This document shows, piece by piece, positions 1 to 64,000 of a DNA stretch of 64,000 nt (positions are counted from its first letter, which is position 1; each line of letters opens with the position of its first letter). The notes below the pieces were generated by a model. The model was not told the origin of the DNA. It made no database searches and saw only the letters and a list, made by a program, of their open reading frames with translations. Source of the stretch: Vulcanimicrobiota bacterium (lineage in GTDB: Bacteria; Vulcanimicrobiota; Vulcanimicrobiia; Vulcanimicrobiales; Vulcanimicrobiaceae). Location of the stretch: assembly GCA_963812155.1 (NCBI GenBank), contig CAWETW010000001.1, positions 768,001-832,000 on the forward strand, given 5' to 3'. A program made the position numbers and the translations under genes.

Positions 1-1
1 C

Positions 2-583
2 AGCGATGCTAAGGGCCAACCCGCCGGCATCGCATTCGCACCCGACGGAACGCGCTACGTCAACAACATCAACGGCCCGTCGAGTACGGCCGGCAACGTA
101 GCTGTGTATCCGAAAGGCAAGACCAAGCCGACGCGCTTTCTTACCAACGCGCAGGTCTTCTACGCCAACGGAATCGGCGTCGATTCAAAAGGTAACGTCT
201 ACCTTTCGTTTTTCTCGGCGGACAGCACGACCGGCGTGTTAAAGTTCAAAGGCGGTCAAATGCCGGGCACGCTGCTTGGGAAGATTAAAAACGGTGCACC
301 GGGCGCGATCACGTTCGACAAGGCCGACAACCTCATCATTACCGACGATGCGGCGGTGACGCTCAACTTCTACGCGCCTCCGTACGACAAGGTGCCGAAA
401 GTCTACCCGCTCCAGGGGCACTCGCCGCAGTGTTCGCTCAACCACGCGCAGACGAACTTAGCGTGCGGCGACAAGACCAATACCAGCGTCGACGTCTTCG
501 CGTATCCGGCCGGAACCTATCTCTACAGCTTCAACAAAGGCCTGACGGCAACGGTCATCGGTACGGTTCAGGATCCTCCGTAA
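2..583 (+). CDS. 5'-truncated secreted beta-propeller-like (NHL/SMP-30-like repeat) protein
   Basis: Frame open from the window edge; repeated GIAFAPDG, GIGVDSKGNVY and AITFDKADNL blades; C-terminal VDVFAYPAG resembles 56154..57140. Confidence 0.6.
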   Translation, partial: SDAKGQPAGIAFAPDGTRYVNNINGPSSTAGNVAVYPKGKTKPTRFLTNAQVFYANGIGVDSKGNVYLSFFSADSTTGVLKFKGGQMPGTLLGKIKNGAPGAITFDKADNLIITDDAAVTLNFYAPPYDKVPKVYPLQGHSPQCSLNHAQTNLACGDKTNTSVDVFAYPAGTYLYSFNKGLTATVIGTVQDPP

Positions 584-616
584 CGGGAGAACGTCTCCCG
601 ATCGCGTTCGTGGAAA

Positions 617-643
617 GCAGCCCGAGCTTTATACTCGGGCTGC
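617..643. terminator. Perfect 10-bp hairpin between convergent genes (terminator or REP-like)
   Basis: GCAGCCCGAG-CTTTATA-CTCGGGCTGC; no U tract. Confidence 0.4.
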
Positions 644-693
644 CCCGCTATGCTTCCACCCGGCGACGGACAGCGGGGCTGCGATCGTAAACG

Positions 694-1014
694 CTACTGC
701 GGCGGCCGCTGGCGCTGGTCGTGGATGCGCTCACCCAGCCTACGCTCGTCGCGGTAGATGGCCTTACGCTGACCGTTGGTCATCGGCCCGTTGTTGTGGT
801 GCCAATCGTGGCGCATCTGCCGGCGAATCCCGCGCCAGCGCACCATATCGGTTTTGAACTTCGTTTCGTTGATCGTACCGTTTTTGTAACCTTGGCGGAT
901 GCGATGCAACTCGGTGTGAAGGCGTGCGGGCGCCGTCGGCTGAGCCGCGAGCGGAAGCGCGAGGCCGGCGAGCAACAGCGTTGCGGAGAGCGTGCTAAGA
1001 AGTCGGGTTACCAT
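694..1014 (-). CDS. Small secreted basic helical hypothetical protein
   Basis: Signal peptide (LPLAA-Q), AAGGA RBS. Confidence 0.7.
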   Translation of the reverse strand: MVTRLLSTLSATLLLAGLALPLAAQPTAPARLHTELHRIRQGYKNGTINETKFKTDMVRWRGIRRQMRHDWHHNNGPMTNGQRKAIYRDERRLGERIHDQRQRPPQ

Positions 1015-1240
1015 GGAATTCCTTTCGAGTTTGGCTTGATGTGAACACCGCAGGAATATTTGCCCGGCGGTTCGCGTTGGTTAAACTGCATGCGAGGGAC
1101 TCTCGGCAGATTTTAACTTTTTGCAGGCAAAACGCGACGCTCGCAATCCAGGGCTACAACGGGTAGCTCGCTTAAAAACGACCGTGCGGAAAACTGCACG
1201 TACGGTTTGGGCGCGTTCTGGTTGGGGTAGCAGGTCGAGC

Positions 1241-1738
1241 ATGAATACAACAACTTCAGATTTTGAATCCGGCATTTACTACGATTCGGATGCGGCCGAC
1301 GCTCGCATTCGGCGGCTCCGGGACCTTGGTTATTCCGACAACGACATCAGCGTCATGATGCGCGACAAAGAGAAGGCGCAGGCGTTCGTCGCGAAAAGCG
1401 GCGGTCACGCCGCTGAGGGCGCGGTAACGGGCGGCGTCGTCGGCGGCGGCGTCGGCGCAATCGTGGCCGGTCTTATTGCGACGGGCAGCGTTACGGCGGT
1501 CGTCGGAACCGGCGGCGCGGCGCTTCCGCTCGTGGTTGGTCCGCTCGCAGCAGCTCTCGCCGGTCTCGGCGCCGGCGCGGCGACCGGAGGCATCGTCGGC
1601 GCACTCGTCGGCGCGGGCATTCCAAAGGACAAGGCCGTCATGTACGACGAGGGCCTCAATCGCGGAGGGATCGTCCTCGGCGTGAAGTCGCGGCCCGATA
1701 ACCGCGACGAAGTGCGTCGCGTGTTCGGCGACGAGTAA
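1241..1738 (+). CDS. General stress protein (YflT/17M-like, glycine zipper)
   Basis: LRDLGYSDNDISV, Gly/Ala zipper, GALVGAGIP..A..Y..GL.RGGIVL. Confidence 0.8.
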   Translation: MNTTTSDFESGIYYDSDAADARIRRLRDLGYSDNDISVMMRDKEKAQAFVAKSGGHAAEGAVTGGVVGGGVGAIVAGLIATGSVTAVVGTGGAALPLVVGPLAAALAGLGAGAATGGIVGALVGAGIPKDKAVMYDEGLNRGGIVLGVKSRPDNRDEVRRVFGDE

Positions 1739-1763
1739 ATCTCAAGCTCAGCGACATTCTAAG

Positions 1764-1798
1764 GCGACCGCTTGGAGGATCAGGCGGTCGCTCTTTTT
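1764..1798 (+). terminator. Intrinsic terminator
   Basis: GCGACCGCTTG/CAGGCGGTCGC stem then TCTTTTT. Confidence 0.75.
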
Positions 1799-1807
1799 CA
1801 TTGAATC

Positions 1808-2194
1808 TTACGCGCCGGCGATGGACTCGCTGAAGACGATGTGGTTGTTGAACGGGTCGTACACGACCATCTCTCGCGTTCCCCACTCCTGCGTTTGAAT
1901 CGACGGATTGAAATACCGATACTTCTTGGCAACGAGTTCGCGATGGAATGCATCGATGCCCGACGTCTGAATGACGACGTTGGTACCGGGCGTACCATCA
2001 CCGTGATGCTCGCTGAGAAAAATGCGCACGCCGCTACGGGCTATGCCCATGAACAGCGGCGCGTCGTCGTGGAAGCGGTGCTCGAACTCCACGTGAAATC
2101 CGAGATAGTCGAGATAAAACTCTCGCGCTTTCAAAACGTCGAACATTCGCAAGATTGGAATCGTTCTTTCGAATACGATCGATTGATCCGACAC
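1808..2194 (-). CDS. Glyoxalase/bleomycin-resistance (VOC) superfamily protein
   Basis: IPILRMFD..AREFY..YLGF, LSEHHGD, WGTREM.VYDPFNN; GTG start after AAGGAG. Confidence 0.85.
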   Translation of the reverse strand: MSDQSIVFERTIPILRMFDVLKAREFYLDYLGFHVEFEHRFHDDAPLFMGIARSGVRIFLSEHHGDGTPGTNVVIQTSGIDAFHRELVAKKYRYFNPSIQTQEWGTREMVVYDPFNNHIVFSESIAGA

Positions 2195-2407
2195 GGCACT
2201 CCTTTTCGTCGATGCGGACCTCGGACTTGCGGAACCTACGCCCGCACCTTGCGCAAACCCGCTTCGGCGTTCGAACAAGCAAGCGGGGCCGCGCTCGATT
2301 TCAACGGTGCAGCCACTTATCCACAGTACCGTGTTTCGGCGCTAGTTCTGGGTACGACTTAAACCTCCAAGAATCGGCTTGGCGAAGGCGGCGGAAAAGG
2401 AGCAGAA

Positions 2408-2977
2408 ATGCGTACGACCCTCGTGATCTGCCTGGCGCTCACGCAAATGGCTGCTGCGACGGCATTCGCGGCGACGCAAGATCCCTATAGCGAGGTCAAC
2501 GCCATGCGCGTCGCGTTTTCGCAAGTGCGATCGGTTACGGCGACCGAGCGCTTCAGCAACGGCGACGTCGCCACCGTCCAATATAATCTTCCCGACCGCT
2601 TCCACATCACGACCGGACGATCGCAAATCATTCTCACCGGCGATACGGAGTACGTAAAGGGTGCCGCCGGTCGCTGGACGCCGTCTCCCGACGGAGGCGA
2701 ACATCAGGCGCTCCTGGCCGCCGCATGGCAGCTGGGCGGACCTCCGTCGATCGACGTGCGCGATCTATATACGGTGGTTGCGCTCGGGACGAAAACCATC
2801 GGCACGACGCTCGTTCGCGGCTTTCACCTCCACGACGCTTCGGGCGGGAACGACGAAACGGTCTGGATCGGCCTCGACAACCTTCCCGTCGCGGCACGCA
2901 TCGCAATGTCGGGCCAGACGATCGAAATTCACTATACGAATTACAACACGTCGGAACGCGTAGCCACGCCCCTGTAG
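2408..2977 (+). CDS. Secreted hypothetical protein (LolA/LppX-like beta fold possible)
   Basis: Signal peptide, AAGGAG RBS, beta-rich; fold is a guess. Confidence 0.65.
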   Translation: MRTTLVICLALTQMAAATAFAATQDPYSEVNAMRVAFSQVRSVTATERFSNGDVATVQYNLPDRFHITTGRSQIILTGDTEYVKGAAGRWTPSPDGGEHQALLAAAWQLGGPPSIDVRDLYTVVALGTKTIGTTLVRGFHLHDASGGNDETVWIGLDNLPVAARIAMSGQTIEIHYTNYNTSERVATPL

Positions 2978-3048
2978 GTTCCGGCGGCGCGACGGCACCG
3001 TCGCTGGCTACTGCGTGCAGCAGCAAGGGTATCTTCCACCGGCCGTTT

Positions 3049-4436
3049 TCAATAATGACGAGAACCGGTGAACCGTTGTGCTCGGCGTCTCGGCGACACG
3101 ATTGCAGGAGTTGCGTGCATGCGGTTGCAAGCGCGCCGACTGGGTTTGGCTTTGAGTGGCGTCGGGCTGATGTTTTCGATGCCCGTCTGCTTTCGGGAAG
3201 CGGCGAGGGAGTCGCTGTTGCCGATCGAGTCCCGTAACGGCCACTTCGATAAGATCCGTAAGGCCCGACTGTGCACGGTTACGGTCTCCTTCCGACGGCC
3301 TTGAGTCGCGAAGGACCAGATGACTCGCTTCGCCGAATCCGCCAGCGGTTCCAGGTTAACGTCCCATCGCCGACTAGTACGCGTTGCGGTACGTAGGCGA
3401 TGCTTTACGGTCACGGCACCCGAAGGAATGGCAGCGATTATGCGATTAGCGACCGATGGCGGTGACAGCGTTTGCGTTCGTCCAACCCAACGGACTCGCG
3501 ACCCATCGCCGAAGGCCAAATACCGTGCGGCAGCTCCCCCGTCGGCATCGACGCCACGGCGGTCCATATTCGGCGTCGTCGTGCAGACCTTGACGACGTT
3601 CAGGCCACGACGGTTACGTATGCGAACTGCCCCTTTCGTTTCGAACGATGTTCACGTGGTTGGTAATCGGGCCCGTGTCGAGAACGGATAGGACGCGAAA
3701 CGGCGGATTGGCCTCAAACACCTCAACGCGGCCGGTGTCCTTGAGCGTTTCCCACACCTGTGTTTGATCGGGCGTTACGGCGATGTTCGGACAGAAGAGG
3801 CGATACTTGTTGCACGCGGCCAACGATCGCGTGCCGTGTGGCGGTACTATCAGGTCGCGGCGTAAAACTCGAACAGACGTATCCGGAGCGGCCGTCAGGC
3901 GGAAAAGATCGTCATAGCGGGTCGAGGAACCGTTATTCGGCGGACCTCGGATAGGTTTTCGTATCGATGACGCTCAGTAATTCTCGGACGAATCGTGACG
4001 CGCATCAGCTCGCGGTTGTCCGGTGTGAAGAACGGCTCGTGAGGGGCTCGCCCAACATACGTCGCATGCTTTATGGCATTCGACGCAGTGTTATTAAGAG
4101 TCGGACTTCGCCGGCAAGGAGACGCGTACCAGCGTCTTATGGTCGGGCGAAAAACCCATACCGTGAACGGGTGTTGGCCCGTGTAAAGCGGGCTTAACGT
4201 ACCGGAGTTCGGGGCAGAGCCGAACGACGTACGGAGCAGCCGACGTCTGCGGATTGGCGAAGACACGGTGTTCGAGCGTCTGATCCGACGTGACCCGTCG
4301 CGAGCACTGATCGACGATGTCCGGTGAGCTTGTCGCCCCGGGCAGCGCGGCACCGCCGGCGGCGGATGCCGCGTCGAAGCAAGCGCGATGGCCAGGCCGG
4401 CGAGGGCCGGCGGGCCGCTAAGAGGCAAATGCGCAT
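3049..4436 (-). pseudogene. Heavily frameshifted YncE/YVTN beta-propeller protein
   Basis: Fragments in several frames: SNTVS, LSPLYTGQ, TYVGRAPHEPFFTPD, FCPNIAVTPD, LDTGPITNHVNIV; GGAGG RBS before ATG 4436; 3' end approximate. Confidence 0.7.
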
Positions 4437-4474
4437 GGATCGAACCTCCGTCTACAGCCATCGCTCGCATTCGG

Positions 4475-5798
4475 TCATTTGCGCAGCGGCGCAAAGGCGG
4501 CGCGAATCTCTTCTGAAAAGATTTGCGGTTGCTCCCACGCGGCATAGTGACCGCCCGCGGACGCCTTGTGAAAATAGATGAGGTTGTGAAATGCGAGTTC
4601 CGTCCAACTGCGCGGTGCTTCGTAGATTTCGTCAGGAAATACGGTTGCGGCAGCGGGAATTGCGACGTTCGCTGCATTTATTGGGCTAACCTTATTCTCC
4701 CAATACGAGCGCGCTGCCGAAATCGCCGTGCTCGTTACCCAGTACAGCGTGATGTTGTCGAGAACATCGTCGCGCGTTAGGTCGCCGGCGCTATGTCCGT
4801 TGATGGTGCGTCCAGCCACCGCGGAGACTACCGCTGCGGCAGGCTGTCCGTTGCCATCGCCGTGATCCAAAAGCCACGCGGCTAGCCCCACAGGGGAATC
4901 GACCAAGCCATAGAGCGTTTGGGGCCGGGTGCGCATGAACGCCGCATAGGCAAATTGCTTCCCATACAGCAGCTGTAACTGCTCGTACGCGTGCTTCTCA
5001 TCACCGGAAAGGCCTTGCCGGCGCCGGATTACCGCAGCTCAGCGACTTTGCAATCGCCGGTGGAACCGACGCCGGCAAACTGGTGTGCATGCCCAGCAAC
5101 TCCGGCGGGGCCTCTTCAGCCATTAGCGTCGTAACGACCGAGCCGAGATCGCCGCCTTGCGCGACGAATTTCGTGTAACCAAGACGCTTCATCAACACGA
5201 CCCAAGCGCGCGCCGTGTGCGCGGTGTCCCAACCGGTTACGGCCGGCTTCGCCGAAAATCCATAGCCGGGTATCGATGGAATCACTACGTCGAAAGCGTC
5301 GGCGGCGCTCCCGCCATGCGCCGTGGGATGGGTCAAGGGTTCGACGATCTTCAGCTGCTCGATAATCGACCCGGGCCAGCCGTGCGTAACGATCAGCGGC
5401 AGCGCATTCTCATGCTTTGATTTAACGTGAATGAAGTGAATGTCGAGCCCATCGATGTTGGTGACGAACTGCGGCAGTGCATTCAGTTTGGCCTCACACT
5501 TTCGCCAGTCGTAATCCGTTGCCCAATAGCCGGCAACGCCTTGCATCAGCGCGAGCGGCACACCTTGTGAGTCATCGGTAACGGTCTCTCGGTCGGGCCA
5601 AATCGTCGCGCCGATGCGCCTTCGCATCTCCGTCAGCGTCGCTTCCGGAATACTGACTTGAAACGTCCGAACGGCCGTACTGCTTTGCGTTCCGGACAGC
5701 GTTTGTGCCCCGGCGAAACGGAACGCCCCAAGTTGGGCGGCCGTGATGCCCATCGCAGCGCTGCTCAAGAAGGCACGGCGATCGATACTGTCTCTCAT
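4475..5798 (-). CDS. Epoxide hydrolase (EHN + alpha/beta hydrolase) with Tat signal; frameshift ~5005
   Basis: RRAFL, HGWPGS, PSIPGYGFS, QGGDLG, GGHYAAWEQP. Confidence 0.85.
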
Positions 5799-5832
5799 GT
5801 TGTTCCCTCACGTTTCCGTCGCTGCGCCGGTT

Positions 5833-6117
5833 TCACAGCAGCTCGACCTTTTCAACAACGCGCTCAGTTGCCAGGACGCGTATTCGGCCAACGACGAGGC
5901 GCGCGAAGTGTTCCGTTTGCGTATGTGCTTGGAGGCCTTCGGCGTCGCGGTAGACTTCCCAGAGCGCGAAAACGCCTGGCTTGTCGCGGCTACGACCCAC
6001 GTCGAAGGATACGACGCCGGCCTCCTTGCGTGAAGCATCGCGTAGTTCGAGCAAGATCGATTCGACCTCGTCCGCGCTGCCCGGAGGAAACGTGAAGTGA
6101 ATGGACTGTACGATCAT
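5833..6117 (-). CDS. Antibiotic biosynthesis monooxygenase (ABM) family protein
   Basis: SRKEAGVVSF, F.LWEVY.D..GLQAH.QTEHF. Confidence 0.85.
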   Translation of the reverse strand: MIVQSIHFTFPPGSADEVESILLELRDASRKEAGVVSFDVGRSRDKPGVFALWEVYRDAEGLQAHTQTEHFARLVVGRIRVLATERVVEKVELL

Positions 6118-6186
6118 GTCCCTACTAGCCTCGGAAGTATCAAAAACTCCTGGCGACTAACCCAGTCGGGGTAGCGCATCAACATC

Positions 6187-6567
6187 TTAGGTTACAGAGC
6201 GCAGCATTGAGTCGACGGCGCGATCGATCGCTTCGATTCGAGCATCCATCCCAACGACGCCGTTGCGAGCTGCAATGTCCGACATTGGGACGTAGGCAAC
6301 GTTGACGGTTGACTCCTCTTCCCATACCAAAAGTTTGAGGGGAAGATCGAGTGCGACCTGCGGAAACGCGTCCATGAAAGGCGTTCCGCCTTTCGGATTT
6401 CCGAAAACAAGCAACGTCGTTGGACGTAACGACAATCCGGCGCTCTGCGCGGCGGCAGTCTGGTCTATTAAGGCGAAGATGGTATTGCCCGCCCCGGTAA
6501 TCGCTTCTTTAAGCGACCCGATCGTTTCGTCGTAGGTTAAGCTGCTGCGCGCTATCGTTGCGGCCAT
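6187..6567 (-). CDS. DUF302 family protein
   Basis: GLSLRPTTLLVFGNPKGGTPFM, ALDLPLKLLVWE. Confidence 0.85.
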   Translation of the reverse strand: MAATIARSSLTYDETIGSLKEAITGAGNTIFALIDQTAAAQSAGLSLRPTTLLVFGNPKGGTPFMDAFPQVALDLPLKLLVWEEESTVNVAYVPMSDIAARNGVVGMDARIEAIDRAVDSMLRSVT

Positions 6568-6755
6568 TGTGCCCCGGAACTTGACCTTGTTCTAGCTAAG
6601 GTGTGGCGCGGCCGGTGGCGGTCATGCACTCCGAATTATCGGATCGGACCGGATTTGTCTAGCCGTGGCCATAAGTCCCTTGCGCATACTGACGGATACG
6701 CGATCCGCCGTCATCAGAGGCAACGCCCCACTCAGCGCTTTAGCAAGGAGCGAGA

Positions 6756-7577
6756 ATGAACTACATCACCACCAAAGATGGTACGCAGATCTACTACAAG
6801 GACTGGGGAACGGGCCAACCGGTTGTCTTCAGCCATGGTTGGCCTCTCTCTTCCGATGCTTGGGAAGATCAAATGTTCTTCCTGACATCTCACGGCTTTC
6901 GTTGCATCGCGCACGACCGTCGCGGTCACGGACGATCTAGCCAGCCGTGGCAGGGCAACGACATCGAAACCTATGCCGACGATTTAGCGCAGCTGGTAGC
7001 GCATCTCGAGCTCAAGGATGCCATTCACGTCGGCCACTCGACCGGTGGGGGCGAAGTGACGCGTTACATCGGCAAATACGGAACCAAACGCGTTTCTAGA
7101 GCCGTACTCATCAGCGCCATCCCACCGGTCATGCTCAAGAGTGAAAAGAACCCCCTCGGTTTGCCTAGCGACGTGTTCGATGGACTCCGCAAAAGCGTCT
7201 TGACCGACCGCAGTCAGTTTTGGATAGATCTTTCACTGCCGTTTTACGGCTACAACCGTACCGGCGCAAAAATATCGGAGGGGGTACGGCAGTCGTTCTG
7301 GCTGCAAAGCGCGATGTGCGGCATGCCGGGTTCCTATTTCTGCATCAAGGCGTTTTCGGAGACTGATTTGACGGAAGACCTCAAGAAGATCGACGTTCCG
7401 GTACTATTTCTGCACGGCGACGACGATCAAATCGTACCAATCGCCGACGCTGCCGAGCTGGCAGTGAAGCTGGTTAAGAACGGGACGCTCAAGATCTATC
7501 CGGGAGCTCCGCATGGCATGCCGACGACGCATAAGGATCAGGTAAACGCCGACCTTCTCGCCTTCATGGGCTCCTAA
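6756..7577 (+). CDS. cpo: Non-heme chloroperoxidase/arylesterase (alpha/beta hydrolase)
   Basis: [39 protein letters not shown]. Confidence 0.9.
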
Positions 7578-7676
7578 GCCCGTGTTCCCGTGACGACCCG
7601 AAACCCAGCTTCGTCGTGTCGGAGAGGCCCAACACACGAAATCCCCCGCTTTCACGAGGGATTCCATCGGTTCAAA

Positions 7677-7752
7677 TGGCTCCGGATGCTGGACTCGAAC
7701 CAGCGACCCGCTGATTAACAGTCAGCTGCTCTACCAACTGAGCTAATCCGGA
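7677..7752 (-). tRNA. tRNA-Asn(GTT)
   Basis: Cloverleaf TCCGGAT...CTGAC-T-GTT-AA-TCAG...GGTTCGAGTCC...CCA, 76 nt. Confidence 0.97.
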
Positions 7753-7842
7753 ACGAATGCCGACCCGCGGGATTCTACCGCGGGAAACGTACGGCCCGCA
7801 ACGTCTTGAGGCGATTTTGAGATTTATCTCTTAAGTTTTTAG

Positions 7843-7871
7843 TTGACAGCCGGTAGCGGCCGCGGTAGAGT
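7843..7871 (+). promoter_or_regulatory. Sigma70-type promoter
   Basis: TTGACA-17 nt-TAGAGT upstream of 7913. Confidence 0.65.
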
Positions 7872-7912
7872 GGGCCTATCAACTAAATCTTTAGGAGTAC
7901 GGGAGGTCCCCG

Positions 7913-8104
7913 ATGATCCGCTCCACCCTCGCCCTCGTGTCCGCGGTCGTGATTTCCCTGGCCGGCTATGGTGCCTTAGGAATGGCGGCCCACACGACGC
8001 CCCGTCCGACCCTCAAAGTCATCGCGGTCGTCGTGGCTCACGCGAAGCACCATTCCGCGCTCTCGGCGCTGCGTCCGCAGCAACCGGCGGCCTCGGTTCA
8101 GTAA
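7913..8104 (+). CDS. Small membrane/secreted hypothetical protein
   Basis: GGAGG RBS, promoter, hydrophobic N-terminus. Confidence 0.55.
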   Translation: MIRSTLALVSAVVISLAGYGALGMAAHTTPRPTLKVIAVVVAHAKHHSALSALRPQQPAASVQ

Positions 8105-8116
8105 GGCCCGCCGGTC

Positions 8117-8719
8117 CTAGTAAGGGGCCGACGCCTGACGCCGTACGGTGACCGTCTGCGAGAGCTGGACGGTCGCCTGGGCCCCCGGCGAAATCGTGAA
8201 ATTCGACTTGCTGTTGGCGCCGAGCATCGCCCCGCCGACCAGGCCGATCGCACCGAAGCCGTTCGCGTGGAAGATCGTCTTACCGATGGCGTTGCCGACT
8301 AGCATGCCAGCGAGCGCGCCAAGCGCAGCCTTTCCGGCCGTTTGGCCCGTGCTCTTGTTTGCGGCGATGCTGGTCACGCTTCCGTAAATCGTCACGGTGC
8401 TGCCGCCGTACAGCCGCAGATACCGCGGCTGAATGACGATCTCGGGATTGCGCCCCTGTCCGGCGGGAACGACGCGCGTCACTTCACCGCCGATCGTCGC
8501 GCCTTGGAAGTTGGGATCGCCGCTGGGATACGGCGGCACGACCGTCATCGTAAACTGATCGCCGACATGCGCCGAGCCGCTTTCGAGAGTTTGATTCAGT
8601 CGCGCGTTCAGCACCGTTCCGTTGTACAGCGTGATGCTTTGTTCGGCCGGAGCGGCCAGCGTCGCAGCGGCGAACGCGGCGATTCCCGCGAGCAGCCCGA
8701 GCCTCGTTCCTATTTTCAT
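8117..8719 (-). CDS. Secreted hypothetical protein with glycine-zipper hairpin (TrbI/VirB10-like core possible)
   Basis: Signal peptide; paralogous to 8770..9375. Confidence 0.7.
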   Translation of the reverse strand: MKIGTRLGLLAGIAAFAAATLAAPAEQSITLYNGTVLNARLNQTLESGSAHVGDQFTMTVVPPYPSGDPNFQGATIGGEVTRVVPAGQGRNPEIVIQPRYLRLYGGSTVTIYGSVTSIAANKSTGQTAGKAALGALAGMLVGNAIGKTIFHANGFGAIGLVGGAMLGANSKSNFTISPGAQATVQLSQTVTVRRQASAPY

Positions 8720-8769
8720 GTATCGTTTCCGTCCTCGTTACGCTTGCTGGTCGAGCGACGAGACGGGCG

Positions 8770-9375
8770 TTAGGGCGTCGTCAGGTTGCTCGTCAGTTGA
8801 ATAGTAACCGGGGCGCCCGGCGGAATAACGATATTCTCATTAGATTTTTGTGCGTACACGTAGCCGCTCGTATTGCCGGCAGGCGGTGGCGTCACGGAGG
8901 GGGCCGCATCCTTGCGAAACGTCATCTGCCACGCAATCGGACCGGGCGTTACTCTGCCGGTCGGCATTGGAGGCAGCGAAAACTTGACGGCTTCCTGGCG
9001 GTTCACCGCCGTATTCGTCTGCGTGACGTACTTGCTCACGACGAGGGCGTGGATTGCGGCACGCTTCCCATTGTGGAATTGAATGTAATCGAGGATGAAG
9101 CCGATACGCGCACGCGACAGGCCGCCGGTACCGGCGACGTCGGTAACGCGGCCGTGAATCGCGGCGCCTTCCAAACTGGGAAGCGTCGGATCGTCGATCC
9201 GCAGTTTGAAGTTGGTGCCGACCGTGACCGTACGCGAGTCGACGCCCTGTCCCAGCACGCAAAGGATCTTGGTACCGTTGGGAATCGTTGCGGCTTGCGC
9301 GACGGCCAGCGTAGCGACCAAGGCTACTGCCGCCGCCGCGGTCGCCCGCATCGTACGCGCATCGGTCATTTTCAC
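8770..9375 (-). CDS. Secreted hypothetical protein, paralog of 8117..8719
   Basis: Signal peptide AQA; AAGGAG RBS; start GTG 9375 or ATG 9369. Confidence 0.7.
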   Translation of the reverse strand: MKMTDARTMRATAAAAVALVATLAVAQAATIPNGTKILCVLGQGVDSRTVTVGTNFKLRIDDPTLPSLEGAAIHGRVTDVAGTGGLSRARIGFILDYIQFHNGKRAAIHALVVSKYVTQTNTAVNRQEAVKFSLPPMPTGRVTPGPIAWQMTFRKDAAPSVTPPPAGNTSGYVYAQKSNENIVIPPGAPVTIQLTSNLTTP

Positions 9376-9376
9376 G

Positions 9377-10612
9377 TTATCGCTCCTTCGACGTGGCAAA
9401 GTTTGGAACGCGCAGCGCTTCGCCGGTAAACGACGCCGCCTTCCGCAACGCTTCAACGCGATCGAGCCGTTCCCACGGCAGATCGAGATCGGGACGGCCG
9501 AAATGACCGTACGCGGCGGTTTGACGGTAGATCGGACGCCGCAACTTCAAATCGTGGATGATCGCGGCCGGACGCAGATCGAAGACGGCGGCAACCGCAC
9601 GCGCGATCGCGTCCTCCTCGATTTTTCCCGTGCCGAAGGTTTCGACGAGCACGTTCATCGGGTGGGCCACGCCGATCGCGTAGGCAACTTGCACCTCGCA
9701 TCGGTCGGCGAGCCCAGCCGCCACGACGTTTTTCGCGACCCAGCGCGCCGCGTACGCGGCCGAGCGATCGACCTTCGTGGGATCCTTGCCGGAGAACGCG
9801 CCGCCTCCGTGGCGCGCCATGCCGCCGTATGTGTCGGCGATGATCTTGCGTCCCGTCAAACCGGCATCGCCTTTCGGACCGCCGATGACGAAGCGTCCGG
9901 TGGGATTGACGTACACGCGCGTTTCGGAGTCGCGCAGCGACGACGGAACGACGTGATTGATGACCTTCTCCGTCACCTCGTTGCGAATCATCTCCAGCGG
10001 AATGTCGGGATCGTGCTGCGTCGAAACCACGATCGCGTCGACGCGCACCGGGCGGTCGCCCTCGTATTCGACCGTGACTTGCGACTTGCCGTCGGGCCGA
10101 AGATACGGAATGTCGCCGTTCTTGCGCACGGCCGCGAGCTGGCGCGTGAGATTGTGCGCGAGCACGATCGGGAGCGGCATGAGTTCGTTGGTTTCGCGGC
10201 AGGCGTACCCGAACATCATGCCCTGATCGCCCGCGCCGATTCGTTCGAACTCGTCGTCGTCGCCGCCCTTCGCCTCGAGCGACTTGTCGACACCCATCGC
10301 AATGTCGGGCGACTGTTCGTCGATCGAAATGTTCACGCCGCACGTTTCGGCGTCGAAGCCAACCGCCGATTTCGTGTAGCCGATCTCGCGAATCGTCTCG
10401 CGCACGATGCGGGGAATGTCGATGTACGTTTTGGTCGTCACCTCACCCGCTAAGTGAATCTGTCCGGTAATCGCGAACGTCTCGACCGCAACGCGCGATT
10501 CGGGATCGTCTCGCAGCAGCGCGTCGAGCACCGCATCGGAGATTTGATCCGCGACCTTGTCGGGATGGCCTTCGGTTACCGATTCGCTGGTAAAGAACCG
10601 GCGGTACGCCAC
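9377..10612 (-). CDS. metK: S-adenosylmethionine synthetase
   Basis: [28 protein letters not shown]. Confidence 0.98.
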
Positions 10613-10613
10613 G

Positions 10614-12627
<2,014 letters not shown>

Positions 12628-12631
<4 letters not shown>

Positions 12632-14133
12632 ATCGACTCGTAGGTCGCGCCGGCCATCGCGCCGAGAATCTGTCCGGCAATTTCTCCGGTTTCCTCGTCG
12701 TGCGGTCCCTTCATCGCGCTGATGAAGAACGCGAAAGCAACGTGGCGCCCTTGCTTCGTCGTAATGTAGCCGGCGAGCGCTTTTTCGACGACGCCGCCGC
12801 CGGTGAGGTAATCGTCGCTTCCATCGGTCCCCGTTTTTGCGAAAACCTTACCCCGCGCGGAAGAGTGCGTTTGAATGCCGGCCAGCGTTCCGTCGACGCC
12901 CATGATCGGCAAACCGCGCAGCAGGTACGGATACCACGACTGCATTCGCGCCCACGCGAGATAATGCACCATGAAGTCGGCGGAGTAGATTCCGCTGCCG
13001 AAACCGTCGCTCTGCGAGGCGCCCTGCAAGTCGAGACCGGCGCCGGTGAGAAGTTTTCCTTCGAGGGCGAGTCCGGCGCGCGCGTAGTCGCCGTGCGCGT
13101 GCGCGACGTAGGCTGCCCATACGTACGGCATCAGCGCGGCGTGGAGATTGTCGCTCACCTTGAGCGTTATCCGCACGTCTTCGGCGAGCGGGAGCGAAAC
13201 GTGCTGCGTGACCAGGTTCGCGGGAACGTACGCCGAGGTCGCAGGCGGACTCGTATCCCCGCCCGCGTCCGGCGTGGCCACGGTGACGCCTGCGTCGCGC
13301 AACGCGAGGACCAACGCATCTTCGGCAAAGCGCCGCGGATTGGGAACGCGATAGGCGTAGAGCACGCTCGCCCCCGCGGGTTGCGACCCGGTGACGGTGA
13401 CGGTGTGCCGTCCGCCGGCATCGGTCACATCGGTGCTCAGATCGATCGTCGCGTCGCTATTCGGCGCGCCGGTCGTCGCCTTGTCGACGAACGTAACGTA
13501 CGGCGTCTGCGGTGAAACCGCGAGCGTGACGGGATCGCCCGGCGATCGGCCGGGCGTGACCGTGACGTCCACCAGATTGTCGTTCACGACGACCGAGGAT
13601 ATCGTGACGCCGGTTCCCGATTCGCTTCCTTGGTCCGGAAAGAGCGACGTATCGACGATAACGCGTCCGTCGACGCGCTTGATACCGGCCTTTGCAACGC
13701 CGGCGGCGAGTTCGCGCAGAACGGCCAGCGGATCGCCCGGTACCGCTTTGGTGGCGGCGGATCCGTCGTAGGCGTGATCTTCGTTTTCGAACGACAGCGT
13801 GCCGTCGGGTTGGATGCGTTGCGACAGATTCGGGTCGGCCGCCGCGACGATCACGAGATCGCCGTGCAGTACGCCGGCGCCGTCAACGGCGCCCGTACGG
13901 TAGACCGGCGTCGTGAAGCGGAACTGCGGTCCGAGCAACGCGAGGGTCGTCCCCTCGGTCAGCAGTTTCGTCGTCGACGCGGCATCCATGAGCACCGACG
14001 CATTCCGCGCGTAGAGCACGTGGCGCGCGTCGAGATCGTAGACTTCGGCCGCGAGGACCGAATGGTTCAAGCGCGGGGTGCGCTCCGGCGCCGCAATCGC
14101 CAGCGCGAGGGCGGCGGCCGGCGCGAGGCTCAC
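12628..14133 (-). CDS. dacB: D-alanyl-D-alanine carboxypeptidase/endopeptidase (S13)
   Basis: ASTTKL (SxxK), SDN, AKTGT. Confidence 0.9.
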
Positions 14134-14942
14134 GCGAAGACTTCGACCAGTTCGAGGAATGGAGCGATATCGGCTCGTTCGATCTCCATCCCGACGCCTT
14201 TGGTGTGATAGCGAATGTCGTGGAAGTCCATGCCCGCGGTCATGACCAGCCCGTACTGCTTGGCCTTTGCCCGAAACTCGACAACGTCGGCGGGTTCGTG
14301 CAGCGGATAGAAGACTTCGATTCCGCGCATTCCATGCTCGACCAGGTCGTCGATGAGACTGCGGTCCCGCAGCCGTCCAGGATGCGCGAGCACGGGAATG
14401 CCGCCGACGGCCGCGATCGTTTCGATCGCGCGTTGCGGCGTCGTATAGAGCTGCGGCACGTAACCCGGCTTGCCGCCGCCAATTAAGTCGCGGAAGGCCG
14501 TGGAGACGCTTTCGGTCATCCCCCTCCGTACAAGCGCCTTGGCGACGTGCGGCCGCCCGACGGAGTGCGCCTCGTCGGATTCGCGCAGGACGTCTTCCAT
14601 CGTCAATCCGTAGCCCGCGGCCCGGAGTTGGTCAACCATCGTTTGCGCGCGACCGCGCCGCTGCTCTTGATTGTATTCGAGCAGTTCGTTGATCGCCGAC
14701 GGTCCCAACGGCACGTCGTAGCCGAGCACGTGCACTTCGTTCTCTCGCCACGTCGTATTGATTTCGATGCCCGTGATGTAGTGCGAATCGGGTGGCGGTT
14801 CGAAGGCGCCGTAGGCACCCAGCGTATCGTGGTCGGAAATGCAGAAGATTTCGACCTTGCGCTCGCCCATGAAGTCGGCCAGCGCCTGCGGCGCCAGCGT
14901 CCCGTCGCTGACGTTACTGTGTGAATGCAGATCGACGATCAC
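14130..14942 (-). CDS. PHP-domain phosphoesterase (TrpH/YciV-like)
   Basis: DLHSHS.VSDG, SDHD, GRPH, AHP, DFH. Confidence 0.9.
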   Translation of the reverse strand: MIVDLHSHSNVSDGTLAPQALADFMGERKVEIFCISDHDTLGAYGAFEPPPDSHYITGIEINTTWRENEVHVLGYDVPLGPSAINELLEYNQEQRRGRAQTMVDQLRAAGYGLTMEDVLRESDEAHSVGRPHVAKALVRRGMTESVSTAFRDLIGGGKPGYVPQLYTTPQRAIETIAAVGGIPVLAHPGRLRDRSLIDDLVEHGMRGIEVFYPLHEPADVVEFRAKAKQYGLVMTAGMDFHDIRYHTKGVGMEIERADIAPFLELVEVFA

Positions 14943-15250
14943 GCCACGGTCTCCGTTGACGGCTCGAGGGTAGATACGCAGGCGCGGCGTTCGACGGTCA
15001 GCGAAATGCCGGTGCGCTCGTTGTCGCTGATCGCGACGGTGATGAAGGCCGGTACGCACACGACGTCGATGGACGCCGCCTTGAGGTAGTTACGCGCAAT
15101 CGCGACGGCCTTGATCGCCTGATTGATCGCGCCCGCGCCGACGGCCTGAAGTTCGGCGCTATCGCGTTCGCGCAACGTCGCGGCCAGCGCACCGGCCACG
15201 GCGTTGGGACTGCTTTTCGTGGATACTTTCAACGGACCGTCGGCGCTCAC
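14939..15250 (-). CDS. spoVS: Stage V sporulation protein S family (Alba-like)
   Basis: LKVS.KS.PNAVAGALA, QAVGAGAINQAIKA.AIAR. Confidence 0.92.
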   Translation of the reverse strand: MSADGPLKVSTKSSPNAVAGALAATLRERDSAELQAVGAGAINQAIKAVAIARNYLKAASIDVVCVPAFITVAISDNERTGISLTVERRACVSTLEPSTETVA

Positions 15251-16044
15251 GCGATACCTCGTAGGAAGATGCGTTTGATCTCGGTGGCTTTGCCGGTAGC
15301 GGTATCGATCCCCACTACGGCGGCGCAAAACTGCTTCGTGCCGTTCTTCTCGACGTTAAAACGTTCGGATACTCCTGTAAGGAAACGGTCGAGCACGGCT
15401 TTTTGCTCCATGCCGATGACGCCGTCGGTCGGTCCGGTCATGCCGACGTCGGTGATGTAGGCGGTGCCGCCCGGGAAAATCTGTTCGTCGGCGGTTTGCA
15501 CGTGGGTGTGCGTTCCGTAGATGCACGAGACGCGCCCATCGAGATACCGGGTCAGCGCGACTTTCTCCGAAGTCGCCTCGGCGTGTACGTCGACGACCAC
15601 GACCGGCGTTTGCGCCCGGAGTTCGTCGACGAGCGCGTCGGCGCTGCGAAACGGATCGTCGACCGGCGGCATGAAGGTGCGTCCCATCAGGTTGAGCACG
15701 CCGATCGTCACGCCGGCGGCGACGAACGTTCCGCTTCCGCGCCCCGGCGCCGACGGCGGATAGTTGGCCGGACGCACGACCCGCTCGGTCGTTTCCAGAT
15801 ATCCCTTAAAGTCGCGTTTGTCGAAGATGTGATTGCCGCTGGTGATGAAATCGACCCCGCTGGCGAACATCTCCTCGGCGGTCTGCGCGGTCAACCCGAA
15901 ACCGCCCGCGGCGTTTTCGCCGTTGGCAATACACGCGTGAACCTGGTGCTGCTCGCGCGCGAGGGAGAGGCAGCGTTTGAGCGTCTCGCGTCCGGGTGAG
16001 CCGACGACGTCCCCGACGAGCAGCAGGCGGACGACGGGAACTAT
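15247..16044 (-). CDS. ymdB: YmdB-type metallophosphoesterase; probable non-canonical start
   Basis: GDVVG.PGR, NGENAAGG.G, TSGNH, HAEATSEK, GTHTHVQTAD; no ATG/GTG/TTG before GDVVG. Confidence 0.9.
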   Translation of the reverse strand: MVPVVRLLLVGDVVGSPGRETLKRCLSLAREQHQVHACIANGENAAGGFGLTAQTAEEMFASGVDFITSGNHIFDKRDFKGYLETTERVVRPANYPPSAPGRGSGTFVAAGVTIGVLNLMGRTFMPPVDDPFRSADALVDELRAQTPVVVVDVHAEATSEKVALTRYLDGRVSCIYGTHTHVQTADEQIFPGGTAYITDVGMTGPTDGVIGMEQKAVLDRFLTGVSERFNVEKNGTKQFCAAVVGIDTATGKATEIKRIFLRGIA

Positions 16045-16577
16045 CGCCGCGCCGACGCCTTGGCTTTCTTCTGCGTCTTCAAGAAGTACACGAGCACGCG
16101 CTTCTCTTCGCGGAAGCCGACCAGACTCTTGGACTGGGCGGGATCGCGCAGCGCCTCGACGGCGCAGAGCGCGGCTTCGTCTTGCGCGGCGGGATCCGCA
16201 TCGAGATGATCGTCCGGCACGGGATTGCGGACGAGCGCGTCGCCGAAGCGATCGCCGAAGAATGCGACCTGAAGCTCGAGTTCCTCTTTAGTAAAACTCT
16301 CCAAGTCCCGGGTGACGTGGACGAACGTCATCGCTCGGTCGCTCTCACATTCCAGCTCCAGCGTTCCGGCGTCGTCTTTGGACAGCGACAAGAAAGCGCG
16401 CACGTGATCGTCGATGGCTTCGACGAGGTCGCTCTGTGCGGTGCGGTCGAGCCGGCGGCGCAACGCGAAGGTGAGCCGCAGAGTCCGCTCGCCCGGCAGC
16501 GAGCGAACCGACGCAACTTCCGGAAATCGCACGAGCAACGCGCAAATCAAGCTCACCGTGTCGGCATTTTCGACCAT
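16041..16577 (-). CDS. Conserved hypothetical protein upstream of ymdB
   Basis: Operonic overlap; L..LLVRFPEV, V.V.RD..S.T.EE, L.GFREE..V.V.F patterns recalled from Firmicutes. Confidence 0.7.
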   Translation of the reverse strand: MVENADTVSLICALLVRFPEVASVRSLPGERTLRLTFALRRRLDRTAQSDLVEAIDDHVRAFLSLSKDDAGTLELECESDRAMTFVHVTRDLESFTKEELELQVAFFGDRFGDALVRNPVPDDHLDADPAAQDEAALCAVEALRDPAQSKSLVGFREEKRVLVYFLKTQKKAKASARR

Positions 16578-16684
16578 GTGCAGACTCCCATTTCCACCGA
16601 GTTCAGTAGCGGCCAGAGGCGGGGGTCTCGACAGTACGACGCCGACCCAAGGCCTCCCCGCGCCCTCCCGTAGAATGAACCCAG

Positions 16685-17236
16685 GTGACCCTCCGCGGGA
16701 TTCCGGGGGCCCTGGTCCTCGGGTTGCTTGCCTCGCTCGTGGCGCATTCGGCGCTCTACGGCGGCGGCCACGCCATGGGCGGCCCGTACCACTCCTGGTT
16801 CCTGGAACTCGGGCTAGCGGGCTGCCTCGGACTGCTCGCCTCGATTGCCGCGCTGGCTTGGACCGGCTCGCGGGCAGCCGCCGACGGCTCGGTGCTGGCC
16901 AGCCGCTTGTGTGAACGCTTGCCCGGAGGGTGGGCGGTCTTCGCCGCGGCGGGCCTCTGGTTCGCCCTCGGCGAGCGCGTCGAGGCGCGCCATGCCGATC
17001 CCAATGCGGTCGTGACGGCGCTGGTTTTGGCCGTTGCCGTATGGGCCGTCTGGGCGGTCGCGCGCTGGTGCGTCCGGCTTCTCGCCGGCGCAGCCATCGC
17101 CATCGGACGCCCGGCCTTCGCTCAGCGGTCGCCGCACTGGGTGCGCTGCGCGGCTCCCGCGCCGATCGCTCGACGCTCGCCGCTGCTGCGGCGGCGCTTC
17201 GCCCGTCCTCCTCCGGTCGCGAACGCCTGCGCGTAA
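16685..17236 (+). CDS. His-rich four-TM leader protein ending in RPPP (candidate arrest peptide)
   Basis: H21/H29/H36/H103, ~4 hydrophobic segments, RRRFARPPP at residues 169-177; TAGAAT -10 box 8 nt before GTG. Confidence 0.75.
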   Translation: MTLRGIPGALVLGLLASLVAHSALYGGGHAMGGPYHSWFLELGLAGCLGLLASIAALAWTGSRAAADGSVLASRLCERLPGGWAVFAAAGLWFALGERVEARHADPNAVVTALVLAVAVWAVWAVARWCVRLLAGAAIAIGRPAFAQRSPHWVRCAAPAPIARRSPLLRRRFARPPPVANACA

Positions 17237-17278
17237 CGCGCAGATCCTCGTTCGCACTCGCTTCTTTTCACCGGAGGA
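17209..17278 (+). promoter_or_regulatory. Nested stem-loop sequestering the SD of 17282
   Basis: TCCTCCGGT(17209-17)/ACCGGAGGA(17270-78); GCGAACG/CGTTCGC; CTGCGCG-TAA-CGCGCAG. Confidence 0.8.
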
Positions 17279-17281
17279 TTT

Positions 17282-18196
17282 ATGTTTCGCATTTACGCGG
17301 CGCTCGGCGCCGTGCTCGTTTGGATTCTCATGGGGCGGGGAACCGCACAGGCGCACGTCGTCTGCGGAGACCGCGTCTTTCCCGCCACCTTAACCATGGA
17401 CGATCCCGGCGTAAGCGACGAGGTATCGCTACCGACGGTCACGCTCACCCCGACGTCGTCGGCACAAAGCAATACCTACGGCTTCGAATGGGATAAGACT
17501 ATTACCGAAGACTTGGGCTTCGGAATCAGCAACGATCTCATCACGCAGCGCAGTCCGGGCCAGAGTTACGCAGGATGGGACAACTGGGAGATCACGCTTA
17601 AGGATCAGCACCCCTGCAGCGAGGTGCACCCTCGCCAAGAATTCGTCTGGGCGGTCGGTGTAGTTCGCGACTTGCCGCTCAGCGGTTCGAAGCAGCTTCG
17701 CGATGCGGGTATCATCGAGGACGTCGGATCCACCTCGGCAACTTTTTATTTCGGCAAAGGCTTTGGCACCGCGTCCGGGTACCTGCGCCCGCTCGCAATC
17801 ACCGGCGAATTCAGCCGCGATTTTTCCGATAACGCCGGTGAGAGTCCGGCCGCGTGGAGTTACGCAGCGTCCTTTCAGTACTCGATGCCTTACCTTCAAC
17901 AGAATGTGAAGGCGCTGCACATTCCGCAATTTTTCACACGCTTGACACCGCTCGTCGAGGTTGCGATGAGTAGCCCCGACAGCGGCGGCACGCCCACGGG
18001 GACGATTTCGCCCGGTTTCCTCTATGATGCGAACACTTGGCAGATAGGTGCCGAGGCCGTCATCCCGGCCAACGGAGCCTCGCGCTTAGAACAAGGCACG
18101 GGATTTATCGTTCAATATCACTTATTTCTCGACTCATTCAATAAGAGTTTCTTCGGCAGGCCACTCGTCAATACAAATCTTTGGGGAAAGCCATGA
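17282..18196 (+). CDS. Exported, probably outer-membrane beta-barrel, copper-associated protein
   Basis: Signal AQA then mature His1 (HVVCG); amphipathic beta strands; overlaps copC. Confidence 0.65.
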   Translation: MFRIYAALGAVLVWILMGRGTAQAHVVCGDRVFPATLTMDDPGVSDEVSLPTVTLTPTSSAQSNTYGFEWDKTITEDLGFGISNDLITQRSPGQSYAGWDNWEITLKDQHPCSEVHPRQEFVWAVGVVRDLPLSGSKQLRDAGIIEDVGSTSATFYFGKGFGTASGYLRPLAITGEFSRDFSDNAGESPAAWSYAASFQYSMPYLQQNVKALHIPQFFTRLTPLVEVAMSSPDSGGTPTGTISPGFLYDANTWQIGAEAVIPANGASRLEQGTGFIVQYHLFLDSFNKSFFGRPLVNTNLWGKP

Positions 18197-18564
18197 ACGC
18201 ACGGATTATCGCAACGCTCTTCTTGCTCGCCCAACTGCTCGTAGCTCCGGCTGTGGTTCGAGCGCACGCATTTCTCGACCATGCCAATCCCGAAGTAGGT
18301 AGCACGGTATCAGCCGCACCCACAGTAGTGCATGTTTGGTTCACGCAAGAACTCGAGCCGGCATTTAGTTGGGTGCAAGTGACCGACAAATCGGGGCAAT
18401 CCGTAGCCGACGGTTCTTCGGCGGTCGATCCTAACAATAAACAGGAGATGGACGTCAAGCTCAAGCCGTTGACGGCCGGAAGCTATACGGTAAAATGGCA
18501 TGCGTTGTCGGTCGATACACACACGACCCAAGGCGACTTCACCTTTCAAGTCAAGGGGAGTTAA
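18193..18564 (+). CDS. copC: Periplasmic copper-binding protein CopC
   Basis: HAFL...P..GSTV..AP, GSYTVKWHALSVDTH.TQG. Confidence 0.92.
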   Translation: MNARIIATLFLLAQLLVAPAVVRAHAFLDHANPEVGSTVSAAPTVVHVWFTQELEPAFSWVQVTDKSGQSVADGSSAVDPNNKQEMDVKLKPLTAGSYTVKWHALSVDTHTTQGDFTFQVKGS

Positions 18565-18588
18565 GCCATCGATCCGCTCCTGAGCGCT

Positions 18589-20541
18589 GTGCGAATGCTC
18601 CATTTCGCGGCGAGTGTGTCGCTAGTTGGTGTATTCGTATTATGGTGCTTCATCGTATGGCCCGCCTTTCGCCGCACGCCGGCAGCACTAACGTTTGAGG
18701 GGCGGTGGGACCGGTCGCTCTTCGTGCTGGCTTGGGTGAGCCTGCTCGCCGCACTCATAAGCGGCGGCGCTTGGCTTGCCATCGTTGCAGCGAACATGAG
18801 CGGGATGCCCCTCGCTGGGGTCTTTCAGGGCGGCACCATCAACGTCGTCTTGACGCAAACGCACTTTGGCGCAGCGTGGATCATACGCGCCGGACTTATT
18901 ATCGTCCTAGCAGCGTGTTTGGCCGTACAGGCGCGGAGTCGCAAACATGTGGCAGGCTGGGTCGGACTCATCGCTGCCGGCGCGTTTATTGCCTCGCTGG
19001 CATGGGCCGGCCATGCTGCAGCGACCGAAGACGTGCCGTTCGACGCCGTTCATCTGCCCTCCGACGTTTTGCATTTACTGGCATCAGGCGGCTGGCTCGG
19101 CGCCCTGTTGCCGCTCGTTCTCTTCCTTGCTCAAGCATCGCGCGACAATTTCCCGCCGATGGTTGAGGCTGCGTGTACGGCAACGCGGCGGTTTTCGGTG
19201 CTTGGGATCACGTGCGTGGGAACGTTGATCGTAACCGGCGTTGTGAACACATGGTTCCTAGCAGGCAGCGTTCCAGCATTGCTCGGAACGTTATACGGTC
19301 AACTCCTACTCCTCAAAATAGCGCTATTCGCGATGATGATTATCTTAGCGAGCGTCAATCAGCGGCGACTCCTACCTCGCCTCGCCGGCGCTATGAGGGA
19401 TCCCAATTCTCCTTTGCAAGAACTTCGGCAGGTGGTCCGCAACGCGTCCGTCGAGTCCGGAATCGGCGTCCTCGTTCTTGCCATCGTCGGAATCATGGGC
19501 ATACTGCCTCCGGGACTGCACACCGAGCCACGCTGGCCGCTTCCATTTCGGTTTGATATAAACGAGATTCCACCGGGTACGCAGCCGGCGTTCTACGCCG
19601 CCGCCGCCGCTTTCGCCGTCAGCCTGATCGCCACGCTCGTTATCGCCGAGAGAAAACGCTACCGCGTGATGCCCGCCTCCATTGCCTTGGCCGTCGTTTT
19701 CGGCATCGTTAGTTGCGTTACGCTGCGCTCTGGAATCGTGCGTGCATACCCCACGAGCTTCTATGCGTCGACGCAGGCCTTCGCCGCACCGTCCATCGAC
19801 CGCGGGGCTCCGCTTTACGTAAAGAACTGCCTTATATGTCACGGAGCCACCGGCCGGGGTGACGGTCCGCTTGCCGATCAGCTTGCGGTTCGTCCGGCGA
19901 ACTTGATCGAACCACATCTATTCGCACATAAACCGGGCGAAGTGTTCTGGTGGATTAGCCACGGTAGCGACAATGGGGTTATGCCGGGTTTTGCGGGCAA
20001 GCTGTCTCCCGACCAACGGTGGGATCTGATCAATTTCGTGAAGGCGCGGGCGGCGGGGGTTCTCTCGCAACAGATAGGGTCGCAAATCACTACGGCCACG
20101 GCATTCCCGTTTCCGGATTTTGCGTTCGCGCAAGACGATTCGCAGAGTACGCTGAGCGAACTCCTCAAGAAAGGGCCGGTGCTTGTGGCAATCTTTGCAA
20201 CGCCCATACCGCGAGCGCGATTGGAGCAACTGGCGAAATTGCAGCCGCGACTGGCCGCCGCCGGCCTGCACCTTGTCGCGGTCGATCTCGGCCCAAGAAC
20301 CAATCGCGCGACTCCAGTAGTGAATGTGTCACAGGATGTTACGGCAACGCTCGCTTTGTTTCGCTCTCCCAAGGACGGCGGGGAAACAGAGCTGATGCTC
20401 GATCGAGGCGGCAATGTTCGTGCGCGGTGGACGGCAAGCGGAGTGGCAGGCCTTGCCAGTGCTAACACTCTACTTAGCGATGCTAGCCGGGTTGCGCGCA
20501 TTCCAGTGGCGGCTGCGAATCACGCCGGTCACGCTCCTTAA
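18589..20541 (+). CDS. copD: CopD copper transporter fused to cytochrome c and a redoxin-like domain
   Basis: T.FG..W..R, GHA, HLLA.GGWLG.L, RFS, YGQLLLLK; CLICH heme motif, VMPGF; start may lie slightly upstream. Confidence 0.85.
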   Translation: MRMLHFAASVSLVGVFVLWCFIVWPAFRRTPAALTFEGRWDRSLFVLAWVSLLAALISGGAWLAIVAANMSGMPLAGVFQGGTINVVLTQTHFGAAWIIRAGLIIVLAACLAVQARSRKHVAGWVGLIAAGAFIASLAWAGHAAATEDVPFDAVHLPSDVLHLLASGGWLGALLPLVLFLAQASRDNFPPMVEAACTATRRFSVLGITCVGTLIVTGVVNTWFLAGSVPALLGTLYGQLLLLKIALFAMMIILASVNQRRLLPRLAGAMRDPNSPLQELRQVVRNASVESGIGVLVLAIVGIMGILPPGLHTEPRWPLPFRFDINEIPPGTQPAFYAAAAAFAVSLIATLVIAERKRYRVMPASIALAVVFGIVSCVTLRSGIVRAYPTSFYASTQAFAAPSIDRGAPLYVKNCLICHGATGRGDGPLADQLAVRPANLIEPHLFAHKPGEVFWWISHGSDNGVMPGFAGKLSPDQRWDLINFVKARAAGVLSQQIGSQITTATAFPFPDFAFAQDDSQSTLSELLKKGPVLVAIFATPIPRARLEQLAKLQPRLAAAGLHLVAVDLGPRTNRATPVVNVSQDVTATLALFRSPKDGGETELMLDRGGNVRARWTASGVAGLASANTLLSDASRVARIPVAAANHAGHAP

Positions 20542-20608
20542 GACAAGCGCCCGGTGATACAATCGCGGCCGCAACCTGTTGTTCCGCCTCAGCGCTCCGT
20601 TCTAAGCG

Positions 20609-22952
20609 CTAGCGTTGTGGGGTGGCAAACCGGCACCCCACTTCGAACGTGCGTCCGGAGGCATAGTGGTCGCCCTGGGCATTCTGGTAGGTGATTCGGT
20701 AGCGATCGTTCAGAACGTTGTAGACGGAGAGCGTGAGTGCCGTTCCACCGCGCAACCCAATCCCCTTAACGAAGTCGAACGTCGTATGCGGCGGCACTTT
20801 GCACGAGAAGCTTGCCGGCATGCAGTAATCCGACGATAATCCCGAACCGTACTCGGCGTCGATCGCCAGCCAGCCTCCGCGACGGTCGTTGGCGAGCATA
20901 CCGCCGGTTGCGTCCCAGTTCTGGTCGTGATCGGCGGGCGTCCACCCGGCCGGCGCGCCGAAGCACGGCGCCAGCAACTGCGTTTCGCAGCCGGCATTGA
21001 CCGAGCGCACGTGCGTCAACGAAATATAGGCGCGTCCGCCCGCCGTCAACGGCATTTGGAAGTAGGCGCTCTGCACCGAAACGTTGCCGGCGGCGTAGTT
21101 GATGTCTTGGTGCAGGGCGGTGACGCCGACTTGCGTGTCGTCGATGAGGTCGACGGCGTCTTTCTGCATCAGACGGGCGCCGAGATCTCCGCGCCCGACC
21201 GGAAGATGACCGCCGATTTCGAAGACGCTGTCGCGCTGCGGTCGTAAGTCGAACGTCACCGGCGACGGTTGATCGGGAAGGTTCAACAGATGTGCGGCGC
21301 TCGGCGAGACGTTCTCCAAGGAAAACGGCGTAAAGAACCGGCCGAAGTACGCGTACGCCGAAGCCCGATTCCCCCACAGCCGCGTGAGCTTGATGCGCGG
21401 GCTCGTCTGTGCGAAGCCTTCCTGGAACTGCGTCGAGAAGATCGTGAAAAAGTCTTGGCGGATTCCGGCGTCGAGCAGCCAGATCGGCGACATCGCCCAC
21501 GAATCCTGAAGATACGCGCTGCTCGTGTGGCCGGCGTTGGGCGTGTCGTCGACGACGGCGATCGCCGCATCGGGATGCTCCGGCGTCAACACCGGAGCCA
21601 GGAAGTTGTGCGGCTGCAGGGTCACCGCATAGTTCTTGTCGACGAGCGTCACGTCGTAAGACGCGCCGTAACGGATGGTGTGCTTGCGGTCGTCGAGCAG
21701 ATCGTCGAAGTTCACGATCAGGTCGCGCGCCGTTCGGTCGGCATTGAGGCTGTAGGCGCAGGCCGCGACGCTGCCGTTGGAACAGTCGTCCGCGCGATCC
21801 GCCCGCGGCGACGTTGAGATTGTAGCCGTAGGTAAAATCGTTCGGTGCATCGCCGAAATCGCGAATGCGCGATTGCTTGTAACCGAGGCCGTAGCTGAAG
21901 GCGCCGCCGGACGCGAGCGCGTGGTGCACTTGCGCCGCCAGGAACGAATCGCTCTGGGTTTCGTTGTCGTCGGTGACGGCCGGCTCTCCGCCCGCGACGT
22001 CGTTGGGAATCTGGAAGGACTGATAGGAGTGGATGAGCGTGACGTTCGCATAGTCCTTACCGAAGGGAACCGCGTAGCGCAGGAACGCGTTCGTCTGCGA
22101 ACCGTCGTCGTGGACGGCGGTGAAATTGGGAGGGTCGAGGAAGCGATCGCCCTGCGACGCCGCCAGCGCCAGCGAGAGTTGCCCGCTTCCCGCGGGAGCG
22201 TGTACGTTCACGTACGACGTGTAGGCGGCGTACGATCCGGCTTGCGCGTATCCCGAAGCGCCGGCCGATCCGTTCCCGATGCGCGTATTGACGTTGATTA
22301 CGGCCGCAAAGCGCCCGCCGTATTGCGCCGGAAACGCGCCCTCCACGACATCCATGAATGCGATGTCGCTGGGGTCGATCTCGCTGCCGACCTCTCGGTT
22401 GAGTTCTTGAGGGACCGCAACGCCGTCGACGTAGTAGTTGATGTCGCCGTGATCGCCGTTGATGTGCACCACGCCGTTGGCGCCTCGCGCTGCCGCGGGA
22501 AGTTGTAGGAGCGTCTGCGGCAACGATCCCTGGTAGGGCATCCGGTCGAGCATCGTCTGATTGAGCGTCACGTCCGTACCCGAGCCCTTTACCGGCGGCC
22601 GGGAGACGTTCGCGGCCACGCGGCCGACGGTTGTCAGCAGTTCGATCGTCACCGAAGCGCCGCTCGCGGCCAGGTCCACGATCACGAAGCCCTCGCGATC
22701 CTTCGAGCGCGCCGTGAGCCGGTAACTGCCCGGCGGAAGACCGGTAAAGACGAACGCGCCGTGCACGTCGCCCTCTCGCCGCAGCCGCAAGCCGGCTCCT
22801 TCGAGTGTGATTTGAGCTCCGGAAACGGTCCGCCCGAAGCCGTCGACGACGCTTCCCGTGAGGGTCGCCCCTCCGGCGGCTCGCGCCCCGCCATCGAGCA
22901 AGGCGGCCAGAAGCAGGCACGTGAGCGAACATGCGAAACATTTGCAAATCAT
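20609..22952 (-). CDS. TonB-dependent receptor with carboxypeptidase-like N-domain; frameshift ~21795
   Basis: F.F.GL.PG.Y.L, HINGDH..INYYVDG, FPAQYGGR, YLQDSW, YNVLN..Y. Confidence 0.85.
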
Positions 22953-22962
22953 GATTTGCAAA
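22941..22962. promoter_or_regulatory. 22-bp perfect palindrome on the receptor start codon (candidate operator)
   Basis: TTTGCAAATCA|TGATTTGCAAA. Confidence 0.55.
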
Positions 22963-23019
22963 GCGTTCGCACATTACCCGGAGGACTCCCTCTGCCGGTC
23001 GCGGGATTTAGGACACCCC

Positions 23020-24057
23020 ATGTTCGATCTCGACCGCGGTACGATCGTCGTTACCGGCGGCGCCGGCCTGATTGGCAGCGCCGTCGTTTGGGCGCTTAAC
23101 CGCCGAGGGCTAGACGACGTCTTGGTCGTCGACCGGCTGGACCGTACCGAGAAGTGGCGTCATCTCGTCCCGCTCCGCTTCACCGACTACCTCGATGCCG
23201 ACGACTTCGAGCGCCGCATTGCCGAGGGCGATGATTTCGGGAGCATCGGCGCGGTCTTTCATTTGGGCGCCTGCTCGTCGACGACCGAAGACGACAGCGA
23301 TTATCTCATGCGCAACAACTATGAGTACACGCGCAACCTCGCGCATTGGGCGCTAGAATCGGCGGAGCGTTTCATCTACGCATCGTCGGCCGCAACCTAC
23401 GGCGCGCTCGAAGACGACCTCTCCGACGACGCGGAGCTGCGAACGCTGCGGCCGCTCAACATGTACGCCTACTCGAAGCACCTCTTCGACGTGTACGCCC
23501 GGCGCAGCGGGCTCGACCGGCAAATCTGCGGGCTCAAATATTTCAACGTCTTTGGGCCAAACGAAGACCACAAAGGCGACATGCGCAGCGTCGTTAGCAA
23601 GGCTTGCGAACAAATCCGCGACACCGGCAGCGTGAAACTCTTCAAAAGCTATCGTCCGGACTTTCGCGACGGCGAGCAACGCCGCGATTTCATCTACGTC
23701 AAGGACGCCGCCGAGATGACGCTGCATCTCGCGCAGTCCGGCGAGGGCGGTTTGTTCAACGTGGGCTCCGGCCGCGCGCAGACGTGGCTCGAACTCGTGC
23801 GCCCCATCTTCCGCGCGCTCGACCTGCCCGAGCGCATCGAGTTTATCGAGATGCCCGAGCGGCTGCGCGGAAAATACCAGTACTCCACCTGCGCGCGCAT
23901 GCAGCGCACGCACGCAACGGGCTATGCGCAAGCGGCGACGCCGCTGGGCGACGCGGTCGCCGATTACGTCGCAAACTATTTGGTTCCAGGCAAAGCGCTC
24001 GATCCGGCCGACCCGCCGGTCGCGCGCGAAACACTCGTCAACACTCCGTCTTTATAA
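23020..24057 (+). CDS. hldD: ADP-L-glycero-D-manno-heptose 6-epimerase
   Basis: VTGGAGLIGS, HLGACSSTTE, YASSAATYG, YAYSK, YFNVFGPNEDHKG. Confidence 0.93.
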   Translation: MFDLDRGTIVVTGGAGLIGSAVVWALNRRGLDDVLVVDRLDRTEKWRHLVPLRFTDYLDADDFERRIAEGDDFGSIGAVFHLGACSSTTEDDSDYLMRNNYEYTRNLAHWALESAERFIYASSAATYGALEDDLSDDAELRTLRPLNMYAYSKHLFDVYARRSGLDRQICGLKYFNVFGPNEDHKGDMRSVVSKACEQIRDTGSVKLFKSYRPDFRDGEQRRDFIYVKDAAEMTLHLAQSGEGGLFNVGSGRAQTWLELVRPIFRALDLPERIEFIEMPERLRGKYQYSTCARMQRTHATGYAQAATPLGDAVADYVANYLVPGKALDPADPPVARETLVNTPSL

Positions 24058-24066
24058 AGAGGTTCG

Positions 24067-24807
24067 ATGCCGACACCGCAACAGACTCGCGCCGAACGGC
24101 GCCGCCACGCCCGCGGGGGCAACGCTCCGCCGCCGCGCCGCGACCCCATGATGCCGATCTACATCGGCGTTGCGGTGTTGATCCTGTTGGTCATCGCGAT
24201 CTTCGGCGGCATGCGGTTCGAGCAATCGTTGGCGCTCAAAGCCGCCTATGCGACGCCGTCGCCCGGCCCCAATGCGAGTCAAAAACCGGTCGCGTTGATC
24301 GACGGTCAGGCGGTCGGGGCGTCGCACTTCACAACCGGCAACACTCCGCGCGGGGGCACCGGACAAAACGTCGACGGCATCACCTGTCTCTCAGAGGAGG
24401 GCCAGGCGCTGCACATTCACTCGCATCTGGCCCTGTACGATGACGGCAAGCAGATTCAAGTCCCGCGGTTGATCGGATTTTCGGCGAGTCAGGCGCTGCC
24501 GGGCGGCGGATGCCTCTATTGGCTACACACGCACGACACGAGCGGCATCATTCACGTGGAAACGCCCGACGTGCAGGCGCCGGGTGGCGGGCCGTATACG
24601 CTGGGCATGCTGTTCGACATCTGGGGTCAGCCGCTCGCGCGTGACGGCATCGCCGGTTTGCGCGGACCGGTCACCGCCTACGTCAACGGCGCGCGGTACG
24701 ATGGCGATCTCAAGGCGATTCCGCTCTTGTCGCATCAGCAGATTACCCTCGAGGTCGGTACGCCCGTGGTTCCGCCTGCGAACTACGCGTTTCCGCCGAA
24801 CGACTGA
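24067..24807 (+). CDS. Membrane-anchored hypothetical protein with His-cluster motifs
   Basis: One TM; C..., HIHSHL, CLYWLHTHD..GIIHVE. Confidence 0.75.
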   Translation: MPTPQQTRAERRRHARGGNAPPPRRDPMMPIYIGVAVLILLVIAIFGGMRFEQSLALKAAYATPSPGPNASQKPVALIDGQAVGASHFTTGNTPRGGTGQNVDGITCLSEEGQALHIHSHLALYDDGKQIQVPRLIGFSASQALPGGGCLYWLHTHDTSGIIHVETPDVQAPGGGPYTLGMLFDIWGQPLARDGIAGLRGPVTAYVNGARYDGDLKAIPLLSHQQITLEVGTPVVPPANYAFPPND

Positions 24808-24809
24808 TT

Positions 24810-25379
24810 CTAGCGCAGCACCTTTTTCAACGCGCCGTCGAGCTCGGCGTACGACAGCTCGCCGGAACCGAGATACGATACGACCTTGTTTTTTCCGACG
24901 ATCGCGATCGTCGGAAAGCCGCCTTGCAGGTAACTGTTGGCGACGCCGAGCGAGGCATCGTATGCAACGGGATACCGCACGTTAAACCGCTGCACCCACA
25001 TGAGAAGGTCGGCTTGCGACGCGGGCGAGGTACCGTCGATCGCCGTGTCGCTGCCGGAGACGCCGAGAAAATCGACCTGCGCGCGATGTTTTTGATAGAG
25101 GCGGTCGATGACGGCGGTCTCGCGCTGGCAATGCGGACACCAGGTCGCAAAGACCTCGAGAAACAGCGGCTTCTCGGAGTTCTTTAACACGAAGAGTCCG
25201 TTCGTGGTCGAAACGCTGAAGTCTGGGGCAGGCTGCCCGACTTGCGCTTTGCCCAACACCGGCGCCTGCGACGCCGAGGTGAGCGGGTGGGACGGTCGCA
25301 ACGAATACCAGGCGATCGCCCCAACGGCGATAACCGCGATGACGACGATCGAGAGCACCGCAAGTCCGCGTTGGTTCAT
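24810..25379 (-). CDS. TlpA/ResA-type thiol-disulfide redoxin
   Basis: ATWCPHC, N-terminal TM, FPT. Confidence 0.88.
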   Translation of the reverse strand: MNQRGLAVLSIVVIAVIAVGAIAWYSLRPSHPLTSASQAPVLGKAQVGQPAPDFSVSTTNGLFVLKNSEKPLFLEVFATWCPHCQRETAVIDRLYQKHRAQVDFLGVSGSDTAIDGTSPASQADLLMWVQRFNVRYPVAYDASLGVANSYLQGGFPTIAIVGKNKVVSYLGSGELSYAELDGALKKVLR

Positions 25380-25813
25380 GAAGTTCGAAATCTCCGGTCG
25401 ACGGCGAGCGCACCCGGCGCACGGTAGGCAATAAATGCGCTCGCAAGAGCGAGTAAGAGGTCGAATGCCGCGTGCGGCCAGTCTGCCACGGCTATGTCGC
25501 CCGGGCCGAAGCACCCGCAGTCGGCGTGGATGTGACGCATCACCGCCGACGCAACGACGGCTGCATACACGAGGAATTGCACGCAGGCAATCGTTGCTGC
25601 GAGGCGCGTGAAGACGCCGATAACGAGATAGAGTCCGAGCATGAGTTCGAAAAATGGCAGACCCAGGGCCAACGGTCCCACGACGGCCGCGGGAAGCAGA
25701 CGAAACCCCGCGATCGCCGCCGCGAGCGCAGGCGCGTGACCAACCTTGAGGGCGCCGGCGACCATGAGTAATACGCCGATCACCAGGCGGCAGGCGAAAA
25801 CGGCAGCGTTCAC
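25376..25813 (-). CDS. MauE/DoxX family membrane protein
   Basis: AG.LK, LP..EL.LG, DCGCFG. Confidence 0.85.
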   Translation of the reverse strand: MNAAVFACRLVIGVLLMVAGALKVGHAPALAAAIAGFRLLPAAVVGPLALGLPFFELMLGLYLVIGVFTRLAATIACVQFLVYAAVVASAVMRHIHADCGCFGPGDIAVADWPHAAFDLLLALASAFIAYRAPGALAVDRRFRTS

Positions 25814-25894
25814 GGCGCCTTTCGTTGCGCCGAACCGGGAGCGGCGACCTCTTTCAGAGCGCATCCGCGCCACTCGGGCGTACTATGAGAGAGC

Positions 25895-26455
25895 ATGGAT
25901 CTCCGCATCCGCAACCTCTCCCGGCTGGCGGCGGCCGCCATCGCCGCGATTCTGGCCGCTTGCGCGGCGCCGGGGCCGCGTGCGCCGGGCTTCACGCTGA
26001 CCGACGATAGCGGCCGCCCCTGGGCGCTCGACGGGCAGCGCGGCAATCCCGTCGTGCTGACGTTCGGCTTCACGCACTGCGCTGATACCTGTCCCGAGAC
26101 GCTCGCGAAACTGGCGCGGCTGCGCCGAACGCTGGGAGCCGGCGCCGGCAACGTTCGCATCGCGATGGTCAGCGTCGATCCGCGTCGCGACACGCCGGCC
26201 GTGCTGCACCGCTTCGTCGGGCAGTTCGACGGGCCGGTCGTCGGACTGACCGGCGCGCCGGCCGACGTTGCGACGGTGGAATCCGCCTACCACGTGTGGG
26301 CGCAACGGGTGCCGGGACGCGCTCGCCGCGCCGGCACGTACGACGTCGTCCACTCCGCCATCATCTACTTCATCGATCCGCGCGGAACGATACGCGACAT
26401 CAGCGACGACGGCGCGTCCGATGCGACGTTGGCGCACGCCATGACGCGGCTGTAG
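25895..26455 (+). CDS. SCO family copper chaperone (lipoprotein)
   Basis: LAAC lipobox, FGFTHCADTCP, SVDP.RDTP, VVHS. Confidence 0.9.
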   Translation: MDLRIRNLSRLAAAAIAAILAACAAPGPRAPGFTLTDDSGRPWALDGQRGNPVVLTFGFTHCADTCPETLAKLARLRRTLGAGAGNVRIAMVSVDPRRDTPAVLHRFVGQFDGPVVGLTGAPADVATVESAYHVWAQRVPGRARRAGTYDVVHSAIIYFIDPRGTIRDISDDGASDATLAHAMTRL

Positions 26456-27411
26456 TGGGCGCCCTTCATCTCGTGCTCGCGGCGCTGTTGACCGCCGTTC
26501 CGGTGCACGGCACGACCCTGGCCAGGCTTGCCGGCGGCATCGCGATCGTGCGCACCGACGCGGTGCCGATGATGCTCCCTGCGCAGATTCGGCGCTACCG
26601 CGTCGCGCCTGCGGCCGCCGCGGCGCCCGGCATCGAAGTCGACGCGCTCCTCGACCGGTCGACCCAACCGTGGACTCTGCGCAAAGCCGTCGCCGCGGGA
26701 CCCTTCGTTCCCGGTTTGCCCGAACCGGGACGCGTCATTCCGATCGAACTCGGGAGCCCGCTTCCAAAGGCGACGCTCGTGAATCAAGACGGCCGCATCG
26801 TCGAACTCGACCGCGCATTTGCCGGCAAGACGACGCTCGTCGCATTCGTCTTCACGCGCTGTCCCGACCGGACGCTCTGTCCCGCTATCAGCGGAAAGTT
26901 TGCCTACTTGCAGTCGCGATTGGATCCGCGCCGTTTCGCATTGGTCGAGATCACGCTCGATCCACCCTACGATTCACCGGCGGTGCTGCGCCGTTACGGC
27001 GCCGCCTACGGCGCGAATCCGGCGATCTGGTCGCTGCTCACGGGAACCGGAACGAGCATCAAGCGCGTGCTCGACGAGTTCCGCATCAGTTCGTTGCGAA
27101 TCTCCACCAGCAACTTCTTGCACGACGACAAGCTCTTCATCGTCACCTCCCAAGGGCGCATCGGATACGTCGCACAGACGGCGGCATGGGACCCGCAGGC
27201 GGCGCTCGCGGAGGCACGCTCGATCGCCGGGTTGTCGAGCAATCCCTTCGAGCGCTTCAAACTCTCTCTCATTGCGAGCGTCGTCGCGCTGTGCGGCGGC
27301 AGTCAGTTCGCGGGCATCGTGCTGCTCGAACTCGCCCTATTCGCCATCATCGTGCTGCTCGTCGGCGGCGCGCTTTGGTGGGTGGCGCGCATCCTCTGGG
27401 CTAAGCCGTAA
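26455..27411 (+). CDS. SCO family protein with extra N-domain and C-terminal TM
   Basis: FVFTRCPDRTLCP, ITLDP.YDSP.VL..Y, FLHD. Confidence 0.85.
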   Translation: MGALHLVLAALLTAVPVHGTTLARLAGGIAIVRTDAVPMMLPAQIRRYRVAPAAAAAPGIEVDALLDRSTQPWTLRKAVAAGPFVPGLPEPGRVIPIELGSPLPKATLVNQDGRIVELDRAFAGKTTLVAFVFTRCPDRTLCPAISGKFAYLQSRLDPRRFALVEITLDPPYDSPAVLRRYGAAYGANPAIWSLLTGTGTSIKRVLDEFRISSLRISTSNFLHDDKLFIVTSQGRIGYVAQTAAWDPQAALAEARSIAGLSSNPFERFKLSLIASVVALCGGSQFAGIVLLELALFAIIVLLVGGALWWVARILWAKP

Positions 27412-27457
27412 CGGGAAGGGCCGCTCGCCTAGGTAGCGATAAGAAGCAGGGAGGCTC

Positions 27458-28027
27458 ATGGCAGCACCCCGCAAGCCGGTCGAACCCGGAACTCCCGAGC
27501 AGGCCGAATTCTTGGAGCGTGCCGTCGAGCAGTACGGCAAGGCCGCGTACAACTACGCCTTGCGCCTCACGAGCAACGACGCCGACGCCCGCGACTTGAC
27601 TCAAGAGGCGTTCCTCCGCGTCTACCGCGCGTGGCGAAGCTTTAAGCCCGGGACGTCCTTCCTTTCGTGGATTTATCGCATCGTCACTAATTTGCATCGC
27701 GACGAACTTCGGCGCCAAAAAGGACGTTATCTGGTAGAGATTCCGGAGGACAACGAGCCGAGAGGCTCCGGCGCCGACCGCCAGCTGGCCGAGAATCCGA
27801 TCGACGACCTCGTCGAAGGATATCTCAGCGAACCGGTTTCGCAGGCGCTGGGCGCGCTCTCTTCGGAGCAACGCCAGATCGTCGTACTGGCCGATATCGA
27901 GGAGTGCAGTTATGCGGAGATTGCGGGAATCGTTGGTTGTTCGGTCGGCACGGTCCGCTCGCGGCTTCACCGCGCGCGCGGCCAACTTCGTAAACTCGTC
28001 ACCCGGAACGTGAAACCGTCGCTATGA
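27458..28027 (+). CDS. ECF sigma-70 factor
   Basis: DA.DLTQEAFLR, SWIYRI..N, SY.EIA.IVG.SVGTVRSRLHRAR. Confidence 0.93.
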   Translation: MAAPRKPVEPGTPEQAEFLERAVEQYGKAAYNYALRLTSNDADARDLTQEAFLRVYRAWRSFKPGTSFLSWIYRIVTNLHRDELRRQKGRYLVEIPEDNEPRGSGADRQLAENPIDDLVEGYLSEPVSQALGALSSEQRQIVVLADIEECSYAEIAGIVGCSVGTVRSRLHRARGQLRKLVTRNVKPSL

Positions 28028-28503
28028 ATACCTCACACCTTTCTCCCGATCGCCTCGTCGACTACACGCGCGGAGAGCTCTCCGAGCGCGAGGACGCCGA
28101 CGTCCACGCTCACCTCGCAGAATGCAACGACTGCGCGCGCGCGCACGAGTCGGAGCGGCGCTTAGTCGATTTGCTCAAGGCGCACGGCCGAGCCGAGGAG
28201 CGCGAACTTCCGCCGGGCCTTACAACGGCGATTCGCGCGCGCGCGGCAGACGATCGCGCCTACCGTCCGCGCTGGTCGTGGCACCGGTTGCCGGCGTCGT
28301 TCGGCGCGTTCGCGGCCGCCGGCATCGCCGCCGTCCTTGCGGTCGCGTTTATTCTCTCCTTTACCATTCCTCGTTCGGCGCCGAGCAACGGCGCCGTCGA
28401 CGCGTCTGCCTACATGGCCAATCACGCCGCGCTTGCGAGCACGATGCCGTTCGAGGACGGCACGAACGCGCCGGTAATGCTGACCTCCGACGAGGGCCGA
28501 TGA
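28024..28503 (+). CDS. Zinc-binding anti-sigma factor (zf-HC2) with TM
   Basis: HLAECNDC (HxxxCxxC), one TM. Confidence 0.88.
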   Translation: MNTSHLSPDRLVDYTRGELSEREDADVHAHLAECNDCARAHESERRLVDLLKAHGRAEERELPPGLTTAIRARAADDRAYRPRWSWHRLPASFGAFAAAGIAAVLAVAFILSFTIPRSAPSNGAVDASAYMANHAALASTMPFEDGTNAPVMLTSDEGR

Positions 28504-29525
28504 CGCGGCTGAAGATTGCTGCAGCCGTCGCGGCAATGGCGGCGAGCCTTTCGCTGGCGAGTGCGGCTCCGTCCGAGGAGCCCGCCGACGGTTTGGTCTT
28601 CGATGCGATGACGGCGCCTCAGAACGTGTCGTACGCCGGGACCGTCGAAGTCGTCAGCATCGGGAATCAAACCTCGCAGGTGTGGGTCTACCGCATCGAA
28701 CACCGCGCGCCGGATCTCACCGAACGCACGTACTTGTCGCCGCCGCGTCTGCACGGCGACGAAATCGTCACGCGCGGAGGTCAGAGCGACTTCGTCGACG
28801 TGCGCAAGCATCGCGTCGTCGCCACGCAAAACGCGGCCGCCGGCGACCAAATCGCGCGCGACGACAACTATCTCCTGATGCGCGCCAACTACCGGGCCGT
28901 CAAGCGGACCGTCGAAGCGTTCGACGGACGCCTCGTGCACGACGTCGCGCTCGTCAACAAATATACGAACCGCGTGACGATGCTCGTTCGCGTCGACGAT
29001 CGGACGAAGCTCGTGCTCGATAAACAGGAGTTCGCGGCCGACGGTTCGCTGGTCAGCGAGATGCGCTTCGAAGAAGTCCGCATCGCGCCGAGCCTTCCGG
29101 ACGCCGATTTCGACCTTCCCCACGGATACGCCACGGTGAAGGAGCCGGCGTTCGCAGTGCCCTCGAAGGATGTCGCCGGCGTCGTCCGCAGCGCCGGATT
29201 CGCTGCGCGCGTGCCGTCGTTTCTTCCCGACGGTTTCTCGTCGGTCGACGGCCATGTCGTGGAAATGAAGCACGTCCCTACGCTGCACGTCCTGTTCTCC
29301 GACGGCATCCGCACCGTCTCGCTCTTCGAAAGCGCCGGCGATGCATCGCTCGACATGCAGTCGCTGCATCCGCGCTCGCTTTCGCTGGGGGGCCGGCAGG
29401 CGCGTTACGCGGAGCAGGGCCCCGACGCGCTGCTCGCCTGGAGCGACGGATCGCTGCATTTCGCGCTGCTCGGCAATCTGTCGCTCGAAGAACTCAAACG
29501 TATCGCTGCGTCCCTCGAACCGTAA
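28500..29525 (+). CDS. MucB/RseB-like periplasmic sigma regulator
   Basis: Signal; LolA-like N-half; LPDGF, FSDG..TVSLF. Confidence 0.8.
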   Translation: MTRLKIAAAVAAMAASLSLASAAPSEEPADGLVFDAMTAPQNVSYAGTVEVVSIGNQTSQVWVYRIEHRAPDLTERTYLSPPRLHGDEIVTRGGQSDFVDVRKHRVVATQNAAAGDQIARDDNYLLMRANYRAVKRTVEAFDGRLVHDVALVNKYTNRVTMLVRVDDRTKLVLDKQEFAADGSLVSEMRFEEVRIAPSLPDADFDLPHGYATVKEPAFAVPSKDVAGVVRSAGFAARVPSFLPDGFSSVDGHVVEMKHVPTLHVLFSDGIRTVSLFESAGDASLDMQSLHPRSLSLGGRQARYAEQGPDALLAWSDGSLHFALLGNLSLEELKRIAASLEP

Positions 29526-29546
29526 AACCCACCCAAATACAAATAA

Positions 29547-29576
29547 AGAGGCCTCCGCAATGCGGAGGCCTCTCTT
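29547..29576. terminator. Bidirectional intrinsic terminator
   Basis: AGAGGCCTCCGC-AAT-GCGGAGGCCTCT between convergent genes. Confidence 0.85.
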
Positions 29577-29597
29577 CGTTCTACGGACGTTGGTTGA

Positions 29598-32500
29598 TTA
29601 GATCTTGATGTTCGCCGTGATGTAGAACTGGAACGGGGTCTTGGTCGAGTTTCCGTCTTGGTTGAACGGTCCGAATATCGGGCTATACGGATACTTCACG
29701 ACCGGTTGGATGATCGAACCGTTGTGGCCGGCCGGGTTGAACTGGTTGCCGACCGGGAAGATTTCGCTTCCGAAACCGCCCGTGCCGTATCCGCAGACGT
29801 TACCGTTGTCGGACGTCCACGGAGCCTTCGTTCCACCCCAGCAGGTGTTGACGAGGTTCGCCAGCGTTCCGACTACGGACAGACGCGGGCTGACGTCGTA
29901 CGTCAACTGCAGGTTCAAGCCGAAGAAGTTCGGCTGCGTGAACGATCCCAGCGGATCGAAGACGCCGGTGTACGTGTTCGGAACGGCGCCGATGGATCCG
30001 CAGGAGAGCGCATCGTAGCGACCGCCTCCGTTGAATCCGGCAACGCCGGGCAAAACCGCGCCGCAAGCGGCCGGATCGAAACCGGGATTCGATTGCGGAA
30101 CGCCGTACTTGCCGCCGCCCGCGAACTGCAGCGACGGCGTGATCGCCCACTTGTTTGTCTTATAGTTCAAGATGAGCGATGCGGCGTACGGCACACCGTA
30201 GGAGGCAGCAGCAGAGCCGATACCGCCCGGGAAGATGTCGAACGTCGGGAACGCGGTGTTGGGATCGATCAGCCCTTGCGGATTCTTCCAATACGGATTG
30301 CCGACGTCGGCCGCCGTACAGTTGTAGACCGCAATGCCGGCCGTCGTGTAGCACGGCGCCGCCGGCTGACCGTTGGTGGTCGTGCCGCAGAACGGAACGT
30401 GATTTGCGCCGACCTTGCCGACGTACTTACCGCCCGGCGCGCACGCCTGGGTGTACGCGTTGTAGGCAGCGATCTGCTGGTTCGTTCCGCCGATGACCGT
30501 CGTGCCGTAGAGACCCGACGGCAGTTCGCCGTAGTGGATGTAGGAGTTGGTGTATGCGAACGACAGTTGCGCGGCAAATCCGTTCCGCGAGAAGTCGCCG
30601 TCTTGGAACTGGAACTCGACGCCTTGGCTGCGCTGGTTACCCGCGTTGAGACCGGAAACGAATCCGGTCTTCTGATCCAAGAAGAAGTTCTGGATCTGAT
30701 TCTGCGTTTGGCGCAAGAACGGCGTCAGCTTGAACGACATCTCCGTTCCGTTGAAGTGGTGCTCCCACGAAACGTCGTAGTTGATCGAGGTTGGCGGCGA
30801 GATCGGATAGCCCGGTGACGTGCGGCCGAACTGATAGAAGTTCGCCGCGTCGTACGCCGCCAGGTTTTCTTGCAGCGTGTTGTACTGCTCGAATGCCGCG
30901 TTTGGCGCTTGAACGTAACGGCCGAACGAGAAACGAACGACGTTTCCGGGGTTGACCGTGTACGTGCCGCTGAGGCGCGGCTGCCAAATCGGGTAGGTAA
31001 AGTTCGCCGGTGTATTTTGCCAGTTGGCGTTATGGAACCCGGACGGACACGGTTGCGTCGGGTTGAGTCCCAACGATGCCTTGCTCGTCGGCTTTCCGCT
31101 GACGTCGTTGATGCAGTTATCGAGGTTGAACGCATTCGTCCAGAAGGCTCTGGGCTGACCGGTGTCGGTGTTCGACCCGATGAACGTGAACGTGTCGAGA
31201 CGCACGCCGGCGTTGATCAGCCACTTATCGCTCGGACGCCACTCGTCGAGCAGCGAGGCCGAGAAGAACTGCGGGACGACTTGGTTGTACGTGGCGTGCA
31301 AGCCGTTCTCCGTGACGATGTACTCACACGGAGCGCCGCCGCACGTCAAACCGCTGACGTCCGGCACGGTACCGGATTGAATGGTACCGAACCGTACGCC
31401 GGAGCCGTTACATGCGACCGGCGACGCCTTGTTGCCCGTCGACGTCGACGGCGGAGCTGCGTAGCAGAGACCGCCGTACGGGTTGGCCGAGCTCACCACC
31501 GCAGCGGCCGTTTCGCCGCCGACGGCGTAGAACGAGTTGTTGTCGCGGACACTGTTGGCCGTAACGTACGACGCCTGCGCGCTGATCAGGTTCTGCGCGT
31601 TGATCTGATTCTGATACTGCAGGCTCAGACCGCGCGTGTGAGACGTGAGTTCGTAGTCGGGCGAACAGCAGCCGGCGAAGTCTGCATACGTGGTCTGCGG
31701 ACCGTTCTGCAGCCAGTCACTGTAGTACGTGTAGCCGTAGAGGCGCAAGAACGAGGTCGAACCGAAGTTCTTCGTGTATTGCACCTTCACGATTTCTTGG
31801 TTGTTCCAGATCGTGTCGCTGGCGGTGTCGGGAATCGTCTGGAACGGAGCCGTACGGTTTTGGCTGTTCGGGAAATAGTACGGCTTGACGCAGTTCTTCA
31901 GACCGTTCAGCCCCGACGCAGAAAACGCGCCGCCGACCGCTCCTGGACAGCTCCACGTCACGCTGTCGATGTAGACCGGTGCGCCGAGCCCGATGTTATT
32001 CGCACACTGCGCTCCGGTGATGTTTCCAGGGCAACCAGCCGTCGACGTGATGTCGTTGGTGGTCGAGTAGAAGTTGTTGTGCAACGACTCGCTGTCCCAC
32101 ATCACTTGGACGTCGTCTTTACCGGCGTCGTTCTTGTGCGGGATGCCCACGTGGAAGTTCGCTACGACGTCGCGAGCCGAAATGTTCGACAGCAACGCGT
32201 AGTTGAACGGGCCCATGAAGTATTGCCACGGCGCAGGCGCACCCACGAGATAGTTCGTCGTGGGGGCGTAGCTGATGTTCGGGGCGAGGCTCATGGGAGC
32301 GCCGACCCAATTGTCGTAGCTCGCGCCGTTCTGGTTGTCGACGTAGTTGAAGTCCTGGTTGTAACCGGCGACGCCGACGTAGTACGAGAACAGACGATCG
32401 GGCGTCGCGCCGCCGGCTTCCACCATCGCGCGATGGTAAAACGCCGGAGTGCCGATGCCGAGTTCGCCCGTGGCGTAGCCCGGATACGTACCGGTCTTGA

Positions 32501-33242
32501 TGACCTGGTTGATGTATCCCGACAGGCCTTGGCCCTCGGAGTTGGCCGGGTTCGCACCGGTGTAGACCTGGACTTCCGCGTTGCCCAGCGATGAAGCCGA
32601 GCTCGACGGATAGTTATCGAACGACCGGTTTACCGGAACGCCGTCAAACTCGTAGCCGACTTGGTCGTAATCGCCGCCACGGATCGAGACGGTTTGAAAG
32701 TAACCGGTTTGGTTGGCCGGGACGTACGCGCCCGGGACGCTGGCCACGGCCGAATAGGCCGAGTTCAGGCCGCCGCCGCCGCCCAGCACCGCCGCGGCTT
32801 TTTGCGCGACGGCATTGACCGAGTAGACGTCGGCCGTCGTACCCGATTTCACCAGCGAGCCGGCTCCGGTCGCGGAGACATGCGCGATGGTCTTGAGGCT
32901 ATGGAGCAGCCGGACGGTCGTCGTCTGCACCGTGTCGGCGAAAACGACTTGGCCCGGGATGCTGATCGATTGGTACGTGCTTTTTGCAACGGTGATTGTG
33001 TACGTGTCCGGCGGCAACACGAGGAACGTGAAGCGGCCGGCGGCGTCGGTAGTCCGGGTCGCGGTTTGCGACGGGCTTGCGACCGTCACGTCCGCCCCGG
33101 ATACGGGAGCGCCGGAATCGGCATCAACGACGGAACCGGTGAGACCACCCGTCGTGCCTGCCAGTGCCCATGTTCCCTGGCCAGCAAATGCGACGAGCAG
33201 TACCAGGGCGGTAACGACGTGCCGGAATGATTTCCGGATCAT
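29598..33242 (-). CDS. Large TonB-dependent receptor (Oar-like, Cys-rich loops)
   Basis: Signal, carboxypeptidase-like N-domain, IRGG...GYEFDGVP plug, GAGGAGG RBS. Confidence 0.85.
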   Translation of the reverse strand: MIRKSFRHVVTALVLLVAFAGQGTWALAGTTGGLTGSVVDADSGAPVSGADVTVASPSQTATRTTDAAGRFTFLVLPPDTYTITVAKSTYQSISIPGQVVFADTVQTTTVRLLHSLKTIAHVSATGAGSLVKSGTTADVYSVNAVAQKAAAVLGGGGGLNSAYSAVASVPGAYVPANQTGYFQTVSIRGGDYDQVGYEFDGVPVNRSFDNYPSSSASSLGNAEVQVYTGANPANSEGQGLSGYINQVIKTGTYPGYATGELGIGTPAFYHRAMVEAGGATPDRLFSYYVGVAGYNQDFNYVDNQNGASYDNWVGAPMSLAPNISYAPTTNYLVGAPAPWQYFMGPFNYALLSNISARDVVANFHVGIPHKNDAGKDDVQVMWDSESLHNNFYSTTNDITSTAGCPGNITGAQCANNIGLGAPVYIDSVTWSCPGAVGGAFSASGLNGLKNCVKPYYFPNSQNRTAPFQTIPDTASDTIWNNQEIVKVQYTKNFGSTSFLRLYGYTYYSDWLQNGPQTTYADFAGCCSPDYELTSHTRGLSLQYQNQINAQNLISAQASYVTANSVRDNNSFYAVGGETAAAVVSSANPYGGLCYAAPPSTSTGNKASPVACNGSGVRFGTIQSGTVPDVSGLTCGGAPCEYIVTENGLHATYNQVVPQFFSASLLDEWRPSDKWLINAGVRLDTFTFIGSNTDTGQPRAFWTNAFNLDNCINDVSGKPTSKASLGLNPTQPCPSGFHNANWQNTPANFTYPIWQPRLSGTYTVNPGNVVRFSFGRYVQAPNAAFEQYNTLQENLAAYDAANFYQFGRTSPGYPISPPTSINYDVSWEHHFNGTEMSFKLTPFLRQTQNQIQNFFLDQKTGFVSGLNAGNQRSQGVEFQFQDGDFSRNGFAAQLSFAYTNSYIHYGELPSGLYGTTVIGGTNQQIAAYNAYTQACAPGGKYVGKVGANHVPFCGTTTNGQPAAPCYTTAGIAVYNCTAADVGNPYWKNPQGLIDPNTAFPTFDIFPGGIGSAAASYGVPYAASLILNYKTNKWAITPSLQFAGGGKYGVPQSNPGFDPAACGAVLPGVAGFNGGGRYDALSCGSIGAVPNTYTGVFDPLGSFTQPNFFGLNLQLTYDVSPRLSVVGTLANLVNTCWGGTKAPWTSDNGNVCGYGTGGFGSEIFPVGNQFNPAGHNGSIIQPVVKYPYSPIFGPFNQDGNSTKTPFQFYITANIKI

Positions 33243-33377
33243 TAATACCTCCTCAGGTAGTTGTTATTGACAAGCAAAATCGGGCAAACCCGGCTGGGTT
33301 ACCCTCCTTCGCCCGCTGAGAACGCTAGTTCGCACTACCCGCTCCGCCTCCTTGAAAGAACGCTGAGATTTGGGGCC

Positions 33378-34285
33378 TCAGCCACGGGAAATCGCCGCGA
33401 TCGACTCCGTCAGCACGTCCAGGTCGTAACCGCCCTCTAGGACGTAGGCGACCCGCCCCCCGCAGAAGCGGCGCGCAGCATCCCGCAATTGCGCAGCCCA
33501 GCGCGCCGGCGGCCTCGCGGCCGACCCCCAGGTCGCCCACCGGGTCGCCTGCCGCGTAGTCGAAGCCGGCGCTGACCATGAGGAGATCGGGCCGGACCTC
33601 CGCGGCGACCTCCGGCAGCAGCGACCGCCAGGTCGCGACGAAGGCCTCGGTCGAGACGCCGCTCGCCGGCAAGCGGAACGTTCACGACGAGGTCCGAGCC
33701 GGTCTTATAGCTGTGCAGCCCGGTCCCCGGATAGGCCGGCGAGGCGTGCGTCGAGACGTAGGAGAGACCGTTTCCGGCGACGGCCTCGGTGCCGTTGCCG
33801 TGGTGATAGTCGAAGTCGACGATCAGCACCCGCCCGCCGGCGGCAGCCTGGAAGGCCCGCGCCGCGACGGCGACGTTATTGAAGATGCAGAACCCCATGC
33901 CGCGCCCGGGCTCGGCGTGGTGTCCCGGCGGACGAACCAGCGCGAAGACCGGCTCGCTGCCGGAGACGGCGGTCTCGGCGGCGACCACCGCCCCGCCGGC
34001 GGCGCGCAGCGCGACCGCCAGGGAGCCTGGTCCGACGAGGACGTCGCCGGTCGAGAGTTCCTGCGCCCTGACGAGGCCTGCGGTTTCCCGCTCGACGAGC
34101 TCGAGATACTCCGGCCCGTGCACGCGCAGTAGTTCTTCGTCGGTCGCGTCGCGCGCCGCAATTTCATCCTTCATGACGCCGAGAGCGCGCAAACGCGAAG
34201 CGACCACCTCCACGCGGTCGGGCGATTCGGGATGCCCTACGCCGCGAAGGTGGTCGCCGTAACGCGCGTCGGTGACGAACTTCAG
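33378..34285 (-). CDS. Histone deacetylase/acetylpolyamine amidohydrolase family; two frameshifts; probable CTG start
   Basis: HPESPDR, RPPGHHA, GFCIFNN, DFDYHHGNGT, SAGFD, LEGGY. Confidence 0.88.
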
Positions 34286-35801
34286 TGTTTGGGTTTCGCG
34301 CAGCCGCCGGACGCCGACTGTTGCACGCTGGCGTAGTCTTTCGTGCCTTTGCGCATCATCGGCAGCAGCCGCTTATACGTGGCCACCGCTTTCGCGCATT
34401 GGTTGGCATTTTGATACGACTTGGCGGCGATGTAGAGCAGCGTCGGATTCTGATCGAGAAAACCGTGCGCGTTCCGGTCGAGCGCGTCGAAGATTTTCGC
34501 CGCTTCCTTATAGTTCTTCAGTTCGAAGTCGGCGCCGGCAACGCATCCGAGCGTTTCGGGCGAGCGTTGGATCTCGAAGCTCTTTCCGCACGAATCGCGC
34601 GCGCTCGCGTAGTTATGCGCTTGCGAGTAGGCTTGACCCAGCAGCGCGAAACCCTGCGCGTCGGGCGAGACCTGCGTGTAGTGCTTCAGGTATCCGATGC
34701 TGTCGGTGACGTGTCCGCTCTGCATCGAGATTTCGCCGAGGCCGAGCAGCGCTCCGGGATTGTCCGGATCGATCGCAAGCGCCGCTTGGAATTTGGCGCC
34801 CGCTTTATCCCATTGGTGCACCGACGCATAGTAGTTACCGTACGCGACGAACGGCCCGGCGACTTTCGGATACTGCGTCGTTGCCTGCTGCAGAATCGCT
34901 TCGCCTTGCGCGGTCTTCTTCTCGCCGACGAAGTAGCTGGCTTTGCGCACCATGATCTGCGCTTTTTCGTCGTCGCTGGACGCCGCGACGATCGCGTCGT
35001 CGTAGGCGGCCGACGCCTGCGCGTCGTCGTGCTGCTTCGCGTAGAGATCGGCCTTGTACACCAGCGCTTGGACGCTCTTCGGGATCGATCATCAGCGCGC
35101 GGTTGATCGTCTGCAAGCGCCATCGGAATGTTGTTTTGCTGCGCGTACGTCGTCGCGATCTGGAAGATCGGCGCCGTATCTTTGGGATTGAGATTGTAGG
35201 CCAACTCGAACTGCGCGCGCGCATCGTCGAACTTTTGCTCGGACGCATAGATGCTGCCGAGCGTTTCCAGCGCGACGGGTTCGGTCTTGTTGAACGTCAC
35301 CGCACGCTTGGCGACGCGTTCGGCGTCGGCGGCGCGATTGGTTTTCAGATAGATCTCGGAGAGCTGCGCGAGCACGCCCATGTTGGTTGGGTCGAGGTTC
35401 GAAGCTTGTTCGAGATCGTAGGTGGCGCCGCGGGAATCGCCGCCTTGTTCGCGAGCAAAGCCGTCGTAGTAGTAGACCTGCGCGGTCTTGTCGCCCATTT
35501 GCAAGAGATGCGTCGTGAGTTGGAGCGTCAGTTCCGGCCGGTTGATTTGCAAGAACTGCGCGGCCAGCTCGGACATCGCTTGCTGGTCGTTGGGATTGGC
35601 CTTGAGCTTCGCTTCCAGTCGCGGTATCGCAACGCTTGGCGGCTCCGGACTCGCGGTCGGCAGCGCCGAGGGCGACGGTGAGGGTGACGGCGTCGAGGAT
35701 TTGCCGCCGAACAATCCGGCTTGTGCCGAAGGGCTGGTCGCGGCAAAGGCGGCGAGCGCGCATCCGAGCGCGACGATGGTTGTAAGAACGAGTCGTTTCA
35801 T
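34282..35801 (-). CDS. Secreted tetratricopeptide-repeat protein; frameshifts ~35080-35115
   Basis: Signal peptide; TPRs in both ORF halves. Confidence 0.82.
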
Positions 35802-35818
35802 GGTTCCTTTTGGTGTGC

Positions 35819-36796
35819 TCATGCTTTGGCGGCTTCGATTAATTGAGTGAGTTGCGGGACGATCGCAAACGCGTCGCCCACGACCAGCAAATCGGAAAAC
35901 TCTCCGATCGCGGCGCTGCCGTCTTTGTTGATCGCAACGATCGTGCCCGACGAGCGCATCCCGACTTTGTGCTGAATCGCGCCCGAAATGCCGACCGCGA
36001 TATAAAGGTTGGGAGTCACCGTTTTTCCCGTTTGTCCGATTTGCAGGCTGTACGGCACCCACCCCGCATCGGCCGCGGCGCGCGACGCGCCCATGGCACC
36101 GCCGAGCGCACGCGCGAGAGGCTTCAGCAACGCATCGAAAGGTTCCGGCCCGCCGAGCCCCCGGCCCCCTGCTACGACGACCGGAGCCTCCTCGAGTGCG
36201 AGTTCCCCCGAGCCTTCTTCGACGTCGTTTTCCACCAGGGCGGCGTAGGTTTTACCGGAGGGCTTTGCGAGCGGGCGAACCTCTGCGCCATTTCCGCCGG
36301 GCGCAGCCGCAAAGGCGTTCGCCCGGACGGTCGCGATGCCGTAATCGGCGGGCTTGATGGCGCACACGGTGACGAGCGCGCCGCCCATCTTCGGCGACGT
36401 GCAGTCGACGCGGCCGCCATCGACGGCAAAGTCGGTGACGTCGGCGGCGATGCCCGCATTTAAACGCGCCACCAAACCGCCCGCGACGTCGCGACCGGAC
36501 AGCGTGTTCGGCACGAGCAGCAGCGCCGGGCCCGTTTCGCGGGCCACGGCCTCGACGTAATCGACGACCGGATCGAGCAAATAGCGATCGACGTCGGCGT
36601 CTTCGTTGACGTGAACCACGTCGAGCGGATACCGCGCCAACCGTTCGGCCAGCGCCGCGGCCCCGGCACCCAGCACGACGGCGTGCGCCTTGCCGCCGAG
36701 CGCGCCGGCCAAAACCCGCGCCTGCGTCGCCATTTCGTAGGTGACTTTGCGCGTGTTGCCGTTGCGATGCTCGGCGTAAACGATGACGTCTTTCAT
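35819..36796 (-). CDS. etfA: Electron transfer flavoprotein alpha subunit
   Basis: [35 protein letters not shown]. Confidence 0.95.
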
Positions 36797-37578
36797 ACGA
36801 GCTTCTTCTCTTTGAGAAAGTCGAAAATGGCTTGCGCGCCGCTCGCACCGTCGGCCGCCTCGACCGTTCGACCCTTGCCGCGCACCGGCGGCGGTGCGAA
36901 ATGCTCGAGTTGCAGCTTCGATCCGCTGGTGCCGACCGCGCGATCCAGGTCGAGGTCCGCCAACGTCATCGGTGCAATCGTCTTTTTCTTCGCCCCCATG
37001 ATGCCTTTGAGCGACGCGTAACGCGGTTCGCCGAACGTGAGCGCCGTCGTCAGCAGGGCGGGCAGCGGTCCGCGAACGATCTGAAAACCGCCGTCGGTCT
37101 CGCGCTCGACGCGCAACGCATGTCCTTCGATTTCAACCTTACGGGCGTTGGTGATGCACGGAAGTCCCAAATACTCGGCCAGTGCACCCGGAACGGCGCC
37201 GGTGCTGCCGTCGTCGGTCAATCCTCCGACGACGAGCAGATCGAAGCCGGTTTTCTGCAACGCCCGCGACATCGCGTACGCAGTTGCCCACACGTCGCTT
37301 CCTTCTAAGCCAGCGTCGCTGAGGTACACCGCATCGTCGGCGCCCATGGCAAGCGCTTTGCGAAGCGTTTCCCGCAACGCTTCGGGCCCCATGCTGAAGA
37401 CCGAGACCGTCGCGTCGCCGCTCCGCTCCTTGAGTTGCAACGCCGCTTCGAGCGCGTATTCGTCGTAGGGATTCAGCACCGTCTCGACACCCGAGCGAAC
37501 GAGACGCTTGGTCGCCGGATCGATGCGCTTCTCCGCATTGGGATCCGGCACGAGTTTGACCGTTACCACGATCTTCAC
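36793..37578 (-). CDS. etfB: Electron transfer flavoprotein beta subunit
   Basis: NPYD.YALE.A, ALAMGAD, EPRYAS.KGIM.AKKK. Confidence 0.95.
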   Translation of the reverse strand: MKIVVTVKLVPDPNAEKRIDPATKRLVRSGVETVLNPYDEYALEAALQLKERSGDATVSVFSMGPEALRETLRKALAMGADDAVYLSDAGLEGSDVWATAYAMSRALQKTGFDLLVVGGLTDDGSTGAVPGALAEYLGLPCITNARKVEIEGHALRVERETDGGFQIVRGPLPALLTTALTFGEPRYASLKGIMGAKKKTIAPMTLADLDLDRAVGTSGSKLQLEHFAPPPVRGKGRTVEAADGASGAQAIFDFLKEKKLV

Positions 37579-37721
37579 GTGGACTACCGACCTCCGAGGA
37601 AGGGGGTTGGGAAAGAACCTGGCGCTATTGGTCCCGGCACAAGGCCGCCCCTGCCGCCAAGATGAATTTCCGATGAAGCCGAGCGCAAGGTCAGCCGCGC
37701 CGCGCTCAGAAGCCGGGCCGA

Positions 37722-39591
37722 ATGCATCGGAGCGCGATCTTGATACTTTTGGCACTCGCCGGCACGCCCGCAGCGGCATGGGCCGGCTCGCCGGCACCCG
37801 TCACGCTGGTGCTCGACGCGTCGCAGGCATCCCGGGGCATCCTCTATGCCCACGAGCGGATTCCCGTCTCGCCGGGTCCGCTGACGCTCGTCTATCCCAA
37901 GTGGATACCGGGCGAACACGCGCCGTCCGGGCCGCTGAACGATCTTGCCGCGATGCGCGTCGCCGCAAACGGCGTTGCGCTCGACTGGCGGCGCGATCGC
38001 ATCGATCTCTACGCATTTCACGTCATCGTGCCGCCGGGCGCCGCCGCGGTGGACGTCGACTTCGACGTGCTCCTCAACGCGCCGGGCGACGTTATGTCGA
38101 CGCGCTCGCTGACGATCGTAAACTGGAATCGCGCGTTGCTCTATCGCGAGGGCACCGACTCCCACGACGCTCAATTCAAACCGTCGATTCTGCTACCCGA
38201 CGGCTGGCAATATGCGACCGCGCTGCGCGATCCGGTGCAATCGGGCAATCGCGTCGAGTTTGCGGTGACGCCGCTCAATCATCTCGTCGATTCGCCGCTC
38301 GACCTCGGGCGCTTTGCGAAGAAATGGGATTTATGGAAAGACGGGTCGTCGTTCGTGCAGCTCGACGCGTTCGCCGACGACCCGCAAGACCTCGACATAC
38401 CGGCGGAACTGTTGCAAGCCTATCGCCGCCTGCCGGCCGAGGCATTCGCAATGTACGGGTCGCGTCATTTCATCGACTATCACGCACTGCTCGCGCTCAG
38501 CGATGCGATCGCCTCGGACGGCATCGAGCACCACCAGTCGAGCGACAATCGCGCGGCGACGCGATTTTCTGACGGATCCGTCGCAGTCGCTCTCCGGAGG
38601 CGACCTCATACCGCACGAGTTCTCTCATTCATGGAACGGCAAGTACCGGCGTCCGGAGGATCTGACGACGCCGAACTTCCAAGTGCCGATGCAGACCGAT
38701 CTCTTGTGGGTTTACGAGGGCATGAACCAGTATCTCGGCGACTTGCTCTCGTTCCGGTGCGGCATTCGCGAACCCAAAGCGTTCCCCGAATATCTCGCCT
38801 CGGTGTATGCCGGCATGGATTTAGAATCGGGCCGCGCGACGACGCCCCTCATCGACGTGACGACCGGCGCACCGTATTACTATTTGGCGCACGGCGACTA
38901 CGATTCCATTCGCCGGAACTCCAACGACTTTTATAACGAAGGCGAACTCCTTTGGCTCGACGTCGATACGATCGTGCGTGCGCAATCGCACGGCACGCGT
39001 TCGCTCGAGACGTTCCTGCACCGTTTCACCGAACCGTCCACCACCGGACCGGTCGTCGTGACGTACACGCGCGAGCAGATCGAAGCGCTCCTTAACGCCG
39101 TCGAGCCCTACGACTGGCACGAGTTCTTCGAGCGTTACGTGTACCGTCCGGCACCGCATCCGCCCACCGACGAACTCGAACGCGCCGGCTGGCGTCTCGC
39201 GTATACGGCGACGCGCAACGAGTTCGTCACGGCCGGCGACGGAGAGGATAGCATCTCGGGATGGTACGCCTACGGAGCGAACCTCACCACGCAAGGCGTC
39301 GTCCGCGACGTCCGCACGAACTCGGCGGCGTGGCGCGCGGGGCTCGTACCGGGAATGACGATTCTCGCGGTCGACGGTCAGCAGTTTTCCGCCGGCGTCC
39401 TCGAATACGCCGTGCGGCGCGCGCAGCATGCGAGCGCGCCGATTGCGCTGATCGTCAAACAGACGGGTTGGTACCAGACGCTGTCGCTCGACTATCACGA
39501 CGGCGTGCGCTATCCGCATCTCGAGCGCATCGAGAGCACGCCCGACATGCTCGCTTCAATCGCCGCTTCTCGGGTGAAGGCGCCACCGTAA
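37722..39591 (+). CDS. M61 glycyl aminopeptidase with PDZ domain; frameshift ~38560
   Basis: YPKWIPGEH, GIEHHQS, HEFSHSWNGKYRRP, LLWVYEG. Confidence 0.9.
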
Positions 39592-39625
39592 CGCCGTCAT
39601 CGTTAGCGGAGCTACTTTGGGGTGC

Positions 39626-40078
39626 TTATTTGCCGTCGGCCCAGGCCCAAGCCGTGATACGCCAACCGGCGGGCGTATTTTTCACGACGAGCGTCCACGT
39701 CGAGCCCGTCTGCGTCGTCGGCTTTCCGCGATGGTTGAACGTATACGTCGTCGGCACGACGACGTAGGCGACGTTTCCCGTGACGTTCACGTGGATCGGC
39801 GTGCCAAGGTTGATCCTTGCATCCGTGTCACCGTCCTGCTTTGAGAAGGCGACGAAGGCATCGTACCAGACGCTGCACGACATCCAGGCGTGCGGCGGAA
39901 AATCATCGATGATGGCCGTCGCGGAAGCGCAGGCGGCCTGCATACCCTTTACGCTGGCGGCATTGAAGCCGTCGGTAAACTGACGGACCGCCGTCATTGG
40001 GCCGGCGGGCGTTGCGGCGATCGTGAAAGCCGCAAGGATAAGCGACGACGCGATAACTCTCGTACGGCAGAAGCGCAT
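39626..40078 (-). CDS. Secreted NTF2/SnoaL-like protein
   Basis: F.DGFN, IIDDFPPH.W, AYVVVP, GWRI.AWAW. Confidence 0.8.
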   Translation of the reverse strand: MRFCRTRVIASSLILAAFTIAATPAGPMTAVRQFTDGFNAASVKGMQAACASATAIIDDFPPHAWMSCSVWYDAFVAFSKQDGDTDARINLGTPIHVNVTGNVAYVVVPTTYTFNHRGKPTTQTGSTWTLVVKNTPAGWRITAWAWADGK

Positions 40079-40130
40079 TGTAGAATCCTCTCGATTTTGG
40101 GATGACCGTGCGCGTACCTCATGGAGTAAA

Positions 40131-40164
40131 CAGTTTCCTTGGAAGGCCGGGAGTGAACCCGGAC
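40131..40164 (-). repeat. Degenerate copy of tRNA-Leu 3' end plus flank (att-like)
   Basis: CAGTTTCCTTGGAAGGCCGGGAGTGAACCCGGAC vs 41333-41368, about 30/36 identical by manual alignment. Confidence 0.7.
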
Positions 40165-40518
40165 ATACATCAATTGGAAACGATTTAGATGATCGTTCCT
40201 CCACCGTGCGCCTCAACGTCGACAAATCCGTTCGGGCAAGCGTATTTTTTCAACCCATGCGAGAAACTTCCGCGGTGGCATGCTGACGCTGCTCGTTCGG
40301 ATTTCGTCTGGACCGAATGTGGATACACCGGCAACCCGCTACGTTGGTTAGCGTAGGCCGGCGTAACGACTACGTCTGCGGCGTACCGCTAACGTGCCCC
40401 GGACCCGAGGCATTGGGAAGCCTTGGCGACGTTGGCATACCCAGCGGTTATGCAGTAGCCCCCGCTGGCTCGTCTAGCGCCGGGGCTTCATTTTAACTTA
40501 ACCGCCGGAGCGCCCCAG

Positions 40519-41184
40519 CTAGAGGTTCACCCAGCTACCGTTCCGCAACACCTCAACCTTTGTAATCGGTTCGATTTCCCACGGCGTCGCAGTTCCGCCG
40601 TGGGTTTCGCTAAATGACTCTTGATCGTATAATAACCAGCCGGTAATGCGGATACGATTGCCCCCTGCAACGCCGCGCAGATTCACCGGTCGCCACGACG
40701 TATAGGCGGCGCGCCAACGGGGCGTTATTTCGCCAAGAATAATTTGCTGGCCGTTTGTTACGCCGGGTCGCTGAGCCAGAAAGAGTTCAACATCTTCATC
40801 GCTTGGCTGCGTCGATCCGCAATTGCTCGGCTCGCCCGTTTCGCGCGCGACCTGCAGAATGTAACCGGTGAACACAGCGCCCTGGGCCTCATGCGGTTCA
40901 ATCGTCGCGCGTGCGGACGGGGGCCAGTTCGCGCGCATGGCGGGCGTGCCGACGGGTAGCTCCGGCAGCTGTTTCATACCGGCAACGGTGATCGGATTGG
41001 CAGATGCCGGCGCGGTGCTGCGGTTCTTGAGAGTGTTTACTTGCGGGTCCCCGCCGGAGCCGTGCGCGGGACAGCCTGCGAAAGAACCGGATGCGACGGC
41101 GTTCGGAGCGGCCGAAGCCGGCATTAAGGTCGCAAGAACAATGGCAGCGACCACGGCAGCGATCGAGTGATGGGGAACGTACAT
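40519..41184 (-). CDS. Secreted hypothetical protein (OB-fold-like)
   Basis: Signal peptide, GGAGG RBS, CP..G.GGDP..N.LKNR, GWLLYD, WEIEPIT. Confidence 0.75.
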   Translation of the reverse strand: MYVPHHSIAAVVAAIVLATLMPASAAPNAVASGSFAGCPAHGSGGDPQVNTLKNRSTAPASANPITVAGMKQLPELPVGTPAMRANWPPSARATIEPHEAQGAVFTGYILQVARETGEPSNCGSTQPSDEDVELFLAQRPGVTNGQQIILGEITPRWRAAYTSWRPVNLRGVAGGNRIRITGWLLYDQESFSETHGGTATPWEIEPITKVEVLRNGSWVNL

Positions 41185-41341
41185 CGTCCCTACCTCCTCC
41201 GCTTAACATTCGCTTGACCCAAGGTCGCGTCCCTCATCGGCCCGTCCGAGATGCAACCTCACCTGAACTCGGATGGCAACGCAATGGCAATCGGGGCGAA
41301 AATGGCCACGCGAGAAACGCTGTAATAACGGCCAGTTTCTA

Positions 41342-41649
41342 TGGGATGGCCGGGACTCGAACCCGGACGTCCTTTCGGACTGCAGATTTTCGCACCACTA
41401 TGGCTTTCGCCACCGCACCTTGCGTTTGTGGTCCGGACTGTGCCTTGACCGTATGAGGATCGATCTCACGTAGGCCGCGCCCGTCCAGTCTCTACACCTT
41501 CTCCGCAATCTACGGAGCTTGGCTCGGCGTCGTCACGTCTTTACGAAAGAGAGTTCGCCGAATTTGAGCGCATCCCGCAGTGCGTTTCCTTCACTGCGGC
41601 TCAACCGATGTGTCAAGTCTGCTGTGTCTACCGATTCCACCACCATCCC
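41342..41649 (-). tRNA. trnL: tRNA-Leu(TAA), intron-split (exons 41649-41615 and 41390-41342; CCA not encoded)
   Basis: Joined exons give GCAGA-CT-T|AA-AA-TCTGC anticodon arm, long variable arm, GGTTCGAGTCC. Confidence 0.95.
41391..41614 (-). ncRNA. Group I intron (IC3 type), 224 nt, no ORF
   Basis: P CTCAAATTCGGCGAA, Q GACGCCGAGCCAA, R AAGGTGTAGAGACT, S AAGGCACAGTCC; terminal G; P1 CUUGAC/GUUGAG with U.G at the splice site. Confidence 0.93.
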
Positions 41650-41660
41650 ATGACCGAGCG

Positions 41661-41903
41661 CTATTGGCGGTAGTGCTCGACGGTGTCTTCCGAACGCAAG
41701 TGCGCGACGTTGGGGTCCTGCCCGGCATCGCGGCGCGCGCGACGCTGGCGAAGGAGATCCCAAAACTGGTCGAGCTGCACCTCCACCGTTTCCAGGCGGC
41801 GCCGGTCGTCGGGCGTTAGGGAACGAGTTTCGCCGCGTTCGAGCAGTTGATGCTCTTCGGACACGAGCTGCTCGATGTGAGCGCGTATTTGAGCGTCATC
41901 CAT
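41661..41903 (-). CDS. DUF2630 family protein
   Basis: I..LV.EEH.L, EVQLDQFWDLLRQRRARR..GQDP. Confidence 0.88.
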   Translation of the reverse strand: MDDAQIRAHIEQLVSEEHQLLERGETRSLTPDDRRRLETVEVQLDQFWDLLRQRRARRDAGQDPNVAHLRSEDTVEHYRQ

Positions 41904-42883
41904 TACGTTAGATTCCTTAACGGACGAGAGCCTGCGCGCGGGAAGCCGACTTCTCCTGCCGTCGGGCCGGCGGTGTCGCGGTGTTGCAGCATGACGCCCA
42001 GCAGCAAATCCGAGGTCGTCGCCACGCATTCCGAATGGCCGATGCTCTCCAGTGCGGTGTCGAGCACCACGATACCGGCCGGTAAGATGTCGGCACGCTG
42101 TGGCTTCATGCCGGCCACTTTTTTGCGCTCCTCGAGCGGCATGGCGCAAAGACGCTCCAGCACGCCCTGCAAATCGTCGCGCGTCAAGCGAAACGCCGGC
42201 AGCGTTCCGCGGCGCCCACGCAATATTCCGGCTACGGTCGTTGCCGAGCCGCCCACCAATGCGACGCGTTCGACCGCGTCGCACTCCGCGATCGGCTTCA
42301 GGGCTTCCCGCGCGAGGCTGCGCGCGCGCTCGATGGTTTCGGAATCGACCGCGCCGTCGCGTCCGGCCATCTTCGGCAACGCTTCGGTGAGACCGACCGC
42401 GCCGACCTCGCACGACAGCACTCGGTCGGGGACAACGCCCGTGCCAACCGCATACTCGGTGCTGCCGCCCCCCGCATCCACGACGCCGGCTCGCTCGCCC
42501 CGCAGTGTGCCCAGGGCCGAAATCGCGCCGCGATACGACGCCGTGGCCTCCTCATCTCCGGAAAGCACGCGCATCGGCACGCCGAGTATTTCCTGTGCTC
42601 GCGCGAGGAACTCCTCAGCGTTGCTCGCGCGGCGCACGGCGCTCGTCGCAATCGCAAAGAGCCGGACGTAATGCCCGCGGATGCGCCGTTGCAGCTGTGC
42701 GATGGCATCGAGCGTACGGCGCATCGGCTCCTCTCCCAACGGGTCGCTCGAGCCTAGACCCTCTCCGATGCGCGTGCCGATCGACGCTCCCGCTTCGATG
42801 CGCGGAACGTCCGGTGCAACGTCGGCGAGCAACATGCGCGTCGAATTCGTGCCGACGGAAACGACGGCGTAGCGCTTGCTCAA
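41903..42883 (-). CDS. ppx: Ppx/GppA exopolyphosphatase family
   Basis: VGTNS.R, ATSAVR.A.N, SGDEEA, DAGGGSTE, RADI. Confidence 0.9.
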   Translation of the reverse strand: MSKRYAVVSVGTNSTRMLLADVAPDVPRIEAGASIGTRIGEGLGSSDPLGEEPMRRTLDAIAQLQRRIRGHYVRLFAIATSAVRRASNAEEFLARAQEILGVPMRVLSGDEEATASYRGAISALGTLRGERAGVVDAGGGSTEYAVGTGVVPDRVLSCEVGAVGLTEALPKMAGRDGAVDSETIERARSLAREALKPIAECDAVERVALVGGSATTVAGILRGRRGTLPAFRLTRDDLQGVLERLCAMPLEERKKVAGMKPQRADILPAGIVVLDTALESIGHSECVATTSDLLLGVMLQHRDTAGPTAGEVGFPRAGSRPLRNLT

Positions 42884-43227
42884 TCTTGGGCGAACAGCGC
42901 TGCGCGCCGCTTCTTACGAAGAAAGTGCCGTTCGGCTTGCGGCACGCCGTCGGGCGCGTCCCATTCTTGTGTGCTGCGCAAATACGAAGCGATCTGTTCG
43001 TCCAATTCCTCGTCGCGGATCTGCGGCGCAAGCGCGACGACCGGGCGCCGCCCTTCGCGACGCAGCTCAAACGCCAGTTCCCGGCGCGATGTGAGCGAGC
43101 GCTGATAATCCGCGCGGTGGGCTTCGACGTCGGCGGGCGGCGCGCTCGCCAGATCGCCGTTTTCTAAGCGCACGGTCGCACCGTAGGCGTTGAGGTTGAT
43201 GACGATGCCGTCGACCGGTTCGTTCAC
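42880..43227 (-). CDS. Small S1/OB-like hypothetical protein
   Basis: G.V..L.AYGA.V.L; operonic overlaps. Confidence 0.65.
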   Translation of the reverse strand: MNEPVDGIVINLNAYGATVRLENGDLASAPPADVEAHRADYQRSLTSRRELAFELRREGRRPVVALAPQIRDEELDEQIASYLRSTQEWDAPDGVPQAERHFLRKKRRAALFAQD

Positions 43228-43541
43228 TGAGCCGGCGACGGAACCGGGCTAACGAAGATGATCGTCTCGTTCTTGCTCACCATGCGCAACCGATCGTGGA
43301 TCTCGGGAACTGCGCCTTCGGGATCGCGCAGTCGCGCAATCTCGGCGCGCTGCTGCAACCGGCGCTTTTCAAGGGTCGCAACGTCCGCGCGAATTGAGGA
43401 GAGTTGACGTGCCATCCTCACGTTCTCGCCGATGGCGCGTCCGAACTGAATGGCAACGAGAACTGCGACGAGGAGTCCGAGCGCAGCGGCCGTGATCCGG
43501 CCGGCAAGACGAAGGACGAGTTGCGATTGCGAGTGCTTCAC
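43224..43541 (-). CDS. Septum formation initiator (FtsB/DivIC family)
   Basis: TM + coiled coil + L.MV..NET. Confidence 0.7.
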   Translation of the reverse strand: MKHSQSQLVLRLAGRITAAALGLLVAVLVAIQFGRAIGENVRMARQLSSIRADVATLEKRRLQQRAEIARLRDPEGAVPEIHDRLRMVSKNETIIFVSPVPSPAQ

Positions 43542-43547
43542 GAATTC

Positions 43548-44522
43548 CTAACGGACCGGTTCTGCATCGGGGCGCCAAGTGCCTATGCGACGGTACTTTT
43601 CGTAGCGCTCGTCGAGCAGGCGTTCAGCCGGAAGCCCTTCCAGACGCGAAAGCGCTTCGTCGATCGATCCCAAAACGCGCGCCACGACGGAACCCGCATC
43701 GCGATGCGCGCCGCCAAGCGGCTCCGGCACGATTTCGTCGATGATGCCGAAACGCTGCAAGTCTTGCGCCGTGAGCTTCAGCCGCGCCGCCGCCTCCTCG
43801 GCCTTGCCGGCGTCCGACCAGAGAATCGCGGCACAACCCTCGGGCGACGCGACCGAATACGTACTGTGCTCCAGCATGATGACGTGGTCGGCGATCGCCA
43901 GCGCGAGCGCCCCGCCCGAACCGCCTTCGCCGATGACGGTGGCCACGATGGGTGTGCGGGCTTGCGTGAACTCCTGGAGACAGCTTGCGATCGCTTCCGA
44001 TTGCGCGTGCTCTTCCGACGATATTCCGGGGTCGGCACCCTTGGTGTCGACGAGCGTCACGATCGGCAATCCCCAGCGCGACGCCAAGTTAGCCAAGCGG
44101 CGCACTTTGCGATATCCCTCGGGCGCCGGCATTCCGAAGTTGCGGCGAAGGTTCTCTTTGGTGTCGCGCCCACGCTGCTGGCCGATCGCCATGACCGGCC
44201 TCCCGCGCAGCAGTGCAAATCCGCCGACGATCGCGGGATCGTCGCGATACTGGCGGTCGCCATGGAGTTCGTCGAAGCGGTCGAAGCGCGAGATGTAATC
44301 GAGCGCGGTGGGACGGTTCGGATGGCGCGCCATGTGCACTTTTTCCCACGGCGTCAGCGTGCCGAAGACCTCGCGCAGCACCTCTTGGTATTTGCGCTCG
44401 AGCGCGGCGATCTCCGAAGACATGTCGACGGGCTGCGTGGAGTTCGCCGCGCGCAACTCGGCGATGCGGCGTTCGAGTTCCACCAAACCCTTTTCGCGTT
44501 CGACGATCGGATTGTTGTTCAC
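43548..44522 (-). CDS. accA: Acetyl-CoA carboxylase carboxyltransferase alpha
   Basis: ARHP.RP, ELHGDR, NFGM..PEGYRK, GEGGSGGALA. Confidence 0.96.
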   Translation of the reverse strand: MNNNPIVEREKGLVELERRIAELRAANSTQPVDMSSEIAALERKYQEVLREVFGTLTPWEKVHMARHPNRPTALDYISRFDRFDELHGDRQYRDDPAIVGGFALLRGRPVMAIGQQRGRDTKENLRRNFGMPAPEGYRKVRRLANLASRWGLPIVTLVDTKGADPGISSEEHAQSEAIASCLQEFTQARTPIVATVIGEGGSGGALALAIADHVIMLEHSTYSVASPEGCAAILWSDAGKAEEAAARLKLTAQDLQRFGIIDEIVPEPLGGAHRDAGSVVARVLGSIDEALSRLEGLPAERLLDERYEKYRRIGTWRPDAEPVR

Positions 44523-45376
44523 GCGCGAACGCCTTTACGCGCGGGGGTCGCGTATTCCAGAAGCCGGACCAGCGTTTCTTTGAGCGCGCGCCGGTCGACC
44601 ACCATATCGATGGCGCCTTTTTCGAGTAAAAATTCCGCGGTTTGGAATTGATCCGGAAGACGCTGGCGAATCGTCTGCTCGATCACCCGCCGTCCGGCAA
44701 ATCCGACGACCGCTTTGGGCTCGGCCACGATGACGTCGCCTTGAAAGGCGAAGGATGCCGCGACGCCGCCGGTGGTGGGATCGGTGAGCACCGTAATCAG
44801 CACGTTGCCGTCGCCGGTGAAGCGCGTCACGGCCGCAGTCGTCTTTGCCATCTGCGCGAGCGCGAGCATGCCCTCTTCCATTCGCGCGCCGCCCGAAGCG
44901 GTAAACACGATACAGGGAACGCGCCGGCGGCGTGCTTCTTCCAGCAGTTGCGCGATACGCTCGCCTACGACCGTACCCATCGTGCCGCCGCGAAAATGAA
45001 AATCCATCACGCCCAACGCGACGTCGAAGCCGCCGATCTGTCCGAAGCCGCACACGACCGCTTCCGCGAGGCCGCTCTTCTCGCGATCGCCGTTGAGTTT
45101 TGCGGCGTAAGTTCGCTTGTCGGCCCAGCCCAGCGGATCGGCGCTGACGACGTCGGACCCGATCTCCGAGAAATCCCCATCCACGATCGTGGCGATGCGA
45201 TCGTAGGCGCCCATGCGAAAATGATGCCCGCAGCGGGTGCACACGTCGGCGTTCGCGAGCAGATCCCGCCGGTACAGTACCTCGCCGCACTTCGGACACT
45301 TGCTCCACAGCGCGGCTTCGCGTTGGTCGGGCTGCTTCGTGCGGCGCGAACGCAGCCATTCCGGCATCGGCGGCAC
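44519..45376 (-). CDS. accD: Acetyl-CoA carboxylase carboxyltransferase beta
   Basis: LW.KCPKC..CxxC, SGGARM.EG, PTTGGV.AS, FQTAEFL. Confidence 0.96.
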   Translation of the reverse strand: MPPMPEWLRSRRTKQPDQREAALWSKCPKCGEVLYRRDLLANADVCTRCGHHFRMGAYDRIATIVDGDFSEIGSDVVSADPLGWADKRTYAAKLNGDREKSGLAEAVVCGFGQIGGFDVALGVMDFHFRGGTMGTVVGERIAQLLEEARRRRVPCIVFTASGGARMEEGMLALAQMAKTTAAVTRFTGDGNVLITVLTDPTTGGVAASFAFQGDVIVAEPKAVVGFAGRRVIEQTIRQRLPDQFQTAEFLLEKGAIDMVVDRRALKETLVRLLEYATPARKGVRA

Positions 45377-46122
45377 TATCGCCCTCCCGATGCTGCAGGC
45401 GCGACGTCCCCGCGCGGCGCGATGCGTGCCGCATACAGTTTTCCGAGTTGCTTGAGGTAGTTCACGATCTCTTTTTGGTTGAGTTTCGATTCGCCGACTT
45501 CGCGGTCTTTGAAGACGTACGGCACTTCCAGGACGTCGCCGTATTTGGCTTTGACGATGACCTCGAGCCCGATCTTGAATCCGATCGGGTCGAGACTAAC
45601 GCCTTCGAGTGCGTCGCGGCGCACTAAGAAATAGCCGCTGGTGACGTCCTTGACCTTCGTGAGCGGGCGGGCGAGCCAGCATGCGACGCGCGACGTGACG
45701 ATGCGCCGTCGCGGCCAGTTCGCGATGCCGCCTCCGGCCACGTAACGGCTGCCCACGGCCAGACCGTAGCGTCCCGATGCAAGGGCTTCCACCATTTTCG
45801 GCAATGCGTTGACGTCGTGGCTGAAATCCGCGTCCATTGCGCCGAGCGCCAGCGACTCCTTACGAGCGACGCTCCAGCCGTCGATCACGCCCGACGAAAG
45901 GCCCATTTTCCCCGGGCGGTGCAGGCAGCGCACCGGAAGCGCCTGCGCAAGCCGATCGACGATGGCGCCGGTTCCGTCGGGCGAGTTGTCGTCGACCACC
46001 ACGATTTCGCCGTCGAGCGCATTGGCGCGAAAGACGTCGTCAAGCGCTCGAAGCAAGTCTTCGATCCCGCCGGCCTCGTTGTACGTCGGAATGACGATCG
46101 AGAATGGTAACGCCGAGTTCAC
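45376..46122 (-). CDS. Polyprenol monophosphomannose synthase-like GT2
   Basis: IPTYNE, VDDNSPDGT, MDADFSH, GSRY..GG. Confidence 0.9.
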   Translation of the reverse strand: MNSALPFSIVIPTYNEAGGIEDLLRALDDVFRANALDGEIVVVDDNSPDGTGAIVDRLAQALPVRCLHRPGKMGLSSGVIDGWSVARKESLALGAMDADFSHDVNALPKMVEALASGRYGLAVGSRYVAGGGIANWPRRRIVTSRVACWLARPLTKVKDVTSGYFLVRRDALEGVSLDPIGFKIGLEVIVKAKYGDVLEVPYVFKDREVGESKLNQKEIVNYLKQLGKLYAARIAPRGDVAPAASGGR

Positions 46123-46133
46123 AGGCCCGCTAC

Positions 46134-46919
46134 CTACGGTCGCCCGCACGCTTGGCCCTGCGCAAACGCATCGGCCACGGCCAGCAGCACCACGGCTGCG
46201 GTCTCGGCGCGCAGGATTCTGGGCCCCATCCACACGAGTGCGGCGCCGCGCGCTCGGGCAGCCTCGCTTTCCGCATGCGCGAAGCCGCCTTCCGGCCCTA
46301 CCACCAACAGCACCCGGCTGGCGTCGCGCAACAGCTCGGGAAGCGCTTCGCACAATGGTATTCGCGGCGCGAGCTCCCACGCAAACGCAACCGCGTCGTA
46401 CTCACCGAATCGCTCGAGCAGCGCGGCAAACGACGGCAGGATCGAATGCACGTGCGGCACGCGCACGCGCCCGCACTGCCGCGACGCCGACGCGGCCAGC
46501 CGGCGCCAGCGTTCTTCTTTTCCAACGTCGGCGCGCGCGACGGAACGCTCGCAACGAAACGGCAAAATCGCTTCCGCGCCGAGTTCGGTCGTCTTCTCGA
46601 CGACGTAGTCCATCTTCTGTCCCTTTGGAACCGCTTGCGCTACGTCGAAACGCACGCCGGTTTCGCTGCGTTCGGCCGACACCGTCGACACGCCGAGCGT
46701 AGCGCGCACGCACGCGCCCTCGATTGCGAGCTCGGCGGCGAACGACGTGCCGGCCGAGTCGATGACTTCAATTTCGTCACCGTCGCGCAGCCGCAGCACT
46801 CGGCGAATCTTGCGCGCGTCGGCACCGCCGATCTCGACGATCGCTCCGCTTGCGCGCACGCCCTCGACGAAAAACCGCCGCGCGCTCCTTCGACCGCGCC
46901 GCGGCGTGTCTCTGCTCAG
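46134..46919 (-). CDS. rsmE: 16S rRNA m3U1498 methyltransferase; start uncertain (CTG 46919 proposed)
   Basis: RFF, VLRL, K.TELG, QCGR, VGPEGG, MG.RILRAETA. Confidence 0.9.
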   Translation of the reverse strand: MSRDTPRRGRRSARRFFVEGVRASGAIVEIGGADARKIRRVLRLRDGDEIEVIDSAGTSFAAELAIEGACVRATLGVSTVSAERSETGVRFDVAQAVPKGQKMDYVVEKTTELGAEAILPFRCERSVARADVGKEERWRRLAASASRQCGRVRVPHVHSILPSFAALLERFGEYDAVAFAWELAPRIPLCEALPELLRDASRVLLVVGPEGGFAHAESEAARARGAALVWMGPRILRAETAAVVLLAVADAFAQGQACGRP

Positions 46920-46926
46920 GACGACA
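46887..46926 (+). repeat. Dispersed REP-like element, degenerate copy 2 (rsmE 5' end)
   Basis: CCTTCGACCGCGC...TCTGCTCAGGACGACA. Confidence 0.65.
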
Positions 46927-46929
46927 CCT

Positions 46930-48045
46930 TTAGTCGGGGCGGAAAGCGTCTTTGACGCGCTCGAAAAACGAGCGATCTTCGACGTCGTCGCCGCCGGCCT
47001 GCGCGTAGCGCTCGAGCAGCTCGCGTTGTTCGCGGTTGAGTTTCGTAGGAACCGCGACGTGAATGGTGACGTGATGATCGCCGCGATGCGCGCCGCGCAC
47101 GGCCGGCATGCCGCGGCCGCGCAGCCGCAGCACCGTTCCGGGCTGCGTTCCGGGTGTGAGATTGACCTCGACCTCTCCATCGAGCGCGCGCACCGTCACC
47201 GGGCCGCCGAGCGCCGCCTGCGGGAAACTCACGGGTACGTCGGCGTACGTATCCTGCCCGTTTCGCTGAAAGTACGGATGCGGCGCGATCGCGAGATACA
47301 CGTAGAGATCGCCGGGAAGTCCGCCCCGCATACCGCCTTCCCCGTGTGCGGCAATACGAATCCGCGAGCCGTCGTCAACACCCGCCGGCACCGTGACCGT
47401 CAAGCCGCGCTCCACTTCGCGCCGTCCGTGACCGCGGCAGACGTCGCACGGATGCTCGACCACTTGCCCTTCCCCGCGGCAGCGTGGACAAGTCGACTGC
47501 GTCACCATCTGTCCGAGCGGCGTTTGACGCACGCCGCGCACGGCGCCGGAACCGCCGCACGTCGTGCACGGCGTAACGAGCGTACCCGGACGCGCGCCCG
47601 ATCCGCGGCACGCGTCGCACTGTGCCAGATGCGTGAACTCGATCTGCTTGGACGTTCCGGCGAAGGCTTCTTCCAGCGAAATCTCGAGGTCGTATCGCAA
47701 ATCCGCGCCACGCTGCGGACCGTGATGGTTTTGCGCCGAACTGCGCGCGCCGCCGAAGAACATGTCGAAGATGTCGCCGAAGGATCCGGCGTCGAAGCCA
47801 AATCCTTGTCCCTGCGCGGCGCCATTGCCCACCACGCCAAAACGGTCGTATTGCGCGCGCTTGCCGGGATCGGAGAGCACTTCGTACGCCTCGTTGATCG
47901 CTTTGAAGCGATGTTCTGCCGCCGATTTGTCGTGCGACACGTCGGGATGGTGCGTCCGCGCCAGCCGGCGATAGGCTTGTTTGATTTCGTCCCCGGAAGC
48001 GTCGCGAGCGACGCCGAGGATTTCGTAGTAGTCCACGGTCGGCAT
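46930..48045 (-). CDS. dnaJ: Chaperone DnaJ
   Basis: [11 protein letters not shown], four CxxCxGxG. Confidence 0.97.
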
Positions 48046-48053
48046 CAAGGAGC

Positions 48054-49103
48054 TTAGTGACGCTCCACGTCGGATAGGCGCTCGCTCAGGCTTTCGGCAG
48101 TGCCCGACGCAAGCGCGACGAGCCGGCCGTACGGCATGCGCCGCGGACCCAAAATGGAGAGCATGCCCAGCGCATGCGGTCCGAAACGATACGGAACGGT
48201 CACGACCGAAAGATCGGCCAGCTCTTCGTTGCCCAACTCGCGTCCGATCTTCACGCTCGGCGCGTCGGCGCTCATTGCGTCGGCGACGATTTGATAGAGC
48301 GTCTTTTGCTCTTCGACGATGCGCAATATGGAACGCAGCTTGCGCAGATCTTGGAACTCCGGCTGGTCGAGTAAATTCTGGGCACCGGCCGACGCGATCG
48401 TCGGCTGTTCGTGCGAGCGCGCCGACTGCAGCGCCGACAAAACCGCGCCGCGCAAATCCTCGTGCGCGCCGATTTCCCTGGCGAGCGCCGTGACGTCGGC
48501 GTCCGGAAGCTCGCACAGCGGCCGGTTCTCGAAGTGCGCGTTCAGCGCGTTGGAGAAGCGCGTAAGGTCGTCGGCGTGCTGCTCTTCGGAGAGTTCGAAA
48601 AGGCTCTGCGACGCGACGCCGAGCGAGGTCACGACGATCGCCACGCCGGTGCGCGGCGTCAGCCAGATGAGCTGCACGTGGCGAAACGTCTGCGTTTCTT
48701 GGTGCGGCCTGGTAATGAAGGCGAGATTGTTCGAAAGGCGTCCGAGCAGGCGGGTCGTGCTGTCGATGATGTCTTCGAGCTGGCGGCTGGCGTCGTGCAG
48801 TTCGTCGCGGATGCGACGCCGGTCGTCGACTCCGAGTTCCTCGGGCTGCATCAGCTGGTCGACGTAGGTCCGGTAGCCTGCGTCCGACGGCACGCGGCCG
48901 GCAGACGTGTGCGGCTGAACCAAGTAGCCGCCCGCTTCGAGCTCGGCCATTTCGTTGCGGACCGTCGCCGAACTCACGCCTAATTGGTATTTTTGGGTGA
49001 GCGTCTGCGATCCGACCGGCTCAGCGGTGGCGATGTATTCGTAGACGACGGTGGCGAGAATGTAGGCTTTGCGTTTGTCGAGGCCGCCGGGCTCTTCCCT
49101 CAT
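48054..49103 (-). CDS. hrcA: Heat-inducible transcription repressor
   Basis: [31 protein letters not shown]. Confidence 0.97.
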
Positions 49104-49109
49104 AGCCCC

Positions 49110-49643
49110 TTACTGTAGCACTCTCGGCGTTTGAGTGCTAGCACTGGTGGGAGCGGCGGCTTGCTCGACCGCCCTGCGGAGTTCGTCCCAGCTCAGGCCG
49201 CCCACCGAGACATACGAGACGTCGCCGGCCGGGTCGACCACCAGGGTGACCGGTATCTTCGACACGGAGTACGCACGCGATATCGAACCGTCGGCGTCCT
49301 CGACGATCGGCAGCGGAATCTTTGCGAAACGAAAATACGTGCCCGCCACGGCACGGGATTCGGGCGAGATCGTCAACACGGCGACCCGGCTTCCGAACGA
49401 CTGCTGCGCGCGGACGAAGTAGCGCATCTCGGTCGTGCATACATCGCACCACGTCGCCCAAAAATCAATGATCACGACGCGCCCGCGAAGATCGGAGAGA
49501 GAATGTGCGCCATCGGTCGCGGGAATCGCGAAATCGGGAGCCGGCGCGTTGTAACGGATGCCGGATAGACCGGTGCCGGCCGTTGCGCTCAGCGCTGCAA
49601 GCACGCACGCACTCCACGTCACGCGCGTTGTTTCGGCAGGCAC
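49110..49643 (-). CDS. TlpA/ResA-type redoxin
   Basis: APDF, DFWATWCDVC, IP.T.VVD..G; start approximate. Confidence 0.85.
   Translation of the reverse strand: MPAETTRVTWSACVLAALSATAGTGLSGIRYNAPAPDFAIPATDGAHSLSDLRGRVVIIDFWATWCDVCTTEMRYFVRAQQSFGSRVAVLTISPESRAVAGTYFRFAKIPLPIVEDADGSISRAYSVSKIPVTLVVDPAGDVSYVSVGGLSWDELRRAVEQAAAPTSASTQTPRVLQ
49116..49140. promoter_or_regulatory. CIRCE operator
   Basis: TAGCACTC-N9-GAGTGCTA, 12 nt upstream of hrcA ATG. Confidence 0.92.
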
Positions 49644-49671
49644 CGTTGCCTTGCCTCGTTAACCGTGACGC

Positions 49672-51633
49672 ATGAGCAGCGATAGCACCGCCATCGAAGC
49701 GCTTTTCGACGAAACGCGCAGCTTCGCACCGTCTGCCGAATTCGCCCGGCAAGCCAACGCGCAACCGGAGATTTACGCCCGAGCGGAGCGCGACTACCTC
49801 GAGTACTGGGCTTCGTGGGCACGCAGGCTCGAATGGATGAAACCGTTTACCCGGACGTTGGAATGGAACGAGCCGTTCGCCCGCTGGTTCGGCGACGGCG
49901 AGCTCAACGTGTCCGTGAACTGTCTCGACCGCCACGTGCGCGCGGGCGACGGACAAAAGATCGCTTACTATTTCGAAGGCGAGCCTGGCGATCGCCGCAC
50001 GATCACCTATCGCGAACTGCTCGACGACGTCTGCCGCTTCGCCAACGGCTTGCGCGGGCTGGGCATTCGCAAGGGCGATCGCGTCGCCATCTACATGCCG
50101 ATGATTCCGGAGCTTCCCGTCGCCATGCTCGCGTGCGCGCGCATCGGCGCGGCGCATTCGGTGATCTTCGGCGGCTTCTCGCCTGAATCGATCGTCGATC
50201 GCGTCAACGACGCGCAATGCGTCGCGCTCATCACCTGCGACTGGGGCTGGCGGCGCGGCAACAAAATTCCACTCAAGCGCAACTGCGACGTCGCCATGGA
50301 ACAGACGCCTTCGATCCGCCACTGCATCGTCGCGAGCAGGATCGGCGACGATATCTTCATGCGCGAAGGACGGGATCGCTACTGGAGCGAGATCGTCGCC
50401 GGCCAACCGACAACGTGCGAACCGGAGGCGATGAACGCCGAAGACTTGCTCTTCCTCCTCTACACGAGCGGCACGACCGCCAAACCTAAGGGGATCAAAC
50501 ACACGACGGGCGGCTACCTCACGCACGTCATGGCGACGCACGACCTGGTCTTCGATTTGAAGCCGGAGAGCGACGTTTACTGGTGCACCGCCGACATCGG
50601 CTGGGTGACGGGCCACTCGTACATCGTCTACGGTCCGCTCGCGAACGCGGCGACCGGCGTGCTGTACGAGGGCACGCCCGATTACCCGGCACGGGATCGC
50701 TTTTGGGAAATCGTCGAGCGCTACGGCGTAACGATTCTCTATACCGCGCCGACGGCGATCAGAACGTTTATGAAGTGGGGAACCGAGCACCCCGCCGCGC
50801 ACGATCTCTCGTCGCTGCGTCTCATCGGAACCGTGGGCGAACCGATCAATCCCGAAGCGTGGATGTGGTATCGCGAGTGGATCGGCGGCAACCGCATACC
50901 GGTCGTCGACACGTGGTGGCAAACCGAAACCGGCGGCATCATGATTTCGCCGTTGCCCGGCGTGACGACGCTGCACCCGGGCAGCGCAACGCTTCCGCTC
51001 CCCGGCGTTGCGGCCGACATCGTCGACGAGCGCGGCGACACGGTGCCGCTCGGCGGCGGCGGGTACGTCGTGCTGACGCGTCCATGGCCGGGCATGCTGC
51101 GCGGCATTTGGGGAGACGACGAACGCTACCGGCAGACGTACTGGTCGAAGTTTCCGCACGCGTACCTCGCGGGCGACGGCTGCCGGCGCGACGGCGACGG
51201 CAACTATTGGTTTATGGGACGCATCGACGACGTCATGAACGTCAGCGGCCATCGCATTTCGACGACCGAAGTGGAAAGCGCGCTCGTGGATCATCCGAAG
51301 GTGGCCGAGTCGGCCGTCTGCGGAAAACTCGACGAAACGACCGGCCAGGCAATCTACGCGTTCGTGACGCTCAAGGGCGCTGAAAACGGCTCGCCGGAAC
51401 TCGCCGACGAGTTGCGCGACCACGTCGCCGAACGGCTCGGCAAGTTCACACGCCCGAAGTACGTCACGTTCACCCAAGAACTTCCGAAAACGCGCAGCGG
51501 AAAAATCATGCGGCGCCTATTGCGCGACATCGCCGAGGGACGAACGCTCGGCGATACTACGACGCTGGCCGACTCGTCGGTGGTGCACGAACTCGTCGAG
51601 CGTGCGAAAGTGGAATCGCTCTCCGGCGAGTAA
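49672..51633 (+). CDS. acs: Acetyl-CoA synthetase
   Basis: YTSGTT.KPKG, WWQTETG, LPKTRSGKIMRR. Confidence 0.97.
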   Translation: MSSDSTAIEALFDETRSFAPSAEFARQANAQPEIYARAERDYLEYWASWARRLEWMKPFTRTLEWNEPFARWFGDGELNVSVNCLDRHVRAGDGQKIAYYFEGEPGDRRTITYRELLDDVCRFANGLRGLGIRKGDRVAIYMPMIPELPVAMLACARIGAAHSVIFGGFSPESIVDRVNDAQCVALITCDWGWRRGNKIPLKRNCDVAMEQTPSIRHCIVASRIGDDIFMREGRDRYWSEIVAGQPTTCEPEAMNAEDLLFLLYTSGTTAKPKGIKHTTGGYLTHVMATHDLVFDLKPESDVYWCTADIGWVTGHSYIVYGPLANAATGVLYEGTPDYPARDRFWEIVERYGVTILYTAPTAIRTFMKWGTEHPAAHDLSSLRLIGTVGEPINPEAWMWYREWIGGNRIPVVDTWWQTETGGIMISPLPGVTTLHPGSATLPLPGVAADIVDERGDTVPLGGGGYVVLTRPWPGMLRGIWGDDERYRQTYWSKFPHAYLAGDGCRRDGDGNYWFMGRIDDVMNVSGHRISTTEVESALVDHPKVAESAVCGKLDETTGQAIYAFVTLKGAENGSPELADELRDHVAERLGKFTRPKYVTFTQELPKTRSGKIMRRLLRDIAEGRTLGDTTTLADSSVVHELVERAKVESLSGE

Positions 51634-51637
51634 CACC

Positions 51638-53550
51638 CTACGCTTCGCTGAAGAACTCTGCCAGTTCGTCGAGGTGGGTGATGCGGCGCGCCGGGGGCAG
51701 CGCGCGCAGGATCGTCGCGCCGTAACGCGTCGACGCCGCGCGTCCGTCGAGCAGTGCGACGACGCCGCGATCGTTGGTGCTGCGAATCAGCCGTCCGAAG
51801 CCCTGCTTCGAGCCGCACGGTCGCCGCCGGAATCATGTAGTGCTCGAATCCGTCGAGCCCTCGCGCTTCGAGCGCGCGCATCGCGCGCCACGACGAGCGG
51901 ATCGCTCGGCGACGGAAACGGAAGCCGGTCGATGATCACGCACGAGAGCGCGTCGCCGGCGACGTCGATGCCCTCCCAGAACGTGCCGGTCGCAAAAAGC
52001 ACGGCGTTCGGCGTCTCTGCGGAACCACTCCAGCAGTTGCGCGCGCGGCAACTCGCCCTGCAGATTTGACGGGATACGCGATCCGCTCGCGCACCAGCGC
52101 GTAGACTTCGCGCAGCCGCGCGTACGACGTGAAGAGCACGAAGGCGCGCCCGCGCGTGCGGTCGAGACACTCCTCGACCAGCGGCGCCGCGCGCGCGGCA
52201 AACTCCGGCGACTTCGGGTTGAGCGCCGGCGGCGCGACGAAGAAGCGCGCCTGCGTTCGCATAATCGAACGGCGACGGAGCGATCAACTCTTGCGCTTCG
52301 TCGATGCCGAGCGACCGCTTGAGAAACTCGAACGACGGTCGCGATCGTCGCGCTCGTCAGCACGACGCTCTGCGTACGCGCGAAGAGCGTCGCCCGCAGA
52401 AACTCGGCGACGTCGAACGGCGCGCAGCGCAGGCTGTAACGTCCATCCGAGTCGCCGCGCTCGACCCACGCGATCGCCTGCTCCGACGGCGCTTGCGCGC
52501 GATCGATCGGCGCCGATGCGCGACGACGACGCGCATCGCCAGATCGCGCCGCCGTTCGGCTTCGGCGTCGTTCTCCGGCACGTGTTTGAGCGCCGCGTGC
52601 CAGTTGGCGAAAAGCCAGTTCTCCAAGCTGGTACAGAGCGTCGCGCAACTCGCTCGAGCGCGGGCCACGCCGCATCGTTGGCCGCAAGCGGATAGCGTTC
52701 GCCGGGAACGCGCGCGAAGCGCCGACTCCAGCGCGCGCACGCCTTCGTCGAAGCGCAGATCGAACGCCGGCGGCAAGGTCGTAGGCGCGATGCAGCTTGC
52801 GCATCATCCGGCCGATCGTCGCGCGCGAGAGCGTCGCGGTCAGCGCGTCGGTCGCCCAGCGTTCGCACTGATGCGCCTCGTCGAGCACCGCGACGTCGTA
52901 CGGCGGCAGCAGTCCGCCGCCCATCGCCAAGATCGAGAAAGAACAGCGCGTGGTTGACGACGACGATATCGGCAGTACTTTGCTTCGTCGCGCTTCTTGA
53001 AGAGAAGCAGTCGCGAAAATGCGAACAGAACTCGCCGACGCAATCGTCGGCGTCGGCGTCGAGCTGTTCCCACTCGCCGGCATTCGGTACGAACGTCAGC
53101 TCCGCACGATCGCCGGTTTCTGTGGCGCCCGCCCACTCCCACAGGCGCTGCATCGAACGCGACGACGCAACGAGCCGGTCGGCGCGCATGCGCTCGAACT
53201 TCTGCTTGCACAGATAGTGGCCGCGCCCCTTGAGCAGCGTGACGCGTAATGGCACGCCGAGCGCGGCGGACACGAGCGGAATGTCTTTGCGCACGAGTTG
53301 TTCTTGCAGCGCGATCGTGCCGGTCGACAGCACGATCTTCTTTCCGCTGCGTACCGCGGGCACGAGATACGCGAGCGACTTTCCGACGCCCGTTCCGGCT
53401 TCGACGATCGTGTGAATCCCCTCGAGGATGCCGCGCTCGACGATTTGCGCCATCTGCACTTGTCCCGGACGCGCTTCGAAGCCCGGCAGCGCGTCGCGCA
53501 ATCGGGCCGCCCGGCGCGAACGTCTCCTCGATCGTTTGGGGAAGCGTCAC
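51638..53550 (-). CDS. dinG: DinG/YoaA family helicase, multiple frameshifts
   Basis: EAGTGVGKSLAYL, LKGR.HY.C, DEAH, LTSAT, LFTSY, FWEGID. Confidence 0.88.
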
Positions 53551-54206
53551 CGCGGTTGCGGAGGCGATTCGTATTCGCTCTCGAGCGCCGCACCGGTGCG
53601 CGCATCGACGACGACCGGACGCACGCGCCGCGGCGGCGCGAACACGAGCAGCGTCAGGAAAAAGCCGGCCAGAAGCCCGGAGACGTGCGCCTGCCACGAA
53701 ATCGACGGCACCGTGAACGTGATGATGAGGTTGAGGACGAGGATGCCGAGATTAGCCTTGACCAGATCCATGCCGGGCCGGCCGAGCTTGAAACCGATGG
53801 CGAATAGCGCGCCGAAGAGGCCGAAGATCGCACCACTTGCACCGACGGTCGCAGCCGCCGGCGGGCTGAAGTACACGACGCCGAGCCCGGCAGCGACCAG
53901 CGATACGACGTAGATCGACGAGCATGCGCCAGGGTCCCGATCGACGTACTCGATAAAGCGCCCGAGAGACCACAGCGACATCATGTTGACGCCGATGTGC
54001 AGCAAGCCGCCGTGCAAGAAATGCGCCGGTGAAAATGCGCCACCACTCCCCGTTCTGCAGCACGGCGGCCGGATAGAGCGAGCCTTCGTCGAGCACGCGC
54101 TCGATGATTGCCGCCGACCACCCAGCGACAGCATTCCGGATCCCGGCGACTTGATTTCCCAGAGGTAGCCGATCACGTTGAGCGCGATCAGGAAACGCGT
54201 CATCAT
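53547..54206 (-). CDS. Rhomboid intramembrane serine protease (local frameshifts)
   Basis: FLH.GLLH..VNM, GASGA, H..G. Confidence 0.88.
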   Translation of the reverse strand: MMTRFLIALNVIGYLWEIKSPGSGMLSLGGRRQSSSACSTKARSIRPPCCRTGSGGAFSPAHFLHGGLLHIGVNMMSLWSLGRFIEYVDRDPGACSSIYVVSLVAAGLGVVYFSPPAAATVGASGAIFGLFGALFAIGFKLGRPGMDLVKANLGILVLNLIITFTVPSISWQAHVSGLLAGFFLTLLVFAPPRRVRPVVVDARTGAALESEYESPPQPR

Positions 54207-54221
54207 GGTGCTGAACGCAGC

Positions 54222-54899
54222 TTAGGCCGCGTCGTCCGCGACGATCACCATGCGCGCGAGTTCCAGGGAAATCGCGTGCTGCGCGCCGTCCGACTTCGAC
54301 CGTCACCGGACCGCCGAGCGGCGCCTTCTCGACGATGCAAACGCTCGCGCCGGGGCGCAATCCAATCTCTCCCGAGATAGCGCAGAATCTCCGGAACTCT
54401 GTCGGTCACGCCGCTCACGACCGCGCGCACGGCCGCCTTCGATCTGCGCGAGCGGCATCGCCCGATGCGCCGGATCGCTCAGATCACGCGGCGGAATCGG
54501 ATGACCGTGCGGACAGGTCTGCGGATTTCCCAGCAGGTCGATGAGCGCGTTCTCGACGCGTTCGGAGATGGCGTGTTCGAGCATGCACGCTTCGGCGTGC
54601 ACTTCGTCCCACGGCATGCCGAGCACGTCGGTGAGCAGGCGTTCCGCCAGGCGGTGACGCCGCAACACGCGGACCGCGACCTCGAGACCCTTGCGCGTCA
54701 GCTTTACCTCTCCGCGCGCGACGTATTCGACGTAGCCGTCTTTGTCGAGTTTCTTGAGCATGCCCGAAACCGACGCCGGCGCAACGCCCAGCATCGAGGC
54801 GAGACCCGACGTGGTTACGCCCGGACCCTCACGCTCGAGGCGGTAGACGGCTTCGAGATACTCCTCGATCGATTCGGCGAAATGGCTATGGCCCGACAT
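54222..54899 (-). CDS. DtxR/MntR metal-dependent regulator with FeoA domain (C-terminal frameshifts)
   Basis: EEYL..Y.L, RRHRL.E, VHAEAC.LEH, CPHGHPIP. Confidence 0.9.
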
Positions 54900-55952
54900 C
54901 TGCTCGTTGTTCCGGTTTCTTCGTACTTCGGCGCACTCCCCGAAGTTCCGCGGCCAAACGCGCGTGCAGTTCCCGCTTGTGCGACGGGCGAGCGAAGCTC
55001 GCATCGATCGCATTGCGCGACGTAGCGCGCGAGCGCGTCGCTCGCCGGCGATCCGCTCGACCCGCGCGTATTCGGCCTCGATCGACGTGCCGAACAGCGC
55101 CGGATCGTCGGCATCGATCGTGACGATGCACCCGGCCCGCTCGAACTCGACGAGCGCATGCAGCCCGTCGAGCGCGACGCCTGTGCGTTCGTTCGACGTC
55201 GGACAGATTTCGAGCGGTATGCGACGATCGGCAAGCATCGCACGACCTCCGGATCGCGCAGCGCACTGATTCCGTGACCGATCCGTTCGGCGCCTAGCGT
55301 CTCGACCGCGGCCGCGACGCTCTGCGGCCCGGCGGCTTCGCCCGCGTGCGCGACGCAGCGCAGTCCGGACGCGCGGGCGAGCGCGAATGCCTCGGCATAG
55401 GCCTCGGGCGGGAAACGCGCTTCATCACCGCCCAGCCCCACGCCGACGATTCCACAATCGTCAAGCCTCGTCGCGAGCCGAGCAACTTCCGTTGCCCGGT
55501 CGGATCCGAAGTTTCGCGTCAGGTCGACGATCAGCCGAAACTCCGCCTTGGATGCGGCCGAGCGCAGTTCGCCGGCAATCGTTCGCGAAAGCGGCACGCA
55601 CGTCGAGTTCGGGATTGAAGAACGTCCACACCGACGGCGACACGAACAGCTCGCCGTATATGACGTTCTGCGCGAGCGCATCCTCGACGAACTCGCGGGC
55701 GAGCCGCGCATAGTCGTCCGGATCGGCCAAGGCGCGGCTGACGGCGGCAAACGTCCATAGGAATTCACGAAAGTCCGCAAATCGGTAAGGGTCCGCCGGA
55801 TCGGGCTCACCCCCGCGCAGCGCCGGACCCGCCGGATCGTAACGCAACGGCACGCCGTGACGGCCCGCCAACTCGACGAACGTCGCGGCCCGCAGACTGC
55901 CCTCGAGGTGGCAATGCAGGTGGACCTTCGGAATGACCGACGCAAGCGTCAT
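54886..55952 (-). CDS. add: Adenosine deaminase, several frameshifts
   Basis: PK..LHCHLEG, AHAGE, RIGHG, LEICPTSN, DADDP. Confidence 0.9.
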
Positions 55953-56019
55953 GGTAAGAATGTATGCCGGACCCTAGGCAGGGGCGCAACCCCGGCTGTC
56001 GTAGAGCGGTTAACTTTGC

Positions 56020-56096
<77 letters not shown>

Positions 56097-56101
56097 AATC
56101 C

Positions 56102-56141
56102 ACAGGTCCAGAAACGGCGAAGTTTCTGGACCTGTTGCTTT
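56102..56141 (+). terminator. tRNA terminator hairpin
   Basis: ACAGGTCCAGAAAC/GTTTCTGGACCTGT then T-rich. Confidence 0.8.
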
Positions 56142-56153
56142 ACGTTTTTGAAC

Positions 56154-57140
56154 CTACGAATTCGCTAGGCTAACAACGACGCTCAAGGGATAGCTGACTC
56201 CACGAATCACGCCGGTCTTCTTGCCTCCCGCCGGATAGTCGTACAAGTTGACTATTCCTGGGACATCTTGCGAGGGTTGATGCGGCTTGCTGGCAGCGGG
56301 AACGATCAGCGTCCTTCCTTCGATAAAAAAACCACCTATATTATAGGATCGTTGTAGATCAATCGTTGCGCTGGTCGTCCCCTTCTGACCGGCGATCGCA
56401 AACTGGTAGATTACGTTTTTCTGGTAATCCGCCATATCCAGGTATTTTCCGTCCCATACCATTCCGCCGCTTACGCCGTCGGTGAACGTTTCGTCCAGCG
56501 AAATCTCGACGAAGGTTTTACTGTTTTTAGGAAGTTCCAGCAAAGCAAAATGCGGATAAGACGCGTCGACCGAGGTTATGAAAAGGTTTCCGTTGTTGTC
56601 GTAGGCACAGTAATCGCGGACTAAATACGGTTTCGGAAGCGGTACGTTCGTGTGCCTTCCTCGATTCTTTTTGAACAAAGAAACAACCTCTGCGGTAGGG
56701 GTGGCATTGGGAACTGCGAGCGTGCCTGTGGCTGGGTCTACTGCGCAGCCAAGTGGGCCTCCGAGGTTGCCCAAAATGCGCAGTGGCGAGGTCACGCCAT
56801 GTTTATATTCTATGACGGCATGCGGCTCGGTGACAAAAATATCTTGCGCCTTGTTAACGCATAAAAAACTGTAGCCGTTCGGATTCGCAAGCAATCCTAT
56901 AAGTTTATACTTCGGAGGCGTGTACGAATATACTTCGATACTTCCTAGCTCGGCATCTTCGATATACAATAAATCTTCGCCCGACGCCTCACCCAACATC
57001 CACGACTGCCGATGCTGTTTTTGCTGGACCGAGGCCGACGAGGGCGTGAAGATGGTGGCGCTTGAGTCCGAAGAATTACATCCGGTCGCTGCGACCGTCA
57101 GGATGCCGATGACTATAACGGACTTTGGAAGGCTGTACAT
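56154..57140 (-). CDS. Lower-GC secreted lipoprotein, beta-propeller-like
   Basis: ATGC lipobox, SWML.EA...DLLY, CAVDP.TG.LAV, CAYD..GNLF, WDGKY, YDYPAGG. Confidence 0.75.
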   Translation of the reverse strand: MYSLPKSVIVIGILTVAATGCNSSDSSATIFTPSSASVQQKQHRQSWMLGEASGEDLLYIEDAELGSIEVYSYTPPKYKLIGLLANPNGYSFLCVNKAQDIFVTEPHAVIEYKHGVTSPLRILGNLGGPLGCAVDPATGTLAVPNATPTAEVVSLFKKNRGRHTNVPLPKPYLVRDYCAYDNNGNLFITSVDASYPHFALLELPKNSKTFVEISLDETFTDGVSGGMVWDGKYLDMADYQKNVIYQFAIAGQKGTTSATIDLQRSYNIGGFFIEGRTLIVPAASKPHQPSQDVPGIVNLYDYPAGGKKTGVIRGVSYPLSVVVSLANS

Positions 57141-57207
57141 GGCGTGGAGCCGTTAGGCGCTCTTCCCGCGACGGCCTTCGAGAGCAGGCACGGACATGAT
57201 ACCTAAG

Positions 57208-57231
57208 CCCACGCAACCAATCAACAGGTCC
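57208..57231 (+). repeat. Degenerate copy of tRNA-fMet 3' end plus terminator arm (att-like)
   Basis: CCCACGCAACCAATCAACAGGTCC vs 56085-56109, 22/25 identical. Confidence 0.75.
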
Positions 57232-57357
57232 GTCGGCGCCGTCGCTTCCGGACGTGTTTTTTTTCAAAGTCATTTTGAGCAGAAAAAAGAACTGACAAGC
57301 TCCGAGGTGGACGGCGAAAGACGGGCCTTTCCTTTTGCGAGGTGAACTGGACGAATC

Positions 57358-57624
57358 ATGAAGTACGTGCTTTCCTACGAGCCGTCGGCGGAAGGCCTTG
57401 CAAAGGCGCCGGCGCATTTCGTCGCGCATCGCGCGCGCTGGCAAATCTTCGTCGATCGCGGAGAGTTGTTGATGATTGGACCGTTCGCCGATCCGCGCGA
57501 GGGCGCGATGGCAGTCTTTACCACGCGCGAAGCCGCCGAGCAGTTTGCCGCCGGCGATCCGTTCGTCGTCAACGGCGTCGTCGCCGGCTGGCACGTCCGC
57601 GAGTGGAACGAAGCATTGACGTAG
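57358..57624 (+). CDS. YciI family protein
   Basis: H..R, G.L..IGPF.D, DPFV..G. Confidence 0.85.
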   Translation: MKYVLSYEPSAEGLAKAPAHFVAHRARWQIFVDRGELLMIGPFADPREGAMAVFTTREAAEQFAAGDPFVVNGVVAGWHVREWNEALT

Positions 57625-57627
57625 CGT

Positions 57628-57736
57628 CCTTCGACTGCGCATCGCTACGCGATGCTCCGCTCAGGATGACACCATTCTAAGGGGCGCTCCGCTCAGGGTG
57701 ACACCATTCTAAGGGGCGCTCCGCTCAGGATGACAC
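57628..57736 (+). repeat. REP-like element copy 3 plus 2.6 tandem copies of a 32-bp unit
   Basis: Unit GCTCCGCTCAGGRTGACACCATTCTAAGGGGC at 57654, 57686, 57718 (partial). Confidence 0.9.
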
Positions 57737-57739
57737 GCC

Positions 57740-57810
57740 TTAGATCGGTTTGAAATAGACGCGCTGATTCGTGTAGTCGAAGTGCACGCGCCGAGCGTGC
57801 AAAATCCACT
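57740..57810 (-). pseudogene. Possible 3' remnant of a retropepsin-like aspartic protease
   Basis: VHFDYTNQRVYFKPI* with no credible start. Confidence 0.3.
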
Positions 57811-57879
57811 TCCATTGCGCAGCGGGAGAGTTGCACGCTCGTCCTTCGCCTTCGCACCGAACCGCGTTCGATGCTGCGA

Positions 57880-60408
57880 TCAGGGTGACGTCGGAGTAGC
57901 GGGGGCGGCAATCGTCGCGCGGGCCTCCAGAGCCTGCTGCGCCAACGCCCGCAGCGCTTCCAGATGCGCTTGCGTCAACTCGTTGAGATTCGAACGGTGC
58001 AGCGCAGTCGACGAGGCGTTCACCAGATGCTCGAGCTGCAACCGCGCCAGCGCCTGAGCGTCGGGCGGCGTACCGGGGGCCGGAGAGGTCCACAGCTTTG
58101 CCAACCGTTTGGCAAAGCTCACTTGCGCGTTGCGCAGTACGACGCCGGCTTGCACCGCCTTGCCGTTTTCGATGTCGCCGAAAATGCCGTCGCGCGTCCA
58201 GTCGAAGAGATCCGTGAGCGTCATCGTCGCGCCGGGATCGTACTTGGTAGAGAGGTCGTCGATACGAGAAAGCGTCAACGGCGCGAAGAGTTCGCCGAGC
58301 ACGCTTTCCTGCGTCGCGCCGGCGATGCCGACGACGTCGACGTCGTGCCGCGGCGTCGGATTGTACACCCACGTTCCGCCCGGTCCCAGCGAACTCACTT
58401 CGCGATAGGTCAGCAGCCGAAGGACGCGCGGATTGAAGCGCCATGCGGCATCCGAGAACAGCGCATTTTGCAGCACTCGCCACGCCTGGTATTCGTCGCG
58501 GCGCGAAACCGGCGTAAGCGGCGTCGAGGCGTGCGGATCGCCCGCATTCGCTCGCGACACGTACTCTCCACCGATGATATGCGCCGGCATCGCGGCGAAG
58601 CGCGTGTAGTAACGCAGCGGCGTCAAAAAGGCACGGCGCGCTTCCTCGTAGGCCTGCCCTTGCCTGGGAAAACGCCGGTTCACCGCATTCATGATGCCGT
58701 GGAGCATCGTCAGTTGCATCTGCTCCCACGCGAGCGGATGGTTCGTTAGATCGTCCTGCTGCACGCGCGGATCGATCGCATGCCCGTTATTGAAGAACGC
58801 ATCCTCGTCGGAGGCAAAGCGGTACATCGGGTCGGCCCAGCGCGAGGCCCAGCCGTTGAGCGTACGCACCTCCGCTTCGGGTTTGCTCGCGTTCGGAACG
58901 TATGCGTAGCCGAAGTGCACCGCGTAGTAGTCGTACGGCCCGAGCACGAGCTGCTCGTAGTTGCCCTGGGGCGTGCCTTTGGGCCAGAGGTTGATCGGCG
59001 CGTACTCCATCACCGAGGTCGCGACGCCGTGCGTGCTCGTAAACGAGGTGTCTTGCAGTTCGTGAGCCGTGTAGGCCATCGAACCGATGAAGTTGTGCTG
59101 CAGGCCGAGATCGTGCCCCGATTCGTGCAACACGACCGCGCGAATCTCCCGAAGCGTGAACGCTTGCTCGAGCGACGTGCTGTCGGACAACCCGCGCGCC
59201 GGCGCGACGACGTAACGATACGCCCGGAGGCCCAGCCCCTCGACCGCATCGATGTTGATGCCGGCGTTGATCTCCTCGCCCGTGCGCGGATCGGTGATGA
59301 CCAGCGCCTCCGCGCCGTACTGCGGAATCGGCGCGTCGAACCAGCTCACCATGTTGTGCCGGATGTCGTCGACGTCGAAACTCGGATCGTCGGGTTGCTG
59401 CACGACTTGCACGGCGTTGAGAATCCCGATCCGCGCGAACGCCGCGTTCCACGTCAGCAGCGCGTTGCGAACGGTGTCGCGGTACGCGACCGGAACGTCG
59501 TTGCTGAGGGTGAAGACGAGCGGATTCTTGGCCTGCGACGTCGTGCCGGGATGCTCGGGCATGAAATTCCAGCGGCTGAGATAGTACACGTTGCGCGTCG
59601 GACTGGTATCGTTTTGGAAGTCGATGAGCGGCTGTTCGAAGTACCCGACGCGCGGATCCGCGATCCGCGGCATGTAACCGTTGCTCGGCGCAGCGATGAT
59701 ATTGTAGGTCATCTTGACTTCGATGCTGCGCGCGTCGGGCGCGTTGTCGATCGTATCCGGAGACCCGCTGGCCCACGTCTGACTCACCCGCAGAATCGTA
59801 TTTTGCGGGAAGGCTTTCGCGTCGAGGAAGAACGATCGCGACGTATCCAGCCGATAGGCATGCGCCGGATTGGGAGCGATCGAATCGAATTGCGCTGCGA
59901 AATTTGCGACGTCGCCTAAGAAGGGCGCCGCCGGAATGACCACGAGCGACGGCGATTCGGCAACGATGGGAACGACCGCGATGACCGAGCTCGGCAGCGA
60001 TGCGGCTTCGCTGATCTCCGCCGGGTTACCGCGATCGGCGCGCGCAAACGTATTCGGCCAACGCATGACGACCGTGTCCTCGACGCGCTCGAAACGCATG
60101 ATGCGCGCGGGTGCGACGTACGGCTCGCCGGGCGCCGGCCCGAATCCGCCGAGTCCGGTCGCGGGAACGGAGGTCTCAACGAAATCCTGTCCCAGCTGGC
60201 TTTTCTGCAGCACGAGATAGACTTTACCGCCCTTGCGAAGGATCGAGACGAGACCCGGGATGACCTTGGCGTCGCGAACGAAGGCGTCGTAGTTGGCCGG
60301 CGCCCCGGCGGGCGTGGCCGGTGGCGGCGTCGGCGTTGCAGCCTGCGACGCGCCGGAAAACGCAAAAGCGAACGCAAGACAAAGAAAAAGACGGTAGACC
60401 CGTTTCAT
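57880..60408 (-). CDS. Secreted zinc metalloprotease (DUF5117/DUF4953, EcxA-like)
   Basis: PR.ADPRVGYF, HESGHDLGLQHNF, SVMEY, GPYD. Confidence 0.9.
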   Translation of the reverse strand: MKRVYRLFLCLAFAFAFSGASQAATPTPPPATPAGAPANYDAFVRDAKVIPGLVSILRKGGKVYLVLQKSQLGQDFVETSVPATGLGGFGPAPGEPYVAPARIMRFERVEDTVVMRWPNTFARADRGNPAEISEAASLPSSVIAVVPIVAESPSLVVIPAAPFLGDVANFAAQFDSIAPNPAHAYRLDTSRSFFLDAKAFPQNTILRVSQTWASGSPDTIDNAPDARSIEVKMTYNIIAAPSNGYMPRIADPRVGYFEQPLIDFQNDTSPTRNVYYLSRWNFMPEHPGTTSQAKNPLVFTLSNDVPVAYRDTVRNALLTWNAAFARIGILNAVQVVQQPDDPSFDVDDIRHNMVSWFDAPIPQYGAEALVITDPRTGEEINAGINIDAVEGLGLRAYRYVVAPARGLSDSTSLEQAFTLREIRAVVLHESGHDLGLQHNFIGSMAYTAHELQDTSFTSTHGVATSVMEYAPINLWPKGTPQGNYEQLVLGPYDYYAVHFGYAYVPNASKPEAEVRTLNGWASRWADPMYRFASDEDAFFNNGHAIDPRVQQDDLTNHPLAWEQMQLTMLHGIMNAVNRRFPRQGQAYEEARRAFLTPLRYYTRFAAMPAHIIGGEYVSRANAGDPHASTPLTPVSRRDEYQAWRVLQNALFSDAAWRFNPRVLRLLTYREVSSLGPGGTWVYNPTPRHDVDVVGIAGATQESVLGELFAPLTLSRIDDLSTKYDPGATMTLTDLFDWTRDGIFGDIENGKAVQAGVVLRNAQVSFAKRLAKLWTSPAPGTPPDAQALARLQLEHLVNASSTALHRSNLNELTQAHLEALRALAQQALEARATIAAPATPTSP

Positions 60409-60547
60409 TCGAAAACCTCCGCAAATCCGGGCCTTCGGCGCTTCCGCGAAGCGTTCATTCCAAGGAGCGGCTGGGCGGCCGTGACGTATGCGCCAAAGCG
60501 ACCAGCGAGCCGCAACGAGATCGTTGGAATACGCCGCAAGCGGGCGC

Positions 60548-61760
60548 CTATGCAGGCGGGTGAGGCTCCGTGAGGATTCCGAGCGATTCGCCGACGCTTT
60601 GGAACGCGCTCAGCGCGCGGTCCATTTCGTCGCGCGTGAGCGCGGCGCTGATCTGCACGCGAATTCTGGCGGTGCCTTCCGGCACGACCGGATACCCGAA
60701 GCCGGTTACGAAAACGCCGCGTTTGAGAAGCTCGTCGCTCATCGAGATCGCGAACGCCGTTTCGCCGACGATGATCGGAACGATCGCGCTTTCTCCCGGC
60801 AGCGGCCGGTATCCGATACGCTCGAGACCGGCACGAAAGTACGCCGTGTTGTCGCGCAGCGTGTCAACGAGCTGCGGATGCGCGTCGAGATAGTCGATTG
60901 CTTCGAGCGCGCTGCACGCGACCGTGGCGGGCAAGGCGTTCGAAAAAAGCTGCGGCCGCGAACGCTGGATGAGCGTGTCGACGAGCGCATCGCTGGCGGC
61001 GACAAAGCCGCCGGCCGCGCCGCCCAGCGCTTTGCCCAGCGTTCCCGTGATGACGTCGATTTCGCCGGTCAATCCGTAATGCTCGATGGTGCCGCGTCCG
61101 GTTTTACCCATGACGCCGGTTCCGTGCGAATCGTCCACGACGACGATGGCGCCGTGCGCGTGCGCGAGCGCGACGATCTCGGGGAGCTTCGCCAAATCGC
61201 CTTCCATCGAGAACACGCCGTCGGTTACGACGACGATCGGAAAGCAGCCGGCGACGCGCCTTCAACTTCTCTTCGAGATCGCGCATGTCGCTGTGCTTGT
61301 AGCGCTCGCGGCGCGCCTTGCTCGCGAGCCGCACGCCGTCGATGATCGAGGCGTGGTTCAACTCGTCTGAGACGATGGCCGAGCCTTGATCGCAAATGGT
61401 CGCAAAAAGACCCGTGTTGGCATTCCAGCAGGCAACGTAGGAAAGCGAGGCTTCCGTACCGAGAAACGACGCGATCCGCTCTTCGAGCGTGCGATGGATA
61501 TCGAACGTTCCGCAGATAAAGCGCACCGACGCGGTTCCGGCACCGTAGCGATCGAGCCCTCGTTTTCCGGCCTCGACCACTTCCGGCAAATCGGCAAGCC
61601 CGAGGTAGTTGTTGCTCGACAGCACGATGACGTCGCCCGCTTCTTCCATGTGCACTTCGGGCGCCATCGGAGTCGTGATGTGACGCAAGCGTTTGTAGGT
61701 CCCGGCACGCTTGAGCGCCTCGAGGTCGCCGCGGAGCTTCTCTTCGAACGCCTGATTCAT
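60548..61760 (-). CDS. kbl: Glycine C-acetyltransferase; frameshift ~61255
   Basis: SNNYLGL, ASVRFICGT, NHASIIDG, FSMEGD, DDSHG, GTLGKALGG. Confidence 0.93.
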
Positions 61761-62806
61761 GGCTTTGCAACATCCCCTTTGAAATCGAGCACGATCTTTG
61801 CGGCTTCGCCGCTGCGCATCAATTCGAACGCTCGATCGAACTGCGTGTAGTGCAACACGTGCGTGATGATCGGCCGCAGGTCGACGCGGCCGCTCTTTAC
61901 CAGCGCCTGCGTCTGGTACCACGTCTCGAACATGCGCCGGCCGTTAATTCCCAATACGGTCAGCCCCTTGAAGATGATGCGTTCGGCGAGATTGATGTTG
62001 ACCGCATCGGAAGGAATGCCCAGCAGCGCCGCGGTCCCCCCGTTACGCACCATTTGCAAACCGGCATCGATTGCCGGTCCGCTGCCCGACATCTCGAGCA
62101 GCACGTCGACGCCGTCGCCGTTGGTCAGCGCTTTGATCTCGTCGACGAGTTCGGGTCTTCCGGCGAGGAAGGTCGCGTCGGCACCGAGGCGCTCGGCCAG
62201 CGCAAGCTTCGCCGGATTGACGTCAACGGCGTAGACCGCCGACGCTCCCGCCGCGCGCGCGACCGGAATCGCCATCAGGCCGATCGATCCCACGCCCGTG
62301 ATCGCGACGCTTTTGACGCTGACGCCGGCCGACATCACGGTATGCACCGCGTTGCCGAGCGGATCGAAAATCGCCGCGAACTCGTCGGGAATTGCCGGGT
62401 CGAGCTTCCACACATTGTACTCGGGTACCGCGACGTACTCGGCGAACGCGCCGTCCCGGTCGACGCCGATGATCTCGACGCGCTCGCAGATGTGCGCCTG
62501 GCCGGTACGGCACAATAAGCACGTGAGATCGACCACGTGCCCTTCCGCCGACACGCGGTCGCCGATACGAATCGAGCGCACGGCGTCGCCGACCGCGGCG
62601 ACCGTCCCCATGAACTCGTGGCCTACCACGATGGGAGGGCGAATCCGAGCCTGTGCCCAGGAATCCCAGGTATATATGTGGAGGTCGGTCCCGCACACGC
62701 CGGCCTTCTCGACGCGAATCAAGACGTCGGTTGGCCCAATCTCCGGAACCGGCAGGTCTTTCAAAGTAAAACCGGGCTGGGGGCCCGACTTTGAGAGCGC
62801 TTTCAT
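61757..62806 (-). CDS. tdh: L-threonine 3-dehydrogenase
   Basis: CGTDLHIY.WD.WA, GHEF, GINGRRMFETW; adjacent to kbl. Confidence 0.95.
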   Translation of the reverse strand: MKALSKSGPQPGFTLKDLPVPEIGPTDVLIRVEKAGVCGTDLHIYTWDSWAQARIRPPIVVGHEFMGTVAAVGDAVRSIRIGDRVSAEGHVVDLTCLLCRTGQAHICERVEIIGVDRDGAFAEYVAVPEYNVWKLDPAIPDEFAAIFDPLGNAVHTVMSAGVSVKSVAITGVGSIGLMAIPVARAAGASAVYAVDVNPAKLALAERLGADATFLAGRPELVDEIKALTNGDGVDVLLEMSGSGPAIDAGLQMVRNGGTAALLGIPSDAVNINLAERIIFKGLTVLGINGRRMFETWYQTQALVKSGRVDLRPIITHVLHYTQFDRAFELMRSGEAAKIVLDFKGDVAKP

Positions 62807-62859
62807 GAAAGGCACGGCGGCCGAAGGTATACCACCTCAGGCCGCCGCGTTCATTTCTC

Positions 62860-62966
62860 CGGGAAGCCGCCTCGCGCCCCACATCGGTGTCGGCGAGGGC
62901 CTCGATTACCACCGTAGTAAACTTCGGCCCTCGCCTCCTGGATCTGGGGCACGATGCGGCTTCCCG
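62860..62966 (-). other. 107-nt imperfect rod-like inverted repeat
   Basis: CGGGAAGCCGC/GCGGCTTCCCG, TCGTGCCCCA/TGGGGCGCGA, GGCGAGGGCC/GGCCCTCGCC. Confidence 0.7.
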
Positions 62967-62994
62967 CAAACGTTCACGATTCGTTGCCGTTAGG

Positions 62995-64000
62995 CTAGAA
63001 GTCGTATTCGAGTTGGGCGCGGTTGTATTTGAAGAGCGGCAGGCCGCCGAGATATTGCGAGCCGCTCGACGCGCCGGCGGGGCACGTCGTGTCGGAAGCG
63101 CCGCAATACGTGTTTTGGATGTTCCGCACGAAATACCGGTCGCGAAGCATCAGGCCTTTATACGGGCCGGTGCCTTTATACGGGCTGAATCGGTAGATGC
63201 CGTCGAGATCGTACTCGTTCGTGTTGGCATTCGGCGCGGCCGCGTTGCCGTAGTTGAGCCAGCCGTACGCCGCGAGAAACACGAGGCGGTTGTTGTTCGA
63301 GGTGAACGTCGCGACCAGCCGTTCCGAGGTGCCGGCCGAGCGCCGCTCGATCATTCCTTGCGAACCGTTGGTCGTAAAGAACGGATCGGCGGTATAGTTA
63401 TCGGTATACGGACTTGCCCAGCCGCCGTAATACACGTTCGTCGTCCCGTTGGTGTTGTTCGAACACTGGCCCGTGCCGTTATTGACCAGCGGCAGAAAAT
63501 ACGCCAGGGTCGCACCCTTCGCGGTGATTTGATTCGTGCTGCTGCTGCAGCTGACCCCGTGCGGCAACACGATCGTATCGTTGTGCCACGGCAGCGTATC
63601 GAAGCCGAACGACAGGAGCACGTTCTTCGCAACGTTTGCGCCGATCTGTGCGCCGAACACCTGGCTATCAATCTTGCCTAGGAACGACGCGCCGGCGTTG
63701 CTCTCGGTTCCGCCTTGCAGCGCGATGAACGGTTTGACTTTGCTTTCCCCAAACGTGTACTTGCCGTCGAACCACCAAATGTTCATGAGATCGCTGACGC
63801 TGTAGAAATATCCGTTCGCGACGATGCCGGTCGAAGCGTCGTTGTAGCCGGCTCTACCGTAGAAGAAGCCGTTCGTCTGAATGAAGTTACCGCCGGGTAC
63901 GTAGATGTTCGCCGGTAGCCCCGAGTTGCCGGCGGGGTACGACGTCAACAGCGTATTGCTTTGAAACGTGGAGCTCGTGCGGTTTTCGAACTGAATCATG
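62995..64000 (-). CDS. 5'-truncated outer-membrane porin (OprD-like)
   Basis: Amphipathic beta strands, C-terminal RAQLEYDF barrel signature. Confidence 0.7.
   Translation of the reverse strand, partial: MIQFENRTSSTFQSNTLLTSYPAGNSGLPANIYVPGGNFIQTNGFFYGRAGYNDASTGIVANGYFYSVSDLMNIWWFDGKYTFGESKVKPFIALQGGTESNAGASFLGKIDSQVFGAQIGANVAKNVLLSFGFDTLPWHNDTIVLPHGVSCSSSTNQITAKGATLAYFLPLVNNGTGQCSNNTNGTTNVYYGGWASPYTDNYTADPFFTTNGSQGMIERRSAGTSERLVATFTSNNNRLVFLAAYGWLNYGNAAAPNANTNEYDLDGIYRFSPYKGTGPYKGLMLRDRYFVRNIQNTYCGASDTTCPAGASSGSQYLGGLPLFKYNRAQLEYDF

Follow-up and report, generated by a model that had tools for sequence, protein, structure and literature searches.

Within the parts of the literature drawn on here, CruR and CutF are the only metal-sensing arrest leaders whose workings have been established by experiment; both are small, secreted proteins, and they operate with opposite logic. 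CruR (Bp2923) of Bordetella pertussis, a DUF2946 protein, precedes a TonB-dependent transporter, and copper turns this uptake operon off (PMC9426467); its RAPP arrest has been toeprinted to two Pro codons (PMC12992588). CutF, the DUF2946 product of the first gene of the copper operon cutFOG in Rhodobacter capsulatus, stalls at a C-terminal PPP when copper is present, in interaction with EF-P, and a stem-loop shields the next ribosome-binding site until the stalled ribosome opens it (bioRxiv 10.1101/2025.02.05.636593). Two copper logics are demonstrated in this way, with CruR releasing its stall and CutF stalling in response to the metal (bioRxiv 10.1101/2025.02.05.636593). The ribosomes stalled on SecM and MifM likewise melt a hairpin that masks a Shine-Dalgarno sequence, with release governed by N-terminal export or insertion (bioRxiv 10.1101/2025.02.05.636593), and the RAPP arrest peptides ApdA and ApdP lie upstream of Sec genes (PMC10951233). 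In the ApdA and ApdP contexts, RAPP resists EF-P and an Ala-to-Pro change, giving RPPP, retains arrest only in part (PMC12992588). That report also places RAPP and RGPP leaders upstream of genes for TonB receptors, YcnI and PCu(A)C, those before YcnI being mostly predicted transmembrane proteins. One example, SLIV_18480 of Streptomyces lividans, is predicted to have four membrane segments and a copper site made up of three His and one Met; it arrests in vitro and in a B. subtilis reporter, control of the downstream gene not being demonstrated there (PMC12992588). For the polytopic leaders of metal genes described in these sources, arrest has been demonstrated and regulation has not.

In the 64,000-nucleotide stretch of Vulcanimicrobiota DNA analysed here (the window), a 183-aa open reading frame on the forward strand (16685..17236, from GTG 16685 to TAA 17234-17236) invites comparison with these systems. 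On the strength of its sequence and that of its relatives, we consider it fairly likely to encode a co-translational sensor-leader, that is, a pause-controlled, metal-responsive switch placed over the start of an importer gene. It would be analogous, without being homologous, to CruR and CutF as leaders that sense copper through arrest, and it most likely represents a new family of an already known kind of metal-responsive translational switch. The preliminary description of this DNA knew of no characterised equivalent, a statement now outdated by SLIV_18480, a four-helix, His-bearing RAPP leader beside copper genes (PMC12992588). The survey that reported it searched for RAPP and RGPP and not for RPPP, and the strings "Eremiobacter" and "Vulcanimicrob" are absent from nine of the ten supplement files examined (PMC12992588).

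Set against the published descriptions, the leader shares something with each system and coincides with none. Like CutF, it is a first gene, has a predicted periplasm-exposed site on a chain that would still be ribosome-bound, carries PPP, and stands before a masked start; CutF, however, is small and secreted, with a cleavable signal peptide and a CxxxC motif, and controls a detoxifying oxidase, whereas the leader has four predicted membrane helices, a His/Glu candidate site, no conserved Cys and uptake-type cargo. With CruR it has in common a position before TonB receptor genes, synteny with CopC or YcnI genes and an R-x-P-P near the C terminus. CruR, though, is from another family, carries a signal peptide and a CxxC, and relies on Rho-dependent termination over a long intergenic stretch, whereas the leader has neither CxxC nor a single signal peptide and is separated from the next gene by a 45-nt gap with a masked Shine-Dalgarno sequence. 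SLIV_18480, compared by description, comes close in its four membrane segments, conserved His, C-terminal R-x-P-P and adjacent metal gene, but its RAPP Arg lies at residue 273 and the leader's RPPP Arg at 174, a difference of about 100 residues, and its site of three His and one Met differs from the candidate His/Glu site here. ApdA and ApdP resemble the leader in having R-x-P-P near the C terminus and a localisation signal at the N terminus, and in controlling the gene that follows, as the leader is proposed to do, but have a single signal sequence and export-machinery cargo, unlike a polytopic leader whose cargo is an importer, CopC, CopD or YcnI. SecM and MifM, finally, control the machinery that pulls them (SecA, YidC2), through other arrest sequences and with no metal site; what the leader appears to share with them is a presumed stall site at which a paused ribosome would cover the strand masking the Shine-Dalgarno sequence.

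The leader protein has no match in Pfam (E<=0.1) or NCBIfam. The earlier view that it is not of the DUF2946 type holds: PF11162 is matched by none of 74 family members at E<=1, nor anywhere in the host genome (83.85% complete) at E<=0.1. The features it does share with DUF2946-type leaders are the C-terminal RPPP or RAPP and the position as first gene before copper-related or TonB genes. A profile search of 1.84 billion representatives (E<=0.001) recovered 213 representative clusters, mostly of about 150-200 aa among the 150 listed, and those that are labelled belong, by record titles and Atlas labels, to the Eremiobacterota/Vulcanimicrobiota. Relatives occur in 20 of 41 related genomes and are free of internal stops in all of them. 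As separate leads only, an Atlas search linked the leader to DUF6412 (score 0.81) and returned a look-alike cluster labelled Actinomycetota (score 0.95).

The AlphaFold2 model of the leader (mean pLDDT 84, and above 90 over the helices) contains helices at residues 3-25, 33-61, 68-76, 82-99 and 108-141, with disorder from 142 onwards. The four long ones are modelled as membrane helices and 68-76 is short, which bears out the earlier count of about four hydrophobic segments; Foldseek found no match to the model in the PDB at E<=0.001. Mean Lys+Arg content is 0.1 in loop 1, 3.0 in loop 2, 0.2 in loop 3 and 10.5 in the tail, a distribution that fits an N-in/C-in topology, with the weakly charged loops 1 and 3 in the periplasm and the Arg-rich tail in the cytoplasm. 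Two short regions stand out by their conservation among the 74 aligned members. The first (H21-H36 codons, 16745..16792) covers the end of helix 1, loop 1 and the start of helix 2, and the second (E97-x2-E100-x2-H103 codons, 16973..16993) the end of helix 3 and loop 3. Specifically, H21, H29, E97 and H103 are found in 74/74, E100 in 73/74, and G33 is likewise invariant. The preliminary description had also counted H36 among the conserved His residues, and here it went too far, H36 being a majority residue only (57/74). Cys is absent from the invariant and 90%-conserved columns, and with it any CxxC- or CxxxC-type site. We regard H21, H29, E97, E100 and H103 as the candidate metal ligands, and the predicted topology would cluster them on the periplasmic side. 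H103 and R174 are 71 residues apart in 166 of 224 members, and the spacing stays within 69-76 residues in 222.

R174 belongs to the tail motif RRFARPPP (R170-P177 codons, 17192..17215), an arrest-type motif conserved in the leader family. R174-P175-P176-P177 occupies 17204-17215 and is followed by six codons (VANACA) and the stop. Among the aligned members, R174, P176 and P177 are present in 74/74, A173 in 73/74, R170 and R171 in 72/74 each, and F172 in 69/74. The 120 listed homologues end in RPPP in 117 cases and RAPP in two, with one truncated. A further 141 representatives comprise 115 with RPPP, nine with RAPP, one with RRPP and 16 without the motif, in all 16 of which the match ends before profile position 172. 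The terminal RxPP, including a natural RAPP variant, is thus kept across the family, as had been anticipated. Between 1 and 11 residues follow the motif in the listed homologues, most often 6-7, and between 0 and 17 in the further representatives, with modes at 3 and 6. An R-x-P-P a few residues from the C terminus, with its Arg conserved, is a trait shared with the ApdA/ApdP class. RPPP itself occurs 15 times in the crude proteome of this genome against 11.1 expected, and is therefore not depleted, whereas RAPP, RGPP, RSPP and RAGP have observed/expected ratios of 0.43, 0.29, 0.42 and 0.30, respectively. RPPP alone is accordingly unlikely to act as a hard arrest here. The leader probably pauses in a modulated, EF-P-sensitive way and does not arrest hard in the manner of RAPP; the host genome carries an EF-P gene.

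The tail codons are also part of an RNA structure that reaches the next start. The 5' arm of stem 1, the anti-Shine-Dalgarno TCCTCCGGT (17209..17217), comprises the P175-P177 codons and the GT of V178, and overlaps the presumed P- and A-site codons (17210-17215). Its 3' arm, ACCGGAGGA (17270..17278), holds the GGAGG Shine-Dalgarno sequence of ATG 17282. Enclosed by it are stem 2 and an inner hairpin (17219..17255): stem 2 pairs GCGAACG (17219-17225) with CGTTCGC (17249-17255), and stem 3 pairs CTGCGCG (17227-17233) with CGCGCAG (17237-17243) around a loop that is the stop codon, 17234-17236. RNAfold of 17190-17300 returns exactly the three nested stems that had been described, at an MFE of -46.2 kcal/mol; 200 dinucleotide shuffles average -34.25 +/- 3.07 kcal/mol (z -3.89), and none of them folds as well. 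The coordinates originally given for the reading frame, the motif, the stems and the next ATG all agree with the sequence. The nested hairpins were also considered as a terminator or attenuator, and this was rejected, there being no U-run directly after any stem.

To follow this structure across the family we used 65 loci. A contig scan with the peptide pattern [LAT][RH]RRFARPPP gave 53 loci; being motif-selected, these 53 served for context and RNA only and were left out of motif conservation. Another 200 stretches matched the pattern but not the leader protein, and lie outside the loci analysed. In per-sequence folds, the Shine-Dalgarno core is paired to the tail of the leader in 58 of 63 distinct loci, and in 56 of the 63 its partner lies inside the stretch formed by R, PPP and the next codon. 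In two loci, L020 and L022, the partner sits 6-15 nt beyond this stretch, in the stop-codon region, and in five (L021, L023, L033, L076 and L077) the pairing is absent. The tail pairs better than every control window from the same leader in 46 of 63 loci. Part of this is trivial, in that the CCUCC of two Pro codons is complementary to any Shine-Dalgarno sequence. The choice among synonymous codons is strongly skewed: CCT stands at the first Pro of the motif in 47 and at the second in 58 of 65 loci, compared with 7% of Pro codons elsewhere in the leaders, and CGT is used in 46 of 65 loci, compared with 16% elsewhere. Stem 1 cells are paired in 82.4% of cases, against 32-53% with the partner slid, and pair 27-114 of this stem is A-U in 47 sequences and G-C in six, a compensatory change. 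This count on the named structure was made for stem 1, and per-sequence folds cover stems 2 and 3. Stem 2 changes from GCGAAC/GTTCGC to GCGAGC/GCTCGC in L015-L018, and in 49 of 60 related loci the stop codon sits in the loop of an inner hairpin. RNAalifold called no pairs on a MAFFT alignment of 60 switch regions, an alignment that is gappy and not structure-aware. Leader and next gene are 30-64 nt apart in 60 of 63 loci; in two of 65 (L009 and L060) the frame continues past the usual stop. Because of the CCT and CGT bias, the tail pairing, the pairing of stem 1 and the stop codon held in the loop, we conclude that the RNA is under selection, and the proposed pairing of Pro codons with the Shine-Dalgarno sequence extends well beyond this one locus.

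Selection on the RNA is also what would be expected if the leader worked by plain translational coupling, whereby any ribosome that finishes the leader opens the hairpin, the next gene is made in fixed proportion, and PPP is kept mainly as the anti-Shine-Dalgarno CCUCCUCC. A stop codon inside the structure means that every terminating ribosome must melt it, and the CCU bias and the undepleted RPPP in the crude proteome fit this account as well. The peptide, however, is conserved where the RNA does not require it. RPPP is retained with other codons at the first Pro (CCC in 12, CCG in five and CCA in one of 65 loci) and in L020 and L022, despite their pairing elsewhere; the residues R170, R171, F172, A173 and R174, outside the helix, are 93-100% conserved; the variant that occurs in nature, RAPP, is the canonical arrest motif; and the motif keeps a fixed distance of about 71 residues from loop 3. 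Because the third base of the Ala173 codon varies (GCC, GCG, GCT or GCA) while the residue is kept, and because RPPP persists in L020 and L022, we conclude that the peptide itself is under selection as well as the RNA, and we regard coupling without a regulated pause as unlikely.

The genes behind the switch bear on what a regulated pause might respond to. The first downstream gene (17282..18196, forward strand) encodes a 304-aa protein with a signal peptide and a beta-barrel and has no Pfam or NCBIfam match. Its AlphaFold2 model (mean pLDDT 73.8, about 14 strands) resembles FapF (Foldseek E 6.8e-8) and the COG4313 channel 4rl8 (E 5.6e-6), and the product is probably an outer-membrane channel. 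An Atlas search for this protein gave PF13557, as a lead only. Next come a CopC gene (18181..18564, forward strand; PF04234, E 9.3e-23), which scores 91 bits against NF033814 (E 5.9e-26), under the 95-bit cut-off, and whose listed reading frame, from TTG 18181, shares 16 nt with the end of the barrel gene, and a gene for a CopD-cytochrome c fusion (18589..20541, forward strand; PF05425, E 2.2e-24; PF13442/PF00034), which at 207.5 bits exceeds the 195-bit cut-off of NF033808. The downstream genes had been called a copper operon, but the directly adjoining one is not a recognised copper gene. Across the 65 loci the leader is always the first gene, ahead of three cargo types: 54 have a TonB-dependent receptor, seven, this window included, an outer-membrane barrel and then CopC and CopD, and one a CopCD-signal peptidase followed by YcnI. 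For the TonB receptors, the only matches are to general receptor models and fall below the cut-offs, with no copper-specific tie. The expected adjacency to metal-uptake-type genes is present, with the leader first ahead of a TonB receptor or of barrel, CopC and CopD.

This gene content weighs against an arrest switch that answers to a signal other than metal, such as insertion capacity (Sec/YidC), EF-P activity or redox or envelope stress. The polytopic build and the fixed spacing from TM4 to the motif do resemble the force-sensing MifM, SecM and CliM, and a pause at PPP would, like that of CutF, be sensitive to EF-P. Yet the next genes encode importers, CopC, CopD or YcnI, a Sec or YidC component is the next gene in none of the 65 loci classified, and an insertion monitor needs no invariant periplasmic His/Glu, so that we hold a non-metal signal to be quite unlikely. 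Very unlikely, in our judgement, is a stable working membrane protein (a metal-binding partner or a reductase-like importer accessory) with an incidental PPP tail and a hairpin that tunes stoichiometry: the fold is conserved and confidently modelled beyond what a disposable leader needs, which is still compatible with a regulatory role, but the leader is always first, the same tail and switch precede three cargo types, and homology with the closest relative, 93% identical in DNA at this locus, stops 36 nt into the cargo gene, which is the behaviour of a regulatory cassette and not of a subunit.

For the metal-responsive sensor-leader that we favour, the following sequence of events can be proposed. 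The ribosome would pause when Pro176 occupies its P site and Pro177 its A site, the arrangement that toeprints show for the RAPP of CruR, and would then cover roughly 17195-17225, the 5' arms of stems 1 and 2, leaving the Shine-Dalgarno sequence (17270-17278) free for as long as the pause lasts. Were the pause short, termination would follow, the nested hairpins would re-form and the site would be masked again, with the two inner hairpins clamping stem 1 and the innermost loop carrying the stop codon. At the pause, all four helices would already be outside the ribosome, with H21, H29, E97, E100 and H103 facing the periplasm, and a metal bound in this His/Glu site could alter how the nascent chain folds or the tension on it and, in this way, the length of the pause. 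The metal sensed would most likely be copper, given the genes controlled, and the target of the switch would be an outer-membrane importer, here the barrel with CopC and CopD, elsewhere a TonB-dependent receptor. Since the controlled genes are of the uptake type, the logic of CruR, in which metal shortens the pause and turns uptake off, seems by analogy more likely than that of CutF; release of the stall by metal is also the direction that the preliminary description had proposed.

Read in this way, a "hypothetical protein" gains a functional annotation, at the head of probable copper-uptake operons in the Eremiobacterota, an uncultured phylum of soil and peat. The family also offers a clear natural test case for communication between a membrane-embedded periplasmic site and the peptidyl-transferase centre, with about 200 clusters, invariant candidate ligands, a 71-residue spacing, alternation of RPPP and RAPP, three cargo types and compensatory changes in the RNA.

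Upstream of the leader, a conserved block (GTACGACG ... AAGGCCTCCCC ... TAGAAT; 16633..16676, forward strand) is shared with related loci. TAGAAT (16671-16676) resembles a -10 box and lies 8 nt ahead of the leader GTG, and in most of the related loci compared the block ends with TAGAAA or TAGAAT about 8 nt before GTG. The block may serve as a promoter; a sigma-70 consensus scan of 16300-17500 returned none. Because the -10-like box lies 8 nt from GTG and no Shine-Dalgarno sequence occurs between the two, the mRNA is possibly leaderless. Two terminator-like sites were seen in 16300-17500 and are unrelated to the switch. One soil metatranscriptome run yielded a single 193-nt contig identical to 16700-16892 at a depth of 2.1, which is not proof of transcription; the lack of reads over the remainder of the stretch is equally uninformative.

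More tentatively, the promoter, the leaderless mRNA, the polytopic sensor, the three-stem clamp and the first dozen signal-peptide codons of the cargo might together form a portable cassette. The periplasmic His/Glu site would then assemble while the last 40 residues are still in the ribosome, the metal-dependent assembly of the four-helix bundle would set the length of the pause at Pro-Pro-Pro, and, within a single phylum, the unit would have been placed ahead of differing outer-membrane importer genes. As a separate observation, the same genome contains a second, unrelated polytopic leader of like design, which ends in RGPP and stands before another TonB receptor. Should the portable cassette prove real, the two together would point to a general regulatory strategy of the Eremiobacterota.

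Our results establish the leader as a conserved gene with a conserved terminal motif, RNA helix and gene context, and it is a new, unannotated family, although the principle on which it would work is not new. In the ORF listing, the 183-aa frame runs on the plus strand from GTG 16685 to the TAA at 17234-17236, and this GTG is the earliest possible start because an in-frame TGA lies two codons 5' of it. With 63% G+C in the window and a GC3 of 0.84 in the leader ORF, an open frame by itself is weak proof of a gene, so conservation is the deciding evidence. Six-frame searches recovered the protein from 20 of 41 related genomes, at identities down to about 35%: it is present in 19 of the 24 that share the window's family-level group and in none of 16 from the sister groups, and no match in the 41 contained an internal stop. 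A word-indexed search returned 137 homologues at E<=0.001; the 120 listed carried no Pfam domain, and names, where given, were ‘hypothetical protein’ of Eremiobacteraeota, Tumulicola or Cybelea. A 74-member profile, searched against 1.84 billion representatives, yielded 213 clusters (169 at E<=1e-10), most of the 150 listed being about 150-200 residues long; relatives in these counts are not independent observations. None of the 74 members matched DUF2946 at E<=1, bearing out the preliminary description, which had set the leader apart from that type. A further 53 loci, picked from a genome collection by the peptide pattern [LAT][RH]RRFARPPP, were labelled, where labels existed, Eremiobacteraeota, Vulcanimicrobiota, Cybelea, Tumulicola or Baltobacteraceae, and three bins among them Acidiferrales or Acidoferrum; two others carried no label. 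The pattern had 253 matching stretches in that collection, of which only these 53 encode a leader relative; the other 200 may be chance matches or different proteins with the same tail.

The family is marked by its C-terminal motif. Among the 120 homologues listed, 117 have RPPP, two RAPP and one is a truncated record, while 141 further representatives comprise 115 with RPPP, nine with RAPP, one with RRPP and 16 fragments or frameshifted records whose profile match stops before position 172. Because the motif-less records all end earlier, R-x-P-P is kept in every member long enough to reach its position, and the sole common alternative to RPPP is RAPP, the canonical arrest motif. Across both sets, 0-17 residues follow the motif (modes 3 or 6-7). 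Of 224 sequences, 166 place the motif Arg 71 residues after H103, and 222 place it 69-76 after. In a proteome resting on a crude gene call (1,867 ORFs, leader's genome), RPPP was observed 15 times against 11.1 expected, and RAPP, RGPP, RSPP and RAGP occurred at 0.29-0.43 of expectation. We take RPPP to be a pause that can be tuned, responds to EF-P and depends on the RRFA context around it, nearer to CutF than to the hard RAPP arrests.

At the RNA level, the three stems first described from the sequence proved exact in every base and coordinate, and RNAfold of 17190-17300 returned them, nested, as both the minimum-energy and the centroid structure. This segment folds at -46.2 kcal/mol; 200 dinucleotide shuffles gave -34.25 +/- 3.07 (z -3.89), and none of them folded as well. 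Across 65 distinct leader loci, CCT encodes the motif's first Pro in 47 and its second in 58, against 7% of Pro codons elsewhere in the leaders, and the motif Arg codon is CGT in 46, against 16% elsewhere. In minimum-energy folds spanning the Arg codon through the start of the next gene (63 loci, two read-through loci omitted), at least 3 nt of the Shine-Dalgarno core are paired with the leader tail in 58 and the core is paired with the R/PPP/next-codon stretch in 56; the Shine-Dalgarno:tail duplex is better than all same-length control windows of the same leader in 46. The usual pairing is missing from L021, L023 and L033, with gaps of 129-208 nt, and from L076 and L077, where the core pairs elsewhere or only partly. 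Stem 1 (Pro codons 17209-17217 with the Shine-Dalgarno arm 17270-17278 of ATG 17282), the stem counted formally, has 11 pairs in an alignment of 60 sequences; 82.4% of its cells are paired, but only 32-53% with the partner shifted by 1-3 columns. As covariation, the pair at the first base of the post-PPP codon is A-U in 47 sequences and G-C in six. Further, stem 2 shows a change from GCGAAC/GTTCGC to GCGAGC/GCTCGC, and 49 of 60 loci have the stop codon inside the loop of an inner hairpin. L020 and L022 have Pro codons that do not resemble CCUCC; there the Shine-Dalgarno pairs with the last codons and stop (CTTCCTTAA with TTAAGGAAG; CTTTCCTAAAC with GTTTAGGAAAG), with RPPP retained. Codon bias, pairing, covariation and the retention of RPPP despite relocated pairing thus argue that peptide and RNA are under separate selection. 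At two of the 65 loci, L009 (= L037) and L060, the leader frame misses its usual stop and overruns the start of the next gene, with at least 30 extra codons; RPPP and the hairpin sequences are still present, and the read-through reflects either natural indels or assembly sequencing errors.

The next gene, the cargo, lies on the same strand, 30-64 nt from the leader, in 60 of 63 loci. In a census of 65 loci, two of which were unclassified by the query set used, 54 have a CarboxypepD_reg-Plug-barrel TonB-dependent receptor as cargo. In seven (the window, L014, L036, L040, L041, L064 and L077), a 304-aa protein comes next, with CopC and a CopD-cytochrome c fusion behind it, and one, L019, has a fusion of CopC, CopD and signal peptidase, with YcnI (DUF1775) after it. 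L033 has no recognised gene within 600 nt of the leader. The receptors match generic TonB receptor models only, below cut-offs. The closest relative, at 90% protein and 93% DNA identity, has a TonB receptor as cargo, and DNA homology with it ends at window 17317, 36 nt inside the cargo gene; across L002-L077, receptor and 304-aa protein begin alike over roughly a dozen residues (M-S/F-R-F/I-x-A-A-L-V-A-..., 17282-17317 in the window). The switch behaves as a cassette, which seems to include the start of the cargo signal peptide.

The 304-aa protein (17282-18196) carries a signal peptide and was modelled as a beta-barrel (pLDDT 73.8), which matches two outer-membrane channels, FapF (E 6.8e-8) and COG4313 (E 5.6e-6). 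It has 1,146 relatives at E<=1e-5, with no Pfam domain among the 120 listed. An invariant N-terminal stretch rich in His and Cys (H25, C28) closely follows the signal peptide, and together with H110, C112 and H280 it may form a metal-binding plug. CopD (18589-20541) carries a fused c-type cytochrome domain at residues about 403-485, and its C-terminal ~150 residues have a weak AhpC-TSA/thioredoxin-like match only (E 0.036). On the minus strand of its locus, L019:631-4006 contains a four-part operon headed by a paralogous subfamily of the leader (tail LFSRPPP) and continuing with the CopC-CopD-signal peptidase I fusion (675 aa), YcnI/DUF1775 and a 283-aa family-less protein related to a 292-aa L023 protein and an L033 match.

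The AlphaFold2 model of the leader, built on the 74-sequence alignment (mean pLDDT 84), has helices at 3-25, 33-61, 68-76, 82-99 and 108-141 and is disordered from 142 on. On family average, loop 26-32 has 0.1 Lys+Arg and loop 100-107 has 0.2, against 3.0 for loop 62-81 and 10.5 for the tail, a pattern that, under the positive-inside rule, an established basis for membrane topology, places both termini inside and loops 1 and 3 in the periplasm. Across the 74 aligned members, L14, H21, H29, G33, P80, E97, H103, R174, P176 and P177 are invariant and E100, R170, R171, F172, A173 and P175 at least 90% conserved. Of the residues first picked out, H21, H29, E97, E100 and H103 are thus borne out but not H36, found in only 57 of 74. 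Conservation and topology together put every candidate ligand in one of the two periplasmic loops or where helices 1 to 3 end on the periplasmic side, and we infer that they form a single site.

How might these parts act together? In a 2025 survey (PMC12992588), R-x-P-P causes arrest with Gly, Ala, Ser or Pro at x, and the CruR ribosome halts with the two Pro codons of RAPP in its P and A sites; EF-P relieves PPP stalls and copper modulates that of CutF, according to bioRxiv 10.1101/2025.02.05.636593. An EF-P gene is present in the leader's genome. If the ribosome pauses while 17210-17212 occupies the P site, it would shield about 15 nt on either side, keeping hold of both 5' arms (stems 1 and 2) and leaving the Shine-Dalgarno free. 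At that point, 176 residues would have been made; since only about 35-40 of them would be in the tunnel, the four helices and both periplasmic loops would be outside the ribosome and accessible to ligand. Ligand-dependent packing of the bundle would then alter how taut the 71-residue connection is and, through it, the pause. The uptake-type cargo favours metal shortening this pause.

The leader had been thought to lack a characterised equivalent; that did not hold, as the principle is in print for CruR (PMC9426467), CutF (bioRxiv 10.1101/2025.02.05.636593) and the survey's RAPP/RGPP leaders 5' of TonB receptor, YcnI and PCu(A)C genes (PMC12992588). The survey searched for RAPP and RGPP motifs only; it describes leaders before YcnI as mostly transmembrane and includes SLIV_18480, a His-bearing protein of four segments for which arrest was demonstrated and, per the supplement, control over its downstream gene could not be. 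Our search of full-text literature turned up no paper that describes this leader family, nor any on RPPP leaders ahead of CopC or CopD. A conserved block at window 16633-16684, present in most related loci, ends in TAGAAT or TAGAAA about 8 nt 5' of the GTG, with no Shine-Dalgarno between, and suggests a promoter whose mRNA is leaderless, or nearly so, and uses a GUG start. Relative to the known kind, the leader differs in being polytopic, in its candidate His/Glu residues, in its RPPP end, in its possibly leaderless message and in its nested clamp.

The same genome has a second leader-like gene outside the window (G000:C3:1223749-1224399; 216 aa), unrelated to the 183-aa leader and similar in design, with long hydrophobic segments, several His residues and the ending RKRGPPRPVFG. 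A gene for 842 aa follows 41 nt 3' of it (1224441-1226969), the N-terminal part of its product resembling CarboxypepD_reg-type TonB receptors, and, when folded, the final codons of the second leader (CCGUUUUCGG) form pairs with AAACGG, which immediately precedes the Shine-Dalgarno GGAAGG. Within the window, a split TonB-dependent receptor gene occupies 20609-22961 on the minus strand as overlapping ORFs (20766-22961 and 20609-22051). Its tblastn matches change from frame -3 in the N-terminal part to frame -1 in the C-terminal part, which places a frameshift between about 21535 and 21981, and it is either a pseudogene or an assembly error. Its identity to the leader's usual receptor cargo is only about 28%.
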